Shown piece by piece: positions 1 through 64,000 of a DNA stretch of 64,000 nucleotides (position 1 is the stretch's first letter; the number at the start of each line of letters is the position of its first letter). Under the pieces are notes generated by a model that was not told the origin of the DNA, did not search any database, and saw only the letters and a program-made list of their open reading frames with translations. A program made the translations under genes and the position numbers. Origin of the DNA: Patescibacteria group bacterium (GTDB lineage: Bacteria; Patescibacteriota; Patescibacteriia; Buchananbacterales; GWA2-38-13); contig JAQTQO010000003.1 of NCBI GenBank assembly GCA_028712155.1, positions 2,309 to 66,308 of the forward strand, in the 5' to 3' direction.

Positions 1-130
1 AACCAACAGAATGAAAATCAGGGCGGCAAAGAGCGCCGTCTGGGCGGCAAAGTATGCCCGGCGGTGCATTTTGGCCTGGCCGGCGGAAATTTTTTCAATC
101 ACCTGCTCGCGGACGGACGGGGTAGGCGCT

Positions 131-700
131 TCATGTTTTTCCATAGGTTGGATTCAACGTATCATAAATTTTTCGCAGCGCAGACCGGCCGCGTTTGAGG
201 CGAACGCCGACCGTGGAGGCCGGAATCCGCAAAATTTCGGCGATCTCCCGGTAGTCGAGCTCTTCAAAGTAATACAGCACCAGCGGTTCGCGGTACTTGG
301 GCGGCAGGCGCTGCAAGCTGGAATGCAGCGTGGTTTTCAGATCGTTGGCGATGACGTCGCGGTCCGCGTGGTCCCGGGAGTGCGGATGGGGGAACAGTAC
401 GTCGGGGTCGAAGAAAGGGATCGGTTCCCGCCGCTTCCGTTTGATGGTATTTATGAACTCATTGTGGGCGATGCGGTACAGCCAGGGCGAAAATTTGCGC
501 TTCGGATCGAAGCTGCGGATATTAACGTAGGCTTTCAGGAAGGCTTCCTGTACCGTGTCCTCGGCGTCTTCGTAGCCAAACAGAAAGCGCCGCGCGTACC
601 GCAGCATTTTGGATTCATACCGTTCGACCAGAATTCCGAATGCCTGCCCGTCACCCCGCTGCACCTGGATGGCGATGTCTTCATCGGTACGCTCAGCCAT
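131..700 (-). CDS. RNA polymerase sigma factor, ECF subfamily (sigma-70 family)
   Basis: Region 2 motif 'DAEDTVQEAFLKAY' and region 4 HTH 'LDYREIAEILRIPASTVGVRLKRGR'; ORF runs to 721, with the Met at 700 ('MAERTDEDIA') the typical ECF start. Confidence 0.85.
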   Translation of the reverse strand: MAERTDEDIAIQVQRGDGQAFGILVERYESKMLRYARRFLFGYEDAEDTVQEAFLKAYVNIRSFDPKRKFSPWLYRIAHNEFINTIKRKRREPIPFFDPDVLFPHPHSRDHADRDVIANDLKTTLHSSLQRLPPKYREPLVLYYFEELDYREIAEILRIPASTVGVRLKRGRSALRKIYDTLNPTYGKT

Positions 701-799
701 AGCCTTTAATAGTACTACCATACGCAGCGGAATTTATTTCATACCCAGGCCTCCCGCGCACTCACGTCATCACGGCCGCTTGGGACCGTTCGCGCGTAC

Positions 800-828
800 T
801 TGTGGGGATTTTTCTCCTCCGCTATACT
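800..828 (+). promoter_or_regulatory. sigma70-like promoter of the hydrogenase operon (TTGTGG-N17-TATACT)
   Basis: -35 at 800-805, -10 'tatact' at 823-828, about 55 nt upstream of the ferredoxin ATG. Confidence 0.4.
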
Positions 829-885
829 AATGAGGAGAGAACATTATATACCCGCACCCCGGTCGGGTCAATTGATTCCCGTCAT

Positions 886-1161
886 ATGGCAGAACAAAAA
901 ATCGCAAAAATTGTGGTCGATCGCAACCTGTGCATCGGTGCGGCCACGTGCGTGGTGACCGCCGGCACGGTGTTCGAACTTGACGGCGAAAATAAAGCCG
1001 TCATTTTGCAGCAGGGTGGTACGAAAAATTCCGGTCCTGCCAAACGAGCCGTTCTTAAAGACGCGGCGGTGGCGGATGCAACGATCCTGGCGGCGGCGCA
1101 ATCGTGCCCCACGCGCGCGATTTTCCTCTATGATGCAGCGGAAAAACAAATCTTTCCCTAA
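886..1161 (+). CDS. small ferredoxin (single Fe-S cluster, Pyrococcus-type CxxAxxC...CP)
   Basis: 'DRNLCIGAATCV...AQSCPTRAI' cluster-binding pattern; ATG at 886; first gene of the hydrogenase operon. Confidence 0.65.
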   Translation: MAEQKIAKIVVDRNLCIGAATCVVTAGTVFELDGENKAVILQQGGTKNSGPAKRAVLKDAAVADATILAAAQSCPTRAIFLYDAAEKQIFP

Positions 1162-2404
1162 GTCGAAGACCACCGAGGTGAAATATTTGATCATCGGCGG
1201 CGGGGTGGCCGGAACCACAGCCGCCGAAACCATCCGGGAGCGCGACGCTACCGGCAGTATTACGATCGTTTCCGACGAACCTTACCGGCTGTACTCCCGC
1301 ATCATGCTGTCCAAACCGAATTTTTTCCTTGGAAAAATTCCGTTCGAGCAGATCTGGTTAAAATCTGAGTCGTGGTACACCGACAAGAGAATTACGTTCA
1401 TGCCTGGCACGCGGGCCCAGACGCTTGACGCAGAAAATCAGCAGGTGACGCTCAGTAACGGGATGGTGTTCCGGTATGAAAAATTACTGCTCGCGGTGGG
1501 CGTGCTGCCCAATGCATGGCAAGTTCCGGGGTCAGACCGCCGGGGGGTCAATCAGCTGCGCACTCTGGACGATGCGAAAGTCATTATCCAGGGGATTAAG
1601 CGGGTGAAACACGCGGTTTGTATCGGCAGCGGGTTTACGACCTTTGAGATGTGCGACATGCTGCGGATGGCCGGCGTGGACGTCACGGTGGTGATGCGCG
1701 AGCCGCACTACTGGGATCCGCTATTGGATTCTGTATCAGGCGGCTTGATTGAACAGGCGATGGTGAAAGGCGGCGTGAAAATCGTCCGGCAGGCGCTGGT
1801 TAAAACGGTGGACGGCGGCAGGAGCGTCACTGGCGTCACTTTGGAAAGCGGCGAAAAGATTCCTTGCAGCATGGTCATCGCCGGCGTGGGAACGTACGTG
1901 CCGTGCGATTGGGTGAAAACAGGCGGGGTCGCGGTGAACCGCGGCATTTTAGCCAATGAATATCTCGAGACGAATTTCTCCAATATTTGGACTGCGGGAG
2001 ACTGTGCCGAGTTCAACGACCTTATTCTTGAAGAGCAGTTGGTGCTGGGGAATTGGGCCAATAGCCGGCAGCAGGGAGCCTTGGCCGGCGGCAATATGGT
2101 CGGCGGGCGCACGGCGTTCAAGATGGTATCATTTTATACCGCCAATGGATTCGATATAACGATCGCGTTTGTCGGTGACGTCCGGGCCAAAGACCGGCAG
2201 GTGATCGTGCGGGGCAGTTCCGCCCAGGGATTCTACATCCGTCTGATCGTTGACGATCATGATGAGATTGCCGGCGCGACGTTCATCAATAAGACGCCGG
2301 AGATGGCGCCGGTGTCCAAGCTGATCGAGACCAACGTGAAGGTATCGCCGATCCGGCCGCAGCTGGAAGATCCGGCGTTCGATTTACACAAGCTCGTATC
2401 CTGA
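1130..2404 (+). CDS. FAD-dependent NAD(P)H:ferredoxin oxidoreductase (pyridine nucleotide-disulfide oxidoreductase, AIF/putidaredoxin-reductase-like)
   Basis: FAD Rossmann 'KYLIIGGGVAGTTAAE', ferredoxin-reductase motif 'EPYRLYSRIMLSK', second dinucleotide site 'CIGSGFTTFE', 'TAGDCAEF'; alternative start GTG 1178 just before the Rossmann fold. Confidence 0.8.
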   Translation: MMQRKNKSFPKSKTTEVKYLIIGGGVAGTTAAETIRERDATGSITIVSDEPYRLYSRIMLSKPNFFLGKIPFEQIWLKSESWYTDKRITFMPGTRAQTLDAENQQVTLSNGMVFRYEKLLLAVGVLPNAWQVPGSDRRGVNQLRTLDDAKVIIQGIKRVKHAVCIGSGFTTFEMCDMLRMAGVDVTVVMREPHYWDPLLDSVSGGLIEQAMVKGGVKIVRQALVKTVDGGRSVTGVTLESGEKIPCSMVIAGVGTYVPCDWVKTGGVAVNRGILANEYLETNFSNIWTAGDCAEFNDLILEEQLVLGNWANSRQQGALAGGNMVGGRTAFKMVSFYTANGFDITIAFVGDVRAKDRQVIVRGSSAQGFYIRLIVDDHDEIAGATFINKTPEMAPVSKLIETNVKVSPIRPQLEDPAFDLHKLVS

Positions 2405-2409
2405 GATCT

Positions 2410-2982
2410 ATGCCGATCAAAAAACTCCGCGCGCGACCGAAGAAAGCCAAGACGGCGGTTTTGAAGAAAACTGCCGCGGTCCCGGTACCGGCCGAGGAAC
2501 AAAAGATCCGGATCGGCTGGTTTACCTTTTCGTGCAGCGAGGATAATACGGTGGTGATGACCGAGATCATGAACGACCACTGGCAGGAATGGAAAAAAAT
2601 GTTTGATTTCCGCCACGTCCGGATGCTGAAATCCCACAATATTCTCGACGCCCTTGATATCGTTTTCATCGAAGGGGCGATCGCCTCGGAAGAGCAGGCC
2701 CAAAAGCTTAAGGAAATCCGGCAGCGGTCCAAGCTGCTGGTGGCGGTTGGCGCGTGCGCCTGCGTCGGTCTGCCGGCCGGGCAGCGCAACACGTTTACGG
2801 AAATTCAGCGCGCCAAAATCGAACATCTGGTGGCGAAATTTGCCGCCCTGCCGAAAGTGCTGAAAGTGGCGGAGGTCGTTTCCGTGGACGCGGAAGTTCC
2901 GGGCTGCCCGATGGACCCGGCGAATTTTTTGCGCGTGGTCAACCAGGCCGTCGCTCGGGTGCGGGCGGAGAGGCGGTCATAA
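2410..2982 (+). CDS. [NiFe]-hydrogenase small subunit, minimal HoxY/HydD-like (proximal 4Fe-4S cluster only)
   Basis: Four Cys in 'FSCSED', 'GACACVG', 'PGCP'; lies immediately 5' of the large subunit; basic 30-aa N-terminal extension. Confidence 0.75.
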   Translation: MPIKKLRARPKKAKTAVLKKTAAVPVPAEEQKIRIGWFTFSCSEDNTVVMTEIMNDHWQEWKKMFDFRHVRMLKSHNILDALDIVFIEGAIASEEQAQKLKEIRQRSKLLVAVGACACVGLPAGQRNTFTEIQRAKIEHLVAKFAALPKVLKVAEVVSVDAEVPGCPMDPANFLRVVNQAVARVRAERRS

Positions 2983-2995
2983 CCCATCGTGTGCT

Positions 2996-4291
2996 ATGCA
3001 TACCGTCGATCTTGATTTCACCATCGACCGGGTGACGAAAGTGGAAGGCTCGGCGTCGCTGGACGTGAAGGTGCGCGGCGGCAAAGTGCAGGAAGTCCGC
3101 TTCAAGATTACCGAGTACAAGCGGTTCTTCACCCAGGCGATGCTGGGCAAGCCGATCGCGGCGTTGCCGCAGCTTTTGTCGCGCATTTGCGGCACGTGTT
3201 CCAACGCTCACCTCCTCTGCTCGATCGAAGCGTGCGAACATGCGCTCGGGGTGGTGCCGTCGCCGCAGACGATGCTGCTGCGCATGCTGACGATGTACGG
3301 TCTCATGATCCGGGACCACGCGCTCCATTTGTATTTGTTTTCCATGCCGGATATCTTCGGCAAGGATGCATTTCTGGATCTTGATGAATCCAACCCGGAA
3401 CAGCATCAGATGCTGCACGACGGCTTCGAGGTCAAGGCGGCGGGCAATTACCTCGCGACGTTGGTCGCCGGCCGTTCCGTACACGCGCTGTATCCGGCCA
3501 TCGGCGGTCACCTGCGCACTCCCGATGCCGAAGGTATCGCGGAGGCGGTTAAGAAATTAACGGCGGTGCGGCCGGCGGTCCTGCGCCTGATCGACATTTT
3601 TGCGCAGGCACCGTTCCATTTTGACCGGCAGACCAATTTCATGGCGCTGGTTCCCGAGCGGTACGGTTTTCTTAAGGGCGTGATCGTCACCAGCCGGGGC
3701 GATCGCATCCAGGAGGAGCAGTTCCGGCGGCACCTTGAGCGCGTTGTGCTCCCGTACTCCCAGGCGTCGGCGTACAAGCACCAGGCATCGTCGTACATGG
3801 TCGGGTCACTTGCGCGGATTAACCTCGCGAGCGATCACCTGCATCCCAAAACCAAAGAGTCGGCCGCACACGTATTGAAACACTTCCCATCGACGGATGT
3901 CTTTCACAACAATTTGGCCCAGGCGATTGAGATACTCCATGCGGTTGACGATGCTATCGAGATGCTTACGACGCACCAGTTCAAACCGGAACCGGTACCG
4001 AAACTGGTCTACCGCGAGGCCGTCGGGGTCGGCGTTATCGAAGCGCCCCGCGGTACGCTCTACCATGAGGTTGGAATCGGCGCCGACGGCGTGGTCACCC
4101 ACGGAGAAATCGTGGTCCCGACGGGGCAAAACCAGATCAATATCGAAGAGGACGTTCACCGGCTGGTCCAGGATCTTCTGCCGCATGTCACGCGCGAAAT
4201 ACTGACGCATGAAATCGAAAAGCTCATCCGGGCATACGATCCGTGCATGAGCTGCGCTTCCCACTTCTTGAAGGTGAACTGGGACGCGTGA
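2996..4291 (+). CDS. [NiFe]-hydrogenase large (catalytic) subunit, group 3-like
   Basis: N-terminal 'RICGTCSNAH' (RxCGxCxxxH) and C-terminal 'DPCMSCASH' (DPCxxCxxH) Ni-Fe ligand motifs. Confidence 0.92.
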   Translation: MHTVDLDFTIDRVTKVEGSASLDVKVRGGKVQEVRFKITEYKRFFTQAMLGKPIAALPQLLSRICGTCSNAHLLCSIEACEHALGVVPSPQTMLLRMLTMYGLMIRDHALHLYLFSMPDIFGKDAFLDLDESNPEQHQMLHDGFEVKAAGNYLATLVAGRSVHALYPAIGGHLRTPDAEGIAEAVKKLTAVRPAVLRLIDIFAQAPFHFDRQTNFMALVPERYGFLKGVIVTSRGDRIQEEQFRRHLERVVLPYSQASAYKHQASSYMVGSLARINLASDHLHPKTKESAAHVLKHFPSTDVFHNNLAQAIEILHAVDDAIEMLTTHQFKPEPVPKLVYREAVGVGVIEAPRGTLYHEVGIGADGVVTHGEIVVPTGQNQINIEEDVHRLVQDLLPHVTREILTHEIEKLIRAYDPCMSCASHFLKVNWDA

Positions 4292-4324
4292 TAAATTTGC
4301 TTACCGGGCCGGTCGCCACATTTG

Positions 4325-4362
4325 AAACTCTGACGCCTCACGGAGGTGTCAGAGTTTATCTT
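4325..4362 (+). terminator. intrinsic terminator after the hydrogenase operon
   Basis: Perfect 10-bp stem 'aaactctgac'/'gtcagagttt' extended by cctc/gagg, followed by 'ttatctt'. Confidence 0.6.
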
Positions 4363-4506
4363 GGGCGGTGGAGGGCGAATGAACAAAGTGTGTTACCTTT
4401 CTGATATTTATCGTATGTTTATAGTACGGGAAAAAGCTGGTAAAATAACCGCAGAGTGGTTATCGCCATGTATGGCCGTAGTGCCGGGCGGGCGAAGTCA
4501 ATTATC

Positions 4507-5088
4507 ATGACGCATCAGTGCATGGAGCTGGATGAACGCACAATTATCCGCAGGATTCAGGCCGGAGATTTTGATGATTTTCATCATTTGTATGACGCCT
4601 ACGCGCGGCGGATTTACCTGTTCATCTACTACCGGACCTACCACAAGGAAACGGCGGAAGACTTGACCAGTGAGGCGTTCCTCAAGGCGTTCCGGGGGAT
4701 CGGGAGTTTTGATGCCGCCAAAGGAACGTTCGGCGCGTGGCTCTACCGGATCGCCCGCAACGTGGTCATTGACCACTACCGCACCGCGCACCCGACCGTT
4801 GATATGGAAAGCATATGGGACCTCTCAACCGACGATGACGTCGCGCAGGAGGTGGATGTCCGGCAGGATCTGGACCGCGTGCGAGGGTATCTTAAAGATT
4901 TAAAACCCGAGCAGCGCTCCGTGATCATCATGCGCGTATGGGACGAGCTGAGCTACCAGGAAATCGCTGACATCACGGGCAAGTCGGTTCCGAGCTTGAA
5001 AATGATGTTTTCGCGTGCGATCGCGCAATTGCGCCGGGATCTGCCGCTGGGGATGTTACTTTTGGCGCTGTGGCGCGTTTATCATTAG
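4507..5088 (+). CDS. RNA polymerase sigma factor, ECF subfamily
   Basis: 'AEDLTSEAFLKAFRGIGSFD', 'FGAWLYRIARNVVIDHYR', region 4 'LSYQEIADITGKSVPSLKMMFSRAIAQLR'; ORF opens at GTG 4456, start uncertain. Confidence 0.85.
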   Translation: MTHQCMELDERTIIRRIQAGDFDDFHHLYDAYARRIYLFIYYRTYHKETAEDLTSEAFLKAFRGIGSFDAAKGTFGAWLYRIARNVVIDHYRTAHPTVDMESIWDLSTDDDVAQEVDVRQDLDRVRGYLKDLKPEQRSVIIMRVWDELSYQEIADITGKSVPSLKMMFSRAIAQLRRDLPLGMLLLALWRVYH

Positions 5089-5091
5089 TGT

Positions 5092-6636
5092 ATGGAACAA
5101 AAAATCCAAAAAATTCTCCGCGACCTCTACAAGATTGACGGCACGCTGCGGCAGCACGATGGAGAGCTGCACGAAATCGTTGCCCGACTGATCGCGTCTC
5201 GGCCGGATGCGGTCCTCGACCAGCGTTTTCACGATGCGCTGCGGCAAACCATCGCCCAGGCGCTGCGCGCCCGATCTTCACCGGCGGTTGCGAGTACTCG
5301 CCAGACAAACTATTTCTTAACCTATATGAAAAAAGCATTGTACGCACTCATCCCGGCTTCGGTCGGTGCACTGGCCGTGCTGTTGGCCGTCGTGTACGGC
5401 GGCAAGATGAAGATTTTGTCGCCGACTGCGCCGGGCGCAGCGTCGCCGGTCTTTGAACAGCATCAGAGCATCATCGCCCGGGGTAACGAAGCGTTCGGTA
5501 AATTGGTTGCCAGCAACTCCGTTTCCCAAGCGGAACAATCCGGTACGTCCGTTGGCAAAGCGGTCGGTTTGGGCGGCGGCGGCAGCGCCCCGATGGCGGT
5601 TTCCGCCGACAGCGGCAAACGGTCGTCTATGGTGGCGCCGGTTCCCGGCTTTGCTCCCGAGTGGACGGCCTACCACTATGTGTACCAGGGGGATCCGTTG
5701 ATGTTGGCTGACGACACGGTTGAAGTATTGCGACGGACCAAGGGTGCGGGAAATGGCGCCGCGGTAGCAGCCGTGCTGCAGGGTATGAATTTCGGTGTGG
5801 CCGACCTCAAGAGTTTTACGAGCCTGCAGGTACAGTCGTTTTCGCTGCGCGAGGATAAAGAGTACGGCTATACCGTTGACGTGAACATTCCCGAAGGGAC
5901 CGTCGGCATCGGCCAAAACTACGAGCGTTGGCCCTATCCGAAGTGCAGCGATGAAGCGTGCTACCAGAACTCCCGCCTCAAGGAGTCGGATATGCTCTCC
6001 GACACGGCAGCCATCCAGATCGCGGATACGTTCGTCCGCGAACACAATTTGGCGCAAAGCGACTACGGTACACCGGAAATTGTGGACGATTGGCGCGTGC
6101 TGTACGCCCAAACTACGGTCAAGACAGACTTTTATTTCCCGGAAGCGGTCAATGTCCTGTACCCGCTGACGGTGAACGGCAAACCGGTGTATGATGACAG
6201 CGGCCGGAAGGTCGGCATGAACATCACCGTTGATGTGCGGTTCAAGCGGGTGTCCGGCGCGTACAACATCGCCACGCAGACGTACGAGAGCTCCAGCTAC
6301 GCCGCCGAAAAGAACGCCGATGCCATTCTCAAGATTTTGGGGCAGGGAGGGCAGTATGCCGGGTACGACGCCCAAGCGCCAAAGATCGTTGACGTGACGG
6401 TGGGTGCACCCCAGACGGCTTACCTGAAGATGTGGCAGTACAACGAGAAGGGAAGTAATGAGCTGCTGGTGCCGGCGTTGGTTTTTCCCATCGCCAAGTC
6501 ACCGGAGCCGTACTTCTGGCGCAAAGCCGTGGTGATCCCGCTGGCCTCTGAACTCTTGCAGCAAACGAATTCCGGCGGGCCCATCCGGACATTGGAGAAA
6601 AGCGTGCCGTCGGTCGTCGTGCCGCCGTCCCAATAA
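5092..6636 (+). CDS. membrane protein, putative anti-sigma factor partner (cytoplasmic N-terminus, one TM, large extracytoplasmic domain)
   Basis: Start 3 nt after the ECF sigma stop; TM 'ALYALIPASVGALAVLLAVVYGG'; no recognisable catalytic motif; anti-sigma role inferred from adjacency only. Confidence 0.45.
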   Translation: MEQKIQKILRDLYKIDGTLRQHDGELHEIVARLIASRPDAVLDQRFHDALRQTIAQALRARSSPAVASTRQTNYFLTYMKKALYALIPASVGALAVLLAVVYGGKMKILSPTAPGAASPVFEQHQSIIARGNEAFGKLVASNSVSQAEQSGTSVGKAVGLGGGGSAPMAVSADSGKRSSMVAPVPGFAPEWTAYHYVYQGDPLMLADDTVEVLRRTKGAGNGAAVAAVLQGMNFGVADLKSFTSLQVQSFSLREDKEYGYTVDVNIPEGTVGIGQNYERWPYPKCSDEACYQNSRLKESDMLSDTAAIQIADTFVREHNLAQSDYGTPEIVDDWRVLYAQTTVKTDFYFPEAVNVLYPLTVNGKPVYDDSGRKVGMNITVDVRFKRVSGAYNIATQTYESSSYAAEKNADAILKILGQGGQYAGYDAQAPKIVDVTVGAPQTAYLKMWQYNEKGSNELLVPALVFPIAKSPEPYFWRKAVVIPLASELLQQTNSGGPIRTLEKSVPSVVVPPSQ

Positions 6637-6755
6637 ATAATGATCCCGGTAAACTCGGGACAGGTACAAAAATTTATGCTCATCCGGGGAACGATTCCCG
6701 CATGAGTAGCGCGTCCCGGTTCTCCAAAGACCGGGACGCGTAACCGTAATAACGT

Positions 6756-7028
6756 ATGGCCAAAAAGTCATTTACGGCCGATGAGGCGAAAGCGGTCGGC
6801 GGAAAACTCGGCATCGACTGGTCCAAGTTCGACGTTGAGCAGTTCCGGATGGGCATGGATGTGGAGCTCGAGCATGGCCTGCGCGATCCCCACACCAACG
6901 TCACCAATGACGACCCGCTGACGACGGGAAAAATTGCGCTTGCCCACCTGAACGAGTTTCCGGATTATTACACGCGGCTGGATACAATGGAAAAAGAGGG
7001 GGACGCATTCTGGAAAGGAAGGGCGTGA
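6756..7028 (+). CDS. small conserved hypothetical protein (DUF5661-like 'ELEHG...AHLNEFPDYY')
   Basis: 90-aa ORF with its own downstream terminator; family assignment from memory only. Confidence 0.4.
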   Translation: MAKKSFTADEAKAVGGKLGIDWSKFDVEQFRMGMDVELEHGLRDPHTNVTNDDPLTTGKIALAHLNEFPDYYTRLDTMEKEGDAFWKGRA

Positions 7029-7059
7029 GGGCAACAGAATATTTTTGTGTTTACGGCAG

Positions 7060-7100
7060 CGGCGCGGCAACTGCCGCGCCGTTTGATTTGACTTTTTCGC
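7060..7100 (+). terminator. intrinsic terminator
   Basis: 9-bp GC stem 'cggcgcggc'/'gccgcgccg', loop 'aact', then T-rich 'tttgatttgacttttt'. Confidence 0.6.
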
Positions 7101-7184
7101 TTTCCTCCCGCAAGATTTCGATACGGAAGCTGCGCGGAGCAGTTTTCAACGCAGGCACATTGGCATTTTTTGGAGGACGACGTC

Positions 7185-8249
7185 ATGGCGCCAGAAGGAG
7201 CGTCTACGTACAAAGCCGCCGGGGTTGACCTCGATGCGGCCGACCGGTTCGAAGACATGATCAAGGAGCGGGTCGCGGCGACGTGGCCCGATACTGGGGG
7301 AGAGATCGGCGGGTTCGCCGGCGGTGGTCCCATTCCGCCCGGGGCCACTCACCTCAAGGGTTCCACCGACGGCACCGGCACCAAGGCGATTCTTGCCGCG
7401 CTGCTGGGGAAGTTCGACGGGCTGGGTCAGGATGCGGTCGCCATGTCCGCGGTGGACATGTACGTGTCCGGCAATCGTCCGACGTACCTGCTGGACACGC
7501 TGGACGTGGGCCACCTGGATCCCGATCTCCACATCGCCGTCATCGAGAGCGTGATCCGCGGCTGCCAGCGTGCCGGCTGCAAGCTCATCGGCGGCGAGAC
7601 CGCCGAGCTGCCCGACCTGTTCCGACACCCGTGGATGGTGAACGTCAACGCGCACGCCATCGGCTTTCCCGCCGAGGAGCTGAAGTTCGGGACAGTCAAG
7701 TCGGGCCAGGCCGTGTACGGCTGGGCGTCCCACGGGCCGGGATCGAACGGCTTTTCCCTGCTGCGCAAGGTCTTCAAGCTCAAGGACGAGCCGGCCCGGG
7801 CGCGTCGGCGACTCTTGCGCGAGTACGATGAGCTCGGTACGCTGCCGTTGCACTCGGCCCTGCTGGCGCCCACGGAGATCTGGATTCAGGAGATCGAGCG
7901 GCAGCGCAAGGCCGGCGTCCGGTTCTGTGGCCACGCACACATCACCGGTTCCGGCATGCCGGGCAACATTCCGCGCATCCTGCCTCCCGACTGCAAGGTC
8001 GTCATCGACCGCAGCCGGTGGGGACGTCCGCTCATCTTCCGCCTGACCCAGGAGATGGGCCACGTGAGCGAGGCCGAGATGGATCGCGTCTTCAACCAGG
8101 GAGTCCAGGTCGTTTCCATCGTGTCCCAAGATAGTCCATCGGTGGTGCAGGATCGTTTCGCACACATGATCGGAACGGTCGAGTCTCGCACCGACGACGA
8201 GCCGCAGGTCGTGTTCACCGGAAAACACAGCGACGGCGAGATCTTCTAG
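7185..8249 (+). CDS. purM: phosphoribosylformylglycinamidine cyclo-ligase (AIR synthetase)
   Basis: 'YKAAGVDLDAA', 'GGFAGG', 'GSTDGTGTK', 'GGETAELP' PurM-family motifs; SD GGAGG 8 nt before ATG 7185; markedly GC-rich (about 68-70%). Confidence 0.85.
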   Translation: MAPEGASTYKAAGVDLDAADRFEDMIKERVAATWPDTGGEIGGFAGGGPIPPGATHLKGSTDGTGTKAILAALLGKFDGLGQDAVAMSAVDMYVSGNRPTYLLDTLDVGHLDPDLHIAVIESVIRGCQRAGCKLIGGETAELPDLFRHPWMVNVNAHAIGFPAEELKFGTVKSGQAVYGWASHGPGSNGFSLLRKVFKLKDEPARARRRLLREYDELGTLPLHSALLAPTEIWIQEIERQRKAGVRFCGHAHITGSGMPGNIPRILPPDCKVVIDRSRWGRPLIFRLTQEMGHVSEAEMDRVFNQGVQVVSIVSQDSPSVVQDRFAHMIGTVESRTDDEPQVVFTGKHSDGEIF

Positions 8250-8292
8250 TAGTCGCCGCCGTTCTCCGACACCACGGCACCCCAATTACGCA

Positions 8293-8330
8293 ATCGCCTT
8301 GCCGATCTCCGACAAGGCGATTTTTTTATT
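8293..8330 (+). terminator. intrinsic terminator after purM
   Basis: Stem 'atcgccttg'/'caaggcgat', 11-nt loop, followed by T7. Confidence 0.75.
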
Positions 8331-8350
8331 GTCGAGTGCAGGGTAGTTTC

Positions 8351-8734
8351 CTATGCTCTGACCTGCTTGAGAATTTCTGTTACCGCGCGGAAAGTATGTT
8401 CGGGATCTGCGGCCGGAGGAACCCCAATGATAAGCACTTCCTTGATGTGGCCGAGTTTTTGGAGATAGCGGAGGTTTGCGTAGGCGTCGAAATCGTGCAG
8501 CGTGACGTTCGGCGCGGGGACGAATTTTTTCAAATCGGAAAAAACCGTGACCCGGTCAACGCCGACGACGGTATCCAATACCACCAGCCGTTCCGGTACG
8601 GCCCACTCTTCGTTGGGGTCAACCACCTGAAATTGCACTGTGGGAAACTGCTGCCGAAGTTTGGGCAGCAGTTGCAGCGGCAGCGCGTCGCCGGGAAGAT
8701 CGGGGTTGCCAAAGACGAATATTTCCATGATCAA
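8351..8734 (-). CDS. hydrogenase maturation endopeptidase (HycI/FrhD-type)
   Basis: 'FVFGNPDLPGDALP' (cf. HycI 'CVGNSMMGDDGAGP'), 'LVVLDTVVG', 'TLHDFD', 'EVLIIGVPP' match the HycI layout of Ni-ligand Asp/His; 127 aa. Confidence 0.6.
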   Translation of the reverse strand: MIMEIFVFGNPDLPGDALPLQLLPKLRQQFPTVQFQVVDPNEEWAVPERLVVLDTVVGVDRVTVFSDLKKFVPAPNVTLHDFDAYANLRYLQKLGHIKEVLIIGVPPAADPEHTFRAVTEILKQVRA

Positions 8735-8763
8735 TCATTATCAGAAGCTTCGCTGAGGCGCAT

Positions 8764-10041
8764 TCAACGGAACCTAAAGAGGAAGGGGAATATGAACGTG
8801 ATAAAGGCGGTCCACACCGCATATACCGGTAGATAACCGCTGATCCAGCGGTAGGTGGCGGTGAGTTCCGCATTCCGCCGCCAGTCCTTTAAAAAGCAGC
8901 GCAGCAGGCCGGCGGCGTTTCCGAAGATCAGCAGGTTGGCGCCGAGCACCGCGATGCGGTTGGGCGTAAAACCGTAACTGCCCAGGCGGAAGAGAATGGC
9001 ACTTAATCCTACGACATCCACCGCCAATCCCACCACCAGCAAGCCGAGCGTGACGAGGTCGTGGATGGTTCGGCGTTGCCGTTCGGTGAGCGCAAGAATA
9101 CTGATGGTGAGAACCGCCAGCATCATGACATTGAAGATGATCAAAAATTCACGGTCGGTATACGGGCTTTTCCCGTTCACGCCCATTATCACCAAGTACG
9201 CGACCAGTGTTACCAGTACGAGCGGGGAAAAAATTTTTGCGATGACGGGTAGGATTCTGGCGGCGGAGCGTGAGCGAACCCATGCGAGGTGGGCGCCGAC
9301 GATAGGCACCGCCGCGGCACCGTAGATCACCACCCAGTGTTCATACCAGGTAGCAATGTCAATTTGAATCGCAGAAAATAATCCGATCGTGAGTACGGTG
9401 AGCATGACCCCGGCGCTCATGAGGACTCCTGCATAGATGGCGTATTCCCCGTTGAATTTCAGGTACTCGACGCGTGCCGCGGCACCTGCGGACCAACGGC
9501 CAGTGAACGCCAAACCGGCGACGGTCCACAGCAAGAGCGGGAGGTGGAGGTATGTGAGCATGAGGGTATCCGACCTCGGTACGTCCGGCAGCAGGTTGAC
9601 ATAGACAGCTGAGACAACGAAAACGCCACCGGCAATCGCGAGGGTGCGGCGATCAACGGGGCGGGTCATGGCGAAGTAGACGGCCAGAGCGGGAAAAATA
9701 ATCAGACCGGCGTTGCGCAGGTAAAAATTTTCCGGTTGCGCGAGCTGGAGGAAATCAGGCAGTTTGGCGATCGTCCCGGCAAAAATCGCCAGCAGCAAAA
9801 CCAGCCATCCGAGGGCCCAACCGTACGGCCCGGACACGGCTGATGTTTGAAGACCAGCCGGACGATCATACGCGAGCCGGATTTCCCAGTACTTCACGAG
9901 CGGTGAACCGGGTTGCGTTTTCACCAGGGTTGCGTAGGCTGCGGTAAACTCCTTGGGGTTTTGGCGGAAAAGCGTTTCGAGTTTCGCCGCCTCTTCCCAC
10001 TTGTTCGCTTCCGGTGTTTCCTGCGGTTGGTTGGTTGGCAT
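8764..10041 (-). CDS. polytopic integral membrane protein (DUF4153-like), function unknown
   Basis: At least 10 predicted TM helices; co-directional with, and 29 nt from, the maturation protease gene. Confidence 0.6.
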   Translation of the reverse strand: MPTNQPQETPEANKWEEAAKLETLFRQNPKEFTAAYATLVKTQPGSPLVKYWEIRLAYDRPAGLQTSAVSGPYGWALGWLVLLLAIFAGTIAKLPDFLQLAQPENFYLRNAGLIIFPALAVYFAMTRPVDRRTLAIAGGVFVVSAVYVNLLPDVPRSDTLMLTYLHLPLLLWTVAGLAFTGRWSAGAAARVEYLKFNGEYAIYAGVLMSAGVMLTVLTIGLFSAIQIDIATWYEHWVVIYGAAAVPIVGAHLAWVRSRSAARILPVIAKIFSPLVLVTLVAYLVIMGVNGKSPYTDREFLIIFNVMMLAVLTISILALTERQRRTIHDLVTLGLLVVGLAVDVVGLSAILFRLGSYGFTPNRIAVLGANLLIFGNAAGLLRCFLKDWRRNAELTATYRWISGYLPVYAVWTAFITFIFPFLFRFR

Positions 10042-10064
10042 ACGAGAACTTCGGGGGAAATAAA

Positions 10065-10796
10065 TTAGAGCGTGAGATTAGCCAGTTGCAGGTGCCGTAT
10101 GGTGTACTTGCGAAGCGCGGCGGCCTGGGCAGGGGTGATTACCTCGCACGGAACATTCCAATGCAGCGTGATGATATTGCCAGGTTCGAGCTGTTCGAGG
10201 TCGGGGGGCGCATCCAGCGCGCGGATAACCGTTTTTTTCTCCGGCGCAGAGAGCGACAGTTTCCCGTTCTCGTAGCGTAACGGTTCGGACATCAGGGTGA
10301 TGTTTGGCCCCGCGACATGCGCGACGGTGCCCCAGCTGATGCGGCAGTTGTCCATGCTCTCGATAGTGTGCTCGCGCTCAACGTGTCCGGTGCGCAGCCA
10401 CACGTCGAGCACATGGAACGAGTGATGGGGGAGCGCGCCGAGGCGGATTTTATCCCCCAGACGGTCGAATTCTTTCCCCTTCATCCGGTCTTTGAGCCGG
10501 ACGCCGTCGCGGAGATGTTCAAAAAAAGACTGCCGCGAAACGTTTTCGAGCAGATCGTTGCCGATCCAGTACGCTTCCACCACGCGTTCGTCGAACGGAT
10601 CCGGTATCCGGTTGGATTGGGCGATCCGCTGCAGGTAGGGGTAGAGAGTGGAAAATTGTTCCAGCATTCCGCGCAAGCCCGGATCACTCGCGTCTGCGCG
10701 CAAATACTGCAGCATCTCCCGATTGCGGTCCGGTCCGCAGTAGTGCAATCGGTTGGGGCCAAACGAGTAGCGGCTGCAGCGCAAAACGCCGTCCAT
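10065..10796 (-). CDS. hypothetical protein
   Basis: 243-aa ORF with SD 'AAAGG' before its ATG; tightly packed between the DMT transporter and the membrane protein in a minus-strand operon. Confidence 0.55.
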   Translation of the reverse strand: MDGVLRCSRYSFGPNRLHYCGPDRNREMLQYLRADASDPGLRGMLEQFSTLYPYLQRIAQSNRIPDPFDERVVEAYWIGNDLLENVSRQSFFEHLRDGVRLKDRMKGKEFDRLGDKIRLGALPHHSFHVLDVWLRTGHVEREHTIESMDNCRISWGTVAHVAGPNITLMSEPLRYENGKLSLSAPEKKTVIRALDAPPDLEQLEPGNIITLHWNVPCEVITPAQAAALRKYTIRHLQLANLTL

Positions 10797-10802
10797 ACCT
10801 TT

Positions 10803-11774
10803 TCAAACCGCGTGTGTCATTCGGTCCGATTGGATTTTAATTTGCGGGTGGCGGGCAAACCGGACTATCAGCAGCGCACCGACGGTAAACAGAAGCGCGC
10901 TTTGCACTTCGCGCACGCTGATGGCATGGGTGATGAAAATTGCCGACCAGACGTTGGTGACCAGCGTCGCCGGCACCAGGAGCGTCGCGACGTACGTGGC
11001 CGGCGCATATTTGAGCGCGGTGTACCAGGTCAGCACATAGCTGGCCAGAAGCCCGCCGGCCAAAAGCACCCAGCCCCATTGCACCGCGGTCAATTGCAGC
11101 ATCGCGGACGCCTCTCCTTGCCAGCATACGACGGTAAACAGGAGAACGGAGCCGATTACCATGCGGGCGGTCGCAACGGTGAGCGCGGACACGTCGCGGA
11201 GGGCAATCTTGGCGATGATATTTTCCACCGCCCACAACATCGTCGCGAGCATGATCATCAATTCGCCCGCGTTATAACGGAATCCGGAAAAACCGCCTAC
11301 CAGCAGGTTGGCCGCAAAAATTGCGGCAATGCCAAACCATTGGAATCGGGTCGTCTTTTCGCGCAGAAGCGGGATTGCCAGCAGCAGCACCCATAGCACG
11401 AGCGTCTTGTGGATGAGGGCGGCGTTGAGGGCCGAGGTCTGCGTCAGACCGGTGAAGTAGAGCGCGAACGGCAAGCCGCCGCCGACCACCCCCACCGTGA
11501 GCAGCACAACCATCTGGCGTATATTCAGGCGGATAATCTCCCGCCATTGTTTGGCGGCAAAAATGAGGCCGACCAGGAAAATCGCAACCGTAGCATTTTT
11601 GAGCGTCGTGAAGAGCACCGGGCCCTGGACAGCGGTGACGGCAAATTTATTGAAAAAGTTTGCCGTTCCGGAAATGATCGCTGTCCCCAGCGCCAGGATT
11701 GTGGCGTATCTCCAACGGTTCTGTACCATAGCGGTTGCTTGAAAAAAATTCGCGTCCGGGTGGAATGCTTGCAT
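10803..11774 (-). CDS. DMT-family transporter (EamA-like, 10 TM)
   Basis: Two EamA-type 5-TM repeats; start ambiguous (TTG 11801, ATG 11774 or 11729). Confidence 0.75.
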   Translation of the reverse strand: MQAFHPDANFFQATAMVQNRWRYATILALGTAIISGTANFFNKFAVTAVQGPVLFTTLKNATVAIFLVGLIFAAKQWREIIRLNIRQMVVLLTVGVVGGGLPFALYFTGLTQTSALNAALIHKTLVLWVLLLAIPLLREKTTRFQWFGIAAIFAANLLVGGFSGFRYNAGELMIMLATMLWAVENIIAKIALRDVSALTVATARMVIGSVLLFTVVCWQGEASAMLQLTAVQWGWVLLAGGLLASYVLTWYTALKYAPATYVATLLVPATLVTNVWSAIFITHAISVREVQSALLFTVGALLIVRFARHPQIKIQSDRMTHAV

Positions 11775-11902
11775 TATAAGGTCAGTTTGGCCAATACACA
11801 AGTCGGACGGGATTGCCGCTGGGAGTCACCCATCTTCAAGAGTGTCGTGAGGTAATCCGCTCGCCGGATTATTTCGTGGTAGACCGGGATACAATTTTAC
11901 CG

Positions 11903-11931
11903 TTGACAAACCGCGTGGTTTCAAGTACATT
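11903..11931 (+). promoter_or_regulatory. sigma70-like promoter TTGACAAACC-N13-TACATT
   Basis: -35 at 11903-11908, 17-nt spacer, -10 'tacatt' at 11926-11931; nearly identical to the promoter at 13130. Confidence 0.5.
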
Positions 11932-12008
11932 ACGTTATTGTTTTCGCGGTTTACGGTGAAATCCATTCGAGGCGGTTGTTCCTTGTTTGGCCAGAAAGGA
12001 TGGTACTG

Positions 12009-12290
12009 ATGGTCGGTGAGTTGGGATCCGGTGGCGTTGAACCCCGTTGCCCGTATCACGAATGGGGGAAACCCGGCGGGAGTATGTTCGACAACCCGTT
12101 GTGGTTTATCGAACGGCTCATGGGGTTCGCCGTTGTCGCTTTGTGCGTCATCTGTGTCGTGTGCGCGCTCATTCCGCCCGTTACGTTTCTCTTGGTGTGG
12201 CTGCTCATCGGCTTCAAGAGCGCGGCAATTGCCGGTGCGCTGGCGGCGATCACGGTGATCGTTGCCTTTAAACGGTTTATCCGTTCATAA
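12009..12290 (+). CDS. small Cys-containing two-TM membrane protein (paralog A)
   Basis: SD 'AAAGGATGG' then ATG 12009; 'RCPYHEWG...DNPLWFIERLMGF' followed by two hydrophobic helices. Confidence 0.55.
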   Translation: MVGELGSGGVEPRCPYHEWGKPGGSMFDNPLWFIERLMGFAVVALCVICVVCALIPPVTFLLVWLLIGFKSAAIAGALAAITVIVAFKRFIRS

Positions 12291-12313
12291 CGGTGTTCCT
12301 TGCGAAGCGTCGA

Positions 12314-12342
12314 ATGCCTGGCAGTTGCCGGGCATTTTTTTG
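12314..12342 (+). terminator. intrinsic terminator
   Basis: Stem 'atgcctggc'/'gccgggcat' (one GU wobble), loop 'agtt', then T7. Confidence 0.75.
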
Positions 12343-12359
12343 CGTTATTTCGCCTCCTC

Positions 12360-12415
12360 TTGACAACGCCAGTGATTTGCGGTAGACTGCCGGTGTGGCA
12401 TAGATAATCATCTAT
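12360..12415 (+). promoter_or_regulatory. arsR promoter (TTGACA-N17-TAGACT) with candidate ArsR/SmtB operator palindrome
   Basis: -35 at 12360-12365, -10 at 12383-12388, inverted repeat 'atagat-aatc-atctat' at 12400-12415 between the -10 and the arsR ATG. Confidence 0.55.
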
Positions 12416-12434
12416 ATATAATAACAAATCATTT

Positions 12435-12692
12435 ATGAAGCAGAAATGCCTGGGGTGCCTGCAAGCGGTGGCGGTCGAGACGCGTTTTAATATTTTCCAG
12501 TACTTGCGGAAATTACGGGGCAAGGCAACGGTGTCAAAACTGGTGGAGCTGACCGGGCTGCGCCAGCCGACGGTAACGTTTCATGTGAATGCGCTGGCGG
12601 AGGCCGGATTGGTCAAGAAAACGCGCGTCGGGAAGAATGTGTTCTGTCGGCTGCAGGAGCAATGTGCGGATTGTCCGCTGTTTGTTTCCTGA
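12435..12692 (+). CDS. ArsR/SmtB-family metalloregulatory transcriptional repressor
   Basis: Winged-HTH 'TVSKLVELTGLRQPTVTFHVNALAEAGLV'; Cys pairs at both ends (CLGC, CADCP). Confidence 0.8.
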   Translation: MKQKCLGCLQAVAVETRFNIFQYLRKLRGKATVSKLVELTGLRQPTVTFHVNALAEAGLVKKTRVGKNVFCRLQEQCADCPLFVS

Positions 12693-12736
12693 AGGGTTTT
12701 GAGGCATCTCGGAGCGCGAGTGAGGGGGTGAGAACT

Positions 12737-12901
12737 ATGGACAAAACGATGAACAAAATAGAGTGCGATCCGTCTTGCGGATTTATGGTGCAGAGCCACG
12801 ATGAAAAGGAAGTAACGGGGATGGCGATGTCGCATGCGAAGAACATGCACAAGATGGACGTATCGGAGCACGATATGCGCAAGCGCATGATGTCGGTATG
12901 A
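12737..12901 (+). CDS. DUF1059 small metal-binding protein
   Basis: 'KIECDPSCGFMVQSHDEKE...HAKNMHKMD' matches the DUF1059 Cys/His pattern; SD 'GAGGGGG' before the ATG; 44 nt after arsR. Confidence 0.6.
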   Translation: MDKTMNKIECDPSCGFMVQSHDEKEVTGMAMSHAKNMHKMDVSEHDMRKRMMSV

Positions 12902-13129
12902 TCGGAAGTTTTTCACACGCACCACTGGCGCCAGCGAGTGCATCGTTCTTTCAAGTGCGTTCCATGGAGACTCGGTTGCCGATCCCAATGGGCGCATGTA
13001 AGCAACAATCCACGGATACACAGCCCCGCGATCGAGATACGGCCGTTTGATGCCAGTCGCGGGGTGGCGGCCGTGGAATCTGTAACGCCCAAACGTTGTT
13101 TTTTATTTTGTCTCAAGTATCTCATCAAA

Positions 13130-13158
13130 TTGACAAACCAGTCCGTTTGTCTTACATT
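13130..13158 (+). promoter_or_regulatory. sigma70-like promoter TTGACAAACC-N13-TACATT
   Basis: -35 at 13130-13135, -10 'tacatt' at 13153-13158. Confidence 0.5.
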
Positions 13159-13201
13159 GACGGGCTTCGCACCTTCGAACTTTTCGGGAAAGGATGTGGT
13201 T

Positions 13202-13447
13202 ATGGTCCATAGCGAAGGAGACGGTTGCGCGCGCCAATGCAGCGAGCCTGACTGCGACAGTCTGGCCGACAACCCCTCGGGGTTTTTGGCGTTCTTGTAT
13301 CTCCTCATCCTCGTCATCCCGGCGGTCATTATCGTCGCACTCGTCACCGGCGGTGTCTGGCTGTTCTGGGGGTCCACCCCCGCCCTGATCGCCGGCGGCG
13401 TCACGCTCGTCGTTGCCGCCGGAGTCGTGTGGTGGTTTGCGCACTGA
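13202..13447 (+). CDS. small Cys-containing two-TM membrane protein (paralog B)
   Basis: SD 'GAAAGGATG' then ATG 13202; 'GCARQCSEPDCD...DNPSGFLAFLYLL' followed by two TM helices. Confidence 0.55.
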   Translation: MVHSEGDGCARQCSEPDCDSLADNPSGFLAFLYLLILVIPAVIIVALVTGGVWLFWGSTPALIAGGVTLVVAAGVVWWFAH

Positions 13448-13471
13448 TCGGTCGCGCTCATTGCAGAATAA

Positions 13472-13503
13472 TTGCCTGACGTATCCGCCGGGCAATTTTT
13501 TTG
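13472..13503 (+). terminator. candidate intrinsic terminator
   Basis: Weak stem 'ttgcct'/'gggcaa' followed by T7. Confidence 0.4.
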
Positions 13504-13543
13504 TGGTTGTTTTTTGGTTTCCGCGTTGGCGCCGTGGTATTGG

Positions 13544-13552
13544 TGCTATAAT
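13544..13552 (+). promoter_or_regulatory. extended -10 promoter element (TGcTATAAT) upstream of queH
   Basis: TG at 13544-45 and TATAAT at 13547-52, 25 nt before the queH ATG. Confidence 0.5.
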
Positions 13553-13576
13553 GAAAATGAAATATTTTATTGACAT

Positions 13577-14152
13577 ATGGAACCACGCGGTATCCTGATC
13601 CACGTCTGTTGCGGCGTGTGCGGTGCGTATGTGGCGGAGAAATTGCAATCCCAGTATGACCGGCTGGTTTTGTTTTTCTTTAACCCCAACATTTATCCGC
13701 CGGAAGAATACCTTCGGCGGTTAGCCGTCGCCCGGCAACTGGCCGGGATATACCAGCTGCCGTTGATGGAAGGCGAGTATCGGCCAAAGGAGTGGGAGAC
13801 GGCGGTGCGCGGACATGAAGCGGAACGGGAAGGCGGTGCACGGTGCGCGATTTGTTTTCGGCTGCGGCTTGAACAGGCGGCCGCCGCCGCCAAAACGCAC
13901 GGCTGTGAAATCTTTACGACCACCCTGACCATGGGCCGGCAGAAGCGTGCGGAGGTGGTCAACCGGATCGGCCGGGACGTTGCCCGGCTGCAGGGGGTGA
14001 AATTTCTGGAGGAGAATTTTAAAAAACAAGACGGGATCGAAAAAACGTTGGCGATCGCCCAGCGACACAATTTTTACCGGCAGCGTTACTGCGGCTGCCG
14101 GTATTCGCTGGCGGCGGCAAATTCGGTTGCATCGCGTCAACGGCCGCAGTAA
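13577..14152 (+). CDS. queH: epoxyqueuosine reductase QueH (DUF208)
   Basis: 'LIHVCCGVCGAY', 'CAICFRLRLEQ', 'RYCGCRYS' cysteine motifs typical of QueH. Confidence 0.85.
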   Translation: MEPRGILIHVCCGVCGAYVAEKLQSQYDRLVLFFFNPNIYPPEEYLRRLAVARQLAGIYQLPLMEGEYRPKEWETAVRGHEAEREGGARCAICFRLRLEQAAAAAKTHGCEIFTTTLTMGRQKRAEVVNRIGRDVARLQGVKFLEENFKKQDGIEKTLAIAQRHNFYRQRYCGCRYSLAAANSVASRQRPQ

Positions 14153-14212
14153 ACTGAATTTGTCCCGCGTAATTTTTCGGGTAGCGGATCATTTTGGATT
14201 GGCACTGCCGTT

Positions 14213-15748
14213 ATGCGGAGAAAACATATCTTGACGTTTGGATTGATCATCCTTGCAGTTTTCGGAATATCGGTAACCGGAAAAATCATGCTGCGTAAAC
14301 GCGCCGTACCGTCCGATATAAATGCGTCGTCGCCGGAAACGGCGGGGCGGGTCCGCTTGGCGGCGGTCGCGGGAAGTTTCTACCCCGGCGAACCAAAGGA
14401 TCTGTCCGCCACGGTGGACCGGTATCTGGCAAACGCCACACTGCCGCAAGCCAGGGGGCAGATTTTAGCGCTCGTCGTTCCTCATGCCGGCTACCAGTAT
14501 TCCGGCCAAGTGGCGGCCTATGGCTATAAACTGCTCGTCGGTCAGCACATCGATACGGTGGTGCTCGTCGGGAGCAGCCACACCGCCAGGTTTCCGGGCG
14601 CGTCCATTTACGCCGAGGGCAGCTGGCGCACGCCGCTGGGCGATGTGGCGGTCGATCGCGACGTTGCTTTGGCGATCATTTCCGCCGCACCGCGGGTGCG
14701 GTTCATTGAATCCGTGCACGTCGAGGAGCATTCGCTCGAAGTGCAACTGCCGTTTTTGCAGAAAACGTTGAAGAATTTCAACATTGTTCCGATCATGCTG
14801 GGCAACGATGGTGAAACCGATTACCAGATGTTGGCGCAGGCGATCATCACGGCGGTCAAGGGCAAAAACGTGCTTGTGGTGGCGAGTTCCGACCTGTCTC
14901 ATTACCCCGGTTACCGCGACGCCAAAACCGTTGACGCAAAAACAATTCAGGGAATTCTGGGCGGCGATTGTCAGAAATTGGAAAAAGTTATCGCGGATTT
15001 GGAGACGCAAGAAATTCCCGCGGCTGCCACGTTTGCCTGCGGCGAGGATGCCATCAAGACCGTGATGTTGGTGGCCCAAGCCGCCGGTGCGGATGAAATC
15101 AAGTTGCTGAACGCCGCCAACTCCGGCGACGTGTCCGGCGACCGCAGCCGCGTGGTCGGTTACGCCGCGATCGGTTTTTTCGGCCCGCGCCGCGGCAATG
15201 CATTGAGCACGGCGGAGCAGCAGCGGCTGCTTGGAATCGCCAAGACTTCAGTGGAAACGTACGTGCGTACCGGCAAGACGACAAAGTTGAACGTGACTGA
15301 GCCGGCGCTGCAAGCGCACGTCGGCGCGTTCGTCACGCTGAAGGAGAACGGCCGGTTGCGCGGATGCATCGGACGTTTTTCTCCCACTGACGCCCCGCTC
15401 TGGCAGGTAGTGTCGCAGATGGCGATGGCGGCGGCCACGGAGGACCAGCGGTTTCTGCCGGTGGAACCGGCCGAACTCGGAGCCCTCCGTTACGAGATTT
15501 CCGTGTTGGGCGACAACGAAAAGATCAGTGATGCCAGCCGGATTCAGCTCGGCAAGCACGGCGTCATGGTGCGCGCCGGTGCACGCTCCGGCGTTTTTTT
15601 GCCGCAGGTCGCCACCGATACGCAGTGGGATTTGGATCGCTTCCTGGGCGAACTCTGCGCGCAGAAAGCCGGGCTCGCTTATGATTGCTGGAAGGACTCG
15701 CGCACGGAACTGTTCGTGTTTACCGCCCAGGTGTTCGGTGATGAGTAA
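14213..15748 (+). CDS. fused MEMO1-like (AmmeMemoRadiSam protein B) and AMMECR1 domain protein with N-terminal membrane anchor
   Basis: N-terminal TM 'ILTFGLIILAVFGISV'; MEMO1 motifs 'AGSFYPGEP', 'VVPHAGYQYSG'; C-terminal AMMECR1 'GAFVTLKENGRLRGCIGRFSP'. Confidence 0.8.
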   Translation: MRRKHILTFGLIILAVFGISVTGKIMLRKRAVPSDINASSPETAGRVRLAAVAGSFYPGEPKDLSATVDRYLANATLPQARGQILALVVPHAGYQYSGQVAAYGYKLLVGQHIDTVVLVGSSHTARFPGASIYAEGSWRTPLGDVAVDRDVALAIISAAPRVRFIESVHVEEHSLEVQLPFLQKTLKNFNIVPIMLGNDGETDYQMLAQAIITAVKGKNVLVVASSDLSHYPGYRDAKTVDAKTIQGILGGDCQKLEKVIADLETQEIPAAATFACGEDAIKTVMLVAQAAGADEIKLLNAANSGDVSGDRSRVVGYAAIGFFGPRRGNALSTAEQQRLLGIAKTSVETYVRTGKTTKLNVTEPALQAHVGAFVTLKENGRLRGCIGRFSPTDAPLWQVVSQMAMAAATEDQRFLPVEPAELGALRYEISVLGDNEKISDASRIQLGKHGVMVRAGARSGVFLPQVATDTQWDLDRFLGELCAQKAGLAYDCWKDSRTELFVFTAQVFGDE

Positions 15749-15811
15749 CCAAAACTTTTCCACGTACCGCGGCTTTTCCTGCCGAGTTTTTTTTGGTATG
15801 TTTAGCCTTAT

Positions 15812-18385
15812 ATGCCAGATCTCGATGCGCGCATCCTTGCCCGGGGTTTATCCGATGAGCAAGCGGTAAAACGGTTAACTGAAGAAGGGTACAATGAACT
15901 GCCGACTGCAAAGCGGCAGTCAATTTTGCGTTTAATTCTAGAAATCGCCCGCCAGTCGATGTTTTTGCTCCTCATCGCCTGCGGTTCGCTCTATCTGGTG
16001 CTCGGAGACATCACGGAGGCACTGCTGCTGCTGAGCTTCGTTTTCGTGGTCATCGGCATCACCTTTGTTCAAAAACGAAAAACCGAGCGGGCACTGGACG
16101 CCTTGCGGGAACTGTCGAGTCCGCGGGCGCTGGTCGTACGGAACGGCCGGCGGCAGCGGATCGCCGGCCGCGAGGTCGTGCGCGACGATATCGTGCTGTT
16201 GTCCGAAGGCGATCGCGTACCGGCTGATGCGGTGCTGCTGCGATCCACCAACGTCAGCGTGGATGAATCACTCCTGACCGGCGAATCCGTACCGGTGCGA
16301 AAGGTGGTCTGGGACGGCAAGCTGACCATCGGCCGTCCCGGCGGTGACGACCTTCCGTTCATCTACTCCGGCACCATGGTGGTGCGCGGGCAAGCCATCG
16401 CGCAGGTGCGCGCGACCGGGCCGCGGACGGAAATCGGAAAAATCGGGAAAGCGTTGCAAATCCTTGAGCCCGAGGGTTCCGATCTCCAGCGCCAGACGGA
16501 TCGGATCGTCAAAATATTCGCGTTCGTCGGACTGTGCCTGTGTTTTTTTGTCGTGGTGGGTTTCGGTTTGACGCGGGGCGATTGGTTGCACGGGTTGCTG
16601 GCGGGATTGACGCTCGCCATGGCGACGCTCCCGGAAGAATTTCCGGTAGTCATGACCATTTTTTTGGCGCTGGGTGCGTGGCGGATCGCCAAGCGGAAAG
16701 TGTTGACCCGCCGCATGCCGGCCGTGGAAACGCTGGGTGCAACGACGGTGCTCTGCGTGGACAAAACCGGCACCATCACCCTCAATCGCATGTCGGTGGC
16801 GAAGGTGTGCGTGGAGGGGCACGTGCATGACGTGGGCACCGACCAGGGGAGCCTGGCGGAAAACCTCCATCAGATCGTCGAGTACAGCATTCTTGCCAGC
16901 CCGAGCGATCCGTTTGATCCGATGGAACGGGCGATGCAGGAGCTCGGCGCGCGTACCCTGGCGCACACCGAGCACCTGCACAGCGACTGGAAGCTCCTCC
17001 GCGAGTATCCGCTTACCGATAAGTTGTTCGCGATGTCGCGCGTGTGGCAGTCGCCGGACGGCGAGGACTACGTTATCGCGGCCAAGGGTGCGCCGGAAAC
17101 GATTGCCGACCTCTGTCATTTCGATGCGGCGCGTTTGGCCGACCTGGAGCGGCAGATCGAGCAGATGGTCGTCCATGGCTTGCGTGTGATCGGTGTGGCG
17201 AGCGCGCACTTCCGCCATTCCGCGCTCCCGCCGACGCAGCACGATTTTCCATTTACATTTCTCGGTTTGCTGGGGTTGGCCGATCCGGTGCGTCCCGGCG
17301 TACCGGAAGCCGTTGCCGAATGCGCGTCGGCGGGAATCCGCGTCATTATGATCACCGGCGATTATCCGGGGACGGCAAAAAATATCGCGCAGCAGATTGG
17401 ACTGAAACCGGTTCACCACATTATTACCGGATCGGCGCTTGACGCTATGGATGACGTCGAGCTGCAGCGGCGCATCCATACCGCGTGCATCTTCGCCCGC
17501 GTCGTGCCGGAGCAGAAGCTGCGCATCGTGAACGCGCTCAAGGCGAACGGCGAGGTGGTGGCGATGACCGGTGACGGCGTCAACGACGCTCCGGCGCTCA
17601 AGGCGGCGCACATCGGTATCGCGATGGGCGGCCGCGGCACGGACGTCGCGCGGGAGTCGGCGTCAATGGTGTTGCTCGACGACAACTTCGCTTCGATTGT
17701 CGCAGCCATACGCATGGGCCGCCGAGTGTATGATAATCTCAAGAAGGCCATCGTCTACATTTTTTCCGTGCATATTCCCATCGCCGGCATGTCGTTACTG
17801 CCGGTTTTGTTCAAATGGCCGCTGGCGCTGCTCCCGGTGCACATCGTGTTTTTGGAGCTCATCATTGATCCGGCCTGTTCGATTGTTTTTGAGGCCGAAC
17901 GGAGCGAGAAGGACGTGATGCGGCGCAAGCCGCGGCATCTCAAGGAACCGCTGTTCGGGCGCGCCATGGTTTTCCTCGGGCTCGCCCAGGGCCTGGGGAT
18001 TTTGACGATGGTCGCCGGCGAGTATGCGCTGGCGCTCGCCCTGGGCTTACCGGCGGGGGAGGCGCGGGCGTTCGCGTTCGTCAATTTGCTCATCGGCAAT
18101 CTCGGCTTGATCGTGGTGAACCGTTCGTGGACGCGATCGACCTGGGCAACGCTGAAGACGCCCAATCCCGCGCTCTGGTGGGTGGCCGGTGGGGGGGTGG
18201 GGTTTCTCGCTGCGGCACTCACCATTCCGTGGCTGCGGGCCATATTCGGTTTTGCGACGTTGCATCCCATGGATTATGCGCTCAATATGATGACCGCCCT
18301 CATGATCATCCTGATATTGGAAGGCTTTAAATTTCCCGCGGTGCAACGCTGGTTCGCTGCGGCGCACAAGCGCAAAAAACCTTAG
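15812..18385 (+). CDS. cation-transporting P-type ATPase (type II, Ca2+/Mg2+-like)
   Basis: Phosphorylation site 'CVDKTGTITLNRM', 'TGES', 'MITGD', hinge 'MTGDGVNDAPALKAAHIGIAMG'; 857 aa with 10 TM. Confidence 0.9.
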   Translation: MPDLDARILARGLSDEQAVKRLTEEGYNELPTAKRQSILRLILEIARQSMFLLLIACGSLYLVLGDITEALLLLSFVFVVIGITFVQKRKTERALDALRELSSPRALVVRNGRRQRIAGREVVRDDIVLLSEGDRVPADAVLLRSTNVSVDESLLTGESVPVRKVVWDGKLTIGRPGGDDLPFIYSGTMVVRGQAIAQVRATGPRTEIGKIGKALQILEPEGSDLQRQTDRIVKIFAFVGLCLCFFVVVGFGLTRGDWLHGLLAGLTLAMATLPEEFPVVMTIFLALGAWRIAKRKVLTRRMPAVETLGATTVLCVDKTGTITLNRMSVAKVCVEGHVHDVGTDQGSLAENLHQIVEYSILASPSDPFDPMERAMQELGARTLAHTEHLHSDWKLLREYPLTDKLFAMSRVWQSPDGEDYVIAAKGAPETIADLCHFDAARLADLERQIEQMVVHGLRVIGVASAHFRHSALPPTQHDFPFTFLGLLGLADPVRPGVPEAVAECASAGIRVIMITGDYPGTAKNIAQQIGLKPVHHIITGSALDAMDDVELQRRIHTACIFARVVPEQKLRIVNALKANGEVVAMTGDGVNDAPALKAAHIGIAMGGRGTDVARESASMVLLDDNFASIVAAIRMGRRVYDNLKKAIVYIFSVHIPIAGMSLLPVLFKWPLALLPVHIVFLELIIDPACSIVFEAERSEKDVMRRKPRHLKEPLFGRAMVFLGLAQGLGILTMVAGEYALALALGLPAGEARAFAFVNLLIGNLGLIVVNRSWTRSTWATLKTPNPALWWVAGGGVGFLAAALTIPWLRAIFGFATLHPMDYALNMMTALMIILILEGFKFPAVQRWFAAAHKRKKP

Positions 18386-18437
18386 CGCGATATAATTTTG
18401 GCGCTTGCGCTCCGCAATCAGCGGCAAGTTTTTCGGT

Positions 18438-18475
18438 GAAAAAAATAAAAAAAAACGGGGTGCATGCACCCCGTG
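18438..18475 (-). terminator. intrinsic terminator for the minus-strand gene at 18501-19226, between convergent genes
   Basis: Palindromic stem 'cggggtgca'/'tgcaccccg' preceded on plus by an A-run (a U-tract on minus). Confidence 0.7.
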
Positions 18476-18500
18476 GCAAAAGAACTGGGACTGCCGAAGG

Positions 18501-19226
18501 TCACTGGATGTGGCCGGAGCAGTGGAAGAAGACGTAGGCGCCTTCCTTGTTGAAGCCGGCCAGCGGATTGCCCGACTCACGCCACAGCGTCAGGGCAGCC
18601 GCGATGCCTTCCCGGAGGCCGGCGTCATCGAAGTAGACGGCGAACGCCAGCGCCTGGAGCAGCTGCCGGAGATTCTGCTGCCAGAGATTTGACGGAGAGG
18701 CGGGCAGCTTGGGTTGGAGCGGCTGGTACGCCACTTCCTCGACGTCGCCCATCAGCAGGGCGATCTCGTCGCTTTTGATGTCGCGATCGTCCAGCCATCC
18801 GACCAGCGAGTCTGCCAGTGCCTGCGCGAGCGTGCAGTCCACCGCTGAGGGAGTAGAAGCTTGAACGTCGACGAAGTCGTAGGTGCTGGGGATTGGCAGC
18901 AGGCGCCGTCCGCCGCACTCGCGCATCCTCAGGATGCAGGTATGCACGGCATCCTTGTCCAGCGGCCGGATGGACAGATCGGGGATCGGCGGGGTGTAAA
19001 ACGGCCCCAGAGCATCCGCCATCGCTCTGCCCTGCCGGGGGTCGCGCAGCCGCCAAAAGAGGAATTGGCAGCTCGTGCCCAGTATCCTGCCGGCCTCGAC
19101 GGTGTGCTGGAGCTGGCGCAGTACCCACGCCGGGCTGCACTGGTATTGCCCCAGTTCACGGATTTCCCGGCTGAGTTCGCTCAGAGCCTCTTCGTCTTTG
19201 GGCTCGCCAAAGGTTGTTTCCGGCAT
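18501..19226 (-). CDS. hypothetical protein
   Basis: 241-aa ORF with a strong SD 'GAGGAGG' 5 nt before the ATG and its own terminator. Confidence 0.6.
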   Translation of the reverse strand: MPETTFGEPKDEEALSELSREIRELGQYQCSPAWVLRQLQHTVEAGRILGTSCQFLFWRLRDPRQGRAMADALGPFYTPPIPDLSIRPLDKDAVHTCILRMRECGGRRLLPIPSTYDFVDVQASTPSAVDCTLAQALADSLVGWLDDRDIKSDEIALLMGDVEEVAYQPLQPKLPASPSNLWQQNLRQLLQALAFAVYFDDAGLREGIAAALTLWRESGNPLAGFNKEGAYVFFHCSGHIQ

Positions 19227-19428
19227 CTTTGCCTCCTCAAAGAACAGTGCTTGCCATCATCGCGAAAACCGATTTCGCGCGCAGCATAGTGAAGTACCCT
19301 ACACAAATATCATTGATTTGTCAAGGGTTTACTTACAGCCATGTCATCCTGTTGGGCGCGAATTTTTTACTCTTCGGTCCAGTAGGAATATATTTATGGT
19401 GTGGTAGAATAGAGATACTTGGCTGGCT

Positions 19429-19905
19429 ATGGAAATTTCCACCCTTGTAAATCCACGGCAAGTCATTTTGCTCACCGCCCGCGCCAAGGGCCGCGACAAT
19501 GTCATGGCACTGGCTTGGCATACGCCGGTGAGCTACGATCCCCCGATGTATGCGGTCGCCATCTACCGCGGATGGTTCACCTGCGGTTTGGTGCGGGCGT
19601 CAAAAGTGTTTGTCGTCAATTTCATGCCGAAGAGTTCCGCACCGGCGGTGTTGATATGCGGCAGAAAATCAGGAAAGAAAATGGATAAGTTTGCCGCCAG
19701 CGGGCTGGATAAAGAGGAGGCGGAAAAGGTGAAAGCTCCTCGCATCAAACAGGCGCTCGGGTATTTGGAATGCCGAACCGTGCGTTCGGTAAACGTCGGC
19801 GATCACGTGGTATTTATCGCCAAGGTGCTGAAGGCCAGACTCAAGAGCAAAGGCAAACGTCTTTTTCATCTCGGCGGCGATCGTTTTACCACGACCACTC
19901 GGTAA
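19429..19905 (+). CDS. flavin reductase-like FMN-binding domain protein
   Basis: 'VILLTARAKGRDNVMALAWHTPVSYDPPMYAVAI' is typical of the flavin reductase family. Confidence 0.7.
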   Translation: MEISTLVNPRQVILLTARAKGRDNVMALAWHTPVSYDPPMYAVAIYRGWFTCGLVRASKVFVVNFMPKSSAPAVLICGRKSGKKMDKFAASGLDKEEAEKVKAPRIKQALGYLECRTVRSVNVGDHVVFIAKVLKARLKSKGKRLFHLGGDRFTTTTR

Positions 19906-19912
19906 TTTATAT

Positions 19913-20176
19913 ATGCAAACGAAAATTTCCAAGCCGACGCCGCAGCAAATTACGGCAGCGGAAAACTGGGGAACCTGGGAAAAAGAAATTTCTGAATTTC
20001 CGTTGGAGTACGATACGCAAGAGACGTGCTACATTTTGGAAGGGGAGGCGGAGGTGATCGAGGCGGACGGAGCCGTGGCGCATTTTGGCGCGGGTGACTG
20101 GGTGGTATTTCCGGCCGGCCTGAAATGCACCTGGAAGATTACACGGCCCATCAAGAAAAGATATCTATTTAATTAA
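19913..20176 (+). CDS. cupin domain protein
   Basis: 87 aa; 'ETCYILEGEAEV...GDWVVFPAGLKCTW' is a two-motif cupin signature. Confidence 0.6.
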   Translation: MQTKISKPTPQQITAAENWGTWEKEISEFPLEYDTQETCYILEGEAEVIEADGAVAHFGAGDWVVFPAGLKCTWKITRPIKKRYLFN

Positions 20177-20191
20177 GTGTACGAACATCGT

Positions 20192-20674
20192 ATGCCAAAT
20201 GAACCAGTGACCGAGACCGGTTGCTGCGCGCGTTTCGATCCGGCGCCGTGGCAGGACAAAGAGATCACGTGGGACAAGCGGCGGTTTGTCAAAGACCACG
20301 TCACCAGTTTTTTGCACATTCCGTTGAACATGGGCGCAAAAGTCGTCAAAAACATGAAGACGATTGAAGCGGCCGGTGCGAAATCAGGAATCCAACTGAT
20401 GCTGACGGATGAAAAGTCGCTGTGGGGATCCGACATCTACATTGACGTTGCCAAAGACGTCCCCGGCGCGCAGATGGCAGAAATTTCCGGCACGTTTTTA
20501 ACCAAGGTATTTGAAGGTCCGTACAATCAGGCCGGCGTGTGGGCCAAGGAGATGGTCGAGTACGTCAAGGCGAAAGGCAAGACGCTCAAAAAATTGTACT
20601 TTTCGTACACCACCTGCCCGCACTGTGCGAAGGCCTACGGGAAAAATTACGTAGTGCTATTTGCGCAGATATAG
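20192..20674 (+). CDS. hypothetical protein (Cys-containing, CC...CPHC)
   Basis: 161-aa ORF directly after the cupin gene; no confident family assignment. Confidence 0.45.
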   Translation: MPNEPVTETGCCARFDPAPWQDKEITWDKRRFVKDHVTSFLHIPLNMGAKVVKNMKTIEAAGAKSGIQLMLTDEKSLWGSDIYIDVAKDVPGAQMAEISGTFLTKVFEGPYNQAGVWAKEMVEYVKAKGKTLKKLYFSYTTCPHCAKAYGKNYVVLFAQI

Positions 20675-20696
20675 GCGCGCATCTGACGGTAACCTC

Positions 20697-21242
20697 ATGG
20701 ACAGAAATTTTCTCGACCAGCGCATCCGCAAAATTCCGGACTTTCCCAAACCCGGCGTGCTGTTCTACGACATCACCACGCTGTTTGAGGATGCGCAGGC
20801 ATTCCGTGAAGTGATGGATGTGCTTTCCGCAAATTACGCCGGAAAAAAGGTTGACAAGGTGGTGGGCATTGACGCCCGCGGTTTTCTGCTGGCCTCGGTC
20901 ATGGCGTACAAACTGAACGCCGGCATTTCGATCGTACGTAAAAAAGGCAAATTGCCGTACAAAACGAAATCCGCATCATACGAAAAGGAGTATGGTCCCG
21001 ATGTCATCGAAATGCACGAGGGAACGATTAAGCCCGGCGAGAGCGTAGTGATCGCCGACGATCTGCTGGCCACCGGCGGCACCATGCTTTCCACGGTTCA
21101 GCTCGTCGAGCAGATGGGCGGAAAGATTATGGGGATTGATTTTATCATCGCGCTGACGTTTTTGCCGGGCCTGAAAAAATTGCAGGCACGCGGATTTCCG
21201 GTGCACTACTTGATTGATTACGACCATGAAAAAGTCAGTTGA
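20697..21242 (+). CDS. apt: adenine phosphoribosyltransferase
   Basis: 'FPKPGVLFYDITTL', PRPP-binding 'VVIADDLLATGGT'. Confidence 0.88.
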   Translation: MDRNFLDQRIRKIPDFPKPGVLFYDITTLFEDAQAFREVMDVLSANYAGKKVDKVVGIDARGFLLASVMAYKLNAGISIVRKKGKLPYKTKSASYEKEYGPDVIEMHEGTIKPGESVVIADDLLATGGTMLSTVQLVEQMGGKIMGIDFIIALTFLPGLKKLQARGFPVHYLIDYDHEKVS

Positions 21243-22038
21243 TTCGGCGACACCCGAAATAATTATCGGCATTATCGGCGGTTCCGGGTTGGATGACCCG
21301 CAATTGCTTGTAGATTTCAAGGAGATCGCGCTGGAGACGCCGTACGGGCAGCCCTCCTCGGTGGTGACGGTCGGTCGGTTGGGAAACGCAAAGGTGGCGA
21401 TTTTGTCCCGGCACGGGAAAGACCATTCCATCGTGCCGACCAAAGTGCCATACCGCGCCAATCTGTGGGCGCTCAAGGAGGTCGGCTGCACGCATATTCT
21501 GGCCACCACCGCCTGCGGTTCGCTGCGCGAAGAAATCCGGCCCGGCGATTTCGTGTTTCCGGATCAGTTCATCGATAACACGAAACACCGGCCGCTGACG
21601 CTGTTTGAGGACCAGGTCATCCATACGGCCATGGCCGATCCGTTCTGCCCGATGCTGCGCGCGCTGCTCATGCGGGCGGCGACGACCATGCAATTGCGCC
21701 ATCACCCGAACGGGACTATCGTCACGATTGAAGGTCCGCGGTTTTCCACCCGCGCGGAATCAAAGATGTTTCAGAGCTGGGGCGCCGACGTTATTAATAT
21801 GTCCACGGTGCCGGAGGTGACGCTGGCACGTGAGCTGGGGTTGTGCTACCAGACGATTGCCATGACCACCGATTACGACTGCTGGAAGGAGGGTGAGGAG
21901 CCGGTAACGTGGGAGATTATTTGTGAACGGATGCAGCAGAATGCCGAACGGGTCAAACAGCTCATTTTCGCAGTGGTTCCGACCGTTGATCGCATCGATC
22001 AGACCTGCCGCGCGACAACGGAGCTCAAGATAGAGTAG
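21226..22038 (+). CDS. mtnP: S-methyl-5'-thioadenosine phosphorylase
   Basis: 'IGIIGGSGL', 'GRHG', 'ATTACGSLREE', 'VINMSTVPEV' PNP/MTAP family motifs; overlaps the apt 3' end. Confidence 0.85.
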   Translation: MKKSVDSATPEIIIGIIGGSGLDDPQLLVDFKEIALETPYGQPSSVVTVGRLGNAKVAILSRHGKDHSIVPTKVPYRANLWALKEVGCTHILATTACGSLREEIRPGDFVFPDQFIDNTKHRPLTLFEDQVIHTAMADPFCPMLRALLMRAATTMQLRHHPNGTIVTIEGPRFSTRAESKMFQSWGADVINMSTVPEVTLARELGLCYQTIAMTTDYDCWKEGEEPVTWEIICERMQQNAERVKQLIFAVVPTVDRIDQTCRATTELKIE

Positions 22039-22059
22039 AAAACAGGGATCTGTGCGTGC

Positions 22060-22851
22060 TTGTCTTACATAACTATGTCTGAGTATTACCGCCCCCGGCG
22101 GAGCTCCAATCTCTATACGCCCGGCAGCGCCGAGCCATTCCGCGTCAGCCGGTCAAAGATCGACCTCTTCCTCAACTGTCCGCGGTGTTTCTACCTCGAC
22201 CGCCGGCTGGGCGTGGCGCAGCCGCCCGGTTTTCCATTTTCGCTCAATGCCGCCGTGGATAAACTTTTAAAGAAAGAGTTTGATATCCACCGTGCGCAGG
22301 GCACCCAACACCCGCTGATGCGCGCCTATAAAATTGACGCCGTTCCGTTCGATCACCCGAAGATGGAGGAGTGGCGCGACAGTCTGGGCGGCGGCATCCG
22401 GTACTTTCATGCCCCGACAAAATTTTTGGTAACCGGCGGGGTTGATGACCTCTGGGTGAACCCCGGCGGGGAAATTTCCGTGGTGGATTACAAGGCGACA
22501 GCCAAAGACAGCGAGGTGAACATTGATGCGGCGTGGCAGATCGGTTACAAGCGGCAGATGGAGGTGTACCAGTGGCTGTTTCGGCAAAATGGTTTTACCG
22601 TGTCGGACGCCGGTTACTTCGTGTACGTCAACGGCAAAACCGATCGCAAGGCGTTTGACGGCAAGCTCGAGTTTGACGTAAAGATTTTGCCCTACCGCGG
22701 AAACGATGCATGGGTGGAGCCGACGCTCTACGAAATCCTGCGCTGTCTGGAGAGCGATCAGCTGCCGGCACCCGCCAAAGACTGCGATTTTTGCAATTAC
22801 CGCGCCGCCGTCCTGGCGGTCGAGAAATCCGCCGGAAGAAAACGCGGGTGA
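22060..22851 (+). CDS. PD-(D/E)XK nuclease, Cas4/RecB-like with terminal Cys pairs (standalone)
   Basis: 'VDDLWVNPGGEISVVDYKATAK' (D...E/DxK), N-terminal 'CPRCFY' and C-terminal 'CDFCNY' Cys pairs as in Fe-S Cas4-family nucleases. Confidence 0.6.
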   Translation: MSYITMSEYYRPRRSSNLYTPGSAEPFRVSRSKIDLFLNCPRCFYLDRRLGVAQPPGFPFSLNAAVDKLLKKEFDIHRAQGTQHPLMRAYKIDAVPFDHPKMEEWRDSLGGGIRYFHAPTKFLVTGGVDDLWVNPGGEISVVDYKATAKDSEVNIDAAWQIGYKRQMEVYQWLFRQNGFTVSDAGYFVYVNGKTDRKAFDGKLEFDVKILPYRGNDAWVEPTLYEILRCLESDQLPAPAKDCDFCNYRAAVLAVEKSAGRKRG

Positions 22852-22938
22852 AAATCCCAGCACCAATCTCAACAATACTTTTTTCTGGATCCCCGCGGGC
22901 GCAAAAATGACATCGGGGAAATTACACGATCCATTTGC

Positions 22939-23412
22939 ATGTTCGGTATGGATTTTTGGGAGGTTGTAGAACTACGCCACTGCGTGCGGTCGTTTGATGC
23001 CGGCCGCGAAGTTACCGATGCCCTTGTTGCCAAACTGCTGGATGCGGCCCGGCATGCGCCGTCAGCGGGTGGAATTTATCCGACGGAGTTTGTCGTCGTG
23101 CGGGATGTTGCGGTGAAAACGCAGCTGGCGGCCGCGGCGCGCAATCAGGAATTTTTGGCTGACGCACCGGTGGTCATCGTCGTGGTCTCCGATGCAGGCA
23201 TGAGCGCGGCCAAATACGGCGAGCGCGGAAGAAATCTCTATGCGGTGCAAGACGCGGCAGCCGCAACGGAAAACCTGTTTCTGGCGGCGACCGCATCGGG
23301 TTTGGGCGCATGCTGGGTCGGCGCTTTCGAAGAAAGCGAAGTGGCCAAGGTGCTGCAGCTTGATGAGGCGAAGCGTCCCCTGGCGATCATTCCCGTCGGT
23401 TATCCGCGGTAG
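22939..23412 (+). CDS. nitroreductase family protein
   Basis: 'RHCVRSFD', 'PSAGGIYP', 'AAATENLFLAATASGLGACWVG'. Confidence 0.8.
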   Translation: MFGMDFWEVVELRHCVRSFDAGREVTDALVAKLLDAARHAPSAGGIYPTEFVVVRDVAVKTQLAAAARNQEFLADAPVVIVVVSDAGMSAAKYGERGRNLYAVQDAAAATENLFLAATASGLGACWVGAFEESEVAKVLQLDEAKRPLAIIPVGYPR

Positions 23413-23421
23413 CCCGAATGT

Positions 23422-23453
23422 AAAAAAGCGCCCGACGTGCGGGCGATTTTTTT
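23422..23453. terminator. bidirectional intrinsic terminator between convergent nitroreductase and rlmN genes
   Basis: GC stem 'cgcccg'/'cgggcg' flanked by A6 upstream and T7 downstream. Confidence 0.7.
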
Positions 23454-23468
23454 GTGGGTGAAAATATA

Positions 23469-24521
23469 CTATGCGGGTGTTGCCGGCTGGTATACCAGCT
23501 GCCCGCACGCGGCGGCAATGTCTGCACCCATCGCGTGGCGCTCGGTCACGTCGCAGCCGCCAGTGAGCAGGATATTCTTGAAACCGTCGATCCGTTCCCG
23601 CTGGCTGGGGGTAAACGGTTTGCCGGACACCGGGTTGTACGGGATGACGTTGATTTTCTTTGCGCCGGTGGTTTTCAAATATGCCGCCAATTCCGTGGCA
23701 TCGGCGACGGAATCATTGACCCCGTTGAGCAGGATATATTCGAAGGTCAGGTACCGGCGGCGGTTGCCGAGGGTCTGCTGGTAGCGCCGCGACCATTCGG
23801 CAAGCTGCGGCAGGAAATTCTGCGCCGTGGACGGAACGATTTTATTTCGCAGCTTCTCGTTGGCGCTGTGGAGCGATATCGCGATGCGCACGGGAGGCCA
23901 GCCCGGGTCGGTGAGCAGCTGCTCGAGCATCGGCAGCAGGCCGACGGTGGATACCGTGAGATGCGTGGGGCCAAGATCGGTGTTTTTTAACAAGGCGGCA
24001 ACTGCGGCTTTCACGTTTTCGTAGTTGGCGAGCGGTTCGCCCATGCCCATCATGACGAGATTGCTGATGCGCGGCGGCAGGTCGGGGCGGTCGTGGAGAA
24101 ATTTTTGCCAGCTGCGGAACTGGTCGACGATCTCGTCGGCGGTGAGGCTGCGTTTGAGGCCCATGGTACCGGTGGCGCAAAATGAACAGCCCATACCGCA
24201 GCCGATCTGTGACGAGACGCAGATCGTCCAACTGCCGCGGGCGTTTTTCATCAGGACGGTTTCGTAGCGCAGGCCGTCGGCTGCCTGCAGCACCGACTTG
24301 TAGGTATCATGCGCCTGACTTTCCAGCGTGCGCACCACCGTGTGCGTAACCCATGGTATGGCCGCGTTCAGCGTCTGGCGCATTGCTTGCGGCAAAACGG
24401 TGATGCCGTCCCAGCCGTTAACGGCAGGGTCAAAGAACGCGCGTTCGATCTGTGCCAATCGATAGCGCGGCGCGTCCGGGAAAAGCGTCGCGAAGTGTTG
24501 GGCGCGGGAAATGGTTGGCAT
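23469..24521 (-). CDS. rlmN: 23S rRNA (adenine2503-C2)-methyltransferase, radical SAM
   Basis: 'CVSSQIGCGMGCSFCATG' radical SAM CxxxCxxC plus the C-terminal conserved Cys; RlmN/Cfr family length and layout. Confidence 0.88.
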   Translation of the reverse strand: MPTISRAQHFATLFPDAPRYRLAQIERAFFDPAVNGWDGITVLPQAMRQTLNAAIPWVTHTVVRTLESQAHDTYKSVLQAADGLRYETVLMKNARGSWTICVSSQIGCGMGCSFCATGTMGLKRSLTADEIVDQFRSWQKFLHDRPDLPPRISNLVMMGMGEPLANYENVKAAVAALLKNTDLGPTHLTVSTVGLLPMLEQLLTDPGWPPVRIAISLHSANEKLRNKIVPSTAQNFLPQLAEWSRRYQQTLGNRRRYLTFEYILLNGVNDSVADATELAAYLKTTGAKKINVIPYNPVSGKPFTPSQRERIDGFKNILLTGGCDVTERHAMGADIAAACGQLVYQPATPA

Positions 24522-24652
24522 AGGTAGCGGTTCTTACCATCCTAGGATGAATGCGTGATTGGCGCAACCCGGGCGATCGCTGAAAGTCACATGGAGAGAA
24601 GCGGCGGGGGGACTGATGTGCTATACTATAAAAATGAGGGAGATGGAATATT

Positions 24653-25996
24653 TTGGCAATCACAAAACAGGATATCGTTATGCCGAAAAGGAATGATAAA
24701 GTTAGCGACCCGTTTGACGGAGTCTCGCGGTCAGGTTTGGGTTTGCCCACGCGGTATTCAAGCGTCTGGTTGATTGTGGTCGGTGGATTGGTGGTTGTTG
24801 GCGCAATCGGTGCGGTATGGTTTTTGCCGCAATTGCATCGTGCGGTGGGTCCGGCGCCGGCGCCGTTCGCGTTGCCCAGCGCGACGGTGGCGCCGGCGGT
24901 AAGCCCGGCGGCAGCCGTCCCCGCGACGAGTCCCGTAGCGGCCCCAACGCCATCAAGTCAAGCGGCCGCCACGTTTAATGAATTCGGGCGCACGTTCCGC
25001 GAGTACGGACGGGAGTATAGCGATGCGGGCGATCTGTTTTTCGGCGGGTACGCTAACGTCGGCGGCACGCTGGCGTACACTGCGCGGCAAGGGAATCAAC
25101 TGTTTGTCGTGCACCGCGGCGGCATGATCGGGCAAGATCTTCCTGACCTTGGAGGGATTTTGGAAATTTTGGATAACGGCGGGAAGCCGGCGTTCCTCGC
25201 GCTGCGATCGGACCTTTCGCCGTTGGGCGGTTTTGGGTCGTATATTTTCTTTGACGGACAGCGCATCGGTGCGTCGTATGCGTACGTGCGGGATCCGGCG
25301 AGCATCAGCGGGAAACTAGCGTATGTTGGAATAATCAAGGATTCGACCCGTCCGGGCGGACAGCGCTCCGTGGTGGTCTACGACGGCAAAGAGTACGGCC
25401 GGGCATACGACGAGGTGGAAACTCCGTTCGCGCTGGAAGGGAAACTGGCATTTTTTGCCACGCGCGGCGCGGACTTTATGGTGGTGACCGTCTACGACGG
25501 CAAGGAAAGTATACTGCCGGAAAGCCAGTTTGACGTCCCGGCAGTGAAAGATGCCGCGGGTCGCGTCGTGTTTGTTTACGATAATGGTACCGCCCGGGAC
25601 CAGGCGGTTTTCAACGGCAAGGCCGTGACGGTGGATATGGGAACCGACCGGTCATACGCGTGGTATGACGGGCAGAAGCTCGGCGCGGAGTACGACGAAG
25701 TGCTCGAAGTCGCGCCGGTCGGAGGGAAGCTGGCGCTGCTCGTTCAAAAAAAAGGCCGGACGCTGATTGCGTACGACGGTAAAGAGTACGGGCATCATTA
25801 TGATTCCGTCTATGATTTGCCGGGCGAGAAAAGCGATGCGTACAGCCTGCGGATGCCGTACCGGATGGGTAAACCGCAAGCGATGTTTTCCGCGATTAAA
25901 TTCGTCGGTGACGTGGGCGGGAAGCTGACGTATCTGGTGACCGTCGGATTTTCCGCCGATGGTAGCCCGAAGCAAATTATCGTGCAGGAGGAGTAA
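24653..25996 (+). CDS. membrane-anchored repeat protein (WG/KWG-like beta-repeats)
   Basis: N-terminal TM, Ala/Pro-rich linker, then at least six degenerate ~40-aa repeats 'GKLAY...VVYDGKEYG..YDEV'; TTG start with SD GGGAG. Confidence 0.55.
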   Translation: MAITKQDIVMPKRNDKVSDPFDGVSRSGLGLPTRYSSVWLIVVGGLVVVGAIGAVWFLPQLHRAVGPAPAPFALPSATVAPAVSPAAAVPATSPVAAPTPSSQAAATFNEFGRTFREYGREYSDAGDLFFGGYANVGGTLAYTARQGNQLFVVHRGGMIGQDLPDLGGILEILDNGGKPAFLALRSDLSPLGGFGSYIFFDGQRIGASYAYVRDPASISGKLAYVGIIKDSTRPGGQRSVVVYDGKEYGRAYDEVETPFALEGKLAFFATRGADFMVVTVYDGKESILPESQFDVPAVKDAAGRVVFVYDNGTARDQAVFNGKAVTVDMGTDRSYAWYDGQKLGAEYDEVLEVAPVGGKLALLVQKKGRTLIAYDGKEYGHHYDSVYDLPGEKSDAYSLRMPYRMGKPQAMFSAIKFVGDVGGKLTYLVTVGFSADGSPKQIIVQEE

Positions 25997-26010
25997 ACCG
26001 CACGGAAATT

Positions 26011-27600
26011 TTACCCGAGGTCCTTCACCAGGTACGTACCCGCTCGGCGGTAGCCGAGACGGCGGTAGTAGGGGCGCACGCCGACGCCGGAAATGACGGC
26101 GATTTTTTTTATGCCGCGGCGGCGGGTGATATTTTCGGCCGCGGCCATCAGCTTTTTGCCCAGTCCCGTGTGCTGGACCGGGCCTTTCTTTGACAGCGGC
26201 GTGAGTTCGCCGTAGGTGTGCAGTTCGCGGATGATCGCCGCGTTTTTTAATTCTGGTATGAAGTTTTGCTCCGGATGGTCGTTGAAACGCAATCGCAAAA
26301 AAGCGTAGAGGATTTTGGCGTCTTTTGATTCGTAGCTCAAGAAGTGCTCCACTCCTTCCGACGCCCGATATGTTTGCTTGCGGTAAACGATTCCTTGCGG
26401 TCTGTTTCCTGCATCCTGTTTTCCCATCCGGTGGCCGGCTTCGCGGCAGCGAATGCACCGGCAGCCGGTGAACTCTTTCGCGATCATTTGGCGGAGGTTG
26501 GTGATTTTGTTACCGGCGACAATGCTTTGGGCCGGAATGTCGCGCACCAGCCGCGTGATGCGCACATACGGCGGAGTGATTTTTTTTATGGCGATAATGA
26601 TTCTTTTTAATTCGGCGTCCGTGTACGGCCGGAATTTTTTTTGCCGCCACCAGCGGTGGAGCAACGTGCCTTTTGTCACGACGCAGGGGTAGATTTTCAA
26701 AATGTCCGGCTGGAAATCTGAACTGGTATATATTTTTTTAAACATCACCAAGTCTTTTGCGACGGTGGAACCGGGCAAATTGGGCATCAGGTGATAGTGG
26801 ACTTTGAATCCGGCCTGCTTGAGTAGCCGGGTAGCGGTTATCGTTTCCCGCACAGTGTGGTCGCGACGGTTCTTTTCGAGCACGCGGTCGTCAATATTCT
26901 GGACACCGATTTCCACGCGCGTCACGCCAAGCTGCCGCAGAAACCGCAGCTCATCTTCCGTGACGTATTCTGGACGAGTTTCGATACTGATGCCGATGAT
27001 GCGATTGTGTACGTGCTCGTTTTGGCGCTGGGCGGCTGTCAGCGTTGGCGACGTTTTTCCGTTGGCGGCGTCAAAGCAGCGCTTGATAAACAAAGATTGA
27101 TATTTCCGTGGGTATGCCGACCACGTGCCGCCGAGGATGATGAGCTCGACCTTGTCGGTAGCATGGCCGTTGCCGTAGAGGATTTGCAAACGCCCGCGGA
27201 CCTGGCGGTAGGGGTCAAATTTTTCCCGCACGGCGCGCATGATGGCCGGCTCATTCGGCAAATAACTTTTCGGCATGCCCAAGACATTGGGGCAGTACGC
27301 GCAGCGACCCGGGCAGGGGAATGGTTTGGTAATCACCGTGACCGGCGCAACACCGGAAAGTGTTCGAATGCTGCGTTTGAGCAATCCCTGCTCGATTGCC
27401 GGATTTCTCTTCACTTCCTTTCGTTCAACCATCCGGCGGTATGCTAAAAGCACCGCAGCGTTCGACGGCGTTGTGCGCGTAAGTTTTCCGGCCAGACGAT
27501 CCTTTTTCGCCACAATGTCGCGCGGCAGTTTGAGCCGGCTTTGGGCCAGTGCGCGGGCGATTTTTTTTGCTGCAGTGTCCATTTCGGTTGATAGTTCCAC
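26011..27600 (-). CDS. elp3: tRNA uridine(34) carboxymethyltransferase-like Elp3 (radical SAM + GNAT acetyltransferase)
   Basis: Radical SAM 'FPCPGRCAYCP', Elp3 core and C-terminal GNAT ('GLGKKLMAAAE'); 529 aa like archaeal/bacterial Elp3; GTG start with a TATAAT 14 nt upstream. Confidence 0.85.
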   Translation of the reverse strand: MELSTEMDTAAKKIARALAQSRLKLPRDIVAKKDRLAGKLTRTTPSNAAVLLAYRRMVERKEVKRNPAIEQGLLKRSIRTLSGVAPVTVITKPFPCPGRCAYCPNVLGMPKSYLPNEPAIMRAVREKFDPYRQVRGRLQILYGNGHATDKVELIILGGTWSAYPRKYQSLFIKRCFDAANGKTSPTLTAAQRQNEHVHNRIIGISIETRPEYVTEDELRFLRQLGVTRVEIGVQNIDDRVLEKNRRDHTVRETITATRLLKQAGFKVHYHLMPNLPGSTVAKDLVMFKKIYTSSDFQPDILKIYPCVVTKGTLLHRWWRQKKFRPYTDAELKRIIIAIKKITPPYVRITRLVRDIPAQSIVAGNKITNLRQMIAKEFTGCRCIRCREAGHRMGKQDAGNRPQGIVYRKQTYRASEGVEHFLSYESKDAKILYAFLRLRFNDHPEQNFIPELKNAAIIRELHTYGELTPLSKKGPVQHTGLGKKLMAAAENITRRRGIKKIAVISGVGVRPYYRRLGYRRAGTYLVKDLG

Positions 27601-27621
27601 AGGTAAAGGATACCATTATAC

Positions 27622-28332
27622 ATGAGAGCTATGAAACAAGCCACGGCACAAAAAATATTGCAGCAGACCAAGGAAACGTATAACTCGATCGCGAGTGACT
27701 TTAATGCTACGCGGGGATATCTGTGGCCCGGTTTTGATAAGTTTTTGGCGTACGTGCCAAAAAATTCCCAGGTGCTTGATGTCGGCTGCGGTAACGGTCG
27801 GCTGGTGGAATTATTCGCGCACCACGCCGTCACCTATACGGGAATAGATGCGAGCGAGGGGCAGGTAACTTGGGCGAGAAAAAACCATCCGGTCGGCCGC
27901 TTTATGGTGGGCGATACTTTGCAGTTGCCGTTTCCCGACGCGTCATTTGACGCAGTGTTCATGATCGCGGTACTGCATCATATCCCAAGTCGCGCATTGC
28001 GCCAGCGTGCCTTGCAGGAAGTGCGGCGTGTGCTCAAACCGGGTGGTGTGTTCATTATGACCAACTGGGATTACTTCAACCGGACATTTGAAAGAAAAAT
28101 TATCGCTCAATTTACCATCAGAAAAATTTTCGGTAAATCAGAGCTTGATTTTAAGGACATTTTGAAGCCGTGGGCGCATTCCGGTCTAAGCCGTTACTGC
28201 CATTGTTTTACCATGGGCGAAATGCGACGGGCTGTAGCCGCGGTCGGTTTTGCCGTCAAAGAATCTTTCTACACGGCCAAGAGGGGGCGCAACGCCGAGC
28301 GGAATCTCGTGGTCATTGCCAGGAAACGGTAA
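27622..28332 (+). CDS. class I SAM-dependent methyltransferase, Trm9/ALKBH8-like (putative tRNA mcm5U methyltransferase)
   Basis: 'YNSIASDFNATRGYLWP', 'VLDVGCGNG', 'MIAVLHHIPSRALRQRALQEVRRVLKPGG', 'RYCHCFTMGEM', 'RNLVVIARK' parallel Trm9/ALKBH8 blocks (as recalled); divergent from elp3 by 21 bp. Confidence 0.6.
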   Translation: MRAMKQATAQKILQQTKETYNSIASDFNATRGYLWPGFDKFLAYVPKNSQVLDVGCGNGRLVELFAHHAVTYTGIDASEGQVTWARKNHPVGRFMVGDTLQLPFPDASFDAVFMIAVLHHIPSRALRQRALQEVRRVLKPGGVFIMTNWDYFNRTFERKIIAQFTIRKIFGKSELDFKDILKPWAHSGLSRYCHCFTMGEMRRAVAAVGFAVKESFYTAKRGRNAERNLVVIARKR

Positions 28333-28480
28333 GGCGTCGCGCATTTTACTGTTGCCCCTCCCGCATTGACAGAACCATGTCGGCGTGGTAGCATGTTTTT
28401 TCGTTTGGATGTAATTGTCAGGTCTTTGAATAATCGGCTGGGGCAATTCACTTGCATATGAGGAAAAACTGGAGGTTGAT

Positions 28481-28873
28481 GTGGAGCGAATTCCCATGCA
28501 GACGGTTGTCCGTCACCGGCTATCCGGCCGGGTCGGCGTGACGGTACCCGACCACTTCAATATTTGTATCGCCGAGGAAACCTTCGTGGTTTTCGATGGC
28601 GAGCAGGAAGGACAGGGGACGTTCACCGAGGATCTCGAGGTGGTCGGTCCGGAGCATGCCGTGGCGGATCCCGTCAAGTGCGGTATCGGCACCGGCGGGA
28701 ATGCCTGCATGTTTTTCTCCCGCTCGATGAGCGGCTGCCATTGCGAGCGGTTCGGTCCGGACCGTTTTCGAACCATCGCGAGTGCAGAGCAGTCGCCGAC
28801 ACCGCTGCGGCATCCCGCGCAACTCTACCCGAATTGCCTGCTGCCGCTGCCATCAGCGCCCGCGCAGTCCTGA
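28481..28873 (+). CDS. hypothetical protein
   Basis: GTG start with SD GGAGG 5 nt upstream; own promoter (TTGACA-N17-TAGCAT at about 28353) and terminator. Confidence 0.5.
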   Translation: MERIPMQTVVRHRLSGRVGVTVPDHFNICIAEETFVVFDGEQEGQGTFTEDLEVVGPEHAVADPVKCGIGTGGNACMFFSRSMSGCHCERFGPDRFRTIASAEQSPTPLRHPAQLYPNCLLPLPSAPAQS

Positions 28874-28887
28874 CGCTCCTTTCCGTT

Positions 28888-28916
28888 TCCGCCCCCTGCC
28901 CGGGCGGATTTTTTTG
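28888..28916 (+). terminator. intrinsic terminator
   Basis: Stem 'tccgccc'/'gggcgga' followed by T7. Confidence 0.65.
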
Positions 28917-29011
28917 ACAATGCAGTAGCATGCATGATAAGACGAAGTTTACGTTGATAGCTCTTTGTTTACCCGATAGCCGATACGTTAATTGACAATG
29001 GAGAAGGTGGA

Positions 29012-29875
29012 ATGGTAGAGGCCAATGACTTACGACCCATCGTCTGCAAGTTCGACGGTACGGCGACCGCGAACGCCGACCGGTTGCGCCGGGTGCGCGA
29101 CATCGTGAGGTCAGACCCGCTGCGGCGGTTCGTCGTGGTCTCGGCGTTCGGGAAATACACTCACAGCGATCACGACTGCACCAGCTTGCTGATGCTGTGC
29201 GATGCGCACGTCCGGCTCGGCTACCGTTTCGACCCGTTTTTCAAGCCCATTGCCGAACGGTTTCGTACCATCGTTCGTGACTTGCAGCTGGAAGTCGATA
29301 TCCAGCGACTTTTGGATGAAGTCGAGGCCGGCATCATGACGCAGGCCGAAGGTAATAAGTGTTACGCCGCCAGTCGCGGCGAGTACCTCATGGCCGTTGT
29401 TGTGGCCAACTTTTTGGGGTGGCCGTTCATTGATGCCACGGAGGTCATTCGCTTCAGTGCGGACGGTGCGCTCGACAGCGCGGCCACGAACGCGGCAATC
29501 GCGGAACGACTGTCGCAGGTCGAACACGCGGTCCTGCCGGGATTCTACGGCAGCCTGCCGGATGGGCGGCTCAAGACGTTTCCCCGCGGCGGGTCGAACA
29601 TCACCGGTGCGTTGGTGGCCGGCTCCGTGCATGCTGCCCGCTACGAGTGCTGGACCGACGCGGCAGGACTTGTTTGCCCGGCCCCCGGCGCAGAACCGGT
29701 TGGGCGGATGACCTACGCCGCATTCAAAGCTCTGCCGGAGGGCGGGGTGAAGATTTTCCCTGCCGAAGCGCTGGCGGTCGTGCAGGAGACCGGCCTTCTC
29801 CTCAACCTTCGCGACACCGATCGGCCGGAACATCCGGGCACGCTGATCGTGCCCGACCATCGCGCGTTGCAATGA
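29012..29875 (+). CDS. aspartokinase-like amino-acid kinase (catalytic domain only, no ACT domains)
   Basis: 'CKFDGTATANADRLRRV...FVVVSAFGK' N-lobe and 'RGGSNITGALVAGSVHAARYECWTDAAGL' C-lobe match the aspartate kinase fold; ends at 287 aa with no regulatory ACT region. Confidence 0.65.
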   Translation: MVEANDLRPIVCKFDGTATANADRLRRVRDIVRSDPLRRFVVVSAFGKYTHSDHDCTSLLMLCDAHVRLGYRFDPFFKPIAERFRTIVRDLQLEVDIQRLLDEVEAGIMTQAEGNKCYAASRGEYLMAVVVANFLGWPFIDATEVIRFSADGALDSAATNAAIAERLSQVEHAVLPGFYGSLPDGRLKTFPRGGSNITGALVAGSVHAARYECWTDAAGLVCPAPGAEPVGRMTYAAFKALPEGGVKIFPAEALAVVQETGLLLNLRDTDRPEHPGTLIVPDHRALQ

Positions 29876-29886
29876 CCTTTCGATAC

Positions 29887-29919
29887 GGCATGCGCATAAA
29901 CGCATGCCGATTTTTTTTA
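29887..29919 (+). terminator. intrinsic terminator
   Basis: Stem 'ggcatgcg'/'cgcatgcc', 6-nt loop, followed by T8. Confidence 0.75.
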
Positions 29920-29944
29920 ATAACAAAAAAACGAAGGAAAATTT

Positions 29945-29980
29945 TTGACACTCCACGATTGGTACGGTAGACTGCCGGTG
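29945..29980 (+). promoter_or_regulatory. sigma70-like promoter TTGACA-N17-TAGACT with a 16-nt core identical to the arsR promoter
   Basis: -35 at 29945-50, -10 at 29968-73; 'cggtagactgccggtg' at 29965-29980 is identical to 12380-12395. Confidence 0.55.
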
Positions 29981-30062
29981 GCTCGTTCGGTTCGTTGAAA
30001 AAGTGTTACTGTTTTGGACATTTCAAGCCACCAGGAATTCAAGTTACAGGAGGTACGTTGTG

Positions 30063-30611
30063 ATGAATAAGAAAAACAAACGGCGCTGGCTGCCCAAGAC
30101 CGACGATGAGCGGCGGCTGCTGTGCCGGGCGGCGCAGTTCGTGGTGCACGGACGGGAGTGCGGAGTGAAGTCGCTCACGGCAGAGCTCGACATCGCGCCG
30201 GCACTGGCCAGAAATCTCCAGTGGTGGATGGAGGATCACGAGGTGATCGAAGGCTGTCGCAACGGTCCCGGCCGACGGAAAGTGCTGGTACCGGACCTCA
30301 AGGCGCTGGGCAGGCGGTTTCCGCCGTTCGCCAAACTCATCATCGATGACGGCAACCATACGTCGCCATCCCCGTCTCCTTTACCGGCCGCTCGCGCGCC
30401 GGCACCACTGCCCGATGAGGCGGACGTCGGATCGCCCGACAAGGGGTTTGCCGCACCCGGAATTTCGGCGAAGGATCTCGAACGCCTGTCCGGGAAATTA
30501 CGGCAGCTGCTGGCTGCCCAACGCCTGGTGTTGGGCGACACGCCCGGCACAAAAATCATCCAGGAGACGATCGTTTTGTTCCAGAAGCTCGTCGAAGAGC
30601 GTAGCCACTGA
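30063..30611 (+). CDS. hypothetical protein (possible N-terminal HTH, Pro/Ala-rich linker)
   Basis: SD AGGAGG 9 nt upstream of the ATG; own promoter and terminator. Confidence 0.5.
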   Translation: MNKKNKRRWLPKTDDERRLLCRAAQFVVHGRECGVKSLTAELDIAPALARNLQWWMEDHEVIEGCRNGPGRRKVLVPDLKALGRRFPPFAKLIIDDGNHTSPSPSPLPAARAPAPLPDEADVGSPDKGFAAPGISAKDLERLSGKLRQLLAAQRLVLGDTPGTKIIQETIVLFQKLVEERSH

Positions 30612-30695
30612 ACCTTGGCAAATACTTCACCGCGTTACTCGCGCCGCGACCCATAGTCGTTGGCGCGTTTTTTAATGCGCATTGCGCGGCCATGA

Positions 30696-30724
30696 TTGAC
30701 GTCACTTCCGTTCCATGGTAATAC
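30696..30724 (+). promoter_or_regulatory. sigma70-like promoter TTGACG-N17-TAATAC
   Basis: -35 at 30696-30701, -10 at 30719-30724, upstream of the Cys-rich gene. Confidence 0.45.
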
Positions 30725-30782
30725 GGGAACGCGTTTTTTGAACCTTGTCATTTTGCTCGGTAAACCCGGTAGCGGAGGAGCC

Positions 30783-31997
30783 ATGACCTTCGAACAACCG
30801 TCGAACGCATTGCTCATCGCAACGCGTTGGGATGAGCTTTCGCCTCCTCCGGGGCCAAAACGGAGGACGGAACTTCTTGCAGCCCAGCAGAGGGCGCTGG
30901 GAACCGAAGTTCCCGAGAATGTTTACTGTAAAATGCACGGAGAAGAGATTTCCGTGCGCCGGTGCTTAGCGTCCCAGTTCGACCCCAAGTGCCTGGGCTG
31001 CAGCGCCGTTTCCCATCTCTGCCATCGTTGCTGGTTGCAACCGATTGCGATGGCCGAACTGGAGCTGTGCGCGGAATGCCTGGAGTTCTTCCTGGCGGAA
31101 GAGAAATCCCGCGGCCAGCCGCAGCTGGATGACGAACGGATCGTTTGGTGTCTCGTTGAGAAACGAAAAGTGAAAGTGTTCGGTTGCCGTCGGCGGCAAC
31201 TGCGCAGCGCCAAGTCGTGCTTCGGCTGCGGCCAACCCGCACGCGTATGCGGGTGCAAGGAATTTCCCGTGTGCTATCCCCAGGACGGCTACTGCCGCCG
31301 CTGTGCGGTGAAAACCTACGGCGGCGATGAGTACGCGCCGCTCATTGCACGGGCGCACGCGCCCGGACGGTACCGGGAACTCTGCGGGCTGCATCGGGCA
31401 AGAGTTTCGAGCCGGGCGAACCCTTCTTTGACAAATCCTTTGCCGGTTCCCGCGGCGGATGCGGCAGCCGACGGTCGTTTGACGGGAATCGATGCGTTGG
31501 CATGGGAAGCTGCCATGCGCATGGTTATGGATTTCCAGGAACACGGCAAGGCGAACACGGGACAAATTTGGCTCGCCAAACAAGGGAGAATTCCCATCGC
31601 AGAGGCCCATGCGCTGCAGCTGCGCCTCGAAAAGCTCGGGGTGCTTGGCCCCAGTAGCGGCACCACGCAACCGCGCCGGTTACTGGTGAGGTCGCTTGAA
31701 GAGCTTGAGCGGGTAGTCCGCCCGAAGCTGAAACCGTCGGGTGTTCCCGGCACACCGGCAGTTGCGCCAAGCGATGCCGCATTAGCGCTGCGGCAGATCG
31801 AAGAGCTCCTGGGCGCACGACCGAACGGCACGTTGGCGCCCGGGCAGGTCGGCACTCAGCTGCAAGTCATCTGCCAATACCTCGAGCCGCTCGGCTTTCC
31901 AACGATCGTTGCCGTGCTGCAACGGGCCAGCGACGGCCTGAACGCGTTCGGGCAGATCATCGGCCAGATGGATAGCTGGCTCAAGCGTACCAAGTGA
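30783..31997 (+). CDS. hypothetical Cys-rich protein (multiple CxxC zinc-finger-like motifs)
   Basis: SD GGAGGAG directly before the ATG; about 22 Cys in the N-terminal 200 aa, arranged as repeated CxxC and CxC pairs. Confidence 0.55.
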   Translation: MTFEQPSNALLIATRWDELSPPPGPKRRTELLAAQQRALGTEVPENVYCKMHGEEISVRRCLASQFDPKCLGCSAVSHLCHRCWLQPIAMAELELCAECLEFFLAEEKSRGQPQLDDERIVWCLVEKRKVKVFGCRRRQLRSAKSCFGCGQPARVCGCKEFPVCYPQDGYCRRCAVKTYGGDEYAPLIARAHAPGRYRELCGLHRARVSSRANPSLTNPLPVPAADAAADGRLTGIDALAWEAAMRMVMDFQEHGKANTGQIWLAKQGRIPIAEAHALQLRLEKLGVLGPSSGTTQPRRLLVRSLEELERVVRPKLKPSGVPGTPAVAPSDAALALRQIEELLGARPNGTLAPGQVGTQLQVICQYLEPLGFPTIVAVLQRASDGLNAFGQIIGQMDSWLKRTK

Positions 31998-32025
31998 CGC
32001 CGCATTTTGAACATTCTCTGGCACA

Positions 32026-32060
32026 GATACCCCTCTGTGCCAGATTTTTTTATAAAAAAA
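32026..32060 (+). terminator. intrinsic terminator after the Cys-rich gene
   Basis: Perfect 11-bp stem 'tctggcacaga'/'tctgtgccaga', loop 'tacccc', followed by T7. Confidence 0.8.
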
Positions 32061-32062
32061 GA

Positions 32063-32093
32063 GCGGGGACGGTGATCTCCGCTCAACGTTGAA
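32063..32093 (-). terminator. candidate terminator for parB (minus strand)
   Basis: Stem 'gagcgg'/'ccgctc' preceded on plus by A7 (a U-tract on minus). Confidence 0.5.
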
Positions 32094-32118
32094 GGTTCCG
32101 CATGCGTGCGCCGCACCG

Positions 32119-32919
32119 TCACGATTTGAGTTTTTCCTCAATGAATGCTACGAGCGTGCGCAGCTCGGGGCCAAGCGTCTCCCTCCTTCCGCGGGGAAGG
32201 TCTTTCCAGGCGCCATCGAGCGCGTCGTAGAGTTCCTGGACGAGGTTGGTGATGCGCTCGAGCGAAACGGTCTTGGGGCGCTTTGGCTTGTTGGGGCGCT
32301 TGGGCTTCGCCCGGTTCGAGGTTTGCAGGAAGCCTTCCAGGTCGCTGACCGACCACCGGCGGGTGGCGGCCAGTTGGGCCGCCCGTTCCTGCACGACCGA
32401 GTCACCGGTCATGGCGTTAAGCATCTTCCCGTGCCCGAGTCCGATCTCGCCCGAATCGAGCAGGTCCTGGACGCGGGGTGCGAGTTCCAGCAGCGCGAGA
32501 CGTTCGCGCACGTAGATCGGGGACTTGCCGAGACGTTCGGCAACGCGTTCGACGCTGCCTGCGCAGTGGTCATCGCGGAGCCGCTGGATGCCCTCGGCCT
32601 CCTCCATGATGGTGAGGTTTTCGCGCTCGACGTTGTCCGTCAGTGCGAGCGACGCCGCTTCGGCGTCATCAGCAGCCTTGACCGTGGCCGGAATCTTGTC
32701 CCGGCCAAGGTGGACGAACGCTTGCAGGCGACGGGCGCCGGCGATGAGTTCGAAGCGGTTGCCCTTCCTGCGTACGATGACGGGGTTGATCAGCCCCTCG
32801 ATGCGGATGCTCTCCGCGAGCGATCCGATGCCGTCCGCGGCGTTCCGTCGGCGCGGTTGGTACGGGCTGGGGTCGATGTTGGCGATCGGCAGTTCCACGG
32901 AAACCGTGGATGGCGTCAT
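32119..32919 (-). CDS. parB: ParB/Spo0J-family partition/nuclease-like protein (orphan, no adjacent parA)
   Basis: ParB box 'NPVIVRRKGNRFELIAGARRLQA', HTH 'AERLGKSPIYVRERLALLEL'; SD GGGAGGTG before ATG 32919. Confidence 0.8.
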   Translation of the reverse strand: MTPSTVSVELPIANIDPSPYQPRRRNAADGIGSLAESIRIEGLINPVIVRRKGNRFELIAGARRLQAFVHLGRDKIPATVKAADDAEAASLALTDNVERENLTIMEEAEGIQRLRDDHCAGSVERVAERLGKSPIYVRERLALLELAPRVQDLLDSGEIGLGHGKMLNAMTGDSVVQERAAQLAATRRWSVSDLEGFLQTSNRAKPKRPNKPKRPKTVSLERITNLVQELYDALDGAWKDLPRGRRETLGPELRTLVAFIEEKLKS

Positions 32920-33059
32920 GATCCACCTCCCTTCACGAGCCGTAGGTTGGATTCGCAAATTCCGAAAAGGTCAACGATCTGCCCACCAGCCTACTGGTTT
33001 TATGTAAAAAACGCAAACGTTTGGTGGCCGATAAATCTTTTTTCCGATATACTAGGACT

Positions 33060-33347
33060 ATGCCGAAGTTATCGTCAATATTTTCCGGCGTCCGTTACGG
33101 GCGGTATGACAAGCTCGTCCATTTTTTTGCCAGCGCCGCTATTGCCGTAATTTTTTTGCCCATCCTGCCGTTACCGCAGGCGGCAGCCCTGAGTTTGAGT
33201 TTCGGTATTGCCAAAGAGCTGTACGATTGGCTGTGGCGTCACGGCAGTTTTGACTGGTACGATATTTGCGCCGACGCTTGCGGGGTGGCGGCGGCAACCG
33301 CCGCGTACGGGGTGATGCTCCCGATCATGCTCCGGTCTGCGGGGTAG
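33060..33347 (+). CDS. small membrane protein, VanZ-like
   Basis: 'YDKLVHFFASAAIA' (DKxxHF) and 'GIAKELYDW...DICADACG' resemble the VanZ family; a TATACT 7 nt upstream suggests a leaderless transcript. Confidence 0.45.
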   Translation: MPKLSSIFSGVRYGRYDKLVHFFASAAIAVIFLPILPLPQAAALSLSFGIAKELYDWLWRHGSFDWYDICADACGVAAATAAYGVMLPIMLRSAG

Positions 33348-33466
33348 TGTGCCGGCGCCTGGAACATGGTTGCCGGTCACCGCCAGATGTTGACAAACCG
33401 GCCGGGTTTGGCGTAGTATATCGTATGCCGATGTTGGTAATCCAACAGGTTAATTATTAAGGGAAC

Positions 33467-34258
33467 ATGCGACCTATGAAATTTATCGAAGGTTTGCCGT
33501 CCAAGACCGCGTTTTGGCTCGGGGCGGTCGGCGGAATGCTCACCGTATTGGCGGTGGGGTTTCTCGTGACGTTACCGATGGTGCTGGCCGGTACCGGCGG
33601 ATCCGGCGGCAACGATACCGTGATTGCCGCTAAAGCGACCCCCAGTCCGGGAAAAGTCGCCGGGGCGGCGAATACGCCCGCGCCGGGTGGACTCCCGGCA
33701 GCCGGCGAAGTAACGCCGGTGACCTCAAGCGATCACGTTCTGGGTGATATCAACAAAGCCAAGGTGTTTTTGATCGAGTATTCGGACATGGAGTGCCCGT
33801 ACTGCCAGCGGTTCCATGCAACGATGCACGAAGCGATGAAAACGTTCGGTACGGATGTCGCGTGGGTCTACCGGCACTTCCCGCTGTCGTTCCACGCCAA
33901 CGCGGAGAAAGAAGCGGAAGCTTCGGAATGTGCGGCGGAGCTGGGCGGTAACCAGGTGTTTTGGAAGTACATCGATGCGATCTACGAACGGACGAAGACC
34001 GGCGGGACCGGATTTGCGCTTGATCAACTTGCCCCGTTGGCCAAGGAGCTTGGATTGAACGAAGCGAAATTCAAAACTTGTCTGGACAGCGGCAAGTACG
34101 CCCAAAAGGTGCAGGACATGATGTCGGGCGGCGAAGCCGGCAGCATTACCGGTACGCCGGGAACGATTTTGCTCACCCGGAGCGGTGAGAGCGGCGTCAT
34201 TTCCGGCGCACAACCGCTTGAACAGCTGAAGGCGTCGGTGAACCAGTACCTCAAGTAG
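33467..34258 (+). CDS. DsbA-family thiol:disulfide oxidoreductase, membrane-anchored
   Basis: N-terminal TM, thioredoxin-fold active site 'CPYC', 'VFLIEYSDMECPYCQRFH'. Confidence 0.8.
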   Translation: MRPMKFIEGLPSKTAFWLGAVGGMLTVLAVGFLVTLPMVLAGTGGSGGNDTVIAAKATPSPGKVAGAANTPAPGGLPAAGEVTPVTSSDHVLGDINKAKVFLIEYSDMECPYCQRFHATMHEAMKTFGTDVAWVYRHFPLSFHANAEKEAEASECAAELGGNQVFWKYIDAIYERTKTGGTGFALDQLAPLAKELGLNEAKFKTCLDSGKYAQKVQDMMSGGEAGSITGTPGTILLTRSGESGVISGAQPLEQLKASVNQYLK

Positions 34259-34370
34259 GCGCCTTGAACTTGGAATGATCACCCGCCCCGGACTCCGGGG
34301 CGGGTTTTTTGTGGTGCGAATATCGTGGTATGCTCTTAGTGGCTATCAAACAGGCGACGGGAATCATGCA

Positions 34371-36167
34371 ATGATTATGGAGAAAAAGGATTCCGGTACT
34401 TCTTCGGTAGGATCGTCCGTTCTCCGAATGCTCTATCGCCACCGGACCGGGCTGGCGCTGATCGCTCTGTTCGCGCTGGCGGCGCTGTTGCGATTTCCCA
34501 ACCTCACACAGCACGATGTGATTGACGACGAAGCTTTGATGGCGTTCCGCAGCATCGGCTGGCTGGATACCTGGTTTGGCAGCATGCAGACGCCGGTGGA
34601 TCTTTTCGACACCGAACAATGGTGGCAGAAGTTTTCGTTCCATGATCATCCGCCGCTGCTGTTTTTTGTCGAGCACCAATTTTTTCAAATGTTTGGGCCG
34701 ACGGTTTTCGCCCTGCGCTTGCCGTTCGCGATCGCCGGCATGGTGTCGGTGTATTTAGCGTATCTGCTCGGACGCGAAATGGCGGGCCGGCGGTTCGGAC
34801 TGCTGACGGCGGCGGTCATCTCGGTGGCGAATTTTGCCGTCTGGCTGTCGCGCGCCGGATTCCAAGAGGGGATTTTGCAGGTGTGGCTGCTGCTGGCGCT
34901 GTGGTTTTTCCTCCGCTCGATAAAAAATCCCACGTATTGCCTGGGGGTCGGTGCGGCGATGGGGTTGGCGCTGCTGACAAAATATTCCTCGATCGTGCTT
35001 GTCCCCGTCATCCTGGGCGGGTATGCGGTACTGAAGCCGTCGGTGCTGCGCTCCGTCTTCGCCGCCGCGGGGGCCGGAATATGTCTGGTGCTGTTTTCGC
35101 CGGTCATCGTTTACAACGCCATGCTGTTTTTCACGCGCGGCCATTTCGACGCGACCTTGTGGGCCATGCTGGGGCAGCAGCATCCGGATTTCTGGAGCGA
35201 TTACCATGCGTATAGCTCGTGGTCGAATTTTTTGAACTGGTGGCACTGGATGCCGGACGGACTGGGGTTGCTGTTACTCGGCTTGGCCGGTTTTGGCGGC
35301 ATAGTTTTTGCTCTGGGTTTATGGCGGCGTCCGTTATCGCCGGTGGCGTTTGCCCCGCCGGCGCGCTGGACGATTTTGAGCCTGGTGTTTTCGGTCGGCA
35401 TTTTCTTGTGCCTGTCGCCGGGACGAAAACAGTACGTGGCGCTTGCCATCGTGCCGGTCGCACTCGTGGCGGCCCTCGCACTTGCGTACCTGAGCCGGTT
35501 ACGGTATGGCACAGTCATCGTTAGCATGCTGCTCCTGGTGCTGGGCGGCATAACGTTCAATACGCAAGTGCTGGCGCGACCGGTGGGAACCGCGGGGTTG
35601 AGTTATTTGCCGCTCCGGCCGACGTCGTATGCGTACCAGAAGCTGGATGCGTATTTGGACAGCGTTTTTGCCGGAAAAGACCCGGCGTACGCCACCACTG
35701 CCGATAAACAGCTGAAAGCGTACCTGCAGCGTCGCGCGAAAGAGCGCTTCGGGGTTGATAATCCGGTGTTTCGTTCCCGCCCGCCGTACGTGATATTCGA
35801 TCCGCGGATGGATTTTGCCGCCGTGCGTTGGACCATGTACCGGCGCGACGTGTATCTTTTACAGCCGGCGATGATGATGGAAAAGCTGACCGAAGTTGCC
35901 CGTTTGCATGGCGTCGCATACATCGAACAAGCGGGTTTCCGGGATTTCCGCATGATTTTTGTTGAGCCCGAACTGCTTCAACGGTACGGAGTGGCCGATA
36001 ATGACCGGTCGCCGGCCTGGTACATGCGCAAGAAGTTGGATGCCATGGGGGAAGCGCCGGAGACGACGATCGCCGATATCAATGGGACGCCGGCGTTCGC
36101 GGTGTACCGCGTCAGTCAGGTGAGTCCGCTGCTGGGCCCCTGGGATAAAGCAAAAAACGCCGAGTAG
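34371..36167 (+). CDS. GT-C glycosyltransferase, family 39-like (PMT/ArnT-type)
   Basis: Polytopic N-terminal domain with 'DDEALMAFRS' and 'HPPLLFF' GT39-type loops plus a large C-terminal periplasmic domain. Confidence 0.65.
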   Translation: MIMEKKDSGTSSVGSSVLRMLYRHRTGLALIALFALAALLRFPNLTQHDVIDDEALMAFRSIGWLDTWFGSMQTPVDLFDTEQWWQKFSFHDHPPLLFFVEHQFFQMFGPTVFALRLPFAIAGMVSVYLAYLLGREMAGRRFGLLTAAVISVANFAVWLSRAGFQEGILQVWLLLALWFFLRSIKNPTYCLGVGAAMGLALLTKYSSIVLVPVILGGYAVLKPSVLRSVFAAAGAGICLVLFSPVIVYNAMLFFTRGHFDATLWAMLGQQHPDFWSDYHAYSSWSNFLNWWHWMPDGLGLLLLGLAGFGGIVFALGLWRRPLSPVAFAPPARWTILSLVFSVGIFLCLSPGRKQYVALAIVPVALVAALALAYLSRLRYGTVIVSMLLLVLGGITFNTQVLARPVGTAGLSYLPLRPTSYAYQKLDAYLDSVFAGKDPAYATTADKQLKAYLQRRAKERFGVDNPVFRSRPPYVIFDPRMDFAAVRWTMYRRDVYLLQPAMMMEKLTEVARLHGVAYIEQAGFRDFRMIFVEPELLQRYGVADNDRSPAWYMRKKLDAMGEAPETTIADINGTPAFAVYRVSQVSPLLGPWDKAKNAE

Positions 36168-36206
36168 CAGCGGCGTGGTTCCGATGGGGGCTGGGTTAAT
36201 GGGTGA

Positions 36207-37676
36207 TCATTTTGTCGCATCGTGCGACGGCAGGTTTGCCTTCGGCGCGGGACGGGTCAGGATGAGGTACCGTTCTTCAGCCAGCTGAGCGGCGTACCCC
36301 AATTCCTGGGTGTAGCGATCGAGGTACTGTTGAAATTCTTCCGGTGAGTCAAAACCGGTGTTGTCCCAAAGATCGGCAACGATGATATCGGGAGCGGCGA
36401 TTGGTTCGGTACTCACCATCCAAATTTCACCCCGGTGAGTGAGGTGCGGCACGAGGTTGGAGGAAGCTGCCACGGCGGCATTCGCGGGCAAGGCATCGCG
36501 GATGGTGGCCAGCGCCACGGCGCGTTCGTCGGGTCGGAACTGCGCCCACGGGTACATTTTCAATCCCGCCGGTGACCACCAGAGAAATGCCGCCAGGCTT
36601 GTCCCGAGTGCGGCGTACCGGAGCAGACGTTGCTGGCGCGGCGCCCGGCGGGCGATCGCACGCCATCCAGCCGTGACGCCATACAGTAGGAACGGGATGA
36701 GAATGGCGTCGTACTGGTAGGAATTTTCAAATTGCGGGCCGTAGTCGGTCAAAAGGTTCTGGCTCAACCCCGGGATGAGCATCACGAGCGTTGCCGGTGC
36801 GGCGAGCGGAAAGAACGCGAGCGGCGAGAACAGCCGTCCCAGGTAACGGAGCTTGGCCGGGCGCGTGACGGTTTCCCAAACAAGGGCCGGCTGCGTCAGG
36901 ACGGTGCGGGCGATCGCCGGCGGCGTGGCACCGAGATTGGCATAGCGGTCCAGCCGATAAATTTTTCCGCCCAGTGCGGGCATGAAAATTTTTGCGACGA
37001 GCAGAAAGTAAATGAGACTCGATCCCAGTACCATTACACCGAAGCGCCGGTGCGATGGTTGCGTCAGGATAAAGTATGCGCCCGCCCCGGCGACGGCCAG
37101 CACCATGTTCTCGGCGGTGCCGGCGGCCAGTGCCAGTGCGATGGCGGCGCCGATGGCATGGCCGCGGTCGAGCAGCGCAAACGCCCAGAGGAATGCCGGA
37201 ATCGCAAAGGCGACTTCGTGAAAGTCAAACAGGTTGAGCCAATGCAGCGGCGGGTAGAAGAGGTAAGCGGCCACAATGACCCACGCGGTAGCCCGGTTCA
37301 ACCATCGGGTCGCCAGCAGGTAGAGGGGAATGACGGCGCTGCCGAGCGCGACGCTCTGCAGCACCAAAAGCATCTCCGGTCCGGGCGCGATCGCGTAGAA
37401 CGGCAGCAGCAGGAAAAGGAACGGGCTGAAGTGCACCGAAAGGTGATTGACGTTTTCAAAGGTGTTGAACATCACCCGTCCGTGCAGCGTATTCCAGAAC
37501 GATTGTTCAAAAATTCCCAAGTCCCAGGTCTGCGTGTAAAACGCCAGATGGCGCGCGATCGAAAGCGCAGAAAAGACCGCCGCATACACCGCCGCCACAG
37601 CCAAAACCATCCCGTACCGTTGCAAGACCCGGCCGACGGGAAGTCGGAAACGAATGAGGCGATGGTTTTCGGTCAT
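36207..37676 (-). CDS. DUF2079-like polytopic membrane protein (putative GT-C-fold glycosyltransferase)
   Basis: 489 aa with at least 11 TM and 'TWDLGIFEQ' / 'HFSP' motifs recalled for DUF2079. Confidence 0.55.
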   Translation of the reverse strand: MTENHRLIRFRLPVGRVLQRYGMVLAVAAVYAAVFSALSIARHLAFYTQTWDLGIFEQSFWNTLHGRVMFNTFENVNHLSVHFSPFLFLLLPFYAIAPGPEMLLVLQSVALGSAVIPLYLLATRWLNRATAWVIVAAYLFYPPLHWLNLFDFHEVAFAIPAFLWAFALLDRGHAIGAAIALALAAGTAENMVLAVAGAGAYFILTQPSHRRFGVMVLGSSLIYFLLVAKIFMPALGGKIYRLDRYANLGATPPAIARTVLTQPALVWETVTRPAKLRYLGRLFSPLAFFPLAAPATLVMLIPGLSQNLLTDYGPQFENSYQYDAILIPFLLYGVTAGWRAIARRAPRQQRLLRYAALGTSLAAFLWWSPAGLKMYPWAQFRPDERAVALATIRDALPANAAVAASSNLVPHLTHRGEIWMVSTEPIAAPDIIVADLWDNTGFDSPEEFQQYLDRYTQELGYAAQLAEERYLILTRPAPKANLPSHDATK

Positions 37677-37804
37677 ACGGCTGCCCGCGACGCGTCACTA
37701 CCGGCGGTATAAGCATACCATAGCGGAAGCCGGGAAATCGCGGGGAACGGCCGCCGGCCTGCCTTGCCATTTGCTTGGTAATAGTATATCGTAAAGTGTG
37801 ACGT

Positions 37805-38233
37805 ATGCGGTTTCGGAGAAAAACAATTGCGTTGATTACCGTGGGTGTATTGGGGATGGCGGTCCTGGGTGTTTTGGATATGCGCGCGAATTCCATGGAA
37901 CCGATTTCCTCCAGCTGCCTCGCCAGCCTGGTGACCAAAGAGCCCTGTCATGACGCGGCGCCGTTGGGCATGGTGCGCTTTCATTTGGATGCCTACCGGG
38001 TGCTTGTGAACGCCGTGGTCATGACCGGTCTGACGCTGGCGTTCGGATTTTTGGCGTTCGGTTGGTTATTGCGGTGGTTGGCGATCGGTGCGGCTGCGGT
38101 GGACGCAGCCCGCATCCCGGTGCGTCCGCCGCCGTGGAGCCCACACCGCGCGGTCAGGCCATGGAGAATCCAGCGGCGGTTTTGTCGTTGGATCGCGTTG
38201 CACGAACGTTGCGATGCCGTCGCTTGCGCGTAG
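37805..38233 (+). CDS. hypothetical small membrane protein (low confidence)
   Basis: ORF in a 650-nt gap with two hydrophobic helices; no SD. Confidence 0.25.
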   Translation: MRFRRKTIALITVGVLGMAVLGVLDMRANSMEPISSSCLASLVTKEPCHDAAPLGMVRFHLDAYRVLVNAVVMTGLTLAFGFLAFGWLLRWLAIGAAAVDAARIPVRPPPWSPHRAVRPWRIQRRFCRWIALHERCDAVACA

Positions 38234-38338
38234 CTTCTCCTGACCGGGTTAAAATACCCGGTGCGGATGCGTTCATTGCCGGGAGAAGCTGTGCCGTGCG
38301 TCGGATTTTTTTGTTCCGGTTAATCATTGCTTTCCCGT

Positions 38339-39136
38339 ATGTTTCGTAAAACGCAGATCGTCCTGTTTGTTGCCGCGGCGTTCGCAGTTTTGGTCCTGGT
38401 TCTGCGGTTCGGAAATGTCTCCCACTCCCTCTGGGTCGGGAGTGCCCCGTCGTGCACGACCTGGCTGCTCCCGCTGGTCATCGTTGCGGCGCTGGTGGAC
38501 AGCTTCAATCCGTGCGCATTTTCGGTGCTGCTTTTGAGCATCGCGTTCCTCTTCAGTATCGGCCGATTGCGCCGGCACGTTTTTGCGCTCGGGATTACCT
38601 ACATCCTCGGGCTGTACATCGTGTACCTCCTGCTCGGCCTGGGTCTCCTCAGGGCGATGTCGTTATTCGGCGCCCCGCACCTCCTCTCCCGGCTGGGGGC
38701 GGCGCTGCTGATCGGCCTCGGGGTATTGGACCTCATCAATTACTGGTTCCCGCGTTTCCCCGTGAAACTGAAAATCCCGAGTGCCAGCCACCACGTGATG
38801 GGCAAGCTCGTGGATCGCGTGTCGTTCCCCGCCTTCTTTCTGCTCGGCGCCGTCGTGGGATTGTTCGAGTTTCCGTGCACCGGCGGTCCGTACTCCGCCA
38901 TTCTCATGCTGCTCAACGAGTGCCAAACGTTTGCCACCGCGTACTGGCGGGGGATGGGGTACTTGTTGCTGTACAATTTGCTGTTCGTTTCACCGCTCGT
39001 GGTGATCCTGCTGGTCGCCAGCGACCGCGGCTTACTGGAGAAATTCTCCGCCTGGCAGAAACGCCACCAGCAGCAGATGCGATTACTGACCGGGTTGGCA
39101 TTGCTGGCGATCGGTTTGCTCATTTTCGTCGCTTAA
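38339..39136 (+). CDS. ccdA: cytochrome c-type biogenesis / thiol:disulfide interchange membrane protein CcdA (DsbD-like)
   Basis: 'DSFNPCAFSVLL' and second Cys 'FPCTGGP' in a 6-TM core. Confidence 0.85.
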   Translation: MFRKTQIVLFVAAAFAVLVLVLRFGNVSHSLWVGSAPSCTTWLLPLVIVAALVDSFNPCAFSVLLLSIAFLFSIGRLRRHVFALGITYILGLYIVYLLLGLGLLRAMSLFGAPHLLSRLGAALLIGLGVLDLINYWFPRFPVKLKIPSASHHVMGKLVDRVSFPAFFLLGAVVGLFEFPCTGGPYSAILMLLNECQTFATAYWRGMGYLLLYNLLFVSPLVVILLVASDRGLLEKFSAWQKRHQQQMRLLTGLALLAIGLLIFVA

Positions 39137-39165
39137 ATAAATTTAATCATAAGTTTTACTGACGT

Positions 39166-39675
39166 ATGCCAGAGTTACCTCAACTCAAAGAACTCTTCGA
39201 AGCCACCAAGCGCCTGGTGGCGGAAAAAAAGCTCGATCTTTCCTCGGATGAAGATTTGAGCCTGGCGGTCATGAATCTCGTGAGCATCGAGGAGCACCTC
39301 GTATTCTCGGGGTCAAAGACCAGCGCGCGTGAATACTACGACCTCATCGGCCCCGTCCGTGAGCTTCGCAAAACCTACCTCAAGCAGTTGCTGCCGGATT
39401 ACGAAGGCGAGGTGTGGTGCATCTGCAAGCATTTGCTGGCCGCTTCGATGCGGCTGATCGAAGTCGGCACCAAGCGCCAGGAGAAAGATCCCCAGGCGGC
39501 GCAGGCTTGTTTTCAGCACGCGTTCACCCTCTATTCGTATTTCTGGACGCTGAAACTCAAGATGGCAACGGGCAAGACGTTGGGCGGAAAAACTACGGCA
39601 CCCCAAGCGCCAACCCCCAAGCAAAAAGCCGTCGAAGAATTCCTGGCGAAACTGGTAGATTGCTGCGGAGAGTAA
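39166..39675 (+). CDS. hypothetical protein
   Basis: 169-aa ORF wedged between ccdA and the thioredoxin-like gene (start 1 nt after its stop), implying operon membership. Confidence 0.5.
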   Translation: MPELPQLKELFEATKRLVAEKKLDLSSDEDLSLAVMNLVSIEEHLVFSGSKTSAREYYDLIGPVRELRKTYLKQLLPDYEGEVWCICKHLLAASMRLIEVGTKRQEKDPQAAQACFQHAFTLYSYFWTLKLKMATGKTLGGKTTAPQAPTPKQKAVEEFLAKLVDCCGE

Positions 39676-40059
39676 GTGCTACGATCTATGTTGAAAAAAT
39701 CAATCATGGGTTTTACGGTGCTGGCATTGGGCGGGGTGTGGCTGAGCGGGTGTACGGTTCCGACCAACTCCGCCGGCAATATCAACCCGTCGGCGTTGGC
39801 GGCGTGCTTGTCGCAGCGCAAAGTAACGATGTACGGTGCGGCGTGGTGCTCGCACTGCCAGGCGCAAAAGCAGATGTTCGGCACGTCGACGTCCGCGTTG
39901 CTGTACGTCGAGTGCCCGGATAATCCCCAGCGCTGCATCCAGGCGGGCATCGAGTCATACCCGACGTGGGTGCTGCCCGATGGCCGCAAGCTGGTCGGTG
40001 AACAGTCATTGGAAGTTCTTGCCCGCGAGAGCGGATGTGAAGCCGAGGTGCAGCAGTAA
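39676..40059 (+). CDS. thioredoxin-like lipoprotein (CxxC)
   Basis: Lipobox 'LSGC', active site 'WCSHC'; 127 aa. Confidence 0.7.
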   Translation: MLRSMLKKSIMGFTVLALGGVWLSGCTVPTNSAGNINPSALAACLSQRKVTMYGAAWCSHCQAQKQMFGTSTSALLYVECPDNPQRCIQAGIESYPTWVLPDGRKLVGEQSLEVLARESGCEAEVQQ

Positions 40060-40070
40060 TCCATCGTCTT

Positions 40071-41462
40071 ATGGGGAAGAAGGTGTGCATCATCAATCCA
40101 AATCTTTCCTCTTCCCGGCGCACGGTGATGCAGGCCCGCCACCGCCCTCCGCTGGATTTGGCCTATATCGCATCGCTGTTGCGGGGTGATTTTGACGTCC
40201 GTTTGGTGGATGCACAAGTGGAAGGGATGGACATATCTGAAATGGCCGGCGTGGTGCGGCAGTACGCGCCCGACCTGCTGATTACCACGACCACGCCGGT
40301 CAACCGGTGGGAGTGTCCGCAGTCCTACGTGGATTCTTTTTTCGTTTGGCTGAACGCGGTGGGGCAGCTGCCGTCTCGACCCGTGATCATCGTGACGGGG
40401 ACGCACGGCACGACGCAGCCCGATTGGCTGCTGAAGAAATGTCCGAGCATCGATTACGTGGTGCGCGGCGAGCCCGAACGCACGAGTACCGCGCTGGTGC
40501 GGGCGCTTGCCGCAGGCGGTGACGGCGCATCGGTGGCGGGCGTGTCCTACCGCGAAGGCGCGCGGTTCGTGCATAACCCGCCGGCACCGCGGATTACCGA
40601 TCCCGATGCACTGCCGTTTCCGGCGTACGACCTGCTGCCGATGGCAAAATACCGCTACACGTTCGGCGACATCCCGCAACCCTTTTCCATCGTGCTGGCC
40701 AGCCGCGGCTGCCCATTTAGCTGCACGTTCTGCTGCCGCGCGATGATGGAGGGCGCGCACGTGTCGCGCAGTCCCGAAAACGTGTACGCCGAGCTTAAAT
40801 TGTTGGCCGAGCGTTTCGGCGTGCGCGGCGTATTTTTCCAGGACTGGGAATTCACCATCAACAAGCCGTTCGTGACGGCGCTGACGGAGCTGCTGAAGCA
40901 TGACCCGTTGGGTATCGTCTGGGGATGCAATGCGCGGGCGAACGATTTCCGCGTGCCCGGTTTGTTCGAGCAGATGAAGTCCGCCGGGTGCGTGCGCGTG
41001 AATATCGGCTTTGAATCCGGCTCCCCGGAGGTATTGGAAGCGGTCAAAAAACGGGTGACCGTGGATGATCTGGCGCTGGCGATTACCGTTAGCCGAAAGC
41101 TCGGGCTGAAGCTCGGGATGTACGCACTGCTGAACGCGCCAGGGGAAACCGCCGCGACGATCCGCCAGACGATGCAGTTTTTGCGAAAGCAGGGAATTTC
41201 CGCCATGAACTTCAACGTCGTGGTGCCGTACTTCGGTACGGACATCAACCGGGAATTGCTCGCCCAGCTTGGGCCCGAGGCCGCCAAGCGCGTGTCGTGG
41301 GACAACATTGAAGATTATGCCGGCCGTGTGCGTACGCAACTTCCGCCCAAACTGGCCAAGCTCTACCAGCGCCACGTAAAATTTTCGCTGCGGTACGGCC
41401 GCGGGTACATATTCCGTTGGCGATTTTTGCGGGATGCAATTACCCGGTTTTCCAAAGCGTGA
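40071..41462 (+). CDS. B12-binding domain-containing radical SAM protein
   Basis: N-terminal cobalamin-binding Rossmann and radical SAM 'SRGCPFSCTFCC'; 463 aa. Confidence 0.85.
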   Translation: MGKKVCIINPNLSSSRRTVMQARHRPPLDLAYIASLLRGDFDVRLVDAQVEGMDISEMAGVVRQYAPDLLITTTTPVNRWECPQSYVDSFFVWLNAVGQLPSRPVIIVTGTHGTTQPDWLLKKCPSIDYVVRGEPERTSTALVRALAAGGDGASVAGVSYREGARFVHNPPAPRITDPDALPFPAYDLLPMAKYRYTFGDIPQPFSIVLASRGCPFSCTFCCRAMMEGAHVSRSPENVYAELKLLAERFGVRGVFFQDWEFTINKPFVTALTELLKHDPLGIVWGCNARANDFRVPGLFEQMKSAGCVRVNIGFESGSPEVLEAVKKRVTVDDLALAITVSRKLGLKLGMYALLNAPGETAATIRQTMQFLRKQGISAMNFNVVVPYFGTDINRELLAQLGPEAAKRVSWDNIEDYAGRVRTQLPPKLAKLYQRHVKFSLRYGRGYIFRWRFLRDAITRFSKA

Positions 41463-41569
41463 CGCGCCGGCGCGCGGTTTTCGCCGGCGATGGCTTTTTG
41501 GTGACGGGAAAGTCGGGACGAACACGGCGGAGTGCCGTAAACCGAGGATTAGCTGACTCGGGTAGATTA

Positions 41570-41578
41570 TGGTATAAT
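41570..41578 (+). promoter_or_regulatory. extended -10 promoter (TGgTATAAT) of the pilus operon
   Basis: Perfect TATAAT at 41573-78 with upstream TG; 27 nt before the response regulator ATG. Confidence 0.55.
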
Positions 41579-41605
41579 TAGATGCAAGAATAATCGCAAA
41601 TATTT

Positions 41606-42037
41606 ATGCCCAAAGGCTCAAAAAAGAACGCCGCTGCATTGAAAGCAGCCACATCCGCTCGGCCTAAGCAAAGCGGTTCCGTTCTCATTATCGAAGATGA
41701 TGAATTTTTGGCCAAAATGATCGCGCGGGTGCTGGAGGGCGAAGGATTGCAATGCGAGCTGGCCGGCAACGGCCGGGAAGGGCTGCGGAAAGCACAATCC
41801 GTCAAGCCGAAGCTGATCATCCTTGACGTGATTTTGCCCGACCTGGACGGGTTTTCGATCTTGGGCAAACTCAAGGCGGCCAAAGCCACCAGTCGGATTC
41901 CGGTCGTCATCGTATCCAACCTTGGGCAGGAGGAAGACGTGCAGCAGGGGCTGCAACTTGGGGCGAAGGATTACATCGTCAAGAGCGACCTGAGCCTTGA
42001 TGCCATGGTGGCTAAGGTGAAAAAATACCTGAAATAA
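41606..42037 (+). CDS. response regulator receiver (CheY-like, single domain)
   Basis: 'VLIIEDDEF', phospho-acceptor 'LIILDVILPDLDG', 'KDYIVKS'. Confidence 0.85.
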   Translation: MPKGSKKNAAALKAATSARPKQSGSVLIIEDDEFLAKMIARVLEGEGLQCELAGNGREGLRKAQSVKPKLIILDVILPDLDGFSILGKLKAAKATSRIPVVIVSNLGQEEDVQQGLQLGAKDYIVKSDLSLDAMVAKVKKYLK

Positions 42038-42058
42038 GAATTTGCCGCATTCCGTTGT

Positions 42059-43753
42059 ATGCATTTATCCGACGAGCAACTCAAAGACGTCCTGATCTCC
42101 AGCAAGCTCATACCGGCCAAAGAGGTGAACGCGGCGTATGCGAAAGCGGCCGCGCAGGACGTGCCGTTTCGCGAGGTGTTGCTCAACGACGACCTCATCA
42201 CCGATGAACATCTCGGCCGGATCACCGCCGAACAGACCGGCGTACCGTTCGTCAATTTGCGCAAGATGCAGATTGGCGACGAGGTGCTGCGGCTGATCCC
42301 CGAAGTGGTCGCCAAGAGCCGGCGGGTCATTGCGCTCAAGCGCGACGCCAACGGCGTGACGGTCGCGATGGCCGATCCCGATGACATGGAAACCGTCGCG
42401 CTGGTGCAGAAGCACACCGGGGAAATGGTGTCCGTAGTGTTTGCGACCGCCCGCGATATTCTCGGCACGCTGGGGCGTTACCGGCACGGCTTGCGGGAAG
42501 ATTTCGCCGAGGCGATGCAGCGCGCCGCGGCGGAGGTGAAAACAGCCTCCCGCCGGACCACCGATCAGGATGAGACGACGGTCGTTTCCATTGTCGAACA
42601 GCTGCTCACGTACGCCTACGATAATAAGGCGTCGGATGTGCACCTGGAACCCCAGCGGACGGCGGTGGCGGTCCGGTTCCGGATTGACGGGGTGCTGCAC
42701 GACGTCGTGGATTTTCCCAAGGCCATTCACGAGCAGATCGTCTCGCGGATTAAGGTGCTGTCGCGTTTGCGGACCGATGAGCACGCCGCGGCCCAGGACG
42801 GAAAATTCCGTTTCACGGTTCCCGATGAGGACGTGGACGTGCGCGTTTCGATTCTGCCGATTGCCGCCGGCGAGAAAGTGGTGCTGCGGTTGCTGTCTTC
42901 CAAACAGCGCCAGTTCAGCCTGGAGGACCTCGGGTTCGGCGCGGCCGACCTCGGGAAAGTCAAACGGGCATTCAGCAAACCCTACGGCATGGTATTGGCC
43001 ACCGGCCCGACGGGCTGCGGCAAAACCACCACGCTCTACGCGATTTTAAAAATTCTCAACACGCGGGAGATCAACATTTCCACGATCGAGGATCCGATCG
43101 AGTATGAGGTGGCGGGCGTGAATCAGATCCAGGTCAACCCGAAAACGAACCTGACGTTTGCCGCCGGGTTGCGCAGTATCCTGCGCCAGGATCCCGACGT
43201 GATCATGGTCGGCGAAATCCGGGACGATGAAGCCGCCGGCATCGCCGTCAATTCGGCCATGACCGGCCACCTGGTGCTGTCGACGCTCCATACCAACGAC
43301 GCCGCGACCGCCCTGCCGCGCCTGTTCGATCTGAAAGTCGAGCCGTTCCTCATCGCCAGCACGGTCAATGTGATCGTGGCACAGCGTCTGGTGCGCCGCA
43401 TCTGCAGTCAGTGTTTGGTGAGCTATCTTGTGAAACCGACGGAGCTGGCCACGATGCTGAGCCCCACGGTAGTGCAGCGGCATTTCGGCAAAGGGCGCAA
43501 GTCGGTGCGCCTCTACCGCGGCAAGGGATGCAAAGTGTGCGGCGGGAGCGGGTATCACGGCCGGGTCGGCATTTTTGAAGTGCTCGAAGTGTCGGAATCC
43601 GTGCGCCAGCTGATCATGGAGCACACGAATGCGGATCGCATCAAGGCGCAAGCGGTGGCCGAAGGCATGCGCACCATGTTCGATGACGGTATCACCAAAG
43701 CCATCGAGGGCCAGACGACGATCGACGAGGTCATGCGCGCGACGCAGGAATGA
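42059..43753 (+). CDS. pilB: type IV pilus / type II secretion assembly ATPase (PilB/GspE)
   Basis: N-terminal GspE_N domain, Walker A 'GPTGCGKTTTLYA', tetracysteine 'CSQC...CKVCGGSGYHGR'. Confidence 0.9.
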   Translation: MHLSDEQLKDVLISSKLIPAKEVNAAYAKAAAQDVPFREVLLNDDLITDEHLGRITAEQTGVPFVNLRKMQIGDEVLRLIPEVVAKSRRVIALKRDANGVTVAMADPDDMETVALVQKHTGEMVSVVFATARDILGTLGRYRHGLREDFAEAMQRAAAEVKTASRRTTDQDETTVVSIVEQLLTYAYDNKASDVHLEPQRTAVAVRFRIDGVLHDVVDFPKAIHEQIVSRIKVLSRLRTDEHAAAQDGKFRFTVPDEDVDVRVSILPIAAGEKVVLRLLSSKQRQFSLEDLGFGAADLGKVKRAFSKPYGMVLATGPTGCGKTTTLYAILKILNTREINISTIEDPIEYEVAGVNQIQVNPKTNLTFAAGLRSILRQDPDVIMVGEIRDDEAAGIAVNSAMTGHLVLSTLHTNDAATALPRLFDLKVEPFLIASTVNVIVAQRLVRRICSQCLVSYLVKPTELATMLSPTVVQRHFGKGRKSVRLYRGKGCKVCGGSGYHGRVGIFEVLEVSESVRQLIMEHTNADRIKAQAVAEGMRTMFDDGITKAIEGQTTIDEVMRATQE

Positions 43754-43825
43754 GCGCGGCGAACGGAAATGAACAGCGCTGCGCGTTAAAAAATAAATAC
43801 ACTTTTAAAAGAAAACGTTTCGGGT

Positions 43826-45031
43826 ATGAAGTTTTCCTACACTGCGGCCACGCCGCAGGGGAAAATCAAAACCGGTCTGGTGGAAGCGGCTGACCGGAAA
43901 TCGGCGGCGGTGCAGCTGGCCCATGAGCAGCTGTCGGTGGTGCGGATTGCAGCGGTCCGGCAGTGGTCCGTGCATTTTTCTCATATCTCGCTGTTGCAGC
44001 GGATGTTGATCGCCCAGCACCTGGCCACCCTCTTGTCCGCCGGCGTCAGCTTGCTCGAGGCATTGCGGGTCATCGAAGATGAGGCGCGGACGCGGCGGAT
44101 GCGCAAGGTCATCGCGCGCGTGCGCATGTCCGTTGATTCCGGAACGACACTCGCGGGAGCGCTGGAGGCGCAGGGGCACTCGTTTGATCCGCTGTTTGTC
44201 AGCCTCGTGCGGGTCGGCGAAAGCAGCGGGACCCTGGAGGAAAACTTACAGTATTTGTCGGAGGAACTTGAAAAACGTCTGAACCTGCGCAGCAAGGTCC
44301 GGGCCGCGGCAACGTACCCGGGCGTGGTGGTGATGGTGACCGCAGTGCTGGGCGCGGTACTGGTGTATTTCGTGCTGCCAAAAATTGTTCCGTTGTTCTC
44401 ATCGCTCAAAGTTAAACTGCCGCTGACCACCGTTGCTTTGCTGTGGGTGGCGACGTTCATGCGCAATTCCGGGGTGTTGGCGTTTATATTAACCGTGGCG
44501 GTGATCGTACTGTTGCGTTCGAGCCTGCTGCTGCCGTCGGTTCGACTGGCGTGGCATCGGGCGTTGGTCAGAATGCCGGTGGCCGGGCGGGTCGTGCGGA
44601 ACATCAACCTGGCGAACACGTGCCGGACGCTGGGCACATTATTGAAGAGCGGCGTACCGATCGTGGAGGCGCTCGATATCACTGCCGAAACCAGCCGGAA
44701 CGTTGCGTACCAGCAGGAAATTTTTGAGCTGCGCAGCGCGACGGCGACCGGTCAGAGTTTGGCGGCCGCCATGGCGGGCCGGTCCGGACGCATGTTTTTT
44801 TCTCCGCTCACCCTGAGCCTGGTGCGCGTGGGGGAAACGAGCGGCAAACTTGATGAAAGCCTTTTGTATCTCAATCGTTTTTACGAACGCGAGGTGGACA
44901 GCATCATGAAAGATTTATCGGTGATTCTCGAGCCGGCGCTGCTGGTGTTCATCGGCCTGATCGTCGCGCTCGTGGTGAGTGCCATCATTACGCCGATCTA
45001 TCAAATTTCCGGCAGTCTGCAGGTGCGTTAG
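43826..45031 (+). CDS. pilC: type IV pilus platform protein (PilC/GspF)
   Basis: Two T2SSF repeats ('LATLLSAGVSLLEAL', 'TLGTLLKSGVPIVEAL'). Confidence 0.88.
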   Translation: MKFSYTAATPQGKIKTGLVEAADRKSAAVQLAHEQLSVVRIAAVRQWSVHFSHISLLQRMLIAQHLATLLSAGVSLLEALRVIEDEARTRRMRKVIARVRMSVDSGTTLAGALEAQGHSFDPLFVSLVRVGESSGTLEENLQYLSEELEKRLNLRSKVRAAATYPGVVVMVTAVLGAVLVYFVLPKIVPLFSSLKVKLPLTTVALLWVATFMRNSGVLAFILTVAVIVLLRSSLLLPSVRLAWHRALVRMPVAGRVVRNINLANTCRTLGTLLKSGVPIVEALDITAETSRNVAYQQEIFELRSATATGQSLAAAMAGRSGRMFFSPLTLSLVRVGETSGKLDESLLYLNRFYEREVDSIMKDLSVILEPALLVFIGLIVALVVSAIITPIYQISGSLQVR

Positions 45032-45032
45032 C

Positions 45033-47099
45033 ATGCAATCTATGTTTCACTGGCCACGGCACAGCGTCGTCGGCATTGACGTGTCCGACCGGACGGTTGA
45101 GGCGGTTTTACTGAAACGGAAGTTCGGCAAACCTTGGCTGGCCGCGTACAGCCGCCAGGTTTTCCCCGCGGGCATGGTGGAGAACGGACGGATCCTCAAG
45201 CCGTCCGAGCTCGCCGAATGCTTGCGCGCGCTTTTGCGCCAGGCAAAGCCCGAGCCGATCCGCGAACGCCTGTGCGTGCTCTGCCTGCCGGAGTCACAGG
45301 TGTTCTCGCACGTGTTTGCGGAGTCGCCGGTGCTGGCCAACGACCAGGTGCGGCGGGCGATCCTTCTGGAGGCCGAGCAGTTCACCCCGATTCCGCTGCG
45401 CGAAAGCTATTACGATTTTTTGCCGCTGGGAAAAGCGGGTGATGCGCAGGAGGTGTACTACGTGGCGACGCGGCGAAGCCTCGTGCACCAGTACCTGGAA
45501 GTCTTTCGGTCGGCCGGGATTTTACCGATCGCGTTTGAGCCGGAATCCGCCAGCCTGGCGCGGTCGTTGACGCGGCGGGGTCTGACGGATCGCGGGGCCA
45601 TGGTGCTGCTGCTGGATGTCGGCGCGCGCACGACCAACGCGCATCTCGTGCGCCAGGGCACGGTCGTGGGAAGTCTCACGATCCCGCGCGCGGGCAGCCA
45701 TTTCACGGCGGCGGTCGCGACCGCATTGAAATTGAAAGAGACGGAAGCGGAGGAAAAAAAGATTGCCTCCGGTTTTGATGCGCAACGCGGTCGGGGTGAA
45801 CTGCTACCGACGCTGGTTGCCGCCGCCCGTCCGATCGTTGAGGAGATCAAACGGTACATCGCGTATGCGGAGGAGCACCGTTCGTTGACCGTGCAACAAG
45901 TCATTTTAGCCGGCGGTTCGGCGCTCCTGCCGGGTTTTCCCGAGTACCTGGCGGCTCAGCTGGGGTTGCCCGTGACGCTGGGCAATCCGCTCCAGCGGGT
46001 CCGGTTGGGGGCGGCTAAATTGCCGGAGCGCGAATCGGTTTTGTACGGTAATGTTATCGGCCTGGCTTTGCGGGGGCTGATGCGCGACCCCGTCGGGGGC
46101 GGCCTCAATCTGCTGTCGCAGGCCCAGGATCGGATTCGCAGCGAGCAAATTCAGCAATTCTTCACCCGGCCAAAGCTTGACCGCAAGCTCATCGGATTGA
46201 TGGTCGCGTTCGGGTTGAGCCTCGCGGTTCTCGCCGGATTGGTATGGTTTCGATACGCCGCACCGTCACCGGCCCGGCGTGCGCCGGTTGATTTATCGCC
46301 GGTGGATTGGCAGGCGCTGCAGGCGCCCCGTACCTATCATCTGGTTTTTTCCTATGGCACCACCACTCCGTCGGAATCTTTATCCGGGCGGTTGCTCGAA
46401 GGAACTTTCACCGTGACCGGGAACCACCGTACCACCGGAACGACTACGGCAACTTTGCTCAATGCGGTTTCCGTGCGGCTGGTCAATGAACGCGACGTTG
46501 AGCAGCCGCTGGTCCTGCGCACGCGCCTGCAGTCGGCCGACGGTAGTATCGTGCGGCTGCCGCAAGCCGTGGTTGTCCCAGCGGACAGTACCCTGGCGGT
46601 TGAGATCCCGCTCGCGGAAGGTGCGGTTCCGCCCAATGGCCGCCTGCGGATACCGGGGTTGCGCGCGGATTTGCAGGATGAGGTGTACGGCGAAGTGCTG
46701 CAAACCGGAACGGGCTCGGACCCCGTGGTGACCGCGGACGACCTCACGGCGGCGCGCCTTCAACTGCAGACCGCGCTCCGCAAAAAAGCGCAGGATACCT
46801 TTGTGCCGCAAGCTGCGGTCGGGGAATATTTGCTCCCGTTCGATATTCCGCTTGGCGAGGAACAGTATGCGCCGGACGCAGCCGCAGGGGCTAAGGTTGT
46901 GGAATTTTCCGCCGCATTGACGCAATCGGTCGGGGGGTTAGTGACTTCGGAGCGGTCGCTGCAGGAGGTTATTGCGCGGGAGTTTGGAATAACGCAGCAG
47001 CAGCTGGAATCGGTGAGCTATCAATTGGAAGGTGTTGACTTGGAGCAACGGCAAATTCGTGTTATAATAACATCGTCACTCCAGGCTGTGGAAAAGTGA
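45033..47099 (+). CDS. PilM (actin-like) fused to PilN-like TM segment and a long C-terminal extracytoplasmic domain
   Basis: PilM N-terminus 'VVGIDVSDRTVEAVLL', TM 'LIGLMVAFGLSLAVLAGLVWF' at about residue 400, then a 300-aa Thr/Gly-rich domain. Confidence 0.75.
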   Translation: MQSMFHWPRHSVVGIDVSDRTVEAVLLKRKFGKPWLAAYSRQVFPAGMVENGRILKPSELAECLRALLRQAKPEPIRERLCVLCLPESQVFSHVFAESPVLANDQVRRAILLEAEQFTPIPLRESYYDFLPLGKAGDAQEVYYVATRRSLVHQYLEVFRSAGILPIAFEPESASLARSLTRRGLTDRGAMVLLLDVGARTTNAHLVRQGTVVGSLTIPRAGSHFTAAVATALKLKETEAEEKKIASGFDAQRGRGELLPTLVAAARPIVEEIKRYIAYAEEHRSLTVQQVILAGGSALLPGFPEYLAAQLGLPVTLGNPLQRVRLGAAKLPERESVLYGNVIGLALRGLMRDPVGGGLNLLSQAQDRIRSEQIQQFFTRPKLDRKLIGLMVAFGLSLAVLAGLVWFRYAAPSPARRAPVDLSPVDWQALQAPRTYHLVFSYGTTTPSESLSGRLLEGTFTVTGNHRTTGTTTATLLNAVSVRLVNERDVEQPLVLRTRLQSADGSIVRLPQAVVVPADSTLAVEIPLAEGAVPPNGRLRIPGLRADLQDEVYGEVLQTGTGSDPVVTADDLTAARLQLQTALRKKAQDTFVPQAAVGEYLLPFDIPLGEEQYAPDAAAGAKVVEFSAALTQSVGGLVTSERSLQEVIAREFGITQQQLESVSYQLEGVDLEQRQIRVIITSSLQAVEK

Positions 47100-47228
47100 T
47101 TCCGCCGAGGAATCACTTTGAGTGCAATCGAGGGATCTGTAATTTTTTATATTTTTTGCTAATCAATGAGCGGTTAAGCAGAAAACTTAGCCGCCGATAA
47201 ATGATAACATCATTAATATTCATAACCT

Positions 47229-47747
47229 ATGGTACGTGTAGGCCACTTGCGACGAAAGGGGTTCACGCTCATTGAACTCCTCATTGTCATCGGCATCATT
47301 GCAGTGCTCGCGGCGATAATCTTTGTCGCCGTGGATCCTGCCCGGCGGTTTGCGGAAGCCCGCAACGCGCAGCGCTGGTCGGAAGCGAATGCGGTGCTCA
47401 ACGCGATCCTCAAATGCACGGTGGACAATAACGGAACCCTGCCGTCTGCCGTGGGGAGCGCGACGGCCGGAACGTACTACATGATCGGGAGCGGTACGAG
47501 TTTCGCCGGTTGCACCGATGCACACGCTGGAGCAGGGACTACCGCCGTGATGGATCTGGGGGCCTCCACGTGCGAGACTGGCACGACATTGGCGCCCGAT
47601 TATATCGCGCAAATGCCGGTTGAACCCGGAAGCGGAACCTGGGATCAAACGAAAACCGGTTACTACATCGTCAAAACATCTTCAGGCAGAATCACCATCG
47701 GCGCGTGCGCCGGAGAGCGGAGTGAAACGATCGAAGTTACGCGCTAG
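47229..47747 (+). CDS. type IV pilin / pseudopilin (class III signal peptide)
   Basis: Prepilin motif 'RRKGFTLIELLIVIGIIAVLAAI'. Confidence 0.85.
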   Translation: MVRVGHLRRKGFTLIELLIVIGIIAVLAAIIFVAVDPARRFAEARNAQRWSEANAVLNAILKCTVDNNGTLPSAVGSATAGTYYMIGSGTSFAGCTDAHAGAGTTAVMDLGASTCETGTTLAPDYIAQMPVEPGSGTWDQTKTGYYIVKTSSGRITIGACAGERSETIEVTR

Positions 47748-47770
47748 CTAAAAATTGCTATTCGTACGTT

Positions 47771-47798
47771 CAAGAACGGCCCGGCTGGGCCGTTCTTG
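47771..47798 (+). terminator. strong GC hairpin after the pilin gene (terminator candidate, no U-tract)
   Basis: Perfect 12-bp stem 'caagaacggccc'/'gggccgttcttg', loop 'ggct'. Confidence 0.45.
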
Positions 47799-47890
47799 CG
47801 TCACGGCAAATGAGCCCGAGGGGCGTCGCAAATTCAGGGTTTGACTCAGTTGCCACCGGCTTCGTTTCGGGGTATATTTTGAGCAGTACT

Positions 47891-48403
47891 ATGAATCCAA
47901 AAGTTGCCATTGTAGTAGCGCAAGCGGATTTCCGTGACGAGGAATTTCTGCAGACCCGCGAGATATTGCAGCGTTTTGGTTTTATGATCACGGTCGTATC
48001 GGAGACGCTGGAACCGGCGCACGGCAAATTCGGCGCGATCGCGCTTCCCAACCTGACCCTGCAGGAGCTGCGGGCGAAGGATTTTGATGCGCTCGTGCTG
48101 ATTGGCGGTCCCGGGGTGCGGAAGATGTTTGCCATGCGGACCGTGCTGCGGCGGGTCCAGGAGTTCGCCCGCGCGGGAAAGGTGGTGGCGGCAATTTGCA
48201 GCGCGCCGACGATTCTTGCCAACGCCGGGTTGCTGATGGGTAAACGGGCGACGGCGTACCCGACCGAAGAGACGGCGTTGCGCGATCGCGGGGCGGAGTA
48301 TACGGGGTTTCCGGTGGAGTCCGACGGCGTGCTCATTACGGCCAAGGATTCCACCTACACGCGTGAATTTGCCGAACGCATCGTCTGGGCGCTCGGCGAA
48401 TGA
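47891..48403 (+). CDS. DJ-1/PfpI family protein
   Basis: Nucleophile elbow 'AAICSAPT'; 'ALVLIGGPG'. Confidence 0.8.
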   Translation: MNPKVAIVVAQADFRDEEFLQTREILQRFGFMITVVSETLEPAHGKFGAIALPNLTLQELRAKDFDALVLIGGPGVRKMFAMRTVLRRVQEFARAGKVVAAICSAPTILANAGLLMGKRATAYPTEETALRDRGAEYTGFPVESDGVLITAKDSTYTREFAERIVWALGE

Positions 48404-48460
48404 GCGGGGACGGGCGGCATTCATGTTTCCTTAATCCGAAGGTGGTACTTTTACTGTCGT

Positions 48461-49102
48461 ATGATACATACCCTTCCAAAACTTCCATTTGCATACGACG
48501 CGCTTGAGCCGCATCTCGACGCGCGGACGGTGGAGATTCATTACGGCAAACACCACCAGGCGTACGTTGATAATCTGAACAAGGCGCTGTCCGCATATCC
48601 CGAACTGCAAGCATGGACGCTCGAGCAGCTTATTTTGCGCAGCAGCGAGGTGCCCGAAAAAATTCGCACGGCCGTGCGCAACAACGCCGGCCAGCACCTG
48701 AACCACTCGCTGTATTGGCAGTATTTGTCGCCGCGCGGCGGCAATCCATCGAGCGCGCTGCTGGCGGGAATCACCCGCGCGTTCGGGAGCCTGGCGTCGT
48801 TTCAGGCGCAGTTCACGCAAACCGCTTTGGCGCACTTCGGGAGCGGCTGGGCATGGCTGGTGGTGCACCACGGCGCGTTGGAAGTACTGAGTACGCCGAA
48901 TCAGGAAAATCCGCTGGTCTTAGGCGCGCAGCCGATTCTTGTCTGCGACGTCTGGGAACATGCGTACTATCTGAAGTATCAGAACCGCCGGGCCGATTAT
49001 CTGGCCGCCTGGTGGAAGGTGGTTGATTGGAATAGAGTGGCCGAAGCATTCTCTGCGGTTGGAGATGCGCCGGGAGCATCGCGGCGCAAGCGCGACGAAT
49101 AA
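48461..49102 (+). CDS. sodA: superoxide dismutase [Fe/Mn]
   Basis: 'HYGKHHQAYV', 'QHLNHSLYW', 'DVWEHAYY' metal ligands. Confidence 0.92.
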   Translation: MIHTLPKLPFAYDALEPHLDARTVEIHYGKHHQAYVDNLNKALSAYPELQAWTLEQLILRSSEVPEKIRTAVRNNAGQHLNHSLYWQYLSPRGGNPSSALLAGITRAFGSLASFQAQFTQTALAHFGSGWAWLVVHHGALEVLSTPNQENPLVLGAQPILVCDVWEHAYYLKYQNRRADYLAAWWKVVDWNRVAEAFSAVGDAPGASRRKRDE

Positions 49103-49130
49103 TTTGCACAATATTCGCAAGACGTAATTT

Positions 49131-49979
49131 ATGCCACATACCCAACGATTTCGCATCGTGCTCGCAACGGCGTTGCTGAGTACGGTCTTTGGCGGCTGCG
49201 CAAGACAGACTCCAACACCGGGCAACCCCAATGAAAACCCCAGCGGCGGTGCGGGGATTGGAGGCGCCACGCCAACGCCGGCCGGGTCAGTGACGGGCGA
49301 TGTCGTTACTTTTTTTGGCGTGCGGACAAACGTGCTGGTCGGACAGCCGTTTGAAGTGACGTGGCGGGTGCAGCCGGCAGAAAAGGATGCGACGCTCACG
49401 GCTACGTACCTTCACTATGATACCATTTCCCATCCCGGGAGCTTCGGTCCTGCGGTGACCGCGACGGACGCGGGCTATACTTCCATCGCCACCAACTTTG
49501 CCAAAACTTCGGACCGACTTCCCCGCGCGTTTACCATGAAAGTGCCGGCCACCCGTACGGGGACCCTGTATATGCGTGCGCATGCGGTGATCGGCGGTAA
49601 GAATTACTGGTCGTCAGAGGTGAAGGTGGTGGTGATGACTCCAGACGAACTGCGCGGCAGTCAGACGTCGGAGCCTAACCCTTCCGAGGCGCCGGAAGCG
49701 ATCGGCGTTTCGTTCAGTATGACGGCGAAAAACTGGGAATTTTCGCCCAACGTTCTGCGGGTGAAAAAAGGGAATTCGGTCGTGATTTCCATCACCAATA
49801 CGGAGGGCGCCCATGGATTTGTCTTGCCGGATTTTAGCATCGATGAAAAGCTCGTGCCCGGGCAGTCCGTGACGGTAAAGTTGTTCGCTTACAAATCGGG
49901 CGAATTCACTTTTTCCTGCGGCGTTCCTTGCGGTTCGGAGCACCAGAACATGAAAGGTACGCTGATTGTTGAACCGTAG
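49131..49979 (+). CDS. lipoprotein with C-terminal cupredoxin-like copper-binding domain
   Basis: Lipobox 'VFGGC'; 'GAHGF...CGVPCGSEHQNM' (His, Cys, His, Met) as in type-1/CuA-like sites. Confidence 0.6.
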   Translation: MPHTQRFRIVLATALLSTVFGGCARQTPTPGNPNENPSGGAGIGGATPTPAGSVTGDVVTFFGVRTNVLVGQPFEVTWRVQPAEKDATLTATYLHYDTISHPGSFGPAVTATDAGYTSIATNFAKTSDRLPRAFTMKVPATRTGTLYMRAHAVIGGKNYWSSEVKVVVMTPDELRGSQTSEPNPSEAPEAIGVSFSMTAKNWEFSPNVLRVKKGNSVVISITNTEGAHGFVLPDFSIDEKLVPGQSVTVKLFAYKSGEFTFSCGVPCGSEHQNMKGTLIVEP

Positions 49980-50070
49980 AGTCGCCGCGACCGGCGACCG
50001 TTTGGATGAGCCGCACGTGTGGATGCAAGGTATGCAATATCGGGAATCGCATATATTCCCGCTTACAGCT

Positions 50071-52098
50071 ATGGGAAAAAAAGACTTAACGCGCCCGCGC
50101 CGTGCGGGCGTTACTGTATCGCCGCGCGTTACATCCGCCGACCCCCAGGGCGGCAGATTCATTCTGCGTGCGCCGTTTCAACCGTCCGGTGATCAACCGA
50201 AGGCGATTGCCGCGCTCGTCGCAGGAGCGAAGAAAACCGGCGGCCAGACGCTTTTGGGAGTGACCGGTTCGGGGAAAACGTACACGATCGCGCAGGTCAT
50301 CGAACGCCTGCAGCGGCCGACGCTGATCCTCTCGCACAACAAGACGTTAGCGGCGCAACTCTATCAGGAATTCCAGGAATTTTTTCCCCAAAACCGCGTG
50401 TGTTTCTTCGTGTCGTACTACGATTACTACCAGCCGGAAAGCTATTTGCCGGCGTCGGATACGTTCATCGAAAAAGATGTATTGATCAACGAGAAAATCG
50501 AACAGCTGCGGTTGGAAGCCGCGACGAGTTTGCTGACCCGACCGGATGTCATTATCGTGTCGTCGGTTTCCTGCATTTACGGGTTCGGCCGGCCCAAAGA
50601 CTACGAAGCCGGCCGAATGCAAATGTCCGTCGGGCAGGGGATTGACCGCCAGGAGCTACTGGGTAAGCTGGTCGCCATGCAGTACGAGCGCAATGACCTT
50701 GAACTCAAGCCGGGAAGATTCCGCGTACGGGGCGACACCGTTGACATTCTGCCCGGTTCGGCCTTTTCCGAAATTATCCGGATCCAGCTGGATGGAGATG
50801 CGATTGGTAAAATTTCCAGATTGCTGCGAAGCGACGGTCGCCAGGTCGGCACCTTGTCTGACGTGATGATTTTTCCGGCAAAATCGTTTGTGGTACCGCT
50901 CGAACGGCGTCAGGCCGCCATGACGGCTATTCGGGTCGAACTGGAACAGCGGCTGCCGCAGCTCGGGGCGGTGGAAGCTTACCGCCTGCGGCAGCGCACC
51001 GAATACGATCTGGAAATGATTGAGCAGCTTGGGTACTGCAAGGGCATTGAGAATTACTCGCGGCATTTTGACGGACGCGTTCCGGGTACGCATCCGTTCA
51101 CCCTGTTGGATTTTTTTGATTACGCCGCCAAAAAATGGCTGATGGTGATTGACGAGTCGCATGTCACGCTGCCGCAGGTATCCGGCATGTACCACGGGGA
51201 CTTCGCCCGGAAAAAAAATCTCGTGGACTATGGTTTTCGGTTACCTTCGGCATACGATAACCGTCCGCTGAAGTTTGAGGAGTTTGAACCGTATCTTTCC
51301 CACGTCATTTATACTTCAGCCACCCCGTCCGCTGATGAGGTATCTCGTTCCACGCAAGTGGTGGAACAAATCATCCGTCCGACCGGCCTGGTGGATCCGC
51401 CGATTGAAGTGCGGCCAGTCGCTAACCAGATTCCTGATCTGACGGCAGAAATTAAAGCGACCATTGCCAAAGGGTATCGCGTGCTGGTCACGACGCTGAC
51501 CAAAAAACTGGCGGAAGAATTGAGCCAGTACTTGGTCGCCGCCGGCATTAAAAGCGAATACCTGCATTCTGAGATCGATACCCTCGAGCGGACCGAAATT
51601 CTCCGCAAGCTTCGGTCCGGCATCATTGAGGTTATTGTCGGCATCAACCTGCTGCGCGAGGGTTTAGATTTGCCCGAGGTGGCACTCGTGGCAATACTTG
51701 ACGCCGACCGCGAGGGGTTTTTGCGCAATACCGTCAGCCTGATCCAGACCATCGGCCGTGCTGCGCGCAATGTTGATGCGAAAGTCATCATGTACGGCGA
51801 CACCGTGACTTCCTCCATGCGCGAAGCCATGGACGAAACAAACCGGCGCCGCCGGATTCAACTGGCGTATAACGAAAAACACGGTATTACGCCGCAGACT
51901 ATCCGGAAGGCGATTCGTGAGATGGGGCATGCGGTTGCACCGCGCGCGCCGAAGTCGGCCAAACAGCTTGCCGTCATCATCGAAGATCTCGATATGCAGA
52001 TGCAAAACGCCGCCGAAGCGCTGGATTTTGAAAAGGCGATTGAAATACGCGATAAGATCGCGCAGCTGAAAGCGCAAGTTGAGGTAAATAAAAAATAA
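50071..52098 (+). CDS. uvrB: excinuclease ABC subunit B
   Basis: 'APFQPSGDQPKAI', Walker A 'GVTGSGKT', helicase motifs, C-terminal UVR domain 'ALDFEKAIEIRDKIAQLK'; ORF opens at 49966, start taken as 50071. Confidence 0.9.
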   Translation: MGKKDLTRPRRAGVTVSPRVTSADPQGGRFILRAPFQPSGDQPKAIAALVAGAKKTGGQTLLGVTGSGKTYTIAQVIERLQRPTLILSHNKTLAAQLYQEFQEFFPQNRVCFFVSYYDYYQPESYLPASDTFIEKDVLINEKIEQLRLEAATSLLTRPDVIIVSSVSCIYGFGRPKDYEAGRMQMSVGQGIDRQELLGKLVAMQYERNDLELKPGRFRVRGDTVDILPGSAFSEIIRIQLDGDAIGKISRLLRSDGRQVGTLSDVMIFPAKSFVVPLERRQAAMTAIRVELEQRLPQLGAVEAYRLRQRTEYDLEMIEQLGYCKGIENYSRHFDGRVPGTHPFTLLDFFDYAAKKWLMVIDESHVTLPQVSGMYHGDFARKKNLVDYGFRLPSAYDNRPLKFEEFEPYLSHVIYTSATPSADEVSRSTQVVEQIIRPTGLVDPPIEVRPVANQIPDLTAEIKATIAKGYRVLVTTLTKKLAEELSQYLVAAGIKSEYLHSEIDTLERTEILRKLRSGIIEVIVGINLLREGLDLPEVALVAILDADREGFLRNTVSLIQTIGRAARNVDAKVIMYGDTVTSSMREAMDETNRRRRIQLAYNEKHGITPQTIRKAIREMGHAVAPRAPKSAKQLAVIIEDLDMQMQNAAEALDFEKAIEIRDKIAQLKAQVEVNKK

Positions 52099-52118
52099 CG
52101 CCACGGTGAGGTGGCGTT
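52097..52118. terminator. hairpin terminator between convergent uvrB and the M16 peptidase gene
   Basis: 8-bp stem 'aacgccac'/'gtggcgtt' with an A-run on its plus-strand 5' side (a U-tract on minus). Confidence 0.5.
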
Positions 52119-52147
52119 AGACGAAAGGGCGAAACGGGATAGAGCGT

Positions 52148-53461
52148 TCAGGCGAGTGCGCGGAAGATGAACGGTTTGATTGCCAGCAGTTGATCGCGGC
52201 AGGCGTCGATCTCATCCCACGTGAGCTGTTCGAGCGTTATTTCCTCGTCGAGTGCGTCCGCTGGTTGTTCGCCAAGGCGTAATGCCTGCTTGATACGCTC
52301 GTTGGCCGTTCCTGGGTTGAGGGGTTTGTCTGACCGCGAATGATGTCGGCGTTTATTACGGTTTTGGTAAGCGCTCCATTTTGCGGTAGTGAGTTCCTCG
52401 GCCGCTTCCCGAATAACCTGGAGTGCGGTTGTGAAATGATCCCGTTGGACCGGCAGGCGAAACGACAGGCAGCAGAAGTGCGGTTGTATTTCGAACCGTG
52501 CAAGCCTTTGTGCGGAATAGATGAGCCGGTGTTTTTCGCGCAACGCATTGCCAACCGGATTTGCATCATCACCGCCAAGGTAATGACAAAATTTATCCCA
52601 CGCAACACGGGCACGCGCATCGGGACGCGACAGGGGGAAATTGACATTGATGCTATCAATGCGAAAATCCGAGCCGCACAGTTCGATTTCTTTGCCGTAA
52701 GGCAGCGGGGGGAGAACGATTGGTTCGACGGCAGGTGCGCACGTGAGCGTTCCGAAAGCGGTCTCAAGATGCGTCAGCAGCTGGACGCTCGGCGGCAGGG
52801 TGCCGCAGCAGAAAAGTGCGAGGTTGCTCGCGTGGTAGTAACGCCGCTGGAATTCCACTAGGGTCTCCGGCGTCATGTGCTGGATGGAGTCCGGGGTGCC
52901 GATGGGGGAATGGTTCAATGGATGGTCCCCGTAGAGTGCATGCAAGAATTCCTCCAAATACACCCGTCCGCGAAGGATGTGACTTTCGCGGTACTCAGCG
53001 GCGATGACTTCGCGTTCATGGGCTGTGCTTAACGCGTCGATGCGTGGAGCCGTGATGATTTCCGCGAAAACCGGCAACAGGCGCAGGAAGCATTCGGCTT
53101 TGCAGTGCAGGCCGTACTCGGTGTACGTTTGCGAAGTGCGTGCATCGCGCCAATTGCCGCTCGCATCGAATACGGCGGCAAGCGCTTCAAAGCTTGGGCA
53201 GTGCACCGTGCCTTGGTATCCGATGTGTTCGCGGAAATGCGCTGTCCCTAGTGCATCAGGAGGGTCCAGCCAGCTGCCCACGCGGTGTAAAAGCGCGTAT
53301 ATCCAGCACGGTTCATCCTGCTCCTTTTCTATCTGCTTTTTTCCCTCGTCAGCAGACTTCTCCTCCCCCTTTTTCTTGCTGTCATCCTGGTAGCGGCGGT
53401 AGATGTAAACCGGTATACCGTTGCCGAGCGCGTGGCGTTCGAATAGTTCCGACGATTTCAT
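52148..53461 (-). CDS. M16-family (pitrilysin/insulinase-like) zinc peptidase
   Basis: Inverted zinc motif 'AHFREH' (HxxEH); Lys/Glu-rich insert near the N-terminus. Confidence 0.55.
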   Translation of the reverse strand: MKSSELFERHALGNGIPVYIYRRYQDDSKKKGEEKSADEGKKQIEKEQDEPCWIYALLHRVGSWLDPPDALGTAHFREHIGYQGTVHCPSFEALAAVFDASGNWRDARTSQTYTEYGLHCKAECFLRLLPVFAEIITAPRIDALSTAHEREVIAAEYRESHILRGRVYLEEFLHALYGDHPLNHSPIGTPDSIQHMTPETLVEFQRRYYHASNLALFCCGTLPPSVQLLTHLETAFGTLTCAPAVEPIVLPPLPYGKEIELCGSDFRIDSINVNFPLSRPDARARVAWDKFCHYLGGDDANPVGNALREKHRLIYSAQRLARFEIQPHFCCLSFRLPVQRDHFTTALQVIREAAEELTTAKWSAYQNRNKRRHHSRSDKPLNPGTANERIKQALRLGEQPADALDEEITLEQLTWDEIDACRDQLLAIKPFIFRALA

Positions 53462-53619
53462 TGCGGTACGTCCTTTCTGTTCCTGGTTTTGTTTTTTTGC
53501 CGGTCAATTGTCAAGCTACAGCGAATGTGCTAGGATATCACCGAAGTTTGACTTTGTCAAGCCAATTTTGGGTATTTCAAGAACAATAAATTACTCTGAC
53601 CTATCAGGAGAGGCGCGTT

Positions 53620-56525
<2,906 letters not shown>

Positions 56526-56526
<1 letters not shown>

Positions 56527-56556
56527 AAAAAAGAGGGGTCGACGCGCGGTCGACCC
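56526..56556 (-). terminator. intrinsic terminator for the minus-strand zinc-ribbon gene
   Basis: Stem 'gggtcgac'/'gtcgaccc' preceded on plus by A7 (a U-tract on minus). Confidence 0.6.
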
Positions 56557-56576
56557 GTGGGAAACGCAAGGTACAA

Positions 56577-56810
56577 CTACCCTTCTTCGTGAGGCACCGG
56601 CTGTAAGGCGGCAGTCGTCAGCTTCGTGCTGCCGTTCGTCCCTGTGCTCACAAGGAAGATCGGGGGGATGGATATCCCCAGCCGGATCATTTCCGTGAGG
56701 GACGAGATGATTTGGAGGCTGCGGTCGCAGGCCGGGCATTTTCCTTTCTCGTTGGGGACGACGGGAACCCGACAGTTCGGGTTATGGCAGAAGGCAACAT
56801 GAACGTCCAT
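56577..56810 (-). CDS. small zinc-ribbon protein with C-terminal hydrophobic segment
   Basis: 'CHNPNCRVPVVPNEKGKCPACD' (C-x4-C-x12-C-x2-C); SD GAGGAGGG 4 nt before the ATG; own terminator. Confidence 0.5.
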   Translation of the reverse strand: MDVHVAFCHNPNCRVPVVPNEKGKCPACDRSLQIISSLTEMIRLGISIPPIFLVSTGTNGSTKLTTAALQPVPHEEG

Positions 56811-57054
56811 CGCACCCTCCTCTTCGTGGAACGCAAGGTTCTTCCGATTTTAAAAAAATATCCGCTGATGGCGGACGGCGGCGCGGGAAAATTCTGTGCA
56901 GCCCGCCACGTCGAATTTTGTTTTCTCTCCTCTTGTTAAAGACCGAGGTTTACGCACCCAAATTGTAGATAGTCTAGTCCGGCAGTAGTTGGTTGTCAAG
57001 ACTTACCTTGTGGATAGATCAGATTATATTCAAGGGTGGAATCTTGGGTCAATG

Positions 57055-57086
57055 AAAAAAGGGTCGAACCACGGATGGTTCGACCC
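57055..57086 (-). terminator. intrinsic terminator for the minus-strand small gene at 57113-57313
   Basis: Perfect 11-bp stem 'gggtcgaacca'/'tggttcgaccc', loop 'cgga', A6 on the plus-strand 5' side. Confidence 0.6.
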
Positions 57087-57112
57087 TCGTATCTTGCACG
57101 GGGATGTGCTGT

Positions 57113-57313
57113 TTATCCCGTGAGATAGATCTGGAGTTCGAAATCGAAGAAGCATCGATTGCAAACCCCTCCGTCGTCGACCAGCCCGCCGCAACTGCAG
57201 CGAACACCTTGGAGACGCGGCTTCTGCCGGATATCCGGGGGCCGTTGTGCCGACGGTTCCGACAGTACCTGCTTTTGCGCTGGCGCAGGTATTGGAGTCT
57301 TCAACCTTTCCAT
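57113..57313 (-). CDS. small Cys-rich (zinc-ribbon-like) protein
   Basis: 'CSCGGLVDDGGVCNRCF'; minus-strand promoter TTGACA-N17-TATATT at about 57362-57390, SD GGGAGA, terminator present. Confidence 0.4.
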   Translation of the reverse strand: MERLKTPIPAPAQKQVLSEPSAQRPPDIRQKPRLQGVRCSCGGLVDDGGVCNRCFFDFELQIYLTG

Positions 57314-57711
57314 CACCATTCTCCCAAAATAGGTTGAACGAAAGTAAATAACGATTATTGTGCAGCAATATACAACAAATTTTACATATTGTCAAGTAAA
57401 CCGAGTAAAATAAAGTGGGGTGGCCTCGTAACGAGAGTTACTTGGCCACCCCTGGGGCAGTTGTGGGCTGATTGATTGATGATTGCGGCCGATAGATTGC
57501 CCGCAGCTGCTTTGGAGGGATTTTTCCCTCAAGGAACATTTAGTGCCGTTACATTACACCCGTACAGAAATATAGTCAAGGAAATCGTTCATATTTGCTT
57601 AATGATATTCGTGCAAAGGCGTGCATCTGGTACAGGATGTCGCATGACAGCTCAAAAAATGGCCTGGGCGTGGTCCGCTGCACCCGGGCGTGGTAAAATT
57701 CTAACGCCGTT

Positions 57712-59304
57712 ATGCTTTCGCAGGTATTACAAACGATTACTTTGCCCGATGCCCCGGGTAGTTACCAGTTTCTCAACGCCGAAGGCGTGGTGATTTATGT
57801 CGGCAAGGCAAAAAATCTTGCCCGCCGGGTGGCAAGCTATTTGCGCGAAACCGCGGATGAAAAAACAGCGAAACTTGTTCGGGAAATTACCGATCTCCAA
57901 TTCACCGTTACCCGAAACGAAGTCGAGGCGTTGTTGCTGGAAGCAAAGCTTATCAAGGAGCATCAGCCGAAGTACAATGTGGCGCTCAAGGGCGGTGAAC
58001 GTTATGCGTATATTCAGGTGACCAATGATGCGTTTCCGCGACTGGTGACCACGCGCAAGCCATTGCGCAGCGACCGGGTGTTTGGGCCGTACACGTCAGG
58101 CGAAGCGCGGGTGGAGGCCCTCCATCTCGCTAATACTTTGTTCAAGTTGCGCGTATGCAAACGTCTGCCGAAGCGCGCATGCCTGCTCTATCACCTGAAG
58201 CTATGCGCGGCGCCGTGCATCGGAAAAATTTCTGTTGAAGATTATCGGGCAAACATCCGGAGAGCCGAAAGCTTTTTGCGCGGTGACGTACAGCCGCTGC
58301 TGGAGCGACTGGAGCAAGAAATGCGCGCCTATGCCGCCCGCGAGCAGTACGAAATGGCGAAAGTGCGCCGCGACCAGATCCGCGCCCTGCGCCACCTCGG
58401 CGTGAATCCGGTGGGCAAACCGCGCCGCGCGTACGATCAGGATGCGGTGAATTTTGTCGCCAGCCCGTCGAAAATGGTGGTGCAGATATTTCACATCAGC
58501 CGCGGGGTGATTTCCCGGCGGCGCGAGTTTAGCGTGCGGCGCACTTTGGGCCAGAGCGATCAGCGACTGCTGACCGATTTTCTCATCCAATATTACTACA
58601 CGGAAGACATCCCGGAGGAAATCATCACGCCAATCGCTCTGTCCGAAGCCGCTTTGGTGGGGGAGTATCTGGCAAAGGAGTCCGGTCGTCGCGTGGCCAT
58701 TACCGTGCCGCAGCAAGGGGAAAAAATGCGGCTTTTGGAGTTGCTGGCTGAAAACATTTCCGTGAGCGTGAAGGCCGGCGACAGTGCCTTGCTGGAACTC
58801 CAGGAAAAACTCCGGCTGCCGCGGCTGCCGCGGGTGATCGAATGCGTTGATATTTCTAATCTCGGTCCGACCAATCTGGTCGGGTCACTGGTGACGTTTT
58901 GCGACGGCCATCCGGACAAAGATAATTACCGGCGGTTTAAAATCCGTACCGTACGCGGCCAGTCGGACTACGATGCCATGCGCGAAGTCATCGAACGCCG
59001 TTTCCGCCGGTTGCTGGCGGAGAAAATCCCGCTGCCGGACCTCGTGCTGGTGGACGGCGGTAAGCCGCAGCTCTCCGCGGCGCTGTCGGTTTTTCGGCAG
59101 CTCGGCGTGACCCAGCCGGTGGCGGGGCTTGCCAAAAAATTTGAGGAACTCTACACGACCGATACGATGTACCCGCTCAGACTGCCCAAAACCTCGGCTG
59201 CTTTACATCTGATGCAGCGCATCCGCAACGAGGCGCACCGCTTCGCCATCGCATACCAGCGCCTGCTGCGGAGCAAAAGTTTCTTGCAATCCGGGGATGC
59301 GTGA
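57712..59304 (+). CDS. uvrC: excinuclease ABC subunit C, lacking the C-terminal (HhH)2 domain
   Basis: GIY-YIG 'GSYQFLNAEGVVIYVGKAKNLARRV', UvrBC-interaction and RNase H-like endonuclease domains; ends 'IAYQRLLRSKSFLQSGDA' before where HhH normally begins; a TGgTAAAAT element 12 nt upstream suggests a near-leaderless transcript. Confidence 0.85.
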   Translation: MLSQVLQTITLPDAPGSYQFLNAEGVVIYVGKAKNLARRVASYLRETADEKTAKLVREITDLQFTVTRNEVEALLLEAKLIKEHQPKYNVALKGGERYAYIQVTNDAFPRLVTTRKPLRSDRVFGPYTSGEARVEALHLANTLFKLRVCKRLPKRACLLYHLKLCAAPCIGKISVEDYRANIRRAESFLRGDVQPLLERLEQEMRAYAAREQYEMAKVRRDQIRALRHLGVNPVGKPRRAYDQDAVNFVASPSKMVVQIFHISRGVISRRREFSVRRTLGQSDQRLLTDFLIQYYYTEDIPEEIITPIALSEAALVGEYLAKESGRRVAITVPQQGEKMRLLELLAENISVSVKAGDSALLELQEKLRLPRLPRVIECVDISNLGPTNLVGSLVTFCDGHPDKDNYRRFKIRTVRGQSDYDAMREVIERRFRRLLAEKIPLPDLVLVDGGKPQLSAALSVFRQLGVTQPVAGLAKKFEELYTTDTMYPLRLPKTSAALHLMQRIRNEAHRFAIAYQRLLRSKSFLQSGDA

Positions 59305-59317
59305 TCAGGCGGCCCCC

Positions 59318-59345
59318 TTGACAAATATTTTTGAACTGGTAGTAT
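59318..59345 (+). promoter_or_regulatory. near-consensus sigma70 promoter (TTGACA-N16-TAGTAT) driving the downstream structured RNA/leader
   Basis: -35 at 59318-23 and -10 at 59340-45, placed 14 nt after the uvrC stop. Confidence 0.55.
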
Positions 59346-59351
59346 CAAATA

Positions 59352-59585
59352 TTCATGAGTCGAGGCTCCTTTGATACCCCTGCCCTGCTGATGCGGGGAT
59401 GGTGGCTGCATTGCCGCTTGCATGGATGATGCTTCCCGACCAGCATCAAGGCAAACTCCAGGTTCAGAGAACCGTTCGAGAAATGGTTTTCGGGTCTCCG
59501 GCGGTGCCGTCGGGTGTGATCTTGTTAGATCCATCATCAGGGGTAGTCCGCTCTCTTCCCAGTGCTGAGAGCGGACTTTTTATTT
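59352..59585 (+). ncRNA. candidate structured small RNA or cis-regulatory leader (unknown family), bounded by a promoter and an intrinsic terminator
   Basis: About 230-nt unit with no credible ORF; long-range helix 5' 'uaccccug..ugaug' (59375-59395) with 3' 'caucaucagggguag' (59531-59545); internal hairpins such as 'tgatgct-tcccgacc-agcatca'; ends in terminator 'gtccgctctc'/'gagagcggac' + 'tttttattt' (59546-59585). Confidence 0.35.
59546..59585 (+). terminator. intrinsic terminator
   Basis: 10-bp stem 'gtccgctctc'/'gagagcggac', 11-nt loop, followed by T5-A-T3. Confidence 0.8.
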
Positions 59586-59630
59586 CAGTTGAAAAAAACC
59601 GCAAATTATGGTACGGTCACGTTATTCGCT

Positions 59631-60299
59631 ATGGGTACGCTGTACATTATGGCAACGCCGATCGGAAATCTTTCCGATATCACGCTGCGCGCGCTGGAAA
59701 CCCTGAAATCCGTTGACCTGGTGGCGTGCGAAGATACGCGGCATTCCAAAATTCTGCTCGACCGTTGCCGGATCGAAAAACCCCTTATCAGTTACCACCA
59801 GCACAGCGGCCCGGTCGGGGTGGAAAAAATTTTGGCGGAGCTTGGGGCGGGGAAAGCCATTGCGCTGGTGACCGATGCCGGTACGCCCGGCATCAACGAT
59901 CCGGGCGGTGTGCTGGTTGCCGCTGCGGTTGAGGCTGGCCATACCGTTATTCCGATTCCCGGTGCCACGGCGTTTGCCGCGGCGTTGAGCGTGTCGGGGC
60001 TGCCGGCGGACCGGTTCACATTTTTGGGTTTTTTGCCGCACAAGAAGGGGCGGCAAACGCTGCTGCAGTACATTGCTGACACAGAGAGCACGGTGGTTTT
60101 CTACGAGTCAACGCACCGGATTATCAAAACGATGCAGCAGCTGGCAACCCTGTTGCCGCCGGAACGCCCCGTGGTGGTGTGCCGCGAGCTGACGAAAGCC
60201 TTTGAAACGATCTATCGCGGGAGTGCAACCGAAGTGCTGCAGCAGCTGCAAGCGGGTGTGACCAAAGGGGAGTTTGTGGTGATCGTGGGACCCAAGTAA
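59631..60299 (+). CDS. rsmI: 16S rRNA (cytidine1402-2'-O)-methyltransferase
   Basis: 'LYIMATPIGNLSDITLRALETLKSVDLVACEDTRHS', 'VTDAGTPGINDPG' tetrapyrrole-methylase-fold RsmI motifs. Confidence 0.85.
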   Translation: MGTLYIMATPIGNLSDITLRALETLKSVDLVACEDTRHSKILLDRCRIEKPLISYHQHSGPVGVEKILAELGAGKAIALVTDAGTPGINDPGGVLVAAAVEAGHTVIPIPGATAFAAALSVSGLPADRFTFLGFLPHKKGRQTLLQYIADTESTVVFYESTHRIIKTMQQLATLLPPERPVVVCRELTKAFETIYRGSATEVLQQLQAGVTKGEFVVIVGPK

Positions 60300-60411
60300 A
60301 CGCAAAGCGAAAATGCAGAACAGCAACTCACAACCAAAAATATTTTGAATTTTATACTGTAATTTTTACGCTTTTCGCTTTACGTTTTGCACTTGATCCG
60401 GAAAGTCGTTT

Positions 60412-61854
60412 ATGCCCAAGAAATTTTACCTCACCACGACCATTCCCTACGTCAATGCGGCACCGCACATCGGTTTTGCGCTGGAACTCGTGCAGTCCGA
60501 TACGGTGGCGCGCTGGTCGCGGCAACGCGAACGGGATGTTTTTTTCCTGACCGGCGCCGACGAGAACAGCTTGAAAAACGTCCGGGCCGCCGAAGCCGAA
60601 GGCATACCCACGCCGCAGCTGGTTGACCGCAATGCGCAGCGCTACGTCGATCTAACCAGGGCGCTCAATATTTCCAATGACGATTTCATCCGCACTTCAA
60701 CCCCTCCGCATCACGCCGGTGCGCAGGCGCTGTGGCGCGCCTGTCGCAAGGAAGATATCTACCGGAAATCGTACCAGGGGCTCTACTGCGTCGGCTGCGA
60801 GGCGTTTTATCTGCCGAAGGATCTGGTTGACGGAACATGCCCCGAGCACCGGACGGTGCCCGAGACGGTGAATGAGGAAAACTACTTTTTCCGCCTGTCC
60901 CGTTACGGCAAGAAACTGACCGGGCTCATTGAGAGCGGTAAGTTTTTGATTTTGCCGGAGAGTCGGCGCAATGAAGTGTTGAGCTTCATCAAGATGGGCC
61001 TGGAAGATTTTTCCATCTCCCGGACGCGCGTCCGCGCGAAAGATTGGGGCGTATCGGTGCCCGCAGATCCCGATCAGGTGATGTACGTGTGGTTCGACGC
61101 CCTCTCCAATTACATCACCGCTCTTGGCTACGGTCAGGAGCAACCGGCGCGGTTCAAGCGCTACTGGCCGGCGGATTTGCATATTTTAGGCAAGGGGGTG
61201 GTGCGGTTCCATGCCGTGTACTGGCCGGCGATGCTGCTGTCGGCGCGGTTGCCGTTGCCCAAGCGTTTGTTCGTGCACGGCTATGTTACCGTCGGCGGCG
61301 GAAAAATTTCCAAGTCGCTGGGCAATACCGTTGATCCGTTCGCCTGTATCCGCCAGTTCGGCGCCGACGCGGTGCGCTACTATCTGCTGCGGTACGTGCA
61401 TCCGACCCAGGACAGCGATTTTTCCGAAGCGCAGTTGGCGGATGCTTACCAGGCCGATCTCGCCAACGGTTTGGGGAATTTAGTTTCCCGCGTAACCGGT
61501 TTGATCGAACAGAATCAGGTGAACGTTGCGCCCGTGACCGCAAAAAAACCGACTCATGAACTCGGCCAGCTGGTGGAAGGTTTTGAATTTAATGCGGCCC
61601 TGAAACTCATCTGGGAAGAGGTGAAGCGGCTTGATACGCTGATCGCGACCGCCGAACCCTGGAAATTAGCCAAGGAAGGAAAAACCGCCAAATTGACTTC
61701 GGTGTTAAAGCAGGCGGCGAATGGGATTGCGACCGTCGCCCACTGGGTGGAACCGTTTTTGCCCGAAACCGCGGAAAAAATTAACCGGGTGATGACGGCG
61801 CAGCCGATCGTCAAGTCGGCACCGCTTTTCCCGCGTCTCGATCAAAAAACCTAG
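60412..61854 (+). CDS. metG: methionine--tRNA ligase (short form)
   Basis: HIGH-class 'PYVNAAPHIGF', zinc knuckle 'CVGCEAF...CPEH', 'KISKSLGN'; 480 aa with no C-terminal tRNA-binding extension. Confidence 0.92.
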   Translation: MPKKFYLTTTIPYVNAAPHIGFALELVQSDTVARWSRQRERDVFFLTGADENSLKNVRAAEAEGIPTPQLVDRNAQRYVDLTRALNISNDDFIRTSTPPHHAGAQALWRACRKEDIYRKSYQGLYCVGCEAFYLPKDLVDGTCPEHRTVPETVNEENYFFRLSRYGKKLTGLIESGKFLILPESRRNEVLSFIKMGLEDFSISRTRVRAKDWGVSVPADPDQVMYVWFDALSNYITALGYGQEQPARFKRYWPADLHILGKGVVRFHAVYWPAMLLSARLPLPKRLFVHGYVTVGGGKISKSLGNTVDPFACIRQFGADAVRYYLLRYVHPTQDSDFSEAQLADAYQADLANGLGNLVSRVTGLIEQNQVNVAPVTAKKPTHELGQLVEGFEFNAALKLIWEEVKRLDTLIATAEPWKLAKEGKTAKLTSVLKQAANGIATVAHWVEPFLPETAEKINRVMTAQPIVKSAPLFPRLDQKT

Positions 61855-61864
61855 CGCCTGTTGT

Positions 61865-62413
61865 ATGGTTACCTTAAGCTGGCCCGATCTCGTGATGCTG
61901 CTGGTAATCGTCGGGTTCAGCGCGTTCGGGTTTGCTTTGGGATTAATCCAGGTGATCGGCAGTTTGGTGGGGATCGTGGCAGGCGCGTGGCTCGCCGTCT
62001 TTTTCTACCCGCCCTTGAGCCAGGCGCTCGCGCCGTATTTTCTCGGCCATGAAACTGCGGCAATCGCCGTGTCGTTTATGCTCGTTTTTCTGCTCGTCAA
62101 TCGGGCGTGCGCGTTCGCTTTTTATCTCATAAATAAAATATTTCATTTGCTGAGTTTCATCCCGTTCATGAAAAGTTTCAACCGTCTCGGCGGGGGTTTG
62201 CTTGGTCTACTGGAGGGGGCATTGTTATTGGGAGTCATTCTGCAGTTCTCCGCCAAGCTTTCCGGGCTGCCGTGGGTGGATTGGGTTACCGCCAAGTCGG
62301 TCGTCGCGCCGTGGCTTTTACGTTTAGTGGAATTGCTTTCTCCGATCCTGCCCGCGATCTTAAGTGCCGCGACCAAAACTCTTCCCATTGATGTCGGTAC
62401 CCAAATTATTTGA
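61865..62413 (+). CDS. cvpA: CvpA-family membrane protein (colicin V production protein-like)
   Basis: Four TM helices in the CvpA arrangement ('DLVMLLVIVGFSAFGFALGLI'). Confidence 0.6.
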   Translation: MVTLSWPDLVMLLVIVGFSAFGFALGLIQVIGSLVGIVAGAWLAVFFYPPLSQALAPYFLGHETAAIAVSFMLVFLLVNRACAFAFYLINKIFHLLSFIPFMKSFNRLGGGLLGLLEGALLLGVILQFSAKLSGLPWVDWVTAKSVVAPWLLRLVELLSPILPAILSAATKTLPIDVGTQII

Positions 62414-63191
62414 CACGCACGCCCACCTGAATTTTGAGGCATTCCAGGCGGACTGGCAAAACGTCGCGGAGGACTGCCGGCGGCGCGGCGTGTGGGTGGT
62501 GAGCGTGGGATCGCAGTTTCCGACCAGCCGGCAGGCGGTGGATGTCGCCGAACACACCGGGGACGGTTTTTTTGCGGCCGTCGGCGTGCATCCTATTCAT
62601 GCGCACGAAGCGGCGCATGCTTTTGATTATAAAAAGTATTCGGACCTCATCCGGTCGAGTAAAATTATCGTGGGCATAGGTGAAACCGGCCTGGATTTTT
62701 TTCACGACGAAAAAACATATGCGGTTCAGCGCGAGGCGTTCGTCCAGCAGATTCATTTGGCCAAGGAGTTTGACCTCCCGCTTATCATCCACGGGCGCAA
62801 CCGCGTTGATTCCACCGCCAGCTGCTATCAAGAAATTTTCAATATTGTCCAGTCTGAACGCGTGACGCGTGCCGTGGTGCACTGCTTTGGCGGCAATCGC
62901 GAGGAAGCCAAGGCATTCCTCGAACTTGGATTTTTTATCGGCATTACCGGCATCGTGACCTTCCGCAATGCCCGCACTTTGCAGGCGATGGTCAGCGCGG
63001 ACATTCCCCTGGAACGGCTGTTGATCGAAACGGATGCGCCCTACCTGGCTCCGGATCCGCATCGCGGGCAACGCAATCAGCCGCAGTACGTCGAGTACGT
63101 CGCCAGGAAAATCGCGGAACTGAAAGAGCTCAGTTACGAAGAAGTCGCCGTTGCGACAACCGCAAACGCACGCCGTTTCTACCGCGTCTAG
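62391..63191 (+). CDS. tatD: TatD-family metal-dependent DNase/hydrolase
   Basis: 'LFDTHAHL', 'GIGETGLDFFHDE', 'LPLIIHGRN', 'HCFGG', 'ETDAPYL'. Confidence 0.88.
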   Translation: MSVPKLFDTHAHLNFEAFQADWQNVAEDCRRRGVWVVSVGSQFPTSRQAVDVAEHTGDGFFAAVGVHPIHAHEAAHAFDYKKYSDLIRSSKIIVGIGETGLDFFHDEKTYAVQREAFVQQIHLAKEFDLPLIIHGRNRVDSTASCYQEIFNIVQSERVTRAVVHCFGGNREEAKAFLELGFFIGITGIVTFRNARTLQAMVSADIPLERLLIETDAPYLAPDPHRGQRNQPQYVEYVARKIAELKELSYEEVAVATTANARRFYRV

Positions 63192-63267
63192 CGATCGTTT
63201 ACGGACCCGCAGTTTTTGGGTATACTGTGGATACGTCAAATATTTCGTGAGTACCCGAGATGTGGGT

Positions 63268-63387
63268 ATGCCGCGACCGAGCGAAGATTGTCCTTGCGGG
63301 TCCGGGCTGCCGTACGGTGAGTGCTGCGGCGCTACCGAACCGTGCGATTGCGGCTCCGGCAAGCTCGCGGGGGACTGCTGTTACTGA
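63268..63387 (+). CDS. SEC-C motif mini-protein (two tandem metal-binding SEC-C half-sites)
   Basis: 'CPCGSGLPYGECCG' matches the SecA C-terminal SEC-C motif (CPCGSGKKYKxCCG), followed by 'CDCGSGKLAGDCC'. Confidence 0.45.
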   Translation: MPRPSEDCPCGSGLPYGECCGATEPCDCGSGKLAGDCCY

Positions 63388-63490
63388 TGGAAAATACAAC
63401 GTTCCGTAACCGCCTGCGTGCGGGCTTTTTTAGTGCATTCCCTGCGCCGCTTGTGGGGGGCTTCTGCGGACGGTACAATGGGTGAGCGAT

Positions 63491-64000
63491 ATGGCCACGG
63501 ATTTACTTGCCAATCTCAATGACGCCCAGCGGGCGGCCGTCACGCATGGTGATGGGCCGCTGTTAATCGTGGCGGGCGCCGGGACCGGAAAAACCACTGT
63601 GGTCACCTCGCGGATTGCCTGGTTGATTACCCAGGGGAAGGCGGAGGTGTCCGAGGTGCTGGCGCTCACGTTCACCGACAAGGCGGCCGGCGAAATGGAG
63701 GAGCGCGTAGACCGCCTCGTGCCGTACGGCACGGTGGATTTGTGGGTGTCGACGTTCCACAGTTTCTGCCAGCGCATCCTGTCGGCGCATGCGCTCGACA
63801 TCGGCATCCCCGGCAACATCCGGCTGCTCAACACCACCCAGCAATGGCTACTGGTGCGCGAGCATCTCGACAAATTCCAGCTCAAGCACTACCGGCCGCT
63901 TGGCAACCCCACGAAATTCGTTCACGCCCTGCTGGCGCATTTCGCGCGCGCGAAAGACGAAGCGGTCGGCCCGGAAGAATATCTGCGTTTTGCCCATGAA
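63491..64000 (+). CDS. UvrD/PcrA/Rep-family DNA helicase (5' partial, continues beyond the window)
   Basis: 'LNDAQRAAVTHGDGPLLIVAGAGTGKTTVVTSRIAWLI' (helicase motif I / Walker A); no stop before the window end. Confidence 0.8.
   Translation, partial: MATDLLANLNDAQRAAVTHGDGPLLIVAGAGTGKTTVVTSRIAWLITQGKAEVSEVLALTFTDKAAGEMEERVDRLVPYGTVDLWVSTFHSFCQRILSAHALDIGIPGNIRLLNTTQQWLLVREHLDKFQLKHYRPLGNPTKFVHALLAHFARAKDEAVGPEEYLRFAHE

Follow-up and report, generated by a model that had tools for sequence, protein, structure and literature searches.

What lies between uvrC and rsmI in this member of the Patescibacteria, and could the interval code for an RNA of its own rather than for a leader of the genes downstream? 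In the window (the whole stretch of 64,000 nt analyzed here), the interval is preceded by uvrC (57712-59304, + strand, 530 aa), which is not separated from the next promoter by any terminator, and followed by rsmI (59631-60299, + strand, 222 aa, Pfam TP_methylase), which heads the group rsmI-metG-cvpA-tatD; all four of these genes were confirmed as the first-pass annotation had named them. Homologs of rsmI are named 16S rRNA (cytidine1402-2'-O)-methyltransferase in the protein database, and its translation starts from the ATG at 59631 and not from a GTG at 59562. The genome is that of an uncultivated member of the Parcubacteria close to Buchananbacteria, and its UvrC and RsmI match, with 100% identity, proteins listed at NCBI as "MAG: Patescibacteria group bacterium." That UvrC stops without a (HhH)2 tail also proved correct, as Pfam recognizes the domains GIY-YIG, UVR, UvrC_RNaseH, and UvrC_RNaseH_dom but no HhH domain. 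Since nearly all the close homologs among the matches listed are equally short (516-546 aa) and likewise devoid of HhH, the short UvrC is, by comparison with these proteins, a lineage trait and not a truncation. A frameshifted remnant of the HhH-coding tail was looked for in the interval, and none was found either with tblastn, using a query from a rare HhH-bearing relative, or with Pfam.

The near-consensus promoter proposed at first reading is present at 59318-59345 on the + strand, beginning 13 nt past the uvrC stop codon. It consists of a -35 TTGACA (59318-59323), a spacer of 16 nt ending in TGG, and a -10 TAGTAT (59340-59345) that is thus TG-extended. The extended -10, in the form TGGTAnnnT, is the commonest promoter style in this genome, and a perfect -35 combined with TGnTAnnnT occurs at three sites in the 64 kb, this being one of them (another, at 28367, precedes a 130-aa ORF rather than an RNA). 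With a transcription start at ~59352, deduced from the position of the -10, the predicted RNA would span ~232 nt, about 59352-59586, on the + strand. Its 5' leader (59352-59374, + strand) carries GGCUCCUU at 59364-59371, can form a weak hairpin, and aligns to the model of the relatives described below. At the other end there is an intrinsic terminator (59545-59586, + strand) with a perfect stem (59545-59555 paired with 59567-59577), an 11-nt loop, and a U-tract, UUUUAUUU, abutting the helix that closes the RNA body. The canonical stem and U-tract had been described correctly, but the stem has 11 bp, not 10. A simple terminator scan with a loop limit of 8 nt omitted this terminator, given its 11-nt loop, and no T-tract was seen on the - strand at this position. 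Since uvrC lacks a separate terminator, the element probably doubles as the 3' untranslated region (UTR) and terminator of that gene.

We found no known RNA family in this unit. The Rfam search that the first-pass annotation had proposed (Rfam 15) gave no match at gathering thresholds across the whole 64-kb window, and at a permissive E of ≤10 the region 59200-59720 (521 nt) returned only noise with E of >4; at an E of ≤1, the loci L084, L085, and L097 of relatives also yielded noise only and no family match. The noise in the region and in the relatives comprised GmglnB1, snoRNAs, and JA04, the last via its terminator. ARAGORN found no tRNA or tmRNA. SRP RNA, RNase P RNA, tmRNA, and tRNA-like molecules were rejected, as no Rfam model or ARAGORN prediction matched, and the lack of T-box, SAM-I, SRP, tmRNA, and RNase P hallmarks reported at first reading was borne out in the same way by the Rfam search. 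A full-text literature search retrieved nothing relevant on noncoding RNAs or 6S RNA of the candidate phyla radiation (CPR).

Nor did the unit look like a coding region. Two ORFs are open on the + strand, one of 48 aa (59422-59568) and one of 105 aa, both without a Shine-Dalgarno (SD) sequence. There was no Pfam match among the translations of the interval and no conserved reading frame in a six-frame comparison with the orthologous loci, in agreement with the earlier statement that no plausible ORF is present. In RNA-less relatives, the slot may be occupied by genes for a hydrolase, an EamA-like protein, or an orphan, and tblastn detected no remnants of these in the interval. With its own promoter, its own intrinsic terminator, and no conserved ORF, the unit has, as far as sequence can tell, the features by which an sRNA is recognized, and the earlier proposal of a discrete noncoding unit, running from promoter to terminator and outside the classical RNA families, is supported.

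The RNA is predicted to be highly structured. A free energy of -97.3 kcal/mol is computed for the complete unit (z = -3.15 versus shuffles), and the core at 59375-59545 gives -73 kcal/mol on the + strand (z = -3.04) versus -59 kcal/mol on the - strand (z = -1.76). It is closed by helix P1, a perfect 8-bp inverted repeat in which UACCCCUG (59375-59382, + strand) pairs with CAGGGGUA (59538-59545, + strand) in both the minimum free energy and the centroid folds. The closing helix announced in the first-pass annotation is therefore real but shorter than proposed, since the stretch on to 59395 competes with P2, a hairpin adjoining P1 at 59383-59398 (+ strand; CCCUGC-UGAU-GCGGGG) that has a counterpart at the same position in the three relatives described below. 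A further hairpin, P4 (59514-59534, + strand; GUG-U-GAUCU UGUU AGAUC-CAU), lies directly 5' of the 3' strand of P1, and P1 in turn has one nucleotide, A59545, in common with the terminator stem. Between P2 and P4 is a genome-specific core (59399-59513, + strand) that cannot be aligned to the relatives and for which the single-sequence fold predicts four hairpins, at 59401-59418, 59419-59453, 59460-59497, and 59498-59513. P1 would thus enclose an interior of 155 nt with six predicted hairpins, as the earlier mention of several internal hairpins had anticipated. Their loops are UGAU, UGCAUU, UCCCGACC, CGAGA, GUGC, and UGUU; none of them carries GGA, and a CsrB/RsmZ-type protein sponge was rejected on this basis. 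The leader is predicted to be weakly paired in the window and in L084 and mostly unpaired in L085 and L090.

Orthologous loci were fetched via the UvrC and RsmI homologs. In three relatives (L084, L085, and L090), uvrC is directly upstream of rsmI, with a noncoding gap (326, 651, and 297 nt, respectively) that holds an RNA gene; the L090 population is identical in eight assemblies of ENA, JGI, and Logan, among them ERZ4903072, ERZ28563625, ERZ27254763, and JGI 3300025317. The UvrC proteins of these relatives are 76 to 80% identical to that of the window, and pairwise protein identity is nearly equal among the four RNA-bearing genomes (72 to 82% for UvrC and 78 to 86% for RsmI). The three RNAs share 70 to 77% mutual identity, approximately the conservation of rsmI DNA, and a common order of parts, i.e., promoter, leader, a closing helix flanked inside by two hairpins, and an abutting terminator. 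Their promoters combine a -35 TTGAC[AC] with TGC-TAnnnT and have diverged spacers. The leaders carry the motif AGGCGGCUC(C/U)UUAAAA, within which the 8-mer GGCUCCUU has the same letters in the window, L084, and L085, with GGCUCUUU in its place in L090 (four sequences in all). The C-to-U change of L090 would suit the weak hairpin of the leader just as well. The closing helix of the relatives has 7 to 8 bp (AAAUCCCU/AGGGAUUU), and their equivalent of P4 has a 5-nt loop and covaries. Two purine-rich single-stranded blocks, GAACCCU and GUGAAGGAA, are conserved in the three relatives and absent from the window RNA. The comparison of orthologous regions that had been suggested at first reading thus came out in favor of conservation, extending to position, promoter, leader, closing helix, and terminator.

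With RNAalifold and pair counting, we detected compensatory changes in the terminator and in P1, P2, and P4. Double-sided changes affected 15 pairs, versus 5.6 ± 1.9 in column shuffles and 0 to 3 with slid partners; coming from just four sequences, whose alignment was fitted to the model, this count lends support but is not conclusive. The terminator keeps its position across the relatives with five pairs changed on both sides. Compared with the relatives, P1 of the window shows two double changes (A-U to U-A and U-A to C-G), and these argue that its pairing is still under selection in the window lineage.

At the level of blastn, the body of the window RNA has no similarity to the RNAs of the relatives, and what is shared is limited to the rsmI promoter and the 8-mer GGCTCCTT. 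We built a covariance model from the L084, L085, and L090 RNAs and searched it against the window. Its best match was 59349-59587, with 21 bits and an E of ~3e-5 over 131 kb under default filters (16 bits and an E of ~6e-4 with filters off), and the next-best match in the window was a terminator-like one with 12.8 bits. The matched parts are the leader (UAUU.A..AG.C GGCUCCUU), P1, and the terminator, with the interior left unaligned. The evidence of the model by itself is modest; joined to the genomic slot, the promoter type, the leader 8-mer, and the architecture, it suggests that the window RNA is orthologous to that of the relatives. The same model, with filters off, found no paralogous copies in the window.

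In a neighbor-joining tree of UvrC, the four RNA-bearing loci form one clade with the topology ((L084,L085),W),L090, where W is the window. Since the outgroup L090 carries the same type of RNA as L084 and L085, the relatives' type is, on this tree, the ancestral one, and the window interior is derived within a conserved frame; the 155-nt core of the window cannot be aligned to any of the three. No repeat copy of this core was found within the window and no similarity to phages or plasmids, so that a mobile or foreign origin of the core was rejected.

Outside this clade, the RNA is absent from the relatives with 74% identity or less whose contigs span the slot (L081, L082, L083, L087, L098, and L102), in which the slot holds protein genes (the hydrolase, EamA-like, and orphan genes mentioned above) or uvrC and rsmI are not linked; short hairpins are found in these RNA-less relatives. 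It is also absent from L001, a 57% relative, among the matches listed in a contig scan of the UvrC alignment that covered mostly unrelated phyla. Two further loci, L086 and L088, were uninformative, their contigs ending at or just past uvrC. The intergenic region had no match among 83 loci with blastn or nhmmer, a search of 241 million JGI metagenome records with the motif pattern of the relatives re-found the known contig alone, and a collection of 5.8 billion proteins held no relative closer to the window than ~80% protein identity. We regard it as very likely that the unit is a real RNA gene, limited to one small clade and undescribed in Rfam.

Whether this RNA might act in cis depends on how rsmI is transcribed. 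Past the terminator there is a promoter for rsmI (59589-59617, + strand), TTGAAA-N17 (TGG) TACGGT, whose -10 ends 13 nt before the ATG. The same promoter, as TTGAA[ATC]-N17 with TGG/TGC-TAnnnT after the terminator, is kept in L084, L085, and L090 and is also found in the RNA-less relatives L082, L098, and L081. Since its -10 ends merely 10 to 13 nt from the ATG across loci, the rsmI mRNA is, judging from this spacing, nearly leaderless. In L085, the rsmI promoter is set off from the RNA terminator by an insertion of ~300 unrelated nucleotides. Inspection by eye showed no convincing alternative helix that could serve as an antiterminator. The first-pass annotation had offered a riboswitch or attenuator leader of the downstream operon as one possible identity of the unit, and this is strongly argued against by the promoter that rsmI has of its own, by the L085 insertion, and by a would-be aptamer core that is unconserved at ~80% protein identity.

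The function of the RNA can be read in several ways. Were the body rather than the leader the functional part, the molecule could bind proteins or do housekeeping work, for instance as a decoy for RNA polymerase in the manner of 6S RNA, or as a sponge or scaffold for proteins. Such a role would suit the strong near-consensus promoter, the large, stable, multi-helix body, the compensatory changes that uphold P1, P2, and P4, and the purine-rich single-stranded blocks conserved in the three relatives. Nevertheless, we regard it as unlikely, since the body is precisely the unconserved part in the window, the conserved blocks of the relatives are missing from the window RNA, the GGA motifs lie outside hairpin loops (hence, it is not CsrB/RsmZ-like), none of the 6S, SRP, RNase P, and tmRNA models gives a match, and confinement to a single small clade would be an unusual distribution for a housekeeping RNA. 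The 6S-like architecture, which had also been entertained at first reading, does not agree with the folds either, these being multi-hairpin junctions with an 8-bp closure and not a rod with a central bubble. Another reading, which seems to us improbable, is that Patescibacteria have here a structured RNA of a new class, in which a conserved frame (leader, P1, and terminator) carries an exchangeable structured core; it would be a modular RNA and not a simple seed-type sRNA, and its two cores might bind different partners (protein, ligand, or RNA) at the same slot. As for a cis-acting riboswitch or attenuator that would tune rsmI-metG-cvpA-tatD by read-through of the terminator, the multi-helix junction closed by P1 and the adjoining terminator do resemble an aptamer with its expression platform, and both a gene for an S-adenosylmethionine (SAM)-dependent methylase and metG lie downstream. 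We hold it to be distinctly improbable, given the conserved, nearly leaderless rsmI promoter past the terminator that RNA-less relatives also have, the insertion in L085, a core that, unlike riboswitch aptamers, is unconserved at ~80% protein identity, and the lack of a convincing antiterminator (by eye) and of any Rfam riboswitch or T-box match.

The remaining explanations attribute less to the RNA itself. The element could be mainly a structured 3' UTR, terminator, or insulator of uvrC, with a weak or incidental promoter-like site and a functionless RNA; in fact, no uvrC terminator precedes it, its terminator must also stop transcription from uvrC and shield the rsmI promoter, and its core evolves freely in the window. 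It is unlikely that this would be the main role, as the -35 and extended -10 have been kept in four lineages despite diverged spacer and flanks, a closed multi-helix body of 170 nt far exceeds the needs of a terminator, P1, P2, and P4 covary, and short hairpins suffice in the RNA-less relatives. Neutral intergenic DNA, or the decayed remnant of a hydrolase or EamA gene or of an HhH tail, with promoter and hairpins arising by chance, would be in keeping with the protein genes that occupy the slot in relatives and with the tendency of GC-rich DNA to fold well. The chances of this are slim, considering that tblastn found no trace of those proteins or of the HhH tail and Pfam no match, that the fold has a z of about -3 with asymmetry between strands, and that the frame is conserved in four lineages with compensatory changes. 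It is even harder to believe in a small protein gene whose product would be the 48-aa ORF (59422-59568) or another short ORF: the 48- and 105-aa ORFs are open on the + strand, but they have no SD sequence or sensible start context, extend through the terminator, and are missing or interrupted in L084, L085, and L090, and the relatives differ by substitutions that compensate within stems instead of being synonymous.

We favor, tentatively and with a little less than even confidence, an independently transcribed, clade-restricted sRNA that would probably act in trans via its conserved 5' leader, together with a single origin of the gene in a small clade of Parcubacteria formed by the window genome, L084, L085, and L090. 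A trans-acting sRNA is proposed because the parts that have been kept, i.e., promoter, leader, closing helix, and terminator, fit the sRNA pattern. A strong promoter of the sigma-70 type just past uvrC would drive a ~232-nt RNA that ends at its own terminator. Selection would have kept the frame in all four genomes, consisting of the promoter, a leader of ~25 nt that is mostly single stranded, the C-rich P1 with P2 and P4, and the abutting terminator, while the ~115 to 155 nt inside P1 would have been remodeled into other hairpins in the window genome. The conserved leader would be the functional base-pairing part, and its CUCCUU, which is anti-Shine-Dalgarno-like, could mask the AGGAG-type ribosome-binding sites of a few leader-bearing mRNAs. 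The body closed by P1 and the terminator would provide a stabilizing scaffold that resists nucleases and can drift in sequence, and the whole would probably double as the 3' end of uvrC.

SD sequences are rare in this genome and many mRNAs are nearly leaderless; hence, an anti-SD-like seed would have few obvious targets. A 7-mer count over the 64 kb gave two further sites for AGGAGCC, which is complementary to the leader, versus 5.65 expected by chance, so there is no enrichment. One of these sites is directly 5' of the ATG of an orphan, leader-bearing gene of 404 aa at 30783, where the leader could pair over up to 10 bp (GGCUCCUUUG with CGGAGGAGCC), a pairing that was read by eye and is suggestive at most.

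The regulatory and structured RNAs of the CPR are almost uncharted, and neither the window RNA nor those of its relatives has a match in Rfam 15. Genomes of this group are in the ~1-Mb class. A strongly promoted RNA of ~230 nt that runs from promoter to terminator would be a concrete candidate for metatranscriptomics in groundwater Parcubacteria, and one may ask on its account how sRNAs could regulate without SD targets where mRNAs are mostly leaderless. Its conserved frame with a swapped core would also be a small, clean example of the fast remodeling of an sRNA gene. The general impact is modest, since only one narrow clade carries the RNA and its role is inferred. By its features, the RNA can be added to the bacterial sRNAs in the broad sense, with the trans function assigned only by inference.

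Among known systems, the SAM-I riboswitch, with its four-way junction, is similar in having a P1-closed junction with an adjoining terminator upstream of a gene for a SAM-dependent enzyme; it differs in that rsmI here is preceded by a promoter of its own, close relatives do not conserve the core, and Rfam gives no match. The 6S RNA (RF00013) is similar in length and in its strong promoter, and the window RNA is likewise a candidate abundant RNA; however, the latter does not fold into a rod in which a long closing stem leads through a central bubble to a terminal stem, all four RNAs are closed by 7 to 8 bp, and the 6S model does not match. DapZ and MicL are type I sRNAs embedded in 3' UTRs with an internal promoter. 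Similarly, the window RNA gene starts right past the stop codon of the gene upstream and uses the sole terminator of that gene, but its promoter is located after the stop codon and not within the coding sequence. Many enterobacterial sRNAs, such as RybB and OmrA/B, have a conserved 5' seed and terminator and a fast-evolving middle. The predicted window RNA has no sequence relationship with them, belongs to a host of the Patescibacteria with mostly leaderless mRNAs, and is far larger and more structured, at ~232 nt with seven helices in the body that P1 closes. What it has in common with these sRNAs is its own promoter, an intrinsic terminator, the absence of an ORF, and conservation at the 5' end and the terminator around a middle that evolves fast.

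The interval between uvrC and rsmI is a hotspot of gene turnover. In relatives that lack the RNA there, other genes fill the slot (L081, 4601-5897; L083, 2315-3538; L102, 134-457; L082, 3113-4705). In some of these loci it holds an alpha/beta-hydrolase together with an EamA/SMR-like small membrane protein, encoded on the opposite strand, and in L082 a 530-aa orphan takes the place of this pair.

In the RNA-bearing relative L085, and only in that population, the rsmI promoter is separated from the RNA terminator by an insertion of about 300 nt (2196-2490), which is unrelated in sequence and looks non-coding. At the locus of the 64% relative L083, rsmI is absent from this position and a perfect inverted repeat of about 19 nt is found at 3815-3945, with its arms (CCCCGTACTACAACTTCGA ... 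TCGAAGTTGTAGTACGGGG) enclosing a stretch of about 90 nt that lies after the conserved promoter and before the start of metG; this repeat may be a leader structure. The Gr01-1014_31 genome (L081) carries an IS110-family transposase (1385-2581, minus strand; domains DEDD_Tnp_IS110 / Transposase_20) immediately upstream of uvrC. Downstream of the operon in the RNA-bearing relative L090, a UvrD-like helicase of about 1380 aa has weak matches to Hint / intein-splicing domains (11652-12690), which suggest that it contains an intein.

Within the window, uvrA and uvrC are 1.2 kb apart, and the space between them contains a small gene on the minus strand (57059-57395). It has a TTGACA-N17-TATATT promoter (57395-57367) and an ORF of 68 aa (57319-57113) with a CSCGG...CNxC motif at its C-terminal end, followed by a terminator with 13 bp (57088-57059). 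The encoded peptide matches no Pfam family and has conserved counterparts at the related loci L090, L086 and L089 (identity up to 64% over 33 aa). A unit at 28367-28915 (plus strand) starts from another perfect promoter (TTGACA-N17 with TGG-TAGCAT), which drives an orphan ORF of 130 aa (28481-28873, plus strand; no Pfam match) with a Shine-Dalgarno sequence upstream and a terminator at its end; this unit encodes a protein and is no paralog of the RNA. The second-best match to the RNA covariance model in the window (12.8 bits) is a terminator-like, GC-rich hairpin with a U-tract at 34246-34317 (plus strand), between a gene ending at 34258 and another starting at 34275.

In many genes of the window, an extended -10 element (TGGTAnnnT) ends just 10-13 nt upstream of the start codon (for example, at 57690-57711, 59609-59630, 48439-48460 and 15790-15811); given this spacing, their mRNAs would be nearly leaderless. 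These genes have no Shine-Dalgarno sequence, and genes that do are a minority in the window. Among the few with a long leader (about 55 nt) is the gene starting at the ATG at 30783 (30697-30785, plus strand), which codes for a 404-aa orphan with no Pfam match and has a strong Shine-Dalgarno sequence, GGAGGAGCC, immediately 5' of the ATG. The conserved leader of the RNA is complementary to the ribosome-binding site of this gene and could form as many as 10 base pairs with it, two of which would be G-U.
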